Origin: Trichosphaerium sp. ATCC 40318
Lineage: Eukaryota > Protista > Tubulinea
Assembly: GCA_038496445.1 (NCBI GenBank)
Contig: JALMLS010000466.1
Span: 186,001 to 250,000, forward strand
Direction: 5' to 3'
DNA length: 64,000 nucleotides
Each line of letters starts with the position of its first letter. Position 1 is the stretch's first letter. The notes below the pieces were generated by a model that was given only the letters and a program-made list of their open reading frames with translations, was not told the DNA's origin and made no database searches. Below, piece by piece: positions 1 to 64,000 of the stretch. The position numbers were made by a program, and so were the translations under genes.

Positions 1-448
1 CTAAACGACACGCCATGACAAACTACGTACTGTTTTTATGCCACGTGATTAAGTTGTATGAATGGGTTCGTAAAGTTAAGTCGTACGAATGGGGATATTA
101 AGGCTTAGGATCTCGGCAGATGTGTAACGTGCAACAGCATACGTTACTATTCTCTGATTACATTTAATCATGAGATTAATGAACATTAAAATGTATTCCT
201 GAATTATGTAATGACCTTTAATAACTACGCTATTATCCTACAACTAAGGCCACGTCTCTCTTACACGTATTCTCATCTTTCGTGTGCCCTATAACGTTTC
301 ATAATGGCATCAGTCTGAAGTAGGAGTTTGATACTCAGGAACGAATGTGGTGAGGAATAAAGCGCCCTGCTAAAACACAAAAAAGTATTCCGAATTTCGC
401 TGAAAAATGGTTTTAGAAGATACCTCACAATAACACAGCAAACAGCCC

Positions 449-3400
449 ATGGACGACCCTGAATTTAAAGAGGAGCTTCAAAAGCTCAACGACATACATG
501 ATAGCGGTTTTATATTCGAGGATGAATACAAGCGTCGTAAAGCAGATCTTTATGCGCGTTTTGGCGTTGGTACGTTCCTGCCCTTTTTTAAAACCCTACA
601 AGCGATATTACGTACGCTCACACGCCTTTAGATGCAAATACGGCCTCAGAAACGGCGAATACAGACACCAGCACAACTATAAATACTTACGAACAACCAA
701 ACGACCCATACGGTTTTACACCAACTATAGATTAGTACGTGAATAGTTGTCACGACCTGTTTTCGCCTAACGGTTTTGAGTAGCAACAACGCCTTTGATC
801 AACAACAAACATACAACCCTGTAGTAGAAGAACCAAACCAACATGACGTAAACCCATACGGTTATCAACCGGATCCGTACGCCTCTGTATATGATATGTA
901 CTCTACGCCAGTTCAAAAGCAAGTCATTTTGTTCTTATTGTCTCTCTTTTCGCTTATTACTCCTTTGTAGTGTAGTTGAGGAACCTACAAACTCAGTACA
1001 GGATGCTTATGATCAGTACGGAACTCAATCCCAGCCAACGAACCCATCTGGATACAGTGACTATTCAGCAGAGCCATACGGTTTCACTAACTCGATTGTT
1101 CCTAATCCTACTGGACTTAACGACTCTTCTATGCCTGAGCCAACTAGCAATGAAGTATCAGACTCTTACACCAGTTCAGTACCGCAGAATGTTTACCAAT
1201 ACGAGTTTACTACTTTGAACGTTTCAAATCCTACTGGACATAACGACCATTTGGCACCTGAACCACAAGATATAAATTATGGTTATGGTTCTCCAAGCCA
1301 TAGCGAGGTGTCTACATTCTCTACAGATGTTAATCTTGGATCTGAGACATCATCTGTAATGAGTGAACACTCACATTATAGCGGTGGTGATAAACAGGTA
1401 CAGTTTTTATTCCATGCCATTTTTTTTTCTTTTTATTGATGTGTGATACACCAGGGACCGGATCCAATACCACAGTACACTGGTAATGACGAAGTTAAAC
1501 CGGGTAATACTGTCCCATGGCCAAGAGATGACTATATCAATAATACACCAAACAAAGAAATACAAGCTGACGGAGTATACCTTCACTACAGAGACAAAAG
1601 AGGTTACTACCAATCAAAAAGGTTGACTAATACAAATATGCCTTCTGGAAGTATTGCTAAAATGTTTGGACTAGTACAGGTATGTCATTTTTACTTAAGT
1701 AATGTAAACGCCGGCACGAGCATTCACACGTGTGTTTAGGCTGTAGTACAAAAATGGAATGCATCAACAAAACAATTTACGACTATCGATTGCAGTAAAC
1801 CTATTCCACGTGGTCATTACGAAGTAAGAGAGGCACACCATCACTTTCACAGGAAATGGACTTGTGATATTAAAACGTACGGGAGCTAACAATACTCTTG
1901 AGACATAAGAAGGGCTATTTTTTTTTGAATACTACACATTCATGAATTTACGACGAAGATAGTGCCGATCCATACTCACCATCATCAGTTTTCCCTTGGG
2001 ATTATTGGCACATGAAAATGATAGTACGTACTTTTAATTACTGTGATTGATAAGTGTCTAACTCATACGTTAAGGCAAATTTCAGGAATAGCAAAAATTA
2101 TACACATGACCATTGTTTTGACTGGCTTGAACATTGTGCTTTTAATTCTACTAGAGATACAGATGTATGTATTTCTACAAGGAATAAACAACCAAAGCAT
2201 AACGCAGACCAAACAAACGGATATTCTGGACCAAAGGATATTGAGTCGTATCACCGTTTTTGGAGCAGCTTTTGCTGGAGTAAAACAGTAAGTAATACGC
2301 CAACTTTGCCATCTTTTTACTAAATATAAACACGTGCCTGAGTACTAACACTCAAAGAAATTATTCGAATACAAGCACGCATGTTGCTCCAGCAAAGACA
2401 ACTTTTTTTTTGGAAAAGTTTTTGGGCTTATTTTTTAACATTTGGATTAGACTGCTGCTAGAAATGTAAGTTTTGGAATGTCTAATGTCGAAGAGTGGTT
2501 AAAAAGGAGACGTGAAAGTTTTGCCGAAAAGTTACAAAGAAAGGGTCCTTTTGCAGAGCTTGAGCTTATCTGTCACTTGAGGCATCTGGAGATTCAAAAG
2601 TTTAAAAGGATAAAATTCATGCACTTGAAGTATCAATTGAAAAAATCATTGCAATCTAACACGTGTTTTCTCACTGGTAACTAAGAATACAAGTTTTTTT
2701 TAACGTTATTTTAATCTAACTTTGTATAGGTGAGTCAACAGATAGCTTGACACAACCTAGAGACGATCAGCTTGAAAAAATTTTCTCACATGCAATGGAA
2801 AAATGTCCAACTTTGAAGGAGTATTTTGACTCTCCTTTAACTGACGAAGAAGTTCCTATTACAAAAGAAATTCCTTTTAAGGACAGATTAGAGGAATACA
2901 GTGAGTTGGAGAGAATAAAATACACTGAACCTGCTGAATCCTTCCCACACCAAAAGGTAAACTTCACTGAACAAAACTTTTTGCCTTTTTACTTTTTTTT
3001 GGGTTTTGTGTTGACCTTCTCTTTAACAGGGTACATCTGTACATGACTTGGTTCTATCAGAATATGACGCAACGAATTTTGTTAGTGATTTAAAGAGTAA
3101 ACTTGAAGCAAGAAGAAGTGAAGGTCCAGAAAGAAGTAAAAAACGTGAAGAACAAGAAGAATACAAAGAAAAATTGAAAGATAAAAAGATTCAGCAATCT
3201 AAAGAGAAGCTTGCTATCCTTGTTGAACAAGGAAGAGAACTAGCAAAAAAGAGTCAAAAATGGCGGGAAGAGCGTGAACTTGCAGCAGAGAGACGAGATG
3301 ATGAAAGAAGAGAAAGAGCAAAACAAGACATTTCTCGTCTTGTTAATGAAGCAAGAGCTGCTGGAGAGAAGAGTAACGAGAGATATCATAAGCGTGAACA

Positions 3401-3515
3401 ACAAAGAAAAGATTCTGTACATGCATTAATGAATATGCTATGGGCGATAGGTGCGGACAGGACCAACATCAAACAAAAGATTGGCGCATTAAGCGTCCAT
3501 TACAAAGGGGAGTAA
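449..3515 (+). CDS. Multi-exon hypothetical protein with N-terminal SHOCT-like motif, Tyr/Pro/Ser-rich low-complexity region and C-terminal charged coiled coil
   Basis: Begins MDDPEFKEELQKLNDIHDSGFIFEDEYKRRKADL (SHOCT-like L..L...G.I...EY...K..L). The + strand ORFs join through GT-AG introns up to the stop at 3515. Confidence 0.6.
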
Positions 3516-4017
3516 ATAATAAATAGTTTTTTTTTTATGTTTCTCCAACGTCCTCTTTATAATTCTCATAAAATTTTAACCTTAAATATAATTGCGAACT
3601 CTACTTAGCTCTTCACGTCGCACAATTTCTTTGGATATTTATGCAACAAAGACCACAAAAGTTCAATGAACATCGTTCAGAAATTTGCGAAAAAAAAACT
3701 TCAGTCTCAGTATCACTTTACTGGACACATTCTACTTTATTCACTTCTTCTTTTATTGTTTTTTTTTTTGTTTTTGTTCGCGTGGAGCGCGGCACCTTTC
3801 ATGTTTTTGTTTGTTATAGTATTAAGAAGGTGTTCAATAGATTATTTTTATTGTTTCGGTTGAGCCGTTACATCACGTGCAAAATTTTTAATCTCCTCCC
3901 TAGCGAAATCGCATTTTTTTATTTGTTTTTTTTTTCTGTTCGTTACAAGCTCAAATGTTCTAAAACTATAGGAGTATGAAATTATTTTAATGTACATTTG
4001 ACACCCAGAGTAGAGGC

Positions 4018-7000
4018 TTACAGGCTAAATAAAAAGTGTAAGTACAACAATTGTAAAAAATAGAGAAAAGTACTTGTCAAACAACTTTTTACGCTTCGCT
4101 GACCGTGTTACAGGTCCTTTTCTTGCAGGTCTAATTGCATGTTATTAAGATATGTCAAGTTGTAAGTAATCTAAGAAAGCAGCGTACGGCTTTCTTTTTG
4201 GAGACTGGGAAGGTGTAAGAGCCTCAAAATCTTCTTCTTTATCTGCAACTTCAACAAAATAGTCTTCGTTCACCTCTTGTACTAACAAGTACCGCTCACC
4301 AGCAATATCAGTCCAATATTTATTGCTTGGGTGTTTTCTCTCATCAACACTAAGCTCATTCTCCAAACTAAGAATGATGCGAGCCCACTACACAAAACTT
4401 AGTTTTCGTAAAGCAAAACAAAAAATAGGAAAGAATAAACAACGAAATCTAGTCACCTCTAGATGCCACTGAATATCAGCGTCACCAATGACATTTGTAT
4501 ATGTATCACCCATCATAGCGATCAGCATATTTAGAAGCAATATCGAGACTACTACAATGTACACTAACAGTAGTGATACTGAAAGGCAAAAACTTAGTTT
4601 GGAAATGAAACAAAAAAACCTCACCTGATATTATTGGAAAGGTAGTGTCAATGTAGTCATCAAACTCAAAGAACCCCTACACAAACATACATTAAGATTG
4701 AAATACTAGAGTACAATCAACATAAATTGAACGTACCAGCATAGCCATAAAACACAGCTTCAAGCGGTGAACGTATTGTACTAATCCAGACTCACCAAAA
4801 GCCAAGAAAAAGGCTAAATATTTAAAGTTAACAAACAAATGAGTCATTTGTTTAAAAACTCGAAATCACGTGATAGGCATTTCAACAACAAAAACAGTAC
4901 CTTGAGAGAATCCAATAAGGAATACAGCGAATATGATAGTGAATCGTAGAATATCTACATGTTAATGTTAAAAAAAATTCAACATCAGAAGACGAAAGAG
5001 CATGGTGTTTGGTAACTACGTTGCCGTAGTAAAAGAATTGTGTTTGTTACGGACCAGCAATAAGCATCTTATACAGCATGACAACAAAAGGACCGGTGAG
5101 TTGGTATCCCAAAAAGAAGAACAACCTTGAAAAAAAAGTTATCAAGAATAATTCCTGACATTGAAAAAAACGTTGGAATTTAGAAATCGATAGTTTGGCC
5201 ACGTGATAAAAAGAACTTACATGTAGCCCCAAACTAATATAGCTGATACCATACGCGCAGCATCTTCATAGTCAGAATCAATAACACGAAGCCCTAGGAC
5301 CAAACCAACAGAAGCAAAATAAGCTGTACTTATCACGTTTTCTGTTTACAAAAAAGAGTTAACAATGCTTAATAACCCATAAAAACTATAAACCATACCG
5401 AGAAACCAAGCACCAGGCCGTGACCAATAAGCACCTGTAGACAATAATACATTAGCTCGCTCACAACCATTGTTAATAAAGTACCAAATCCGTCCGTTAA
5501 CATTTCTCCAATTTCAACAACTCCTTTATAGAATGCTCCAAGGACTACCAATGCTTCCAAGACATGTCTTGTAGACTGTCAAAAAATTATCACATACGTA
5601 GAAATATCGTACGTAAGCAATATTACAAACTTGCTTTGCTCCACACCATCGTTCATATTAACAGAAGATCCACGAAGAATAAGTGCACCAGAAAACTAGT
5701 AAAAAAAATAAGTAACGGTTCAAAACTTTTGCTTTGGTAGCCACATACAATTGCAAGATATACTAACATGAATACAAGGCGTCTTACAAACATCTTACCA
5801 ACAATCCTAATGTTATTTTAATAAAACATGGTAGATACAACGGGCATCGAAGAAACGAATTGTCAGCAAAAAAAACGTTCATTAAAGAAATAGGACAAAA
5901 AAGTCATGTTAATTCATTACCTATCCCATTTTTTTCTTAAAAGGTCTTTAATCTTTGGTAACATGAGCAAGTGTACATGTTCGTTTGCTACAATATGCTG
6001 TAAAGCACCTAGGAAGCATGATAAATACCTGACAAGTATAAAAATATCAAGATGAGTACCTGGTTCTCCATCATGCTCGTAGGGAGTATCCACCTCTTCA
6101 AGAGGATATATATGGCAACTAACAGGTCCATACCTCCATTGAAGTTGTTTATTCTTCTCTAAGAGGTAACTAAACATATCTCTGCTACCTACATTGGATG
6201 AGTTTGTTTAACTTGTTTCTGATGACATCAAGCTAAAAATATGGCTTGACAGCAAATGCGTACTACCTATCTTAGCTGCAAGCTTTAGAGGCGTCAATGA
6301 CTCGTGATTTTTCTGCTTCCAGAGCGGTAAACCAGCCTTGAAAGTTCGTCAGGTTGAAGACTCAAAAAAGTAGTGAAAGGTATGGGAAATGATTTGACAA
6401 ACATACATGTTCTGGGTTGCTGGTTCGTCGTGCTAGAAGTCGCTCCACGTATTCATACATGTCTTTTAGATTATGTATAACGAGAACATGTAAAAGGGTG
6501 TTTCCGTTAGAATCCACAGCTGTTAGATCAGCTCCTTTGGAAACAAGGTACTTTACCATTTTCGTTTGATTAGTGCATGCTGCGAAAAAAAGCGGATACT
6601 AGACAAAGTAACAATTAGCGGACAAATCATATAGAGTTAGACGTACCTCTCCATAGTAGCATGGGTGACCACGACGGAAAAAACTTCCTGTAGCTCGACC
6701 ATCAAGTAGTTGAGGACTTCTCTCAACGAGAAACTTTACCATCGAATAGTCTTTGTTTACAATAGCAATATGAAGGCAATTCTCTCCAAAATATTGATTA
6801 CCATTGTACGTATCATCTATAAGTCCTGGATACTTTGTCAATAGTCCTCTAGCGATATCAGAATGTCCTACATATCGTTAGCGTAATAACAAAGGCAACC
6901 AAGGCGACAAAGAACCAGGTTTTGAAGAATGAACAAAAAAAAAATTCGAAAAAGTCGTTGAGGACACGTGCCATATAAAAAGCATAAATGAATAGGTGTC

Positions 7001-7504
7001 TCTCCCACAGGTCCCTAAATATATTAAGTATTATAATAGCATATTCTATTTGATGTATAAGACATACACGCTCTTGAAGGATCCTACAAAAGAAAAATAA
7101 GAAAAAAAGAAAAAAAAATGACCAGGTTGAACTTACTCTTTTCCTTCAGCTCTTATTAGAGCGTCTATTGTGCGTTTCTTGCCTCCTAATATTGCCGCCC
7201 AAATTGTGTCTTGTTTTCGTGACCTATTTTGTCGGTTATTTTGTGAACGAGAGTTAACGGTAAATACTAGTAGGTGTAGCGCGTTTGAGAGCGTTGAGAT
7301 TTAAATTGTACAAGTTTAAACATAATTGTACGCGTACGCTTCAGTTTGTTCTTCTACCGATTTTTGCGTGCGTATAGTGCCTTCTGAGCGACTATACTGA
7401 CCGTGAGACATACCAATCACAACAGATCGCGCAGCCTTCGATGATGTCAACGCCAAACGCTACTAGTAACTACTTACCGCTACTATATGCCCAGCAATCT
7501 TCAT
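4018..7504 (-). CDS. TRPV-like (TRPV5/6, OSM-9/Nanchung type) ankyrin-repeat cation channel, multi-exon
   Basis: Ankyrin exons (YFGENCLHIAIVN, GNTLLHVLVIH), QWRYGPV, L..KWDR, TGPFVVMLYKML, S6/TRP-box segment LLLNMLIAMMGDTYTNV...WHLE. Confidence 0.9.
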
Positions 7505-7678
7505 GACTCTTCAATTTAACAGAGTGGTCTTCACGTGGCGCCAAATTTAAAATGCTGGTCAATTACATTCAAAACATCGTTATTTGTAGTAACTGTCGCG
7601 TGTCAATCCTCACCAGATTGCTTCCACTGGTTTTTTTCACAGTTTGATGTTTCAATAAGATAATTTTTCTACAAATAC

Positions 7679-10600
7679 ATGGAACCGCCTAGAAAGCGAA
7701 TCAAACTAAATAGTACGCGTATTAGCATCCTCTAGAGACTTATCTCATAAAGATGATACTCACATCCAAGAAACAACTAATAAGCAGACCAAAACGCGCG
7801 TAAGAGACGCTGATATTCGTAGAATAAGTATGGTTTCAAGTTTTAACTGATTTCAACTAATTCCAACAGAACACTCACAATTTCGGCAAACCGCGTTATT
7901 CTTAAAAAGCCAGCTCAATTTCCTTTCAGTCGTTGCCGAAACAGCCGGTACAAAAGCACCATACCCCGAATTTCTAGCCAAACCTATCAAAACAGCTCTT
8001 AAAGCGTCAGGATTTACAACGCTGTACTCTCATCAAATCGAAACCATTGAGAAAGTGTCAAACGGCGAGTCAATTGTGCTTACAACGCCAACGTCTTCAG
8101 GTACTTAGAACTATCAATGTGACTTCAATTAATTGAGTACAAGGGAAGACACTTGCATTTTTAATCCCAGTTTTTCATCTCTTGTTAAGCGACAACACCA
8201 ATAACAACACGTGCCTGTACATCTTCCCTTTGAACGCACTTGCACATGATCAAGAAGAAAAAATAAGAAAGTTTAACTCCAACCTTCCTCCAGCCCAACA
8301 ACTCAAAATATTCACCATGGTAAGTTGTACCAGGTGTACACCACATGTAGTTGATATCTAACAAATTATCAAAGACTGGATCAGTACCTCCAGAAGAGAG
8401 AAAACGCGTTTTTGCTGAAGGTCGTCCAGATATCTTATTAGCAAATCCTGAGATTGTTCATTACCAATTGCGTCATACTAATGATTCTTCGTGGAGTGAA
8501 TGGGCAAAGTTCTTGAAGCAATTACGGTACATAATTTACATAGAGCGCTGTGTTATTTAAGTTAAGATTATTAGTGTCGTGGTCATGGATGAAGCGCACG
8601 TGTACAATGGCGTTTTTGGAGCCAACACAATTAACACTGTTCGACGCTTACGTAGTGCTGTACATCATATTGGTGGTGTCCCACAAGGGATCACGTGGTA
8701 TGAAGCTTATTGTTAAGAGTGTTAGATGCTTATTATTAACACGCAGTATCCCAGGCTCATTGCAAGTGCGACAATAGGGAATGCAAGCGAATTAGCTGGT
8801 AGTTTAGTTGGTAGACAAAACTTACATTGTATCGCAAAAAATGGAGCACCTCAATCAGAAAGAACAATACTTATAATGAAAGGACAGAGATCTCCATTAT
8901 TTAAGATAGCACAAATATTACAGAGATGCATATCACGAGGTACAACAGTAAATCACATAGAAAGAAAAAAACAAGAATGAAAAAAGAACACCAACTCACT
9001 TGTTGTAGATCTTCGTGGACTAGTCTTTTGCAATAGTATCGCCTCTGTCAATAAACTTGTTATGTTTATCAAAGGGAAGAGAGAATTTAAATCCCTTGGC
9101 AATGCAGTAGCACCTTACTACGCATCTTTACAATCAGAAGTAAAAGAAAAGACACTAAGACGTCTTAAATCTGGACGTTCACTTCGTTTTTTGATTGCAA
9201 CAAATGCTTTAGAAGCTGGTACGTTCAAGGGATTCATATTTCAATTTCAAGAATAAACTGAACCTCTACTAGGTATAGATATCTCTTCCATTGATGTTTG
9301 CGTTCTACATGGTAAATAAGACATTCGTATTACATTTGGTTGGTGAAAGTCAATTAATATCAATGTATAGGTTATCCGGGTTCTAAAGCGGCTTTTTTCC
9401 AGCGCATTGGTAAGTTTTCTCGTACTTGGATAGGTAGAATTTGGAGCTATTGAGGTTCTAGATTTTCCGTACTTCCAGGATTGTACTCCATCCCAACTTT
9501 TCTAACGAGTGATATTTACATTTTCTAAATACGTACAGGTCGTGTTGGTCGTAAGAAACCTGGTTTAGTTGTTTACGTACCTTGGATTAAAAGTAGAATG
9601 GACATGTACTTTAGCGAACTGGGTGATAAACTATTCTCAACCCCAGGTACTCTGAACAAGTTCACTTTTTTTTGAAATTTAACACGTGATTATAGTTGAG
9701 TCTGTGATGAGTAACCCTGAGTACCCTCCTATTCGAAATAAACATCTTCTAGCTGCAGCTCACGAATCAGGTCTTATGCTTGGAAATGCTCAAGGATCTG
9801 TGTCTGAGTACTTCGGTGAAGAGGCAGTTTTAACAGTTAACAAAATGCTTCAAGAAAAAAAACTGATTCCTTGTTCAAAAAACACATCATTACTGACTTG
9901 TCTCAAAGGTTCTCCTCTACCACATACGTACATTACTGTTCAATGTGATTTTTTATTATTTAATATCACATAGAGCTATAAAGCTTAGAGGTGGGTTTGA
10001 AGAGAGCGTTAAAGCCAAATACAAAGATGAAGTCATCGAGAGTATATCGGGTATTCAAGTTCTTAACCGATTGTACCCAGGTATGTCGATCTTTTCTCAA
10101 CAGCAATAAGTACATACATAATAGCTAACGCATTTAGGCGCTTTATTAGTATCATACGACAGTCATGGAAAACCAAGGTAAGCAACGTTCAGGTGAAAGT
10201 TTAGTATATCACGTGAAACAAGTTTATGCATCTATGAGAATTTGTGTCTGGTGGATAACTCGCACAATGATTTGAGTAAACCAGCACTCACCCGTTCTTG
10301 TAGAAAGTTTATTGTTTCATCCCTCTCAATCGAAGATTCTTGTTGCGAACTGGTAGAACCTCAAGAACATCTAACAAGCACAACACCACTTCTTGAGTCA
10401 ACAGTTACAATGACAAAGAATTTGAAACAAAAAAAACTGCTTCTTGGTGATATAGAAGCATTGATTATAACGTATGGACAGGGTGTCATTAAAAGAAACC
10501 TTGTTGGTTTTAGTAAAACAACATACACTAAATCCAAAACTAAAACAACAATTACAAAACAATACAAAAAACCTTTCTCGATCTCATTTGAAGCACCTGT

Positions 10601-11176
10601 ACTTCAGTACGTAATAGTTCTTTAGTGATAAATATACCTTGAGCTAATTGTACTAGGATCACATTGGCTAGAACTATACATCCAATAGTAAGGAAGCATT
10701 ACTATGATAATGTTTTGCCTCAAATTGAAAAGTGTTCAAAATCAAGAGATCGTGAAAATGATGAACTGAATATAGCTCTTGATGATCTTTGCACAGATGC
10801 AGACCCTCTCAAAATAACATTACATACACTAGTACATCAAATAATGGCTGTTGTACCAACATTACTTTGTAATGCTGGTTCAGAGATGTTTGAAGTTCTT
10901 ATAGAACCAAGTGGTACTGTTGCTTATATCAGCGACTCTGCTACTGGTAGCTATAGTTCTGGTGCTTGTAAATATGTTATTGACAATCTCTGCAAAGTTC
11001 TAGAGAGGTTAGGACCTATAGCGCATAGCTGTGTGTCATGCCGTGAGAAAAAACGTGAATGTATTGGCTGTCATGATTGTTTATTTGTTAACCCTTGTAC
11101 ATTACACAATACATCTTTGGCACATGCTACTACAATACCAATTGTTAATAAGCTTGTAAATAAACTAAAAAGTTGA
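7679..11176 (+). CDS. HRQ1: Hrq1/MrfA-like SF2 DEAH helicase with C-terminal DUF1998-type Zn-binding region
   Basis: YSHQ, TPTSSGKT across an intron, PLNALAHDQ, MDEAHVYNGVFG, SATIGN, IATNALEAGIDI, QRIGRVGR, C-terminal Cys cluster CVSC...CIGCHDC...C. Confidence 0.85.
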
Positions 11177-11286
11177 GAATGGATGTTTGTTAGCATGACT
11201 TACTGAAAGGCCCTTATGTAACAAGTGTACTTAACTCTTGGCACGAGGAGTTAAGTGAGAGATACGTGCAAGCAACTACCAGAGCA

Positions 11287-12858
11287 ATGAATTTCTCGAT
11301 TGTTTCAGTTGAGCAAGCCATCACATACTATTGTGAGAAGCATGCAGAGAAGTTTAGCGAAATCGCTGCAACACAACGTGAAGTATTCATAAACAACCTT
11401 GAAAGTATCTTAAACGTTGTAAACAAAACAGTTGCAAAACAACTAGATGACTACATCTTGAACAATACAGAAACAGACGTCAATGAATCCAAACAGATTG
11501 AAGTACATTCTACAGACCTCCATTTGCTCAATAAAAGGCTTGTAACACAGCCCGAGGAATGTTCTACAACAAAACACAAACAAACCAGACTGTACGTCAT
11601 AAATACTCACAATGGCTGATTACAACTATTAAAAACCAAATAATAAAAGTATCAAAGTAGGGCAAAGACAAGTCCACAACAAGAAGTTAACATTATCAGT
11701 TTTCCACCTGAAGTTATATCAACGATTTTAAGTCATACAGAAGCAAAATCAAGGTTCTATATTGCTCAGTCATGCCATTTGATGGCTGACATCATCCATG
11801 ATGTTGTAGGATACAAAAAGATTTATATCTATGACATCCCAGATATTTTAAAGATCAGACAGTACAGAGGAGTAATGAACAACACTATAGTTGTATTAAA
11901 TGTGGAGAACAATACGCTATTTTCATTGCTTTCAGGTTGTTCCAATATTGATACACACTTTGTGAGATCTACAGGAGCACTATGGGAAAAAAGTAGTGTA
12001 ATCAATGATGTAGACCTAAAAGCGCTTGCAGGAGTTCATTCTATTCGCCTCACTCTTTGTAAACACATAACAGATGTAGGTATAAAATCATTAAGTGGTG
12101 TACATACCATTGCGCTTTCAAGGACTTCAGTATCAGATGAAGGAATCAAAGCACTTGCAGGAGTTCATACTATTAGCCTTGAATATTGTAATGTGACTGA
12201 TGAAGGTATCAAATCACTCGCGGGTGTTCATACAATTAACCTCGCTCATTGTGCAAATATAACAGATGATGGAATCAAGGCATTGAAAGGTGTGCATACC
12301 ATCGACCTTTCTCACACTTCAGTGACAGACGAAGGTGTGAAATCGCTTGCAGGTGTTCATACAATTTACCTTTCTCATTGTGTAAATGCAACAGATACAG
12401 GATTCAAATCACTTGCTGGAGCTCATACCATTTACCTTGATGGTACTTCAGTAACAGACAATGGTATTAAGGACCTAGCTGGAGTTCATACAATTCATAT
12501 TGGAGATACTTCTATAACTGATGAAGGTATCAAAGCACTAGCAGGAGTTTATGCTATTGACCTTTCAAACACATCAGTGACAGATGAAGGCATAAAGGCA
12601 CTTTTAGGAGTTCATGCAATTAATCTTGAAGGCACGTCAGTTACTGATAATGGTATCAAAGCAATAGAAGGGGTTCATACTATTGGTCTTAGCAATTGTG
12701 AGAATATTACAACAAAAGGTATCGAGGAACTGACTGGACTTGTTGCTGTCAACGTATCTGTTCTGAGTACAACTTCATTCGAACCCTACAACGCTGAAAT
12801 AGTTTACTATGACTCTCGGTTCATACAATGTTCGTTGGGACTAGTACGGTGGTATTGA
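11287..12858 (+). CDS. F-box/leucine-rich-repeat protein
   Basis: After an intron at ~11592-11660 the frame gives F-box IISFPPEVISTILSHTEAKSRFYIAQSCHL, then about 11 tandem 21-22 aa LRRs of the form GVHTIDLSxTSVTDEGIKALA. Confidence 0.85.
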
Positions 12859-13047
12859 GTTACTAATGGCCAATAAATTACTAATTTTAGTTCTAAAGTG
12901 TAAACACGTGATATTATTATTTACTAGTTCGTTTTTGTACTCTAACGCACAGAGCATGAGTGCTTTAGCAACAGCCTAGTAGTCTATTCCAAGTTACCCT
13001 AGATACCCGTATCTTATATTGTGCCATTAGATCATACTTTTCTTTGC

Positions 13048-14199
13048 TCAATTTGTTCCGTCCTGCACTTGTTTGTTGGTTCCTGGTTTTTTCTTAGAGT
13101 GCGAAAGCTCGCTATATTTTTGACCATGAGTATCCCTAAACCAACTTCCAAAATCTTTTCGTGCACTCTCAAGTATAACACTTCTAAATTCAACCCATAG
13201 ATAATCTTTTATCAATTCCTTATACTCATCTTCAAAGTCATTATCAAGTTCATTAACAATAGTCTTCATATCAGCCCCTAACTTATTCTTCAACTTGTTT
13301 TGTTCAGTCATATGTTGAACCCCTTTTTGGAATCGTCCAGGTGTATTAAATTGACTACCAAGGTATTGAAGAAACTCATGTGGTGTTTGTTTTTGCCTTG
13401 GTGCTTTCTTACTTTGAACACGCTCCTTGAAAGCGGCACAGACACGTTTTGATTTTGTACCAACAACCTTAATGTAGTTAAGTCAGTTCTTCTATACATT
13501 GAAGAGTTACAATCGTACTCTACCGTCCCTCTCCTTATATGCGTTGTGCTTTAAAACAACACCTTCAAGCATACCACCCAAGCATGATTTAAGCTCTCCT
13601 GCTTCCATCTGAGCTACCAACTCCTCACACTTGTCGTAAGGCGATTGATTTTCATCAGTATTGACGTAAAGTAATGCTACTGTTTCTACACCAATACGTT
13701 CAGCTTCCGTCTTCATGTCTTGAGGAGACAACCAACGTTTTTCTTCAAGGTCGACTATGTCATACAGAATGAAGTAATAATTAGGTACACGCTCATACTG
13801 AACAACGTTATGACGTGTTGCGCATATAGCTTCTCCATGGTATCGGTACTTTGACAAACACTTGTCTATCAACATTAACAGTGACCTGACACTCCCAAAA
13901 CGTACATACCTTTAAACGAAGAGATCATTCCGGTCGCTTTGGCAAACGTTGCAGATTTAGCGTTAATAGCCTTAGATTTGTTGTAAAACGTTACTATCCC
14001 GCTGTCACTAATGCCAAATGACAGTTGACTACCGTCTATCTTCTCTTGAATATACCTTGAACTCAATTAGAAGGTATTACAGTTTAACGTAGTAAAACGC
14101 GTTTTGTGTGAAGTCTTACCAGTTTTTATTGTCACCTGTCCAATCTCTATTGGAATTATTAGTAAGGTGCTTGATCTTGGGATAATTAGTGGCGGTCAT
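13048..14199 (-). CDS. ATP-dependent RNA ligase, Rnl2/PF09414-like, intron-containing
   Basis: N-terminal YPKIKHL, motif I QEKIDGSQLSF, HGE, YFILYDIV, motif IV EGVVLK, motif V KSKRVCAAFKE. Confidence 0.85.
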
Positions 14200-14914
14200 A
14201 GTGTGCTGTGTGACCTTTAATGCCTTCTAGAAAAATCGCAACAATTTGGTGCCAACGTTTCTGCGATATTTCTTTGAATTGTGGGGCAACCTTTACATGA
14301 GACTGTTGTTCACCATTCTTGGAGGCACGATTGACAGTGCGTCAATGACAACAAGAACCGCACATTGAATCTAGCCACTACGTTTTTGTGAGATGTGGTA
14401 CGGTACCGAGAGTGTATATCCTAAAAGAACGCGTCAGCTGGGTACAATTCTCAACACGTGATTTTTATGGCAAATTCTGAAACTAGCATTGCATGTATGA
14501 TTTTTGTGATGTAGTTAACGCTACAATAAGATGTCTCCTTTATTCTGTTGTGTTAATATGACGACTTTTTCTGTTAGGATTGATTTATTAGTGTAACCAC
14601 TTGGGTTTTTTACGAGTACATTTTTTGATGTGTTTGATACAATCAGTACATGACTTATCATTCTCAAAAACAAGCTTTATTCTTGGACATTGTAGAGTTT
14701 CGTAGTGTTTGACAAAGGTTATCTGTTCACCCTTTTTTGAACGCTTCAATGTAATAGTCTTTTCACTTGCCTATTATTTTTTAACAACAAAAAACACAAA
14801 CTTGTTTTGCATTAAAATCTGATGCTTGTATCGAACGAAAAACTGTGAATTCATATTGGATCGATAAAATAAGATTTAGAGTTGAACATATATTGAAATT
14901 GGCGCTGAAAGTCA

Positions 14915-16329
14915 TCAACATTGAGAGTAAAAAACTAACAAAGAAAAAAAAAGAAGAATTCTTGCCTTTGCCAATATATCTTTTAGTTCAATAGTAAACA
15001 AGCTCCCACATTGTAGTTTTGCTTTGATAAATCCTTTTTCAAATATTTCACAATGGCATACATGATTTGAAGAGAAAAAACCTAACAAGCTGTACGATAG
15101 TGTCAATCTCCCTGACCAAACTTTACCAGGCTCAAGACTTATTGGGTTTTCTTTTACTTCATCATATAGCTTATCCGTGAATCCGTCAGGAGCATTGCCA
15201 CAACCCTTGAAAAAATATGAGAAGTTCATTCGAGACTGAGGATTTTAAGACACCAAACCACAAAGGATTTGAAGTGAGTGTATTCAATACTTAATGAAAA
15301 TGTTTATACCCAACACCCAACACAAGCTAGTCGAAATTTCAGCTTTGTTAGTTTAATTGGTATGTTTGTATTATGTAAGTTTGTATTAAGTATTATCTAG
15401 AAGCAACGTGTTTTAATAATCAATAAATAAAGATGACAAAGTGAGAAAAAAAATCCAACAATTTTAGTTTAATGAAAAGCAAGCACCCAAAAAAGTGTAA
15501 TTGGTCAAATTACCGTACAATGTGAGAATAAAAATACAGAAGAATCATCAGGATATATATTTGGGTTTTGGTCAATGTATATTAAACTAAACAGATACAA
15601 AAGACTAAACCGTTTAGGTTTATAGCTATTTTGTTTTGCGTTGTCATTACTTACAGGTCAAGTGCTTTATCTTCAGGTATCCTCATTATTGAAAATACAC
15701 TAGATAAAGATTGTACTAAGGTTTTTCCTTTGAAATCAATACGAGATAAGATCAAACTACACAATGATTTCTAGCAAATAAATCAGTTTTCGTATTTTTT
15801 TCGTAAAAACATCAGAGAACTCAGCACGACAAACAAAATCATATTTGGTCAGTTTAATTTACTTTTCAATATCACTTATATTTGTGCTTGTAAAAGACAA
15901 TCATAGATAGACATCAGTGCCACTGTTAGGCCAAAAAAAATTACAAAAAAAATTTACCTGAAAACCCATGCTTGCTAACAAATGATCTTGGTTTAATTGC
16001 TTTGTCAAGCGAATTAAAAGATCAGCAAATTGTGTCGAGTCTCTTACATAGCCTAGGTCTTCAAACGCCTTTAAACCGACCTCACAATCTTTATTAAACG
16101 CTGAAACCGCGTTTTCTATCTACATTAAGTAGTATCAGAAGGTGTCAGGCAAAATAGAAATAAACAACATATCGTGCCGCTAGCAGATAAGCTTACGCAC
16201 CTTGTAGTATGGTGCATTAACAATGACATCGTGGAATAGTCTACAAGTCATTAAGCAATCTATGAATACCCTATTATGGCCTAGTATATTCTCTAGCAGT
16301 TCGGGCGGTAGTTGAGCGAGATTTGTCAT
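14915..16329 (-). CDS. Putative F-box protein; exon structure and 3' end uncertain
   Basis: Start MTNLAQLPPELLENILGHN (F-box LPxExxxxIL), followed by several short exon-like segments. Confidence 0.5.
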
Positions 16330-16969
16330 TTATAGTAATCCAGAATCAATGATCTTTACTTTAAGTTGTATCACAGGCTTATTGGACATTCAAACACGTG
16401 ATGTGAGAACGACTACTTGAGATCTACCTATGTTCGTTTATATGGTAAGCTGGAAGCCAGTGTCAACAAAAATGACAATAGGTAACGAGAAGACTACCTC
16501 AACTAAATGCATTTTCTCAATATTGAGTTCTATGTTCTTAAACAAGAATAAGACATCAGACAATTGATATATTACATTTCATTAGAGATGGTATGAAAAC
16601 TGAAATTGTTAACACTTTTTGGCACTTGCTTAGATTTGGTGGTGGCACCTCGTCTTCTAAAAAGGTTTTCTATACGGCCACAAGGTTTCCTTACGTTACT
16701 TTCTCAATTGGCCATCGTTGGACAACATGAGCAAGTATTTAATAGAAAAGCACTGGGCTAGTGCTGATGGTTGTACTGTACGGTATCTATTTAGTTAAAT
16801 TTTACATGGTAAACGCTCTAACTCGACGCGTAAAAACGAAGCAATTGTGACTAGCACGTACAGTGATTCTCAGATTCTGATTGGTGCAGTACGACAGACA
16901 ATTTAGAAAAAAGACATGCTTTTATTGAAAGGCGCAAAAATCTGCGCGCACATTATAAGAGGGATTTAT

Positions 16970-19900
16970 CTAATCCTCATCGGCTGCACCGCTGAAGATT
17001 CTAGCATAAGAGAACGGAGTAAACTTATGACCATCACCATAGTAAAACTTGGACTGAAATTCTACCCAGTGGAGCCTCAAAGCATGCAAGAAAGCTGATA
17101 AGGATTCCTATAAAAGAAAAATAAACAAAAGTACTACAACAATACAACTACCAATAATAGCTGAGTTAAAAATACGCACCATAACCAAGAGTACAGCAAT
17201 GGTACATCCTAACCAAGCAGCCCAGCAAAAGAATGTAGTGAAGGCACCAACAACGACACCTTTTCCTACACCTTCTACACCTACTTGAACAAGAAGCATA
17301 CCCCAGAAAACAGTAGCTAACTCAGAGTGTGCCAAAGAAAGAGCCCACAATCTCAAATAACTTGCAGTATGTGATACACAACCAAGAACAAACTCAATGG
17401 TTTCAATGACTTGGTGAACAAACATATCGCTGAAATCAAACTCTTCCTCTTCTTCCTCACTTTCCTCATCTTCAACTTGATGATATTGACCCTTGTTCTG
17501 CAACCTAGACAACAAAATGAGTAAACTTTGTCAAAAAACGACTTGATTGTTCTTACTTTTTGTTGTGTGCACTGCGGAGCGCCAAAGGCTTTACGAGAAG
17601 CATAAGAGGTACGGAGACAATAGCAAGGAATACTAGGACACCCTGGATGTATAATTGATTTGGGTACAAACACTTTGATTTTGTATCGTCCCAGAAGCCC
17701 AATACGAGGTAGATAAGGATATTCAATAGCTGAGGTGCTTCAGTGGTTGAAGGATGCATAGGACAATCAGCACCATAGGTAGCATTACCTGTAAAAAGCG
17801 TTAGAGAGGCAAAAACAAAACCACCAAAAAAAAGGGTTCGTTTGTTAATTCAAAAGAATCTGATAACGTACTGAGTACAATGCCAAGCTCACGTTGACGA
17901 TCATTGTAGTAGAATGGTGTGTACCACTTGTAAAAGATAATAAAGCAAGTGTAACCAAACAATGCCATCATAAAGGTAATCTGAGGAATAAACTCGAAGA
18001 AGATATCCAACTTTTTACGGAAATGGATACCGTTTAAAAGTTTCAGTATAAGACCGAGTACCATCTAAGCCACAACGTTAACTCAACAATAACCAGTATG
18101 TATAAATACGTACTTGAGATACACCAAGGATAATGGACAATTTCATCTTGAGGGAGTTGTAGTACAACAATTCGTTTTCGTTACCCTGAAAGTAAATTAT
18201 TAATAAACATTGAAATTGAAAACTTTAAAAAGTTCTTACCTTCCACACTGGATCAGCTCCGAATGGATAAGGTCCACGGACACCAGTGTTGTTCCAGTAC
18301 TTATAGTAGTAACCTTCAGAACATGTAAAGTTGGCGTTTTGTTGCTCAGCAGTACAATTGCTCACAATTTCCCAAGAACTTCCAAACAGATCCATCGGCA
18401 CAGAGAAGAACTCATTGTACATAAATCCAGTAAAGATAGCGAAACAAGACATAAGGACTACAATATAACGACCATCGAATGCCATTTGAAATAACTAAGG
18501 GACCAGTCAGAAACAAAAAGAAGCAACAAAAGCCGAACACGTTCAAAAACAAAACAAAAAAATCGTACTTCGCTCGGCGGATTCTTAGTCCATTCTTTCT
18601 CCTTCCAGAGCATAAAGAGAGCGAATGCAAGCATCATAAAACCGTGTCCAACATCACCGAACATGACAGCGAACAAGAAAGGGAAGGTAATGATGGTGAA
18701 AGGTGCTGTAAAAAAAAAATGAGCTAACACGGAATTTCTTTATGCCGAAAGAAAAGTCGAAGCCACGTACTTGGATTAACCTCTCCGTATCTTGCAATAC
18801 CATAAGCATCAACAATACCTTGGAAGGCACTAGTGAATTTGTTGGTCTTATAATACGTTGGTGGTTGCTCTTTAGTATCCATAATACTCATGATGGAAGG
18901 TACAAGAGCGCCACTGCGATCCTACCATCACCGTCAGAAAACTAATCCTTTAATATACAACGAACCTTAGCACGTCTTAAAGCGAGCTGGATCTCCTCAG
19001 TAGCAGCCTTTGGGCACCAACCTTCAGCAATGAGACACTTACGACCATGATCGTAGTTAAAGAGGTTCATGGTATGGAAGATAGCTTTTTCCTGAGGAAA
19101 CAAAAAATTTAGAGAACAAGAACAAAAAAAAGTTTGAACGCACCTTTGTTACTTTCTTATGCCATGAGTGAAGGTGTTTTGCGAGATTGCTAAGCACTTG
19201 GATTCTGTGCTTTAGGGTACGGTCCAAAACAACTTTCAAGTCGTCAAGACGGCCTTTGACCTGAGGCCACGTGTTAATTAAAAAACTCAACAAGGAAAAA
19301 AATGCAAGCGAAACGCACCTTCTTAGCGAGGTCAGTACGCTCTTGAGGGGTATCAGGGCAAGGGTAGAGATTAGCACCGAAACTTTCGCAAATCTTCTTG
19401 ATCTTGGTGTGCAAACGCTCACCCTAATCACGTGGGTAAGGCGTATGCATCTCAATAAACAAAAAAAAAAAAGAACGAACCTGGAAAAATACGATGAAAA
19501 CATTTTTCTGTACTGGTTCACCGGTTTGAGGGTCTTTAATCTCTTCCTCAATTTCAGCGTGTCTCATGAAAAGATTACCACGTGTAGCGCGGAACAAAAT
19601 TCTCTCGAAGATGTGAAATTTCTCACGAACAACAACACCAGTAATAAATCTACACAAAAAGGACGTAAGTAGAAGAACAAAAAAAAAAAGAAGTCGCTTA
19701 CCCAAGTTTTACAACACTGCTTGAAATTGACTCCTTGGTGTCTTCACGACCGAGAAGGAGTTCTCTGGTCTCGTCACCAGGTTGAGTTACAACACCGTCT
19801 TGAGTCCAGTCCTAGGGATAGAGTTAGAGATGAATATTACGTCAAGGTAGAAAACGATTTACTTACACCTGCTTCAAGGAAGAAATCTTGATCCTTCTTC

Positions 19901-20507
19901 AATACATGCTTCAACTCAATGAATTCGTTGTAGTTTCTGTTGAGCATCTCTTGATTGGCGTTCATTTGTTGAAGTTCCTTCTCAAGGTCCTCAAATTTGC
20001 CTTCTAGCTCTTCCATCTTGATACGAAGGATTGGGTCATCTGTTTCGTCGATTTCAATTTTGCTCATGCCATCAGGGAGATCGTTGTTTGCCTTTTGAAT
20101 GTGCTCTTGGAAGAAGCGGATCTTACGGTCCATTTCATCTGCCGCCTTCACATCATCGACAAAGTTACGCTGGAAAGCGTTTACATGCTTATTTTGCTAA
20201 ATTATAGTGAGTTGAGGTCTAAACAAGACTTGACAGTCAACTGGTGAACTAAAATACCAAAACCCCACAATTAATGTCGTATAGTAGTAAAGTGTATTTT
20301 GAGGCAGTACAAGACACTTTTAAAACCGAATAGAGAAGAAAGTAGTGTAAAAAACCACCACAAGCGTGGGGAAGATTCCAGAGTACTTACATCCTTAAAA
20401 TGAATGAGACCAAGCTGTCCAAGCTCATCAACAGTATCGTGCGCAGCATCGATTTGGATGAACAGCTGTACCAGCTGCATCTCCTGCGAGCGCCATAATT
20501 CACCCAT
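16970..20507 (-). CDS. VPH1: V-type H+-ATPase V0 subunit a
   Basis: [89 protein letters not shown]. Confidence 0.97.
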
Positions 20508-20696
20508 CGGTTGCGGGCTCAAAGTACGTTCGCTTTTTGTTGACTTTTCTATGTCAAATTCGCCTCAAAAATCACTGGAAAAAAAAAATCAGGATTCTGG
20601 TGAATAAGGAAGCCTTTTTTCACTTTTCAAACTACTGAGAAACAACTACAAGCGCCAAAAAAAGGGGGTAGAGGAAAAATGTTATGTTTATTGAAT

Positions 20697-23634
20697 CTAC
20701 TCTTCGTCAACCTGACCTGCTGGGAAGAAAAGTGGCACGAGACTGCCAAGGGCAAACAAAATAACTACGACACCAGCGGCCATTACGAGCTTCTGCATAT
20801 CTTCGTTCTCATACCATGGCTTCTCTTTCTTGACTTTACGTGTAGCCTTGTTCAATTTCCTGTTTCTCTTTTTACGATCAGTAGGAGTCAATTCCTTTTC
20901 TGGTTCTTCTTCGACTACCTTCTTTTTTCGTTTCTTAGGTTTTGGTTTCTCAACAACTTCAGGTTGGTTTTTAGATTTTGATTTTTGTTGGCTCTTCTTC
21001 GTTGGTGCAGCTGCTTGAGGTGTGGATTTCTTAGTTGCTTTTGGTTTCCTGTTAAAGTAATCTGCAGGTTTCTCAGCAGGGCTGCTAGTCAAAGACTTTT
21101 GAACTATTTGTTTTGGTTTTTTCTGTTGAGGAGCAGGGCTGTTATCACCTGACTTTCTGATACGTTTTCTTCCGCGAGATTTTGACGACGAGGTAACGAC
21201 TGAAAATGCGTTGGAAGGGTCAAAGGTTGCTGATGCCTTCTTTTGACTGACAGCAGTGCTAGGAAACAAGTTAGATCACAGCCACGGAAACAAAAAGTTT
21301 TTATGAATGTTTTGTTTCGTTTTTTTACGTAGAAAAAAGAATACGTACTCTTTCTTAGCAACAGTCACTGGTGATGCTGATTCTTGCAAAGCTTTTAGAT
21401 CAACGTCTTCGTCAGCGTGCTTTTTAACAACATGGATAAATCCATCATCATCACTGACCTACAGGTGTTGTTAGTAAACATATTATCAAATAAGAATATG
21501 TACCTTTTGTTTTCTCTTACGTGGACCAAGTTCGGCTTTGAGTTTTTGAACTCGTTCCTTCTCCTTTTTGTCCTCCTCAATCTTTTGTCGTTTGGCTCTC
21601 GCCATACGTATGCGGCGTTCTTCCTCTGTTTCTTTCTTTTCACGCATTTTACGTGGTCCGACAGTGGATTCTGGTTCAGGTTCCTCCTCGGGTTCAGCGA
21701 CCTCCTCAGGTGCTTCCTCAGGTTCTGGAGCAACTTCTGGTTCTGGTACTGGTTCTGGTTTGCGCTCAGGTAGAGCTTCCAAAGGAGGGGCATTAAGTAC
21801 TTCCTATTATTGAATAAGCCAAGCGCTTTTGACATGGTGATTGATTTTTTCTTTTACGTACATCTGGGAGTGAACCGAAAAACAAAGAGTTGATGTTTTT
21901 ATGAGCAACTTTTGCGGTTTCGCTTCTACGCTTATCGCGACCTTCAATCTCTGTGACCTTAGCCTTGATATTGGCGAAAGGAGCGTCCTTGCACGCAGTC
22001 AACAATTCTTTAAATACTAATACAAGGGTGAGTAAAATTGAAGTCTTACAAAACAAAGGTAGGTACCATTTCTTAGTTGAGCAAGATCCAATGACTTTTT
22101 GATGAGAGATACAGGGACTTTATTGTCTGATTTATCCTCTTCTTCCTCTTCCTCTGGTGCGTCAGGTGCATCTTCACCTTCTTCACCTTCTTTTACTACA
22201 ATCTTGGCTTTTTTTGTGCGTTTCTTTGATGAACGTGTTTTTTTCCAAATATCAGCAGTACTGTTTTCAAAGAGTTAATTTTTTTCTCAAACAAAACAAA
22301 TTAAATTATTATCGTACTCTTTGCACAAGAAATGATGAACGTAATCAGCTTGTTTGAGCATTTGCAAAGCAAATGATGAAAATTGAACACAAATTGGGTC
22401 GTCGCTCTCTTTACCAGTTGAGAGCAACAAGTGGCTTCCATCAGGACCGATACGAGTAAGAGTGACAGGATTCCTTGAGTTAAAGTCAGAAATCAAAGCT
22501 CTTTTTTTTTTGTGAAGCTAAAAATGGCGTACGCAGTTCCTACTTTGCATGAAGCGGATTTATCCTTCAATAATGTAGCAACAGCAGAGATCCATCTAAA
22601 AAGAAAAATTAAGAAATTAATCTCGAGAAGGAGTAGCAAAAGAGCCGAAAAGTAGGAGAGAAAAACAAAAAAAAATTCTTCTTTGACAAAAAAGGCAAAC
22701 GCTTTAATTTATAATTATCTACTTGTGACGTTGTGGAAGTACTTGGTTTTTTTGATTGGTAAGTAAATGAATAGTATAGTAATGGTCACGTACGCGTATG
22801 ATTGAGATACAGCACCGACATGGGTAGCATCAAGAACAATGTTTTTCTTGTTGAATTTACCTTGTTCCTTCTTTTGTTCGTACACTAGAACCCGATATAT
22901 TAGTTTGGACGTCATTAAATAATTTTTTCAATTGAAAATTCGTACCACTGACGTGGAACCCGCCTAGTGGAGCAACCTTGTTATCCCATGAAGCTAGAAC
23001 ACCTTCAAGTTCGATACGTGCCTAACAAAATGTTAATTGTAAGGCGAACAGATCTGTTGTTTTGAGCAAAAATATGCTTGTTTTGCGTTGGTAACAAGTA
23101 ATTCAATGCGTCAGACGCGTCACTATTACTCTGGAGACTTTTGGGTTTGTGTTACACGTACAGCTCTGTTTCTACGCTCTGAAGGACCAACAGTAGCGTA
23201 TGGTTTTGCGACAGCGCTTCCATTGGCTGAATCGACAGCAGGACTAAACTCTTTCGTGATTTTGAGCAAGTACTCCAAGTCAAAGTTATACTTTGAAAGT
23301 CTCCTGGAAATGACCTAGTGGGAGTGATTAGGTATTAACGCGAAGGGTAAATACCAAAAAGCAAAATAAACAAAATTTTTATTGCGTTTACCTTCTCGAT
23401 TCTTTTGTTCATGCCTTGACACGTTTGACTCACTTTAACAAGACCATCGACGGAGAGCTTAGGCATCATAGCACCCAATCCATCGAAAAATCGTTCCTTT
23501 TGTTTTGTTCCACCGTTGCTATCTTTTATTGTGACAGTTCTGGTCGCGATAAGGGAATCAAAAACGGTGTTTGTGGTGGCTCGAGCAACTCTGCTCGGTT
23601 TTGCGCCTTGACCGTCCCCGCTTGTATTAGACAT
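20697..23634 (-). CDS. Hypothetical tail-anchored protein: F-box-like N-terminal segment, acidic/basic low-complexity middle, single C-terminal TM helix
   Basis: Minus-strand exons join via GT-AG introns from MSNTSGDG to LVMAAGVVVILFALGSLVPLFFPAGQVDEE*. Confidence 0.55.
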
Positions 23635-24227
23635 TTTTCAGTTGTAAAATAAACAATGTCAAGTATGTATTGCCACGTTGTTGCAAAGTAGGTCAAACAA
23701 AATTCAGCAAGAATTTTTTTGGGATTTTGACCAGATAGCGCCCAGAAGTATTGTATAAGGTGTGCGTAGTACTTGCGATATGTGAACAGTAAGGCGAAAA
23801 TACCTTTCTGAAAAAAAAAACACGACTAGCGCAAAAATTGCCAAAAACCACTGTGGTGTTTTATGTGGAGCATAGAGTGACCTTATCTTATCAGTTCATT
23901 GACTTTACGTCGTTACATGCCACGTGTAAGGTAGAAGCGCCTTTTGTACGCTTGTCAACGGCATAGTAAAATTAAAAATAGAGGAAATAGCACTGTTTAG
24001 GTTCGTTTGATGCAAACATAAAAAAACGCCGCTGTATCAGCGTAATTTGACTCTACAATGTGCCTACATATTCAGCGTGGTGGCGTACGGCGAGGTGTCA
24101 TCTTATTGACGTTATAAATAAACAGTTTGCAACAGTTTTGTTTTTTTTTTGGAAATCAAAACAAGAGGCACTAACTAGTTGCTACTTTATTGTTGAACAA
24201 CTACTGAGTGGCACTGTACTATTATAA

Positions 24228-25109
24228 TCAAGCGGTGATTTTTAGGTCATTAAAGAACTCAACAATAGTTGGGTTGCCCATAGTGACTAACATAGTGTAA
24301 GCGAGGTGGCAATAAACAGTTAATAATTTGTTTTATGCGTACTTCTGACAAACTCTTCTTTATTAATTGCCTTGTCTTTGTCGGTGTCGAATTTCTTGAA
24401 GATGTCATCAATCACAGATTTTATTTGAGCCTTCTCTGCTCCGCTTAGACTAGCTTGTTCGTATCCTTGCGAGCGTTCTTTTGCTATAAAAGAAGCAGTA
24501 ATCATCTTTTTAATTTCACTCTACAAAAAAATGATTAGCATCATGTAATGCGTTGTAGTTTAAGCTTGTACCTTTGACAATTGTCCATCACCATTCTTAT
24601 CGAACAAGTCGAAGGTGACTAACAGATGTTAAGAAATCTAAACTAAGACATGTTGTACTTGCGTTGGAGTGTCTTCTCGGTGTTTGCTTCGCTCATGGAG
24701 ATAGCCATAAAAGCCAAGAATTCATCATAGTCAAGATCACTATGAGAGAGTTAGTGCAACTGCAGCCGTGTCTAATTTAGCTATTCGTGCGTACCCTGAC
24801 TTGTCAGCATCTAGTACTGTCCTAACGGGTAATCAGACGCGCTTGTGTTGCAAAAACGGGCGTACCATAGCTGGTTTGCTAGGGATTTATCTAGCTTACA
24901 GTTCTCAGTGATTACAGCCATAAATTTGTCTTTAGAGATGGTTTGGCGCTCAGTATGAGCCAATTTCTCCCAAACTGCTTTGATTTCATCCTTAGCAGAA
25001 ACTGGGACTGTACAAGATGTTAATTAGGAATTGAGCTTACACCAATCGGTTAACGAAACGTACTGTTTAGTTCTTTAAGTTTGTTTTCTGCTGCTTGTTT
25101 GTTACCCAT
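24228..25109 (-). CDS. N-myristoylated EF-hand Ca2+-binding protein (calcineurin B/NCS-like)
   Basis: MGNKQ start; EF loops DADKSG..DYDEF, FDLFDKNGDGQLSK, FDTDKDKAINKEEF. Confidence 0.85.
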
Positions 25110-25502
25110 TGTTGATGCTATGCTTTATGCAAACCAGTACGCTCACTTAACCTAAACTCGTTGCAAATACCCGAAAATCTTAGTACTTTGGTTTCTTGCT
25201 ACAAATTTCTCTTACACTCTAAACGAGGGATACCCCTTTTGGGAGTTGTTCCAGTTTTTGAAACTTGATTTGTCCATCAAGTGATGTTTTCAAGTCCTGT
25301 AAGTATTTTGATTTAATCAAGTCAAAATTGGTACTAGCGTGTACCTGATCACGTGATACCGACACTGTATTGTGGATCCAGAACGAGAATAATGGTATCA
25401 CGTTGTTGTTTGTAATTAGACTAAAACTAACCTGATTGTTAGTCATATAGTTCAAATGCTTACGATTCTCAACCAACAAAACAAATAGTGCGCTCGTATG
25501 TT

Positions 25503-27054
25503 ATGGGATTTGGTAGTGAACCTGTTTGGTCCATAGGCTTTCATCCGAATATTGATACATTCGCAAGTAGGTCATTTATTCTTCTTCTCTGTCACGTGAT
25601 TAGAAAATTAAAGCTAATCTTTTCGCTATAAGTGGGTACACGTGGGAATTTAATGTTGTACAAAATTAATAAATACAACAAGTTTACACAACTGCAGGTG
25701 CTTTATTATTTATTGTTGTATTTGCCTTGTTAATAGATTAACTTGTAAACAGAGTGTGTATATAACGGATAAGCTTATAACACATCTACATGTTTTACCA
25801 AACGATGTTGTTGTGCTTGTAGCATGTGATCAATTGTTTTATTGGAGACCTCAAGGTGAGACAAGAGTGGTTCAAAGCCCTGGTACTTTCACATCACCTT
25901 CGCACTATAGTGTCTAATACAAGTATTTGTATAGTTCTTGAAGGAATCATTGATATCAAAGTGATTGAAACTGTGGGGTACTAATGCTAGACACAACACA
26001 TAACTTTTTTGTGCTCACTGAAATTTAGCATAAAATCATTTGTAGTAGCACTGTTGGCACGTCAAGGCAATGTTTACTTTGCAGAGGTTTCTTTTGAGAA
26101 AGAAGAAATTGAATACATTAAGCGTGAGAATCTTGTTGATACGCGGAGTATTCCACTGTGTCTTGTATGCCAATCACCAGTTATATCGCCCTGTAAGCCT
26201 ATACTGGTATTTACATTGTAACAGTTTATCATAGTGATACCAGTAAGTGACATTCTTGACAACCTGGAGATGAATGACTACAGAAAATGGATATTGAAGG
26301 CTTATAAAGGTGTTGAACCTTCTCAAAGTGAAAACGATAGAATACCTATAGTAGCGTGGGTAGTTTACAAGTATGCAGCACCTTTTTATTTATCGTCACA
26401 CAGAAAAATCTTATGCTCAAAAGGAATGGGTGTAAGGTTGGTTGTGTATACTTCGGAATGGATAACCCTTGCTTGATTAAAGTACCACCTGGTAGATCAC
26501 AAGAACGTATTTTTAGCGATACAACATCAACAGATATTCTTGGACCGTTGCTAGTCAATGCAAGGTCCGGTTTGAGACGTTTAGTTACAAGCAACCTTTT
26601 TGCTATTAATTAGTTTTTATAAGCAGTACAATGGTTTTTCAATGATTGCTGACTTATACCACTTAGTATAATTAAACTCGGTGCTGATGATCGTTATAAA
26701 CTTGGTGTCACCCTCAAAAAGCTGGATGGAACATGTATTTTTAATGAACGTGTACCTATTAAAGCAAACAATGTCGAGTCAAAGGTGATGATAAAAGTGC
26801 CAAGAAAATTAGGACGGGATAACTATTTTATAGTCTTGGTGGACAAGATGATTACCATATTCAATATGGAAGGCTACTGTGGCTATAAGGCACTAGGAGA
26901 TGATAGAACACTAACTAAAAATGAAGATGATGAGTTTAATGTGGCAATATCGAATAGCCATTGGATTTTAGTCAGTACCTCTCCATTGCAAAAAGCACAA
27001 AAAGTTTTTTTGTACAAAATATGTGATATGGTTGAAATTAAAACAGAACAATAA
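25503..27054 (+). CDS. Hypothetical protein with WD40-like N-terminal strands
   Basis: MGFGSEPVWSIGFHPNIDTFAS followed by short spliceable exons up to the stop at 27054. Confidence 0.45.
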
Positions 27055-27407
27055 ATAAGTGATTGATTGATTGCAGCAATTTAAAAAAGTTATATAAAGG
27101 TCACCTCCGATTGTATATTATTCCTAATTACAGGTGTATCTAGCTGAAAGTAGCTTTATTACTTTAAAAATGCAAACTTAGAGATTGCAAGCAAAGTTTT
27201 TCAACCAGCCACTCGATGAAAAGATGAAAGTTAATAATAAGAAAAGTTCGACCTTGCTATTCTCCTATAGAAACTGAAAACATAAGTTTTGCATTTGTAT
27301 GTTACCATTGTAGAGCCAATTGCATATCAAAGTGGATAGTACAATAGAAATATTTTGTCTATTTTTGCTACTGGTGTACTGTATGACCATCAGAAAGCCT
27401 TAATAAA

Positions 27408-27600
27408 TTAATCTGTAGTATTTTTACAACAACTAAAAGCTATGGAGTGAACACCTTTGAGTGCTTTCACACCTTCATCTGTAATGCAGAAACACCATCT
27501 GAGATAAACGGCTTGAGCACCTGAAAGTGATTTGACACCTTCATCTGTAATGTAACTACAACCACTGTAAACTAATAGCATGAACACCAACAAGTAATTT
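27408..27600 (-). pseudogene. Fragment of an LRR gene paralogous to 11287-12858
   Basis: About 2.5 repeats (ITDEGVKSLSGAQAVYL, ITDEGVKALKGVHSIAFS), disrupted upstream, no F-box. Confidence 0.65.
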
Positions 27601-27822
27601 TACCTTTTATCTGCAGTGGTTAGATATTGTTCGGACATTGTGCTGTAGATGATTCTACACTATAAGCGTACAAATGATCACGTGACAGCCCGCTTTAAAC
27701 CACAGTCAAACCTAGGTCGCCTGAGGCAAGATAAAGCGCTAAAACGAACTCTTAAGGGGTTGGAAAAACGGATTACAAATTTATTTCTATTTAATGTTTA
27801 TGTACAGTGTCACTTAGTGTTG

Positions 27823-29101
27823 TTAATGCTTTGGTTCTTCTTTTATCTTAATTTTCTTGGCAGGACGTTCACTAACATCACCATCGACTAGTTTACGCTT
27901 CTTTGCATCAACAACGGCGTCTTCCATCTTAACATCTGGAGGCACCTCGCTCTTTACAGTTGTCACTGATTTAAACTCTTCTTTGACTTCTTTGTTCTCG
28001 GTGCCTTCTTTCTTTACCTCGGCCTTTATAGATGGCTTAAAGAAGTTTGTTATTGCATTCTTTTTCTCTGTTTTGATGTTATCAAGCTTGATAATCAAAG
28101 AAGGTTCATTGTTTCTCACATTTCCGACTTTTTTAGACACGGGATAACTACAGAGGTTTTTTTTAGATCCTAGCGCATACTAAGAGAAACAATGGCGTAC
28201 CATGTAACAGCTTTTTGAGTTAAAACAGCCATAGCTTTTTGTTTGGTGACAGTAGGAGATAGCCAACTAAAGATGGTTGTTAACAAAGGGGTTTTTTTTT
28301 TCTCAGGTCAACAAAATTCGTACATATCCATTTCTTCAACTGTGAGCATTGCTGGCATTCTACAACCGAGAGATCAATAAAATAACGTCTATAAGTTATG
28401 GCAAACCTTGTGTGTATAGCCATAAGATCTTTTGTGGCAGGCATTGTGATAATACTGTAAGACATTGTATCGGTGCCGGTTTCCTGTTTTTTGAATAAGA
28501 ATCGAGATTTCTAGCTTTGAAGTGGAGGTAGGTTGTTGTACCTTGTTTTTCTTGACGTCGTAGATACCTGCAAATACCAGAGGTTTGCCATTGGCGTCTT
28601 TGAGAGGAAAGTAATGTGGCACTTTGTCTCCATTCTCTTTCTTCCATTCAAAGTATCCTGTTGCTACTACAGCGCAACGGTTGTTTGTGAGAAGACGGGA
28701 AAAGAGTGATTTATTGGAAAGACTCTCAATTCGAGCGTTAATTGGATGTTTTTGTCTATTTTGAGTGAGTACAACGAGATGAGGCGGTTTGTTAAGGTAC
28801 TTTTTGTCTGCCTTCTCGTAAAACGGAATCAAGCCCCACTGCATTAAAACGACGGTTTTATGACCGTCTTTATGTATAATGACAGGTTGATTTGTTCCTG
28901 GGGCGACTAGAGAAATTATTAGCTACAACGTTTCAAACAATGCTACAAGTGTTGCTAAAATAATAAAACGAAGTAGAGACGCGTTTCCTGTTGTAACGGT
29001 TACGTACCATTGTAATTTTTGTCGAATTCGCAGGTATTAGATGTTTTAAATGTCTTTGGGATATCTGCTGGAGCAAGGGTATTAGCTGCACGACCGCACA
29101 T
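27823..29101 (-). CDS. HMCES: SRAP-domain abasic-site protein
   Basis: N-terminal MCGR, YN/VAP, MQWGLIP, INARIESL, RCAVVATGYFEW, IHT/RMP, WYA/YPVSKKVGNVRN. Confidence 0.95.
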
Positions 29102-29309
29102 GTTGTTTGTTTTGTATTAAGGACTGAAAATGAGCTTTTATTCACAAAAACAACAATTCCCAGAATTGGTCTTTCTTACAGATAAAAAAAGTCTAAAATG
29201 CGTTGTTTCTACTTGTCAGTGAGATGCACCAATGTGGTTTGCGGAAAAGTTGTATGATAACGGATGTAGGTGATGTACAACTTTGTATTTTTTATTTTCT
29301 GTTTTTTTT

Positions 29310-31249
29310 TTACTGAACGGTATCGCTTACGCCTTGTGTCTCATGGATTTTTAATTTAGCATCAGCACCTCCAGATAAAAATCGTTGCGCATCACTCCAA
29401 CCCACTGCCAAAATCTTTTCTTCATGAGCATTCTTGAGGGTGTGTAATGGTACTTTTGCTCTGATATCCCATAGTTTTAATGTCATATCATGAGATCCAG
29501 AAAGCAGCAAGTTGTCTTTCTGTGGATGCCAGCAAACATCGCTTATCCATCCTTTGTGTGATGTAAGGGATTTAAGAGATTCATCATCTAAACGAAAGAA
29601 CATTAGAGTCAATAACAAGCGAGAAAACAATCAATTCAAGCAAGACAAAAAAAAACTCTTTTCAAGATTTTAAAAGAAATCAAAACAAAAAATCTGCTTT
29701 GTGTTCTCGTTGAGTGTCATTTGCGCGTACTTGGTTGTCTTGGATCCCAAATTTTTATTGAGAAATCACCATGACCTGTAGCGATAAGGCCGGATTGTTT
29801 GTTAAAGTCCATTGTAAGTATAGCTTTATTGGCATTCTTTGTTAATGTATTAATGCCTGAAGGTATATCCCACCAACGCATAGTTCTATCCCAAGAAGAC
29901 GAAACAAGCTCAGCAGGTCCAGTCTACAAAAAAAAAAAAGTAAAAAACGTGAATGTTGATTTAAAATGGAGGATACTCCATCGTGTTGTATCTTTACGTA
30001 CCCAAACAAGGTCAGATATATTTTGTTTGTGCTCTTTAATCACAATACGAGGTAGTTTAATCTGTGCAGTTGTTTTCCTACGTTTAGCGTCTGGTTCTCC
30101 ATCGCTTTGTCTGCTTGAATGTGTCTTTGGATCGAATAATGTCCATACAAGAATAATTGAATCCCAACTTCCGGATGCAATCTGTAAAAAAGAAGAATGT
30201 TACAAAAAGTCTATTAGGTGAAACAAATGGTTTTCTTTTTTTTTTGTTTAATTGTTAAGATGTCATACTAGTTCTTGTGTAGGTGACACACCTATGGCAT
30301 CTACAGAGTTTCTGTGACCTTTAAAAGATGCTTCACATATTGGGTTCGATGGGTCAGTTACCTGTCACGACGTAAGCGAAAGAAGAGAGGTGTAATTTTT
30401 TCTTTTTTCAGATCAAAAATGACGTCTTCAAACAGAGCGACTTACATTCCACTGTCTTATATGTTGATCCTGTGAACCTTCTAGTATGAGGGATCTATCA
30501 CCAGCTTCTACATATTCTATGGCTTTAATAGGCCGTTTTCCGTTACCAAATTCAGCAACGACTTCTTCTCCTACATGAACTGTTACTATTTTTTTTTCTT
30601 CTTTTTGATTCTCTGGACTGTAATAAAACTTGTTTTTACCTTCCCAAAGGCGAATACGACCATCATAGCATCCTGTCCAACTGAGTCCAGGACCTTTAAC
30701 TTGTATACTGCTTACCCAATCCGGGTGCTCAAAGCCTGACATATTTTGTAAAAACAATCATCGAATTGCCTTTAAATGGTACCTGTTTCACGCGTGACTG
30801 CGCCCAGGGCTTCTGTATACCATATTTCGATGCCATTATCCTTGTTTTGTAAGATTTCGCAATTAACGTGTCAATAACGCGTAAAATATGCGTAGTTTGT
30901 GCAGTGATAGCGTGTGGAATATTTGTTCGCATACTGAGGAAGAAACCATGAAATTTTGCGTACCTCATCTTCTATTTGCTTCTCTGTTACGAATTGTGCC
31001 AAGGATTGGCGTAAATACTCTTCATTTATCAAGAAATCGAATGGAATAACATCTTCTCCTTCTACGCTTTTGTTAGCGCACACGCGTATAAATATGCTTG
31101 CCTTTGGCCAACAGATGGTTAATAATGTGACTGAGGCCTCTTCTGTTCAAATTGCCTGGCACTTGAAATGGAGCTGTTGTAACACTGTATTGATCTTGCT
31201 CAGTCTTAAACTTGACAGTAAAGGAGCGTGTTGATTCTGTAGAAGCCAT
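29310..31249 (-). CDS. YTM1: Ribosome biogenesis WD40 protein WDR12/Ytm1
   Basis: NLE domain (LSHIINHLL, PFDFLINEEYLRQSL), HPDWVSSI, SHKGWISDVCW, LWDIRAKVPLHTL, SGGAD. Confidence 0.93.
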
Positions 31250-31897
31250 AACAGTTTACTATGAAAAAAATACTGTTACGTTTGCCTTAAATATGCGTAT
31301 AACAAACCTTTTCTTGTACAATGGCCTATTTCGGTTGGAATAAAGACAATTCAAAGTATTTGCATAGAAAAGGCAGACGATTAGCCACCCAAATACCATC
31401 CTGTTTTTTGCAACACCTCAAAACTAATGCAATACTCAAAATAGCACGCGTTCGGACTCGTTCTCGTTTTTACAACGATGACTCGTGGCGATAAGACTTT
31501 CAAGGTACTGATAAATCAGGAGTAAACCCATTCAAAAAGAGGCACATACAATCCAGCTTTCAGAGCGTAAGGTCACTCTAGTTTCGTATGCATTGTGCTA
31601 TTTTATTTAATCTACAAGTAGAGCAACTTTGTATTTACCATCAAACGTCCCGAAAGCACAATCTGCGCTCGATACGATATTTCTATTTTCTGCAGAAAAT
31701 GTAAGTGTTGAAATAAAAAAGGAAATAATCACGTGCTAGTGCGAAGTCCAATGTAACATTGAGCATTTTACGAAGTCAATGACAAACACAATTTTGCGTT
31801 GTCATTATTCGTTGTTCCTTTGGATCAGTATTCATAACTGTGACCGAAGTCAATTTCTTGTTGTGTTTTTTTCGTCTGTTCTTCTCAGTACCAACTT

Positions 31898-33117
31898 TTA
31901 TTTGTTCTCTTGGCGTATTGGGAATAAACACTTGGTGGATAGCAAGAGTAGTCTAATAAATAAAGTAAAAACAATTGATTCACAACTAGAGTCTTACCTT
32001 TGTTCAGCCTTCGACAATTGACTTTTACCAAAGTTTTCAAAGTCCAAGTCGATGCTTGGGTAAACTTGTTTAAGGACTTGTGGCCATCTATTGCTAAGTC
32101 CACCTCCATCTAGAGCTTTTATTTGTTCCTGAGATACACGAAACCATTGTTTTGGATGTGTAATTTGTAAGGTAGCAGCAGTATGATCTAAGAACTCCAA
32201 AACATTTTCAACTTTTTTCCAATAATTTTGTCCAACTTTTGCTATTGGATGCTTAGACGAAAAACATGTATGAAATCTTGGTATGTCTCATACCGAAACG
32301 CCAGTTTTGCCAATTATAATCAGTATAAATATCACGTATAAGGCTTTGGCAAGAGTTAACATACATTCTAAAAAAACCAATTAAACCAAAAAATGTCAGT
32401 AAAAAAAAGTCCAAAAAGACAGTACTCAAGTAACCCGCGGCCTCCCATTTTTGCAAGTTCAGTTGCTTGTACATGGTACCTATTGTTGGATACAATAAAC
32501 ACAGAGTTCTATAGAAAAAGAGATGAGCTTACCAGTCACTAATATCAGTAACTCCATGTTCCATCTCAACCTTTAAATAGTTAACAAGCAATGGTACAAA
32601 CAACTAACGACTTACATCTATTATGAACGCTACACGGTTATGTCTATCATCCCAGAATGAAAGTGGAACAAAAGCTCAACCACGTGTTAGTTGGTGAGTG
32701 AGAAATAGGTTATTTAGCTTACGAAACTTCCAAGGTTTCCAATGGTAGTCAGGGTACACTTCTCGAAGTAAATCTACAAGTGATAATCCTCCACCTCTTT
32801 GCAAGTGTCAAGAAAATGTAAAAATATCTACTATAGCGCTGTACGTACTTTTTAAGGATGTGGTGGCCTGCAATTTGCTTTATTTGTTTAGTGCTCAAAG
32901 TATACCAATCAGAAATCTTCTTGACGCCAAAAATACGCTCTGTCTATTGTATTACATGCGTCAGGGCAATATAAAATACGTTTTGAATTGTACTTACCTT
33001 ACTGACTAGTTTTACGCGATTAAAGTGCATACTCCAGTAGTCGCTTGCCTTACCTTCTTTTTTTTTCGTCTTTTGCAGCTGTAGCACTCTTCTGTACACA
33101 ACTCGAGCGCTAGTCAT
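31898..33117 (-). CDS. Hypothetical Trp/Tyr-repeat protein (DWY...GG...YP...W..W.F repeats), possibly organelle-targeted
   Basis: Repeated units ISDWYTLS, EVYPDYHWKPWKF, DIYTDYNWQNWRF, KQWFRVSQEQIKALDGG; basic N-terminus. Confidence 0.6.
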
Positions 33118-33250
33118 GGTAAAGCACGCACGTATTATGCCGGCATAAAGTCTGTAAAATAGCTGCCAAATTGACTATTCTAGAATTTGACAAAAACAAT
33201 TTTACATCCGCGTTAACCGCTATTATAAATTGAGTAGAATAAGCTACAAC

Positions 33251-36793
<3,543 letters not shown>

Positions 36794-37208
36794 AAAAAAA
36801 AAAACAAAAAAAACTTCTTCTGCACTGTACTATAACAACAAACCACTGTTACAAAATCTGGTGGAATAAATCAATCTCGAATGTAACTATTCTCTTTCTT
36901 GCGTGAGTCAGAAACGTAACGCTTTGGTCTCAGTAAAAAGACAGTAATAGTGAAACATTTTTTTGTTTTATTGAAAAAGATACACAAACAATGTTTAAGG
37001 GAGTTCTAAGTACCTATGCTACACTAACATTAACTATCACATGCAACAACCTACATCTTAAACTAATATGCCGTATGTAGCAATACGGAGTGGATAGCAA
37101 CAAGATTGTTTTTGTTTATTTATGCCAATTAATAGGCTTTTTCTTTTATTAAAGTGATGTCACGTGTTACAAAACTGTCTTGCAAGAGTGCTAAGACTTG
37201 TTTACCCT

Positions 37209-38040
37209 TTACTCTAGTTTTTTCTTTGGTGCAGCTTTCTTTGTTTCTTTTGTAATCTTCTCATCATCGTCATCTAATTCGGACGCCTTTCTTATTTTTT
37301 GGTCGCGTTCCTTTTAGGTCTCGTTTTCCTCACTTCCTTCTTCTCATTTTTTTCATCTTCTTGATCGTCACCCATTAGATCACGTATATGCTTTGGTATT
37401 GGAGTATTAGCCCAACAGGTCACCTCAACATGCTCATTTATATTTTCAATGACTTCAATCTTTTCAGGCTTTTCACCTTTTCCTTTGTAGTCAAAATTAT
37501 CACCTAATTGTCCCACAGAAACAAATGGAAATAAAGGCTTTGCTGCTGATGTCAACCATGCATCATACTTAGAGTGGCTTGGCCCAAAAACAGCTACCTG
37601 TTTTCCATTATGAAAGTAGGTAATACTCCTGTCTTGAGTCGGCTGCGCGTCAAATAAAACGCCGATAGTGTCATACGCATAAATCCTTGTTCCAACGCCA
37701 TTTCGTCCATGACTTCCTTCTGATGATATATAGCTGACTTCAAAGCTGTTTCCGTTGATATAAAAGCGTTCAGAGCCATCTTCAGTTTTAACGCCCAGAT
37801 CGGTGTATGCGTAGTTGTATTGATTTCTAAACTCTTTGAGTGTCAATTCCCAGTAGTGTTTGCCACTATTAAAGCCTTCTGGGCCTACTCCTTGCCACAC
37901 CATCCATGTTTTTTGCTTTTCAACGTCAGTGTCCCACTTCCAATGGTGTAGTTTAATTTTGGCGGGCTGATTATCCATTCTTTCTCCACAATAGCTTGAT
38001 TCAATTGACGAAAGTCTCTGATGAGTTAGCGATACTGCAG
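37209..38040 (-). CDS. SPRY/B30.2 domain protein; start uncertain, apparent 1-nt frameshift near the 3' end
   Basis: GFNSGKHYWEL, DTIGVLFD, ITYFHNGKQV, PLFPFVSV. Confidence 0.75.
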
Positions 38041-38693
38041 CGTGGTATTAAGCGTAAATAGAAGATATTAAGTACGCTGACATGAACTTGTTAACAATTT
38101 CTCCGAATATTCACTGTTCTGGCTACATCGGGTTTACACTCTTCTCGCTAAATTGCTAAGAGCCACCATTGACTTAAAAAACCCGGTTGGTTTGTGCAAA
38201 TCAACTGTTGTAAAAAAAGGGTCCAAAACACACGTGATTTCGGACAAGTAGAACATATGGACGAATTTCAAAAAGTGCTGCAACCCACAAGAGTCAGAGT
38301 AGAAGAAAGCACATATCTTGCCTGGAAAAGCTTGAAGCTAATGAACACTGTCTGAATGTGGAGCACAATAATCTTCAAAGTGTGTTGCTCAATTGGATCT
38401 TTTTGCAATTATGATAAATCATGTCCCGCTGTGCACGTTTTGAGGACTCATGTGACCTTAGTCTATTTTGGATCAGTACGCTACAAGATGAGTCCTGTTT
38501 TTGTGGAGGTGCTCAAGAACCAACAAAAAAGAAACACATGTATTCAAGCTGCAAAAAGACTTTAGTATTTAAAGAGTCGCACAAATGTTGGCACAAAGCT
38601 CATTGCACAATACAAACAAGTAACAAAGCAGTAGAAAGGTAATTGTAAATGGCTTGAAACTAGTGGAAAAAAAAAGTTACTTCGTTCTGTAGT

Positions 38694-41183
38694 TTACTCT
38701 GTTTTTTTATTACAATCACAATTATAGCGCTTACAGTCCTTACATTTCCAATAAGATCTCATATCTTTAAGTAAGTTTACGAGTTCGATAATGAGGTCAT
38801 CATAATCCGCTTTCTTGGCCAGGTTGAGAGCATTAGACCATCCAAAAAACATGTTCGTGCTTCGTTCATGAAACAGCAGTTCTCTGAGATTGTCTTCTTC
38901 TTTGGCGTCATAGTTTGGTTTGCATGTGATAGCTGCCCACTTATCATAAGCGGCATCCCAGCTCTTTTTGTTAACGCTGCAAAGGTAGGCCAATACGAAG
39001 ACAAAAGATTGTAGGTCGTCAGAAGGTTGGTACCTGACTAGCTTCTTAGAACCAAAGGAACACAAGACATGATGTGGAGCATATTTTAGGGTCCCTGCGA
39101 TAACCACTGGTACGCCAGGAGCCACAGTAGAACCCCAGTCGATCAGCAAAGGCTTAGCGTTTGCAAACATGATATTAGATGTAGAAACATCCCTAAAATA
39201 ATATCAGTACTGACACATAGTACGATAAGAAAAATGCAAACATAAAGTGACATGCGCTTCACTGAAAATTTTTGACACATTGCGTGCGGTGTCAATGTGA
39301 AAAAAAACCAAGTCGACATACCTATGAATTATTTTCATTTCGTGCGCGATCTTTAGCGTACTAATGATACCAGAGATAAATCCATAAGTGTCTGCAACAT
39401 CACCCCAATTTTTTATTCTCGTGCCAACAGGACTTAAAAAAATATGATCTTGAGTGTAATGAACCTGCAATAAAAAATGTTAGCAAAAGAAAGAAAAAAA
39501 AAAAAAAGAAATGATGGGTTGCGTACCAAGTTAGGTACACTAGAAACTTTCTTAAGCTTCTTGTAAATGTTAATTTCCTCGTGAATGAACTGTTTACGGT
39601 CTGGTTTAAATTCCTTGACCGCAACTATTCTTGTATCCTTCCCGTCTTTGGTAGGAATTTGTAGCGAATAAACTACAGCTGAAGCGCCAATACCCAAAAT
39701 TCCGCCAGCCAAGTACTCCGTATCTTTATACGTGAATTTTTTGATGCGAAAGCCCAGCGCTTCAGGAGTTTGGTTGAGCATTGTGAACAGATATTTCCCG
39801 CCCACACCATCAATGTCGTACGGCCCACACGTGAAGTAGCTTGGGTTTTTCAGCTCCTCACGTGTTGCCATCGAAATCTTCAGAAACATGACTTTGTCAA
39901 AGTTCATAAGTATGGCATATGCCTCCGTGCGCGTTTTTTGGGCATAAAGGAGCTTGTGGAGGTAATGCCATGTTTGTCCCTTCTCTGCAGTTGTAAAATC
40001 CGCTAAGAAAACATTTAGTACAATGAAAGAAAGAGAGGAAAAAAAAAAGAAAAAAAGAGAAAGCGTACCAGTTCCCTTTTTGAGTTCCCAAATTATGGCG
40101 ATTTGGTGGATCTTGACCTTGTCGTTCTCGCCTATTTTTATAGATTTGGGTACAACGGCAAGGTCAGGCTTTGATATTTTGTGTTGAGGTATTTCCCCAA
40201 CTACGTTTTGTACATGTGTGTCATGCACAAGCATGTGGCGCAGGAGGTCTGGACGGGCCTTGAAATACTTTCCAAGGAAAACATTGAACTTGGTCTCCTT
40301 CTTCCAATCCCGTTTGCGAGCACCGTCTTTGTAAAGAAAATCATCAGGGTAGATGATATTTTCTAGAACTTCATAGAAGAAAGCGACAAGAATGACCAGG
40401 GCGTCTATGTGTACGCCAAGACAGTCGTAGTCTACAGGAAAAAAAGTTAGTGATTTAGAAAATTCTTCGAAAAAAAAAGTGTACGTACCTTTTTCTATAA
40501 TTTCATCGAGAGTCTTATCTCTTATCGAACTGAAGGCGATTAGAAGCGCCATTTGAAGGAACGCGCAATTAGTAACCGCCAAACCAACTTTAAGGCGTTT
40601 AGTTGTAGTTTTCAAGGCTGTACATTCGCCTTCCAATGTTGTAAGTTTGGTACTATGTTCAGCTTTGGTCTTGTCATGCTCGGCTTTTTGAGCAGCCAGC
40701 TTAGCATTGAATTGAGCGGCAAAGGCGCCCATTTGAACCGTGATATCTGCTTGCCGAGCTTTACGAGCAACCTCGGCATCGTACTCAGCTTGCCTGGCTT
40801 TGGACTTGGTGTTACGCTTACGCTTTTTGATCTTAAATAGGGCGTTGTTAACCTCTTCACGTTGATAACTGGCCCGCTCCAGCATCAACTGATCTCCTTC
40901 GTTGTCTAAAGTGAGTTAGAACAAAAGTCGAAGTTGACAGTAAGTTGAATAGTTAAAAAGATAGCGAAAAGTTTTAGAGCTTTTAAACTGTTAACAACGT
41001 ACGCATAGTTGTGTAAATGGCTTCAATTAGAGCGGTCTTTCGCAATGTGGAGTAGCGCGTCATCTCCCAAGCCTTTGCTATTGCGCGAAGTCTAATACAT
41101 GAACAATCGGCTAGGTCTGTCCTAGTCATTACTGTACGGGTAGGTGTGAGTGTGAAAGAGGAAGTAGTAGTAGAGAGAGACAT
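38694..41183 (-). CDS. Crinkler/CR-type protein: Rho_N/HeH-like helical domain, coiled coil, PD-(D/E)xK REase-like domain and protein kinase
   Basis: LRAIAKAWEMTRYSTLRKTALIEAI; KPDLAVV...IIWELKK...GQ; LGIGASAVVY, VAVKEF, IIHR|DVSTSNIM, LIDWG, GTLKYAP, DDLQSF. Confidence 0.8.
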
Positions 41184-42510
41184 TGTTGAGTTGTTGTTGA
41201 GGTTGTTGTTGATGGTTTGTTATGGTTAAAAAAGAGCTTTTTCACGGATAGTTTTGGTGCCCAAAAACTGTAGTAATCTTCTCAAAGAGATTATTGAGGT
41301 TATGTGCGTACTTGGGGTAGGTGGTTCATCATCGCTGTCAGTCATTTATGGTTGTATATCAACGACAAAGTGTAAAATCTTTGTTGAATTCTAGAACGTG
41401 ATATATTTTTTTTGAGCTTTCATAAAGCTCCGAGTTTTTATTGTATTATGAATCTACGGTAAAAACCCTACCAAAAAAACTAAGATACGTTAACGGAGAT
41501 TTTTGTTTTATCAATCAATGAACACAAAAAAAAAAAGAAAAAAAAAAGCGTTTCAATGGTATTGGTTTCGATGGTAATGAGCCTCGGCATTACCATTCCC
41601 AATCGAACACAATCTAGAATTACCGCGGTATTTAATGAAAAAAAAAATACCCGATATCGGGCAGTTCACGTTTTTTGACACCTTCACCACACGTGACAAA
41701 AGGTCAAATGAAAATTCTATCGAAACAGTTGAAAAAAGATAAAAAAAAACCGTCTTTTGTGAGTACTCTATTTCCTCATTTCAGGATGAATTAAACACAA
41801 GATAAAAGACACTTTCGAATTTGGCTTTTTTTAATCGAAAAATCTCGTATCACAGCCGAAAATGTGTTTCGTTTCTCAAAAACGTATCACGACTCAAAAA
41901 CCGTATCCAGCACGTGTTGTTATGTTGTTACGTCCCGTACAACCAATAGATATCGTATTGTTATTGGCTGTACGGACATTCAAGATCATAACAACAAGAA
42001 TGAAATAAGAAAATATTTGCTGAGCTGAATGGCGCCTTTGTTTTGAATAAACGCGCCAAGCACCGTTTTTTTTGTTGAAAATAATAAATACGGATACCAA
42101 TTACGTGTATTTACGATGTTTTAATGACTTATAAGCTGTTAAAGGCAAAAAATTAATATTTACCTGTATTAACGCGCCAAGGCCACAATATTGGTGTTTT
42201 GATAGCTTCTCAAGCTTTGTTACGGCGAAAAAGCTGTTTTCGTTTGTTTAGTGCGTTTACGCCTGTCAAATACCGTACCCTTCAATATAGATCCGCTATT
42301 GTCGTTCTCACAAGCAATACAAAACTAACAGAAACGCTTAACGACTTTTTCAGCAACCTGTTGTTCAGAAGAGGCGAAAACGCTTATACTCGACCGTATG
42401 CACCTTCTCTTAGACTCAACTCGATATAGAATCGCGAAAACGCTCAACACAGGTGTTTTAAACCACTCACTTGCTTTTTTTTCTCGAGACTTACAATGTC
42501 CGATGTTCTT

Positions 42511-43870
42511 TTATTTCTTGCTGACTTTCCACTCTTGCCATTTACCAATATGTTCCTTACCCCAACTGACACCAACGTCACCTTTCTTTTCAACTGTATC
42601 TCTGTAAAAATAATGTACATCTCCGCTTCTTGTACCAATGACAATTGTTTGACACATTGTACCAAATTGATTATTGTACACAGGAATTTCCGTAAAAATA
42701 TGTTGTAACCTAATACTATGAGTTTTAGATATCTATAGTATGTTCGTACCTTTGGTGATGTGTCATCCCAGCCATTAAACCCATTGAAATGCCCAACAAA
42801 CAGAAAACCAAGGTTGGAAAAGTGAAACCAAAAGTGACGAAAGAGAATAAGAAGAAAAGTGGAAACAAAATTAGTATCAAATACATCGCTGTCTTTAATC
42901 CTACGCGTGAAGTAATGAGTCTAAGAAATACAACAATAACTACGTTATCAAAACATACCTGGTTGAAATCGTCTAATGCCACCAAACTTGAAAAACTTTG
43001 ATAGAAAGGGTAAAACAGGATGGCTCTAGAATCAATAAATGTTATTTAGTGAGCCATTTACTATAGCCGTACCTGTTTAGATGTCATCACATCTCCCAAC
43101 CTATTCCTTAGCTCACATACTCCTTGATACGATGTGTCACTATTAACAAGGTATCTATCAACTTCTCTTTTCAACTCGGCTTTCAAATATGGAGTTTTAA
43201 GATACTCATCATGAAGTCTATCATTCCCAATCACGTGAATACCTATTCTCCACACGTGTTATCCAATAAGATTTACACAACATAGCAAACAAAACCTACC
43301 TGTTTTAAGTACTTCATGAGTTGACGATGGATCTGTAGTGGCGAAATTGGAGAGGTAGTTCAACTGGAACGGACTTTCGAATACATTTCCCCAAAGCAAA
43401 TTCATTGGAGCAAATTGGAATCTAATGTGGTCTTATTAGTGGTTTTTCAAGCTTGGTTGTATTCTAGTACTTTTGTACTAGTGATTTTACGTCTTCTCCA
43501 CCATTAATTATTGTGTACACTAAGCCACCACGGCCTTTTCGGGGTTTTTTTGTGTTTGCTGTCTGTTGGCTTCCAATGTTTGTTACTGCGCTAAAATTAC
43601 CTATTGACAACGTCTTAGTATCCATTTTAACGGTTTAGGCGCACCTGTACTTGTATTTATACCAAACCAAGTCCCATTGGCTCGTAAGTCTTTGCCAGCG
43701 AGTATACCATTGCTGTCAATGCTTGCAGGCGTGGAAGGGCGATTCTATTAATAATGAACAAAACGACACCAATTTCGCGGCTTCTGGCGCACTATGAACT
43801 CTTCTCTGTTTGACACGATAACAAATGCCAAGTCTCCTTCTTGTAATACTACAACGCCTATAATACACAT
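42511..43870 (-). CDS. TANGO2: TANGO2/NRDE family protein with hydrophobic insertion
   Basis: Exons missed by the ORF track read MCIIGVV...SNREEF, GKDLRANGTWFGIN, FSAVTN, GRGGLV, HVIGN, IF...FGTMCQTIVI. Confidence 0.85.
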
Positions 43871-44337
43871 CCACTACTTTGTGTTGTACTTCACCGAACC
43901 AAATAATTTTTCCTAAGGCAGCGGATTTAACATTAAGGGGCCCTTAAGCGACTGATGAAAAATCCAACTCCCAATAAGTAACAAGCACGTGCATTTTGCA
44001 ACTATGACGTTGGGCTTGATAACGTAAAAGGAGTGGATGCTATCACAATGGAATTTAGAAGAGTACCAAAGCTGGCATGGTGTACATAAGGCTATCGTCA
44101 CTAATGAAGTTAAATAACACAATTATCAAGTCCATACTATCACACTTGGAAACAACTTAAAAGGAGGTGGCCTGGAGTAATTGACTGTTCGTTTACCTTC
44201 AAAAACTATAGATTTACAAAATCTAAAGAATGGGTATTTTACTAGATTTTGTTGTATACTTTTAGACAGAATTTATAAAGACGGGTGTAGCACAATGGTA
44301 ATTGTTTTTATTTCCTAATCTGAGTTGTTGTAACACT

Positions 44338-47300
44338 TTAAGCCATTACAAGATCATAAGCGTGATAGGCAGTACCTCTATCTACCAATGAGCAACCGTT
44401 ACAGCATTCAACCTTTGTCTGACAAAAACACTGGCCAGCGCGTATGTCATTATAAGTGATGCTGCGATCGAACATTGTAATCTTGTCTGTGCATTCAGGA
44501 TCCAAGCTAGCAGCCATAGCACACTCTGATGGGAAGAAACCATCAGTTTTTTCTTTTCTGCCATCGAATCTAAGTTGTTTATGACATAGCGCAGAAACTT
44601 CGTTATTTGTTCCATTACAGCTGTAATGGTTCTCTCCGTTCACTTTAGTCCAACTGTTCTTTGCGCCGTTGCAAGCCATACTCGACTGTTTGTTGATTAA
44701 CGTAGGTACCTCTGGCTTGTCAACTACTACAGGTTCAAGGTCACAGTTTATACAATCTTCAGAGAGCGGCCAGCTTGGTATGGTTGTAAATGATAAGTCT
44801 TTGTTGAGTTCTCTTGTTTTGCAGTCGATACATCTATCTCCGTGTCTCCATGGTATTTCTTTTACTGTCTCTGCTTCATATCCCGGAAATACACGGCCAG
44901 TTCCTCTCACGTAACATGTGGCTCTATAGGCGGGATCATCCTCAAAGACTATCTCTGTTTCTCCAAAGGTATCGGAAGGTATTCTTGCTACTACAGAGAA
45001 ACAAACGTTTATATCTTCAGGGTTTTCTATTGCCGTAAAGTTGTCGAAGTTCTCAAAACAACCGTTGTCAACAAGTGACGCTTCTTCTGCGTATATTGAT
45101 GCAACTGATAGAGGCATAACAGCGATACCATAACAGTTTGAACCACATGTTCGAGCGCAGTAAGACAAGTCAGTGTAGATTTTAGTACATGCTAAAAAAA
45201 CAGTATTAGAAAATGGTTTTTGAAAGTAAAGTTCGTACTTCCGGCACTTCTGTAGTCTGGGAAGTAACAGTGATCCACACGCCTAAGCAAAAGTATAAGT
45301 ACAATAGATATTCATGTATTTTAAAGAACGTACGTGTATGATGTCACATTTTCTTTAATTCCGTAAATATTCTCAACTTGATGATCAACATAATCAATAT
45401 CTGTACAATCACGATATCCATTCCAGTACCAATGAACAATATACCTTCCCTTTTCAGAGCGTTCAGGCATCTTAATCTTGACAACATCAGAATCTTGATT
45501 TCTCTTGATGTAATGTCTATCTCTGTAAACACCTTCAATCCAAGGCATATCTGGATGTTCGTATTCAGCGTAATTGTCTTGACGAAACTCTGGTTTGTAT
45601 TCAAACAACTTTGCGTTAGCTCCCCATGCTCCAAAAGCTTCTGGTCGAGGTATAAAGTCAGGATCAGTCATGGGAATCTCTGGTCCTAAGTAGGAGTCTC
45701 CATCTGCTGCACCACGGTTTTTAAAACGTCTGTGTACAACACGAAGTGTTGAGATTGCTGATGCAGGCGCTTCGTTAAAGTACTGTTGAAACAGCTTGTT
45801 TGAGTGGAGTTTTAATTTATCCTCGTTATCCTTGTGAACAATTGCAAAGTAAGATACACTTCCGTGACCTTGAACATTTTCTAGTTCAAACTCCTGACCA
45901 GGACCAACTTGGACGTGAGGTCCCTCTTGAATAACAGGCGGACAAGGTGTTACTGTGCTCGCACGTGGTGATCGGCTAACGCTTGTAAGCCAGTTGTGTC
46001 CGTGAGCCGAAGGCAATGCAATGAGAGCGATGAGTAGTAGTCCAAGGATAAATGGAGTTGAAGTGCGACCGTTTTGGGATGTGAATAAAGCCATACCGAA
46101 TGTGCACAAGCAAAGCAACAAAACGGAGATGATTGGGCGGGAGGATGAAGATGAGTCATTTGGATCGTCGATTGGAGATCCACTGTCGGATGGTATAGTA
46201 GTATTATCTACTGGTGCTAGGGTAGCATCCAAGCATCGACAAAAGCGCATGCTTAGAGAAGAAGTTAGTAAAAAACAAAGAAGAAAAGTTAGATGTAAAC
46301 ATACCCGTCTTCATCACTTGTACTCTTTGCATCACAAGTTACTGCATCGTTAGACCGGCCTTGAGCTCCACATCTTGTATCATCGTAGTAGCAAAACCCT
46401 TCTGTACTTTGTGTTGTACCAAGAGCGCTACATCCGCTGAGGAAGGGTTTCGTGCATAAAAAGCCAGCTACTTTCAATTCGGAGATAATGTTATCAATGC
46501 TGTTTATACTCTCCAAAGATACCAAGTCACATTGAAGATTTTCCATCTCACATCGCTCAGTACAAGATTGGCCAACCTTTGAAAGAATTAGACATTAAAT
46601 AATTAGTTATTAGCACAGTACCTCAGATTGGAACCATCCTGTGTTTGTTGGAAGTGACTCACTTGACTCTGTCATTGTGAAGTCGCCATCCATATTTGGC
46701 CACCAAAAGTCACCAGTATTGGCATCACCGCTCTTTATGAGTGCTCTGAAAGTTATTTTTCCAGTACCCTTTGGTGGAGCTACAAACGCAATAGTCGATC
46801 TCAAAGGCTTCAACTGAGCACTCGCGTGCATCAACGTATGAGCGCAAGTTTGATGATCAGAATCCCAAGGCAACTGAAATGTGGCTAAACATACGTGTAA
46901 GTTCATGTTTCGGTTCTGTAAACATCACTGCGGTAAAAAAAGATGAAAAAAAGCTTCGACAAAGATGTGACTAAGAAAGTAATTTAATTTTTGTTTACGC
47001 ACGTGGGGAATCACTTGATAGCTTCCATTCCCCTACGTGATTATTGTTCGAATCTTCGGCATACCTTAAAAACAATATTAGTCAGTTGCTCATGGAGAGG
47101 GAACCCAAAAAGGGCAAGATGACAAAAGATAAAAGTGATCGTACATCATCAACCCTCTGTACTTCGACCGGTACTTTGTGGTAAGTACGGTTACTTCGAT
47201 GATACTCCCAGGCACATACTCGGTCTGTGGGCTATCCTGTGGGCCAACGAAAACCTTGTAGTCATCAGTCCGGACTGTCTTTGTCGCCCAACTCATGAGT

Positions 47301-47521
47301 GGTTCTGGTATAGTTTCACATATCAAGCGGTCTGGTACTTGCACTTTCACGCCATTTTGGGTTACTGTTTTGTTCTTCCAATCAGTCGGAGGGCATCCCC
47401 AGTCAGTAGCTGTAACGTTACAATGGAAGATAGTATCAGGACTAGCGCTTGAAGCGGAAAAGGAACTCGATACAAAGAAGACTAAAGTGATAGTAACAAT
47501 GCAGTATAACGCTGCTGACAT
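44338..47521 (-). CDS. Secreted/membrane multidomain protein: signal peptide, Reeler domain, Cys-rich linker, two internal hydrophobic helices, His-first LPMO-like domain, Cys-rich C-terminus
   Basis: YVPGSIIEV...YRGLMMY and FVAPPKGTGKITFRALI (Reeler); PSAHG|HNWL; GRYIVHWYWNGYRDCTDI. The splice across the internal junction is in frame (DEDG|MRFCRC). Confidence 0.7.
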
Positions 47522-48954
47522 GGCTCACTAGGGTAGAAATTTAGACTTAACTTTGGTGTGGCTAAGAACAAAAATAGCTCTGGCTTGTCAAAGCAAATAC
47601 ACGTGCGTAAAATTATTTAAAGGTATTTTAAGATTTAAATTACAAGCTTATTTACCTTCGTTTTGAACCTTTTGTGATGCAAGTGTTGTTATTAGCGTGG
47701 TATGTTTGAATAAAAGAAAAAAAGACACAAAAGAAGCACATCAAAAATGTGTTTCGGTAAGAACAGAGAATTTTGAGTTTGTACAGAGAATTCGTAGGTT
47801 GTCGATACGGAGGTTCATCTGCTCACTATTGTAGAAAGGAACAGCGTATGATTTGGGTTACATATGACGCGAGCCACTCCGAACAATTCGGATAAACCTT
47901 CCTACTAGCGTGTAACAACAATTTTACGCTATAGCTGCACGTTGCAATGCTCTACGGAAATAATACGCCACTTTTTATTTGATAAAATAACAAAACTTCG
48001 TGCGAATTGTCATCACGTGATAATTTACACATTTTTTGGATATTTTGCGTTGTTTTAGTAAAAGTTGTATTGTTTGAAAACGTGATATAAAGTACAAAAT
48101 GTTTTTGTAGGCGCGCCTATGTGAATCCAAAAATATTATAGAAACAGCGTACAGACGTGTATAGGCATCTAAAATTTGTCGTCATTACCACTCAGCAAGT
48201 ACTGTAACTTATATACTACACTTTCCCTATTGTTACAATATTCATACTTTTACAAAAGCCTGACAATGGATTAAATGCTGGCTTCAGGTATACAGGGTGC
48301 TATTTTCAAAACAAAAGTATTGTGATTGTTTCTCAAACCCAAACTCGCGACGAAGTTTATCTTACAAGAAGTAAAGTTGTTATAACACGTCATTAACGAC
48401 GTATTCGTATTCTTGAAGATTCCAACCATTAAGAGCCGTATGGAGCGTGAGGATAAAAGTGTTTTAATATCACACTCTTCAGTAGTTGTGAACTCAATGG
48501 AGTCACGTACTAGTCAGGTTTCTTTTAGCGATCAATTCACTCTCACAAGTGAGGGATACTAAAGGCAAATGTATGCTTCTGTAGACGACACATTTTCCAC
48601 AAAATGTGTATGAAAATCCTCCCAAGATTCTTTGTCTTCTCAGTTTTTGTTCAAAACAATTCGAGTATAGGAACCTCATATTAGAGTGCTGTTCGCTTTC
48701 AGTCAGTCCGTTTGCTTCGTTCGGGACAAAAAACCCGACCTTCCTCACAAAATGTCATCCAATGTTGGGTATCGCGGTTATTTTAATTGTGCGAAGTAGT
48801 AAATCTGTTAGAGTTGTATTGAAACAGTATCCGTGGTGTAGAGTAAGTAATCTTCAACCTCGAGAATCTTGATTGAACTGAAAGTGATACTAGTAATACT
48901 GAAACTGACACTAGTAATAGTAGGAGTTTATTGTTAGACATTTTCTCTTTTACT

Positions 48955-49031
48955 TTGTACATTGGTTTTTTTTTTCAAGTGTAATAATTCCGCAAGAGGG
49001 TTTAAAAACTACACCTTCATATCGTGTACAA
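48955..49031 (-). promoter_or_regulatory. SECIS element (form 2) in the 3' UTR of the deiodinase-like gene
   Basis: AUGAA-GGUGUAGUUUUU-AAA-CC(N7)GG-AAUUAUUACACU-UGAA: GA/GA core, 12-position helix II with two U-U pairs, apical AAA; helix I UUGUACA/UGUACAA. Confidence 0.88.
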
Positions 49032-49072
49032 GAAACAAAAAAAATTCATTAGAATCAAATATCTAAGCCAAT

Positions 49073-50628
49073 TCATTTACGTGGAAACTTTGTTACCAAC
49101 CACTGACGGACATCTTCAACGTGCTCGCTGGTATATCCCAAAGTGCCAGGTACAGCCTAAAAGAAGAAGAAAAAAATAAGTAAAGACATCAAGACAATGT
49201 GCAAACATTGGTTCGTACAATGCTAGCTAGCTTGCTTTCCGCATCAACAATGTAATATCTTTCAGGCCAAGCAGCGTAAGCTTCATGGAAAGGGTTATCA
49301 ATATCATCAACCTAAACAGACTATAAGCACAACCAGACATGTTGAAAGCTCACTAAAAACAAAAAAAACATGTGCGTACAACTACAGGCATGGTAACGCT
49401 GTATTTTTTTGAAGTTGTTTCGCTGCTTCTATACGTTCTTGTACAGTCTTGTGTTGGTTGACTACCACCTAAAACAACACGCTTTAATAATCACAGTTTC
49501 AACATATAGTAGAAATCGTACCTTAGTACCTAGTGGCCATTCGTCTGCTGCATGTGCCTCCATAAGGTAAACCATTACGAAGTTACATTGCTCAGAAAAT
49601 TGCTTTGCTATTTCGTTAAAAACAGGCAAAGCATTTCTCATTGGGGGTCACGTATGTGAGCCTGTTAAAAAATACAATCAGTTCACGCAAAAAAATTAAA
49701 GTCACATTATTCAGGAACATCTTGTGTGCGACCTCCTCGTAATGTGTAGCTGGTACACAAAAATTACGGAAATAAAGTGTGGGTAACAACGGTATCAGTG
49801 GCATTACTGTAGCTCCTTCCATAGAGGAGCAATCACTGCTCTTTTTTCATTTTTTTGTAAAAGAAAAATCAAAAACTTACCAGCGATAATGACACAAGGC
49901 TTTCCAGAACCAATGCCAGCCAATTCATGCAATTTAACCTTAAAACAAAAAGTCAATAAGGTGATAATAGCGTTTTCTGTGAATAAAGCAACTCAAATAT
50001 ATAAAGAGTTATATGTGCGACTCTAACAACTTCAAAAAAAACACAAAAAAAACCCACAAAATCTTTTGTACCTTTTTGTTTTCCAAGGTAACAAGTCCAC
50101 AGTTTGGAGCAGTTGAACCAATATTTAGGGTTCCTTTATTACTTCTATCGTATTTGATGTACAACGCAGCTTCTGTTGATGCACACTTAGCATTTATCCC
50201 AAAATAGTCAGCAAGACGTACCTTTAACGTCATTATCATCATCGTATAATCCTCTTTGCGCTCTATACTTTTCTAGGCTGTCTTCGCCAAATCCAAACTC
50301 TTTAAGGACTTTCAACTGAATTTTAGTTTCAATAGACAACAACCATTCTGCTTTGTCCTTTTTAGAGTATTGTTCTTGAAACTAAACACAAAGTTAACGT
50401 CTTTATTCATATCGTCCAAAAACGTTATTTTTGGCGTTTGTTTTACCTCTTTAGAGCGTCTGTAGTCTGTTTCGGCTTTTAACATCTTTAATAGCGTCTC
50501 TTTTGCAATTTTCGTTTCAGACGCCACGATGGGTAAGTAGTCAAAGATTTCCTTCCCTGAGGAATCGAAAAACATCTAATAAACGTTAACTGCGTTTTTG
50601 CTTTAAAAAAAGGTCCACAAACATCCAT
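49073..50628 (-). CDS. Iodothyronine-deiodinase-like selenoprotein (Sec TGA at 49650-49648)
   Basis: Spliced reading GKPCVIIAG-SHT-U-PPMRN, YLMEAHAADEW, VDDIDNPFHEAYAAWPERYYIV, plus a downstream SECIS. Confidence 0.9.
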
Positions 50629-51640
50629 GGCGGCTATATTTGGGTATAGATTACTTTAGAGACGACATACTTCCATGGTTGGCACACTATGAGATTGTAT
50701 AAGTCGTAAACGTCGTTAAGTCGCTTGTTCAGGTAAACAACTCTAATAATAAAACCATTGCTATTGTAACCATGGAAATTGTTGTCAGTACTAGTAAAAG
50801 AAAACTCCAATGAAACCATGAGTGTCATGAGATAAATACTCTTTGCAATTTTTTGTGAGGGAATGACGTGCAAGTTTAATCTTTTGATTGATTCTATATA
50901 ACAGATCCTTGTCACCAACCACGCCTATGGCCATGTGCACTACTTCAGCATTGGTAAGCGATTTACAAACTTCCGCGGTAACTGGCAGAAGCTCAGTCAT
51001 GTCAATCTCAATTATGTCGTCTGCGATGCTTTACTCCTTTTAGCGAGATAATATTTTAGCGCTTGACATCCAATCACGTGTGCACTTTTCCAAATGCTTT
51101 TACTGTTCTGTTGTCCACCTATCAAAATTCTTGCGCGGTATAACTTAGGCGCAAAGGCAATCTCTCACACCCTCATGTTGAACATTTGAAAATACTTGCG
51201 ATAGATCTAACGAGCATATTGTAACGGTGCGTAAGGTCATTACTGAGGTATGAGTTTCACTCTTTTGATACCTTTATCCTGATTACTAGATCCTATATAC
51301 GAGTCCACAACTTTAGCCGTTCAGGTGCTGCAAGCAGTGTACTTTTCGGAACGAATAACTTCAGTCTGCCTTACACGCATTAAACAAATACACTCCTTTG
51401 ATGTGTAACTTGTTTTTGAGCTCCTGTAGAGAACACACGTAGGTTTAGGTGTAACGGGCAGCTCAGTTCATACGATAAAGTAAAAATAGAGCTTTCCTAT
51501 TTTTTTCTGATAAAAATATCCAAAAAATCCACAGCACGAAAACCACTGAAATCGACACCGTTGGTAGTTTTATGTGCGATATACGCCAGTAGCGTGCTCT
51601 GTTTTTTATGAAAAAATAAAAGCTTCTAGAAGCTTCGATC

Positions 51641-51680
51641 TCCCACAATTTATTTTTTCTACAACTTTATGGGTATAAAA
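51641..51680 (+). promoter_or_regulatory. Type-3-like promoter: TCCCACAA (51641-51648) plus TATAAAA (51674-51680)
   Basis: Same motif and spacing as the RNase MRP and RNase P promoters in this window. Confidence 0.7.
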
Positions 51681-51701
51681 AGAAACGAATATATTCTAGA
51701 T

Positions 51702-52032
51702 ATCAGATGGAAGTAGTTCTCCACAGCTAGTTTCGGTTTGACTAACCGAAGCGACTCACACAAACCCCCCTTAACCTTTCGTAGTGGCTGACGAAAGTAG
51801 ACACATAATGGTCGGTCTATAAAACCAACACAAAAAAAAAAAAAAAAAGAAAAGTAACAAATCTATGAGCGGCTTCCGTGATCTGAAAGTATCGGTGAAC
51901 ATAGAACTTACTTGGTACCCACAAAAAAAAGAATTCTCAAAAAAATATCCAGCGGCCTTACCTAGGAAGTGCATCTGAATGAAAACAAATAAAAATACCG
52001 TGTCCTCACCTAGGGAGGATACTTTTGTTTTT
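51702..52032 (+). ncRNA. Unannotated structured Pol III-type ncRNA; candidate telomerase RNA
   Basis: Upstream element plus TATA; long-range pairings of the 5' end; boundary hairpin; template-like AACCCCCCTTAACC; pseudoknot; terminal hairpin followed by TTTTGTTTTT. Confidence 0.6.
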
Positions 52033-52453
52033 GTTACAAAGACAACATATCTCCAAGTACTCGGATATTAAGAAGCCCCATTAATGTAGTAACTACAAGC
52101 ACAGCGAACTGTTTTAATGAACGTAAATAGGTGGTCAAAGACGCGTGATTATGGCCACAGGCAAAATGGGTGATTTCAAGTGTAGTGAATCGCACTTGCA
52201 ATCAAGAACAAATTCTAGTTTTAAAAGTCTCTTTTTCATTTTTTGCAAAGCGCATTCACCGTTTTTTCTACAAGTGTATAGAAGAACAATATCTTACAAG
52301 GCTTTTCTGTAATTAACTGTTCATCTCAAGTGTACTCAAAAACTCATAGCGATCTTGCTTATGTAGTTAGAATTGTGAAAAGCCAGCAAGTCAGCAGACA
52401 CCAAAATCCAATTTCACGAACATTGTTTACTGTGTTTTTTTATTGTTTTAATC

Positions 52454-54392
52454 TTACAAGTCTTCAAAGAATCGCATATTTGGATCTAGTCTGTCTTTTC
52501 TTTCCTTCATATTTACACGAAGCTGTTTTCCAAAAGCAAGAGGCGCTTGGTAGTTACCCAAATCCTCAAATGAATCTTCTTCTGAATCTTCAAAAGAACT
52601 TGAATCACTCATACTATCATCTGAATCGCTTTCTTCCTGATCTTCTTCATCTCTTTCTAACTCAATCTCCATCTTACTTGGCGCCTTGATAATGGTGTTA
52701 TTCGGACACATGTGGATTTTTAATAAAAACATACGGGAGGCATGCTAGCCATAAGTTCTTTTTCTTTTTCTTTTCTTTCAACATCAAAATTATCATCAAG
52801 GATCTTCATGTTCCAAAACTTTACATAGGAAAGACCTGCTGATGCAATCAAGTCTGGGTTATGGTTTGATTTTTTCATATCTAGTATTGTATCCTCATTA
52901 TGATCTCCCAAAATACCCAAGACTTTGTTCGGAAACAAGTTAACCATCCTTTAAAAAAAAAGTAGAGTAAGAAAAAACAATTTCATTGAGCCAGAGATAT
53001 TCCCAAAGACAATTTTGAAGCAAATCAATAAAATGTTTCAGCCTCAAAATATTATTCATCAACGTCATTAAGATTCTATTCTAGAAAGGCAAGCAAATAG
53101 AAAAAAAACAAAGATAGATAAAATGCGAATTTTGTGCTTTTTCGTGCTCCTAAGTTTCTTTTTCGGTTTTCTCAAAGCAATTCTTTGTGATTTGTAGTAT
53201 TCATACCTTATAATACCATCCTCAGCAGCAGTTACGCATGTATCCAAATTATATGGAACAACAGCTGATACTTCCTCTGGATGCCTCTTTAACTTCTCAA
53301 TAGGAATACCAAAATCGCCCCAATTATACAACATAAGCTCTCCTCTATCATTACCAACAATAAATTTTGTACCCATCTACAATAAGTATAAACATATACG
53401 CACATACACAGAAAACTTAAGAAATAAAAAGCAACACCAACAAAGGGTGCACGTCGTGTTTAAAATCAATTCTTATTTTTTTTTCTTTTTCTGTTCAAGA
53501 AATACGCACTTGAGTCTCCATAGTCGTCATACATCTGAATTCTGTTTTGTCGTCTCTTTCACTTAGATACTCGAGTTTTTTTGTTTTTGTATTGTACACT
53601 TGAATACCATCCGTACTCATGACTATTAGATATTTACCTCGCTCATAACTTATCATTTGTAGAATTTGTTCGCTCTGTTCTTCAAGCACACCTGTGCATC
53701 TACCACTCCTCAAATCCCATGTTTTTACTACACCATCTTCATCACCTGTAAACACTCTTGTGTTTCCAGAAGGTGGTACAGATATACATGTTAAAGGAGC
53801 TCTAAAACAAAAATAAACACATAAAACAAGAAGCTGATTTGAGTTTTTGTCACAAAGTTGTTGCACGTGTAGCTTTCTAAATCACGCGTAGAAACCATTT
53901 TGGTATGCGAGATTGTTTTCTCTAACGTACTCATGTGCATTATTGTATCTTTTAAGTGTTTTACCGGACGTTATGTCCATTGTACAAAAATTTCCGTTAG
54001 AAAGTCCAAAGAAGGTGCCTTTAAAAAAAAACACGTGAGAAGTGGAGTAGAGCTTTGTACATATTTTTCTGTCAAAATTACATACGTTCTCCGTCATTTG
54101 AGAAACAAAGATCGCGAATTGTCGCCTCAGATTCACTATTCCATACAAGTTTTTTCTTGGGTTCTTCTTTGGTGATTACTTCGTTCCTTAGGTAACTTTA
54201 GATCAAATAAAACGTTATTTAATGCATACAAAGTTGCTGAACCATTTACAAAACCCAATGCGAGTATATTCTTCGTAGGATGAAAGTCTAGGCAGAAACA
54301 AGGTGCTGGGAGCGTAATATCTAACGGCGTGTCGTCTCTTGCTTCCCGCTGCGTAAAGAATTAACTGAGGGTTATACGTACGCGCGTACCAT
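52454..54392 (-). CDS. WDR55: WD40 protein WDR55-like
   Basis: CFCLDFHPTKNILALG, NAHE, TGDEDGVVKTWDLR, DGIIR, NLFPNKVLGILGDH, acidic tail ending FFEDL. Confidence 0.85.
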
Positions 54393-54473
54393 CACGGATA
54401 ATGATTTGTTACAGTTTCTGGTAGAAAAAAAGAAATTAGAGAAATTTAGACTTTTTTTCAAACATAGACAACA

Positions 54474-55416
54474 ATGAAGCTACTCCTGTCCATACTACTT
54501 TTAAGCGCTATCGCGTGTGTTGCAAATGGTGTTACAACACTACCACCAACTGGTTCCCCAACAACTGTTTCACCAACTGGCTCACCAACAACTGGTCCCC
54601 CTGCAGAACCATCTAATACAACGCTACCACCCACAACTGTACCACCTACTACAGAAGCACCAAGCAATGGTACAACACCCTTGTCAAAGTGCAATGCGCT
54701 CAGTGGCTGTGATAAATGCTCAGGAGAGTGGGATTGCGTTTGGTGCGAAAGAGATAAGCTTTGCACCTCCGGTAAAATCACTGGCACCTCCCTATGCGGT
54801 GATTGGCGTTGGAAGCAATGTAAACGTAAGTTTTTGTTCCTGTTTTTACACTGGTATCTCTGAAATCGTAAATTCCATTTCAAACGCTATAAAAACACCT
54901 ATTGGCGAATATTTTTGAATAGTTACGCTACTATTCAGCAAATGGTTAAAGAACAAAGCATTAACAGTTTAAATTATAGTTAGCGGTGTATACGCGCTAC
55001 TTATAGGCGCTGCAGGCGTGACATTCTTGATTGTATTCTGTTGCGCATTAATTTTATGCTGCTGTTGCTGCAGGCGCAAAAAAGCGCCAAAGGAGTACAC
55101 TTCAATGTCGTACATTGGAACGTACGTGCCGTTTCAATCGCTTTTTTAGTTCTTTCTTGAATCGACTCAAACGAACGTAGTAATGAGTCTGACGCTTCTA
55201 TATCGTCAAGGAAGACACCAAAAACTGATAAAAGACGCTCTCAAATTTATGCCAAGTATGGTACGTAATTCGCTTAAAAACGGGATTCTATTATCCTTGT
55301 GGTTCTCACGTATGTATTAATAGCTGGTCAAAAGAGTACAGATAGTATTGGGTACGTTAATCCGCTCCTGTATGATAGTGATAGTCTCTAATTATTTTTT
55401 TAGATACCACAACTAA
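54474..55416 (+). CDS. PSI-domain single-pass membrane protein (PTTG1IP-like) with mucin-like Thr/Pro stalk
   Basis: Signal peptide; C..C....CVWC....C...WRWKQC; TM helix then CCCCCRRKK; RRSQIYAKYG tail. Confidence 0.8.
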
Positions 55417-55757
55417 AGTTGTGCTAAATTAGTGATGTACTCGTCACGTAAAGCATTAGGTATCGTTTGTGTTGTAAACAAAAAGAAGGCATGATTGTAA
55501 AATACAGCTTTGTTATCACAACCCGTTCTTATATTAACCAGATACCTACTACTTTAGTGACTCAGTTCAAGTGTATTTCGTATGAAGTAGTGTTGTTAGA
55601 TGAGAGAAATCTACATTTTTTCCCAAGTCGACTTATTTTCATTGAATGTTTGAAACAAAAACTATTTGGTCCAACCAAACATGCAATAACTAATACAATA
55701 CTTTAAAATGATTAACATGGGTCTGTACTACAGCACCCATGTCCCACTCTATTCAAA

Positions 55758-58700
55758 ATGCATTGTCACGCCAATTCTGTGGCGCCGAAGGTCCCAAGTG
55801 GACCTTCGAGCGCTAGTGTATTAAACACCGAAGAATCTGAACCCAAAACTGGCTCCAAGGGCGATTTCGCTTGGAATGCCATAAACACAAATTTCGCGCT
55901 ACGAGACCACTGGCGCACCACCAGAAAACCCGTCGTGGATCGATGGCGTTCGTCTGAGATTTATGATACCCTAAATACTCCAACTGATGCTTCAGCGAAG
56001 GAGTTTTTACTTCATGATGGACCTCCGTACGCCAATGGGTCAATTCACATGGGTCACGCCCTAAACAAAGGTAAAGTAGTTCAAACAACTAGACAGTTCG
56101 TAGATTAACTTCATTTTAGTGCTAAAGGATATAATATGCAAATATGAGCGTCAAGCCGGTAAAACTGTGCGATTCCAAGCGGGATGGGATTGTAAGTGTA
56201 GCTTTCACTGATTTTTTTTAAGCCTTACATTTTGTTTTAAGGTCATGGTCTTCCAATCGAATTAGCGACTTTGAAACAATCCGACAATTCTCAAGAACCT
56301 TTTATAAAGCGTTGTCGAGATACTGCGCACCGCTGGAGTAATACTCAACGCGATGAATTCGTCACATTGGGTGTAATGGCCGATTTTTTCAGAAAAGATG
56401 GTTGTTATCACACAGACGATCCAAAATACCAAGCTCATGTCGTTCGTTCATTCGGGACCTTCTTGCGCAAAGGATACCTAGAACGAAAAGCAAAACCAGT
56501 ACCATGGTAAGGCGTAAACCTTGGATTTTAACAAACCTCCATCTGACATTGTTTTAAAGGTGTCCCACTTGCAAGACTGTGCTCGCTCATGCTGAAATTC
56601 AGCATAAAAATCAAAACACACCTTCTACGCTTGTTTTGTTTCAGTTCCCGGCTGAAACCTCTCAAGCTTTGTTTTCTGATGTTATAACCTGTTCGCCTCT
56701 ACCTATGGTATCTGTAATCATCTGGACGACGAGTCCTTGGTCCCTTGCGAGTACGTTTTGTCAACTAATACTTTTTTTTATGGATAATTTCTTACAATAT
56801 ATTATAGTGAACAAAGCTGTCGGTGTTAGCGCTGTTGGTATGTATGCTTTACTCAAGGTTACCATTGGAAGTAATACATACCATATTGTTGCTATAAAGT
56901 CGTGTATTCCCGAACTACAGAATCTTTTGGATGACCCTAAGGCAAGAGTGACTTTGTGTTTTACTTCTTTTTTTGTTAATTGTTTTTTAGATTGAAGTTC
57001 TTAAGGAGTTTCCGAGCTCATTTTTAGATTCACAACGTGTCTGCCATCCTCTTTTACCCGATGAAACTGTACCTATTGTTTCTTCTGAACTAGTACGTTC
57101 TACCAAAGGAACTGGTATACTTCACGTAGCTCCTGGTTGCTGTGAAGAGGTACGAGAATTTGGTTTAATATAAAAGTCTAAACTTTTTTTCTAGGACTAC
57201 AAGTTTGGACAGCAGTTTGACTTACCTGTCTCCTCTTACCTCGATGCGGATTGTCGCTTCTCTTGTGATGCTAAACCTGCACTTCTATCTGGGTTATCGA
57301 TCGTTGAAGCCGATTTACGGGTGTTGGAATACTTGAAGAGCGAAAATAGACTTCTTTACAGTAGTTCTGATAAACACCCGTATCCTCATTGCTCTCGATG
57401 TTGCGATGCTATATACTATCGTGTGAAATCACAATGGTTTATTGATTTGAATCATGACGACCTTCTGAAGAAGGCTATAAGTACCGTAGAAAAGAAAGTA
57501 AAATTCATTCCTACAAAAGCCAAGAAAGCTTTCTTGTCATCAATTCGTTCAAGACCTAAGGCTTGGTGTATATCACGCCAGAGAAAGTGGGGTACGTTGA
57601 CTTTGTTTTATAGTTTTCAGAGTTCTATCGTTGTTCTGACGTTTAACTTGAAGGTGTACCTATTCCTGCTTTAGTTTGCACTCATTGTGATATCGCATAT
57701 TCGAGTTCTGAACTTGTCGAATATGCTGCGACTTGTGTTGAAAAGCACGGCGTTGAAGGATGGTCTCATGATGTTTCTACGTTTCTTGAAGGTGCTTGTG
57801 GTACGTGTCTTGGTAATATTTTGTGTTTGCTCAGAAGGAATGATTGTTTGAGGCTTACTTCTTGTTAGCTTGTGGAGTTATTGACAAAGACTTTTTATGT
57901 TCGGAGTGCTGGAGTTCTAAGCACTTGGCTGTTGGTCGCGATATCCTAGATATATGGTTTGACTCTGGTGTATCTAGTTCTTTCCTATACGGTAATAAGA
58001 CACCTGATATCATTGTTGAAGGTCATGATGTACGTAAAACATTAATGGTTTTGGTTATGCTTTCTGGTTTTTTTCTGATTTTTTGTTTTCTCTTTTTAGC
58101 AATATCGTGGATGGTTTCAGTCATCTTTATTTGCTTCAATGGTCCTTCAAGATCGTCCACTTGCTAAAACTGTCATGGTTCATGGTTTTGTATTGGATGA
58201 AAACAGACAAAAGATGTCAAAGTCTTCTAATAATGGATTATCTCCTACTGATTACCATAGGTACGTTTTCTTGGTTTCGCTGCGCTTTTACTGCTTTAAG
58301 TTCTTATGTTATTTGTTAGTGATGTAATACGTATGTTTGCTGCTATGTCTAAACCTGGTAGCGATGTTATTTGGTCTAAACACATGTACAGAACATATGG
58401 TATGTTGTTTCCTTGTTTTTTTCTTCTTTTTTTTTTTTGGTTGTTGTTTCCTTCGTTCTTATTTCTTTTTTTTAAGGTAAAAAGTATATTTTCCTACGGT
58501 CCACATTCTGGTATATGCTTTCAAATCTATCAGACTTTGATTTCTCAAAAGATGGCGTCAAGGAAGATTCAATGACCAAGTTTGATCTTTATGCTCTTCA
58601 GTCCCTTCATAAAGTATCACAATCCATGCTCAAGTACGTCATATATAGTACAGAACATACAAATACATGAATACTTATTTTATGTGACCATTAGAGCCTA

Positions 58701-59536
58701 CAAGAAGTATGATTTCGGTCAAGTTTGTAAATTGCTTGCAACGTATTTCCAAACACTCCGAACTGGTTTTCTTACGATTAAGAAACCTTTACTCTACCTT
58801 GAGAAACCTTCACACCCACTGAGGTACATTTACACACAAATAACATGTTGGAATTCCAACACGTGTTTCTTATAAATTGTCACGTGATATTTACTTTTTT
58901 TTTTTTAGAAGAGCATCACAGACTGTTCTTTATAAGATTATTATCACAATGTCTTCTATTATTTCTCCTATACTCTCTTTTCTTGGTGAAGAAGTTATAT
59001 CTACTTTGATGAAAGGAAAAAAATCATTGAAAGATTCCCCTCTTTTATCTCGATTTGTTGTTGCTCCTTCTGTCTTATCTCCAAGTGATTTTGTTGTACG
59101 TTATTATAAGGGTTTTATAATATGTTTTAAGCATGTACTGACGCTGTTTGCTTAGCCTTGGAGCAAGATCATGAAGCATCGTATGCAAGTTTATAAAGCT
59201 TTGAATGGTGCTTGCACTCAAAAAATAATTAAACGTTATGGATATACACATGTCGTTTTTAAGCTTAATACGAAAGCAAAGGATTATTCTGATGTTTATA
59301 AGCTTATTAATGATACTTCTGTTAATATGGGGGTCACTGATGAAGAGTTTTTGGCTAATTTGTTTGGTGTTTCATGTGTTTCTTTTGAAGCTGTTGATTG
59401 CTCTTCTAAGCTTCTATTTGACGACTTGAAAATGCTTCCTCCGAAGGGACATTTATGTTCTCGTTGTGATAAGTATGTAGACATTGTATGTGAAACCACA
59501 TCATTGTGTACAACATGTGAGTACCAATTAAAATAA
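55758..59536 (+). CDS. IARS2: Isoleucyl-tRNA synthetase, bacterial/mitochondrial type, divergent
   Basis: [75 protein letters not shown]-terminal CSRC...CTTC. Confidence 0.9.
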
Positions 59537-59927
59537 ATCAACATTCTCGTTTCAATTAAATCGCCTCTTGATTTTTTGATCAAACAATTCTAACCACCAG
59601 TGTATTGCGTACAGCCCTTACCAAAAGAGCTCGTAAGATACGAGAGTGTAATGATTTTCTTGCAAAAAAGTTAAAAGTACCTTCAACAAAAACACATTGT
59701 ACCAATAACGCCCGGCTATTCACATAGAGAACGCTTCGTTGGTTAATCGTTGTACAGGAATGACGTGGTCTTAGTTTGTAGTATGAGACAACATTGAAAC
59801 GTGGCACGTGCAAGAATTACGCAAGACATAAATACGTGGAAAAAGCCAAGCACACATCAAGATAAGACACGTGTTTATTATAATTACAGGGTGTCTTTTT
59901 TTTTACCGTTTTTTCTTTTGTTAGCGA

Positions 59928-62900
59928 TTAATTCTGTGTATGGAATACTTGAGTTGCTAACAATGCTTCTGCTGGTGGTTTTATAGCAAACATTTCTGTA
60001 TGACTGAACATATATTGCTGTCCTTGATCTAATAGCCACCCTATGGCATTATCCTTATTATCACCTTTGGTCTTTAGTGCATGGTGGTAGAGTGCTATAG
60101 GATAACCTGGAATAACCTAAAGAGTAAAAAAGTTACAAGACTGACAAAAACAAAATAATCTTTGCATGCTTCAAAAAAGTTCTTTTCGCGTTTTCTTGCC
60201 ATGTAGGCTTTTTAAAAAAGCATGTTACTCAAAGTTTGCTCCACCATAGTAACTCACATGCCTGCAAGGGCATTTCGAGAAAATCATAATATTTTAAAGA
60301 GCGTCTTGTGGGGAAACAAAAATTGTTTTTTTTTTGGATAAAAGACTTGCTGAAGGAATTGTAGTGTTGTTAACGTACCATTGCTATTTCAGCACCAAGA
60401 TCCCATCTCTTTATATCTTTAAGTTCTTCTTCCTTCTTTGGATCAACAAATGATGGTATATCAAGTTTTTTATCAGGATCAAGCTTCTGAAGTAATAAAA
60501 CTACTCTTTGAACAAGTTCATATAATTTATCAAAATGACCTGCTGTCTTTGATAGTTTATCATCTTCAAGCCATTTCTAAGAAACTCTTAAGAATACAAA
60601 TAACATCAATAGACATACGTATAGTGTTTTAACAATATAATCACGTCTTAGAGTGAAGTGAACCTTGATGACGTCCTCAAAACCCTAAAAGTAAAAAAAA
60701 AGTTAAATCCAATTCGCAAAAAGTTGTTGGGGTTTTTTTTCTGCTGTGCGTACTTTAGGTGGATTCTCTAGCATGTCAATCATGGCCCAACGTACTAAAA
60801 AGATTATTAAGATCAATTAAAGGCGAAAAAACAACAAAGGAATGAACTGAGGAGTAAGCACTTACTTGTAGCACATTTTATCTTTTCGTTGTATGCTCTA
60901 TTTGCAGCATCACCTGTAGGTGTTCCCATTGAACTCTCATAACCAGGCTCGTTAAAGTAAGGTTGCTCCACAAGTATAAGAGATTGTATAGATACAAGGA
61001 CTTGTAGTAATGTAGATGTGGAAGGGTTCCACTTTTCGTTTGGACCACCTCTCCATGTTCCAAGAAGTGATAAACAGACTTTACCACAATTGTACAGATT
61101 TGGATTAAACCGCACTGTACCGTTTCCAGTTGTTTCCAAATTTACAAGTGGCGCAGTATCTGGGTATGTCGACGGGCAGTACACATCAAAGATGAAGCAA
61201 CCACTGTCATAAGCTGTAAAAAAAGGAAGATTAGTAAAAGGACTAAAATACCAAAAAAGAAAAACAAGTAAGGTTGACATACGTGTATCTTCTGGACCTG
61301 TGATGATGAACTTCATTACATCCATACGCTCACTATCAACACGCATAAATACAGAAGATGCTGTGTACAATGGCATCGATGTACTTAAGGAGCCTTAAAA
61401 GAAGAGTTAGTCAGACGAAAGGTTTACAAACGTCGACCAAAAACAGTTCGTACTAATTTCTTGAACCAACCGCTTCATCTTTCCAGGTGAAGCATTTGTT
61501 TCCTTCTCAATATTATTAGCATAATGATGTCCAGTGTATGTATCATTATCATCTTGCATATCAGCCTCCTAAAATCACCACTAGTGAGTTTTTGTTTTTC
61601 ATGATAAATCAAAAAACAACATCCGAAACAGAATTCTCTATTTCTAGTTCTTATGTACGTACATCGAATTGAAACTCTTTTAATGCTTTCCGATAAGCTT
61701 GTTCTTTCTCGTTCAAAACCTCTTGTCTTTCTGTTGCTTCGCCCTAAGCCAGAAAATTAAATTAAAAATAATTAAAAATACAGTGTCAAATACGTGATAA
61801 AAAACGTACGCTTGTCTTGCCTTCATCACTTCGTTGTGACTCTTCTTGAAGTCTTTGTACTTTTGTAAAGGTCTTTCTGATACATTGAGCTAATCTCTTA
61901 TCTTGTCCAGCGTCCTGTAAATCAAGCAATCAGTGACCTTTTGCTTACATAATAAAACCAGTTTAAAAACACTTACACCAGAATCATCAGAGCTCTTTGT
62001 GTCGGCAGTGTTTAGTCTCTTCAAGATTACATCTGCCATCTTTACAAGGTTTTGTAATAGCTCAAAGCATCCACTTATCATAGACCACATTTGAGGGTAC
62101 TCAGAAAATGTGTTGAGCAAGTTAAAGAGCTCATTGTAAAGCCCGTAATATCTAGACATATCAAGAATACTATCATTACGCAGCCAGCTCTTCATGCACG
62201 TTGATAAGCAAGAAGCTTCAAGCATAGAGAGAACTTGTGGAGATAGTTCAGTGTCCCTAAAAAAGGCAATTAGAGTGGTGTTATAATAAAACAACAGGTG
62301 ACGCTCACGCCGAATTCGGGGAGAAAAGCACGTACTTATTATTGGACTTAACAATAGCCGCAATGACTTGAAGCAATGTTGCTGTTTGTGCAGCTTGAGC
62401 CTTTTGTTCTTTGACATAATTATCTGCACTCCAATCTACAATAGAACATCAGTAAGAGAGCCCCAAAAAGAAGAAAAAGAAAAAGAAAATTCAAACGAAC
62501 AAAAACAATCAACGTACTTTGCGTTAAAGCATCATCAGCGCTTGTACCATAACCAGTACCCTTCGCCCAATGCTTACCATCAGAACCGGTGCCTTTATCA
62601 GGCTTCTTGATGTCTTTAGCAGGCTTCTTACGCTTTTGGAACGGAGGAAGTGGATGTCCTGCTTTTCGTAAAGTTTCTGGATCAGCATGTGAGCAAGTTG
62701 TCTGTACAGACAAGGTCTCTAGTAAGTATCCCAAGAAACCTGACTTTACTAATCCGACTTGAAGTTCATCAGACTTTGTTTTTTGCTTGAGACGTCTTTG
62801 TAGTGGGTTAAGAAGAGTAGCAAAGTTGAATAGTTCAGAGCTCTTATCAGAAGGCTTTTGAAGTGTTGCAGCAAGAGCGTTAATGAAGCCTTCAGATTGT

Positions 62901-64000
62901 AGTAGAGTATGTTGAAGTGTTTGTATATCAAATAAAAGATTCGCAGCAGTTAAGAAGTGTACTTGATTCTGTAACTGTGTAATCTTTGCTTCTGCTTTTT
63001 TATCTTTACTTGGATCTACTTGTTGTTCTGCTTCTAGCCTTGGCGTTATTGTGTCTATAAGGATCTTGAACATAAGTTTAATGCCACCCTAAGAAAGCCA
63101 GACATAAGACAAAAGAAGTACAAAAGTTTTAAGGTCCATACCTTTTCTACAAATGAAGACATGAGCTTCGAAACAATCTTGCCTAATGGCGGTCCGTTTG
63201 ATTTTGATTTCTCTGGTTTCGTTGTTGTAGGATGTAAGTATAAGTTTACTAATGGCGATTGATCTTCTGTAGGTGCTATAGATTCAATAGATGACATGTT
63301 ATCAAGTTCTTGTTCTTTTTGTGGATCAAAAGATAATGTAAAGTTCTCTGTTCCAACTGCACGTTGTATGCAAGATTGTATATGGTTCATAGTCATGAAT
63401 GAAGGGAATTTGAACACAGGTGCGGCTACTTGGTAACCAATAGCCTTAGACCAACCTATAAAAAATTATTAAACAAGCAACAACACAAAGAAAATAGTAT
63501 CCAGAAAAAGAAGAAAACTGTTATGTTTGTTATTTTTTCACTTACCAGAAAGTTGATAATCAGCCAAGTTATACGTTGTTGTCTTACTAGTATCCTTGTC
63601 ACTTGTGCCATGATTGAAACTATAATTAAAAGAAAATGATAAGTACAGGCTAAGAATAACAAAACTGTTAAAAGTAACAACTCCTAAAAGAGCTCCAAGA
63701 AGTGGAAGCACTAATGGCGTTTAGTTGGCATAGAACGTACCTAATACAATGTCCTGGATCTAACATAGATACAGCTGGATACAGTGTATTTCCTTGGAAA
63801 CCTTGAGACCTGAAAGCTACTTGAGGAGTAGATCCATTCACACCGAATGCAAGTGTATCATTTTCAAAGTCAATCTTAACTGTGACAATATCGCCTTGTT
63901 TAAGCTTATCACCATATGTCCTTGCAACACCATTATTATATACTTGTCCAGTACTAAAATAAGCCCATCCTCTAGAGCGTTTCGCTTTTTGTTGACCGAC
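59928..64000 (-). CDS. Large BIRC6/UBE2O-type ubiquitin-conjugating enzyme with upstream SPRY-like and C-terminal UBA-like domains; 5' part lies outside the window
   Basis: [68 protein letters not shown]; SPRY-like [13 protein letters not shown]...YPAVS. Confidence 0.9.

What the first reader, a model, noticed from the sequence alone, without database searches (positions are those of the whole stretch)
51641..52032. Candidate telomerase RNA gene with an unusual template, preceded by the same promoter as RNase P/MRP
Seen, in order: TCCCACAA (51641) and TATAAAA (51674), spaced as for the MRP and P genes, which predicts a start at ~51702-51706. TCAGATG (51703-09) can pair with CATCTGA (51972-78), and AAGTAGTTCT (51711-20) with AGAACT(T)ACTT (51903-13), enclosing a core. 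A 9-bp hairpin GTTTCGGTT/AACCGAAGC (51730-52) lies 10 nt before an unpaired AACCCCCCTTAACC (51763-76), which is one 10-nt unit plus a 4-nt terminal repeat. Next come a hairpin CTTTCGT/ACGAAAG, an H-type pseudoknot TAGAC-acataa-TGGT-cg-GTCTA-taaa-ACCA (51798-51827), and a terminal stem GTGTCCTC/GAGGATAC before TTTTGTTTTT. Established: the order boundary stem, template, pseudoknot, enclosing helix, terminal stem under a type-3 Pol III promoter is that of ciliate and plant telomerase RNAs, and the Tetrahymena pseudoknot is similarly compact. Inference: this is the organism's telomerase RNA, specifying (TTAAGGGGGG)n, or a shorter TTAAGGG-type repeat if only CCCTTAACC is used. I know of few characterised telomerase RNAs in amoebozoan-like protists.
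Basis: partly seen in the sequence, partly recalled or inferred. Interest (0 to 1): 0.92.

Follow-up and report, generated by a model that had tools for sequence, protein, structure and literature searches.

The report
Unclassified 330-base small-RNA gene, probably not telomerase RNA
This is a real, expressed gene for a roughly 330-base non-coding RNA, driven by the same promoter type as the RNase P and MRP RNA genes nearby and matching no known RNA family; the evidence argues against it being the cell's telomerase RNA.

Summary
TCCCACAA (51641-48) and TATAAAA (51674-80) are there, spaced as upstream of the two Rfam-confirmed genes in this window, RNase P and MRP RNA. Public cDNA contigs of a close relative (organism A) cover 51705-52034. 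One carries a template-switch adaptor directly before A51705, inside the predicted start window. The other end lies in the T-run. Outside one short zone the RNA shows no substitution against that relative, while flanks differ by about 3.5%.

The telomerase reading is not supported:
- No Rfam family matches, even at E<=10.
- The "template" AACCCCCCTTAACC is at chance level: 22% of shuffles hold one like it.
- So is the pseudoknot: 76% of shuffles.
- The template zone is the only part that differs from the relative.
- The RNA has no match longer than 6 nt to (CCCTAA)n, and unverified notes from this scan report TTAGGG/CCCTAA tracts in this genome.

I could not inspect telomeric reads, so the decisive test is still open.

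Best reading: a new, lineage-restricted Pol III-type scaffold RNA. Telomerase RNA: about 7%. On other DNA of this genome the scan has already flagged at least nine other telomerase-RNA candidates, most noted for a CCCTAA-type (TTAGGG-compatible) template.

The parts
51641..51648 (+). Upstream sequence element TCCCACAA (plant-USE / Dictyostelium-DUSE-like), 64 nt before the RNA 5' end
   Evidence: The same core CCACAAT lies upstream of RNase P and MRP RNA. It is unchanged in organism A (X2 record 10). DUSE lies ~60 nt upstream of the TSS in Dictyostelia (PMC7919456).
51674..51680 (+). TATA box TATAAAA, 31 nt before the RNA 5' end
   Evidence: RNase P has TTTAAAAATA at -34 and MRP has TTAAAAG at -35. 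It is unchanged in organism A.
51705..52034 (+). Transcribed region, about 325-330 nt, non-coding
   Evidence: contigs of runs X1-X4 cover 51705-52034, with depth 0 on both sides in X1. The loose end before 51705 is an adaptor tail ending ...AACGCAGAGTACGGG. No Rfam family matches at E<=10. There is no + strand ORF of 50 aa or more.
51707..51720 (+).
   Evidence: The best 5'-end duplex has -16.1 kcal/mol against a shuffle mean of -10.4, p about 0.04.
51730..51752 (+).
   Evidence: Pair probabilities are 0.95-1.0. It is identical in organism A.
51761..51776 (+).
   Evidence: Unpaired probability exceeds 0.9. In organism A: 51761 C>T, C-run of 5 or 7 instead of 6, TTAACC > TTAAACC. At chance level as a periodic motif.
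51776..51797 (+). 7-bp hairpin CUUUCGU/ACGAAAG
51833..51849 (+). Internal A17 tract; further A8 at 51924-31 and A7 at 51941-47
   Evidence: Reads are cut at 51819-51863, and a contig ends at 51930 followed by extra A's. This fits oligo-dT priming on internal A-runs.
52000..52022 (+). 8-bp terminal hairpin directly before the T-run
   Evidence: It is identical in organism A (X1 record 8).
52023..52035 (+). T-rich terminator TTTTGTTTTTGTT
   Evidence: Contig coverage stops at 52034. RNase P and MRP RNA genes end in T9 and T6 runs.

Best explanation
A single-copy (within this window) gene for a stable RNA of about 330 nt, of a family not yet described.

**Shown.**
- An upstream TCCCACAA element at -64 and a TATA box at -31, the arrangement that this genome uses for RNase P and MRP RNA.
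- An RNA 5' end at A51705.
- A 3' end in the T-rich tract after a terminal hairpin.
- Abundance in cDNA of a close relative.
- No substitution in the RNA body against that relative, while flanks diverge by about 3.5%.

**Inferred.**
- RNA polymerase III makes it.
- The terminal hairpin plus U-tail is held by a La/LARP7-type protein.
- The RNA works as a scaffold. Three stable hairpin modules and a 5'-end long-range helix carry proteins. They are joined by unconstrained or A-rich linkers: the C-rich zone 51761-76 and the A17, A8 and A7 tracts.

**Speculative (about 25%).** The A-rich tracts may recruit poly(A)-binding protein, as in BC1/BC200 RNAs.

It is probably not the telomerase RNA.
For: **Promoter.** It is shared with the Rfam-confirmed RNase P (120.6 bits) and MRP (111.5 bits) genes.

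**Ends.** Contigs begin at 51705 behind a template-switch adaptor tail and stop at 52034. Depth in run X1 is 85 inside and 0 outside.

**Conservation.** There are 0 substitutions in about 318 nt of RNA outside 51761-72, against at least 8 in 227 nt of upstream flank (Fisher p = 0.0008). The promoter elements are also unchanged.

**No known family and no coding potential.** No Rfam match at E<=10, no coding ORF and no second copy in the window.

**Against telomerase RNA.**
- The template-like motif occurs in 22% of shuffles.
- The pseudoknot occurs in 76% of shuffles.
- Variation is confined to the 'template' zone.
- The longest (CCCTAA)n match is 6 nt.
- Scan notes report TTAGGG/CCCTAA tracts in this genome.
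Against: **Function.** It is not shown; nothing here ties the RNA to a protein or a process.

**Comparison.** It rests on one close relative. There is therefore no covariation support for any helix, and the whole-molecule fold is no better than shuffles (z = -0.44).

**Polymerase.** Pol III is inferred from promoter and terminator. USE/DUSE-type elements also serve Pol II snRNA genes.

**The 3' third.** It lies 3' of all internal A-runs yet appears in oligo-dT-type cDNA. That is unexplained for a pure Pol III product.

**Reasons not to dismiss telomerase RNA.**
- Among known upstream-promoter Pol III RNAs of this size, telomerase RNA is the one that Rfam would miss.
- From my own knowledge: the Arabidopsis Pol III RNA AtR8 was later found to be the telomerase RNA.
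- The telomere repeat of this organism was not verified by me.
- Part of the 'template' variation is homopolymer length, which can be a sequencing or assembly artefact.
Confidence: 0.75

Rival explanations
1. It is the organism's telomerase RNA. The unpaired segment 51763-76 is copied by TERT into (TTAAGGGGGG)n, or (TTAAGGG)n if only CCCUUAACC is used. The hairpin 51730-52 acts as template boundary and a 5'-end long-range helix closes the core.
For: - It has a Pol III-type upstream promoter, as in plant and ciliate telomerase RNAs (PMC12133305).
- No other family matches.
- The C-rich segment is unpaired. It lies 59 nt from the 5' end, 10 nt after a very stable hairpin.
- A long-range helix from the 5' end is somewhat better than chance (p about 0.04).
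- In organism A the changes lengthen the terminal redundancy from AACC to TAAACC and keep a 10-nt period in two of three runs (my reconstruction).
- No amoebozoan telomerase RNA was found in the literature searched.
Against: - The template-like motif is at chance level (22% of shuffles), and so is the pseudoknot (76%). There is no U-rich/A-rich triple-helix arrangement.
- The zone is the only variable part between close relatives, and even differs among runs of one sample (C5, C5, C7). That is the opposite of what is expected of a template.
- Scan notes describe TTAGGG/CCCTAA tracts in this genome, in telomere orientation and at breakpoints, and the RNA has no TTAGGG template.
- No (TTAAGGGGGG)n array was found in the window or among the 120 metagenome loci returned.
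- First readers flagged at least nine other telomerase-RNA candidates in this genome, so the base rate of this label being right is low.
Confidence: 0.07
2. It is a strongly diverged member of a known RNA family of this size and promoter class (SRP/7SL RNA, 7SK-like RNA or U3) that the Rfam models fail to recognise in this lineage.
For: Size (about 330 nt), upstream promoter, 5'-end long-range helix and a 3' hairpin followed by U's are also features of 7SK. This organism has no close relatives in the protein collection (best about 60% identity), so RNA models may transfer poorly.
Against: - No SRP, 7SK, U3, P/MRP or snRNA model matches even at E<=10 on a 1.1-kb search space, while RNase P and MRP RNA of the same genome score above 110 bits.
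- Short resemblances to human 7SL that I noticed by eye are not colinear.
- The GAUC-repeat hairpin of 7SK is absent (a single GAUC).
Confidence: 0.07
3. The transcript is real but has no function of its own. It could be a fortuitous promoter-like pair, a by-product of the neighbouring divergent gene, or a young lineage-specific transcript.
For: The fold is no better than shuffles. A low-depth contig of run X2 bridges the upstream region and the 5' part (51579-51805), so other transcripts or DNA cross the locus.
Against: - The depth step at 51705 is sharp, with an adaptor-marked 5' end.
- The promoter pair has 0.03 expected occurrences.
- There are no substitutions in 318 nt against about 3.5% in the flanks.
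- Depth is high in a very small cDNA data set.
Confidence: 0.06

Closest known systems
Plant telomerase RNA (AtTR, first described as the Pol III lncRNA AtR8) and ciliate telomerase RNAs
   Same: Upstream USE-like element (the plant USE contains TCCCACA) plus TATA box. A T-run terminator, 150-330 nt in length, and a hairpin shortly 5' of an unpaired C-rich segment. Poor sequence conservation, so database models miss them (PMC12133305; the rest from my own knowledge).
   Different: Here the C-rich segment does not match the TTAGGG tracts reported for the genome, and it varies between close relatives. The pseudoknot is minimal and at chance level. No link to TERT is known.
RNase P and RNase MRP RNA genes of the same window (35083-35379 and 35636-35925, minus strand)
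   Same: The same promoter architecture (CCACAAT element at about -65 to -71, T/A-rich box at about -31 to -35), T-run terminators and similar length.
   Different: No sequence or structure similarity to the P/MRP models.
Dictyostelium DUSE-dependent ncRNA genes (snRNAs, SRP RNA, Class I RNAs)
   Same: An element of consensus [AT]CCCA[CT]AA about 60 nt upstream of the start (PMC7919456; the consensus is from my memory). T-run terminators.
   Different: Class I RNAs are 42-65 nt with a defined 11-nt motif, whereas this RNA is 330 nt and unrelated. The organism is not shown to be a dictyostelid or even an amoebozoan.
Metazoan 7SK RNA
   Same: About 330 nt, an upstream-promoter Pol III gene, the 5' end engaged in a long-range helix, and a 3' terminal hairpin followed by UUUU (my own knowledge).
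   Different: No match to Rfam 7SK models and no GAUC-repeat HEXIM hairpin. 7SK is unknown outside animals.
BC1/BC200-type Pol III RNAs
   Same: Structured 5' domain, a long internal A-rich tract and a distinct 3' domain. The RNA is captured by oligo-dT through internal A-runs (family features from my own knowledge).
   Different: BC RNAs derive from tRNA/Alu retroposons and use internal promoters. This gene has an upstream promoter and no A/B boxes in the right order.

Membership tests
Telomerase RNA | Template complementary to at least one telomere repeat plus alignment bases | tested here: inconclusive
   The only candidate, 51763-76, would encode TTAAGGGGGG. The longest match to (CCCTAA)n is 6 nt and lies inside a hairpin. 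Scan notes report TTAGGG/CCCTAA tracts, but I could not inspect telomeric reads. No (TTAAGGGGGG)n array in the window or among the returned metagenome loci.
Telomerase RNA | Template is the most conserved part among close relatives | tested here: not met
   The zone 51761-76 is the only place where organism A differs from the window inside the RNA: 51761 C>T, C-run 5/5/7 against 6, AA > AAA. Caveat: part of this is homopolymer length.
Telomerase RNA | Template boundary helix just 5' of the template | tested here: met
   A 9-bp hairpin at 51730-52, pair probability 0.95 or more, lies 10 nt before the segment. This is not specific to telomerase RNA.
Telomerase RNA | Pseudoknot (with base triples) 3' of the template | tested here: inconclusive
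   A 5+4 bp H-type pseudoknot can be drawn at 51798-51827, but 76% of shuffles have one of that size. No U-rich strand is placed to form triples.
Telomerase RNA | Helix enclosing the template-pseudoknot core | tested here: inconclusive
   Two mutually exclusive partners exist for 51707-20, within 3-4 kcal/mol of each other. The 5'-end duplex has p about 0.04. No covariation data.
Telomerase RNA | Physical and functional association with TERT | not testable with these tools
   Needs TERT immunoprecipitation or an activity assay.
Upstream-promoter (type-3-like) Pol III ncRNA genes | Upstream sequence element plus TATA box at fixed spacing, shared with bona fide Pol III genes of the genome | tested here: met
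   the same CCACAAT core, with 31-34 nt from it to the T/A box, as for RNase P and MRP RNA.
Upstream-promoter (type-3-like) Pol III ncRNA genes | Transcript starts about 30 nt after the TATA box | tested here: met
   The adaptor-marked 5' end at 51705 is 31 nt after T51674.
Upstream-promoter (type-3-like) Pol III ncRNA genes | Termination in a run of T | tested here: met
   Coverage ends at 52034 within TTTTGTTTTTGTT. The exact 3' nucleotide is not resolved.
Upstream-promoter (type-3-like) Pol III ncRNA genes | Dependence on RNA polymerase III | not testable with these tools
   Needs Pol III ChIP or inhibitor sensitivity.
SRP RNA / 7SK / U3 / snRNAs (Rfam families) | Match to the family covariance model | tested here: not met
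   No such family is listed even at E<=10 on 51300-52400.

The most novel reading that the evidence does not exclude
The RNA is the telomerase RNA of a poorly sampled protist lineage. It would be made by Pol III from a USE/TATA promoter and carry a 10-nt template that is evolving fast: TTAAGGGGGG in this genome and TTTAAGGGGG in the close relative. On this reading, the TTAGGG tracts elsewhere in the genome would be relics or element-borne.
Probability: 0.07. Interest if true: 0.9.

Novelty: new member of a known kind. Interest (0 to 1): 0.45.

Why it matters
A conserved, abundant 330-nt RNA with a Pol III-type promoter and no family assignment is rare outside well-studied groups. Each such RNA found so far (7SK, AtR8/plant telomerase RNA, BC200, vault and Y RNAs) turned out to mark a distinct ribonucleoprotein.

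Here the gene boundaries are fixed to within a few bases and the promoter grammar of the genome is defined. The RNA can therefore go straight to northern blot, pull-down and knock-down. The same promoter motif can also be used to list all ncRNA genes of this genome, the true telomerase RNA included.

If the minority reading were right, it would be the first telomerase RNA from this part of the eukaryotic tree, with a new repeat type.

Tried and rejected
- **Rfam.** Gathering scan of the window and an E<=10 scan of the locus. Only RNase P and MRP elsewhere; nothing credible at the locus.
- **Other copies in the window.** Only A-run matches.
- **TTAGGG or predicted-repeat arrays in the window.** None.
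- **Metagenome scan for (TTAAGGG+)n.** It returned plain (TTAAGGG)n arrays of unrelated contigs and no 10-nt-unit array, so it is uninformative for this organism.
- **Synteny test next to the WD-repeat gene.** Impossible.
  - The exon query and another ORF found no homologs.
  - Exact-protein look-ups found no contig.
  - The best homologs of a UBC exon are only about 60% identical.
- **Scan of prokaryotic genome contigs for the 5' hairpin.** Nothing.
- **Organism identification by protein atlas.** Not informative.
- **Literature.** No amoebozoan telomerase RNA and no TTAAGGG-type telomere found.
- **Considered by eye and rejected.**
  - SRP RNA: the short similarities are not colinear.
  - Internal A/B boxes: wrong order and poor match.
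  - C/D or H/ACA snoRNA: no boxes at the ends.
  - U1-like ACUUACUUGG at 51906-15: internal and paired.
  - The resemblance of CCUUAAC to a U12-type branch site: lost in organism A, which has CCUUAAAC.
- **Loose 255-nt extension of an organism-A contig left of 51478.** It does not map anywhere in the window.

Full report
**What is in the sequence**

- TCCCACAA lies at 51641-48 and TATAAAA at 51674-80.
- The window holds two Rfam-confirmed genes on the minus strand: nuclear RNase P RNA (35083-35379, 120.6 bits) and RNase MRP RNA (35636-35925, 111.5 bits).
- Upstream of MRP there is TCCCACAA, with TTAAAAG about 35 nt before the RNA. Upstream of RNase P there is AACCACAAT, with TTTAAAAATA about 34 nt before the RNA.
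- TCCCACAA-N(15-35)-TATAAA occurs once in 64 kb against 0.03 expected.
- CCACAAT-N(18-32)-TWTAAAA occurs only at RNase P and at the candidate.
- The element fits the Dictyostelium DUSE, which lies about 60 nt upstream of ncRNA starts (PMC7919456). From my own knowledge it also fits the plant snRNA USE, so it does not fix the lineage.

**Is it transcribed?**

Yes. Four very small public runs of one sample (organism A, coded) hold the stretch. Laid on 51300-52300, their contigs cover 51705-52034 and nothing beside it in run X1, where depth is 85 inside and 0 outside.

- **5' end.** The X1 contig that begins at 51705 runs on into an adaptor tail ending ...AACGCAGAGTACGGG. From my own knowledge this is the template-switch oligonucleotide of SMART-type cDNA and marks the RNA 5' end.
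- **3' end.** Coverage ends at 52034, within TTTTGTTTTTGTT, directly after an 8-bp hairpin.
- **Internal priming.** One contig ends at 51930 followed by extra A's, and reads are cut at the A17 tract. This fits oligo-dT priming on internal A-runs.
- **Unexplained.** The 3' third lies beyond all A-runs yet has depth 61. Some molecules may carry a short A tail.

**Conservation**

Organism A is not the window's strain. The upstream flank (51478-51704) differs at 8 or more positions in 227 nt. Inside the RNA, the main contigs show no substitution in about 318 nt outside 51761-72 (Fisher p = 0.0008). Both promoter elements are also unchanged. The gene is therefore under purifying selection.

- 51761 C>T.
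- TTAACC becomes TTAAACC in all three runs.
- The C-run is 5, 5 or 7 long instead of 6.

Part of this is homopolymer length and could be technical. The substitution and the extra A are consistent across runs.

**Is it a known family?**

No Rfam 15 model reaches even E = 10 on 51300-52400. That includes all SRP, 7SK, U3, snRNA, P/MRP and telomerase families. There is no + strand ORF of 50 aa or more and no second copy in the window.

**Tests of the telomerase reading**

- **Template.** A G-free, CCC-containing segment with a 5-12 nt period and at least 4 nt of terminal redundancy appears in 448 of 2000 dinucleotide shuffles of this RNA.
- **Pseudoknot.** A 5+4 bp H-type pseudoknot within 40 nt appears in 378 of 500 shuffles.
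- **Fold.** The whole-RNA energy is ordinary (z = -0.44).
- **Hairpins.** Three hairpins are robust: 51730-52, 51776-97 and 52000-22. The C-rich segment is unpaired.
- **Enclosing helix.** The 5' strand 51707-20 has two competing partners. The ensemble prefers 51867-79. A 5'-end long-range duplex of this strength occurs in 4% of shuffles.
- **Telomere match.** The longest match to any permutation of (CCCTAA)n is 6 nt, and it lies inside a hairpin.
- **Other notes of this scan.** They describe TTAGGG/CCCTAA tracts in telomere orientation and at repeat-module breakpoints in the same genome. They also list at least nine other telomerase-RNA candidates, most with CCCTAA-type templates, and a TERT gene. 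I could not check these notes. They are raw-sequence observations by the same kind of reader whose coordinates were exact here.

The one region that should be most constrained in a telomerase RNA is the least constrained here.

**Why I do not put the telomerase reading at zero**

- Telomerase RNA is the one known upstream-promoter Pol III RNA of this size that databases routinely miss.
- From my own knowledge, the Arabidopsis Pol III RNA AtR8 was later recognised as the telomerase RNA.
- The changes in organism A happen to lengthen the terminal redundancy (AACC to TAAACC) and keep a 10-nt period in two of three runs.

I estimate 7%.

**Best explanation**

This is a gene for a new, lineage-restricted RNA of about 330 nt, made from the genome's RNase P/MRP-type promoter. 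It is most likely a Pol III product that acts as a protein scaffold.
- Conserved hairpin modules and a 5'-end long-range helix are joined by an unconstrained C-rich linker and by A-rich tracts.
- A terminal hairpin plus U-tail would suit a La/LARP7-type protein.
- Layout and oligo-dT capture recall BC1/BC200. Size and ends recall 7SK. Membership in either family was tested and not met, or cannot be tested.

**What could not be done**

- Comparison beyond organism A failed. Neighbour-gene exons have no homologs in the protein collection, and exact look-ups find no contig. The best homologs of a conserved UBC exon are about 60% identical, so the organism has no close sequenced relatives there.
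- The organism could not be named.
- The literature searched holds no amoebozoan telomerase RNA and no TTAAGGG-type telomere.

Noticed in passing
L004:5437-5499, L022:4-94, L040:3-86, L113:4108-4212, L029:1013-1054: Perfect (TTAAGGG)n arrays of 6-15 units lie at the very ends of short metagenome contigs. This is a 7-nt telomere-like repeat that I cannot assign to any organism. The orientation fits a chromosome end in some contigs (L040, L113, L029) but not in others (L004, L022). No link to this window.
   Followed up: partly
window 35083-35925 (minus strand): RNase P RNA and RNase MRP RNA genes lie in tandem, about 250 nt apart. Each has its own CCACAAT element and T/A-rich box and ends in a T-run. 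Both are confirmed by Rfam.
   Followed up: yes
window 51478-51805: A low-depth organism-A contig spans the promoter and the 5' part of the RNA. A second contig fits 51478-51592 and then continues for 255 letters that occur nowhere in the window. Either the relative is rearranged left of 51478 or a spliced antisense mRNA starts near the RNA gene.
   Followed up: partly
window 51939-52034: The 3' third of the RNA lies downstream of all internal A-runs, yet it is well covered in oligo-dT/template-switch cDNA. Some molecules may be oligoadenylated after transcription.
   Followed up: no
window 51960-51966 and 52008-52014: There are two copies of ACCTAGG, the second in the loop of the terminal hairpin. 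CCUAGG is self-complementary, so a loop-to-strand pairing or an RNA-RNA dimer contact is possible.
   Followed up: no
Its last exon ends about 420 nt from the RNA 3' end.
   Followed up: partly
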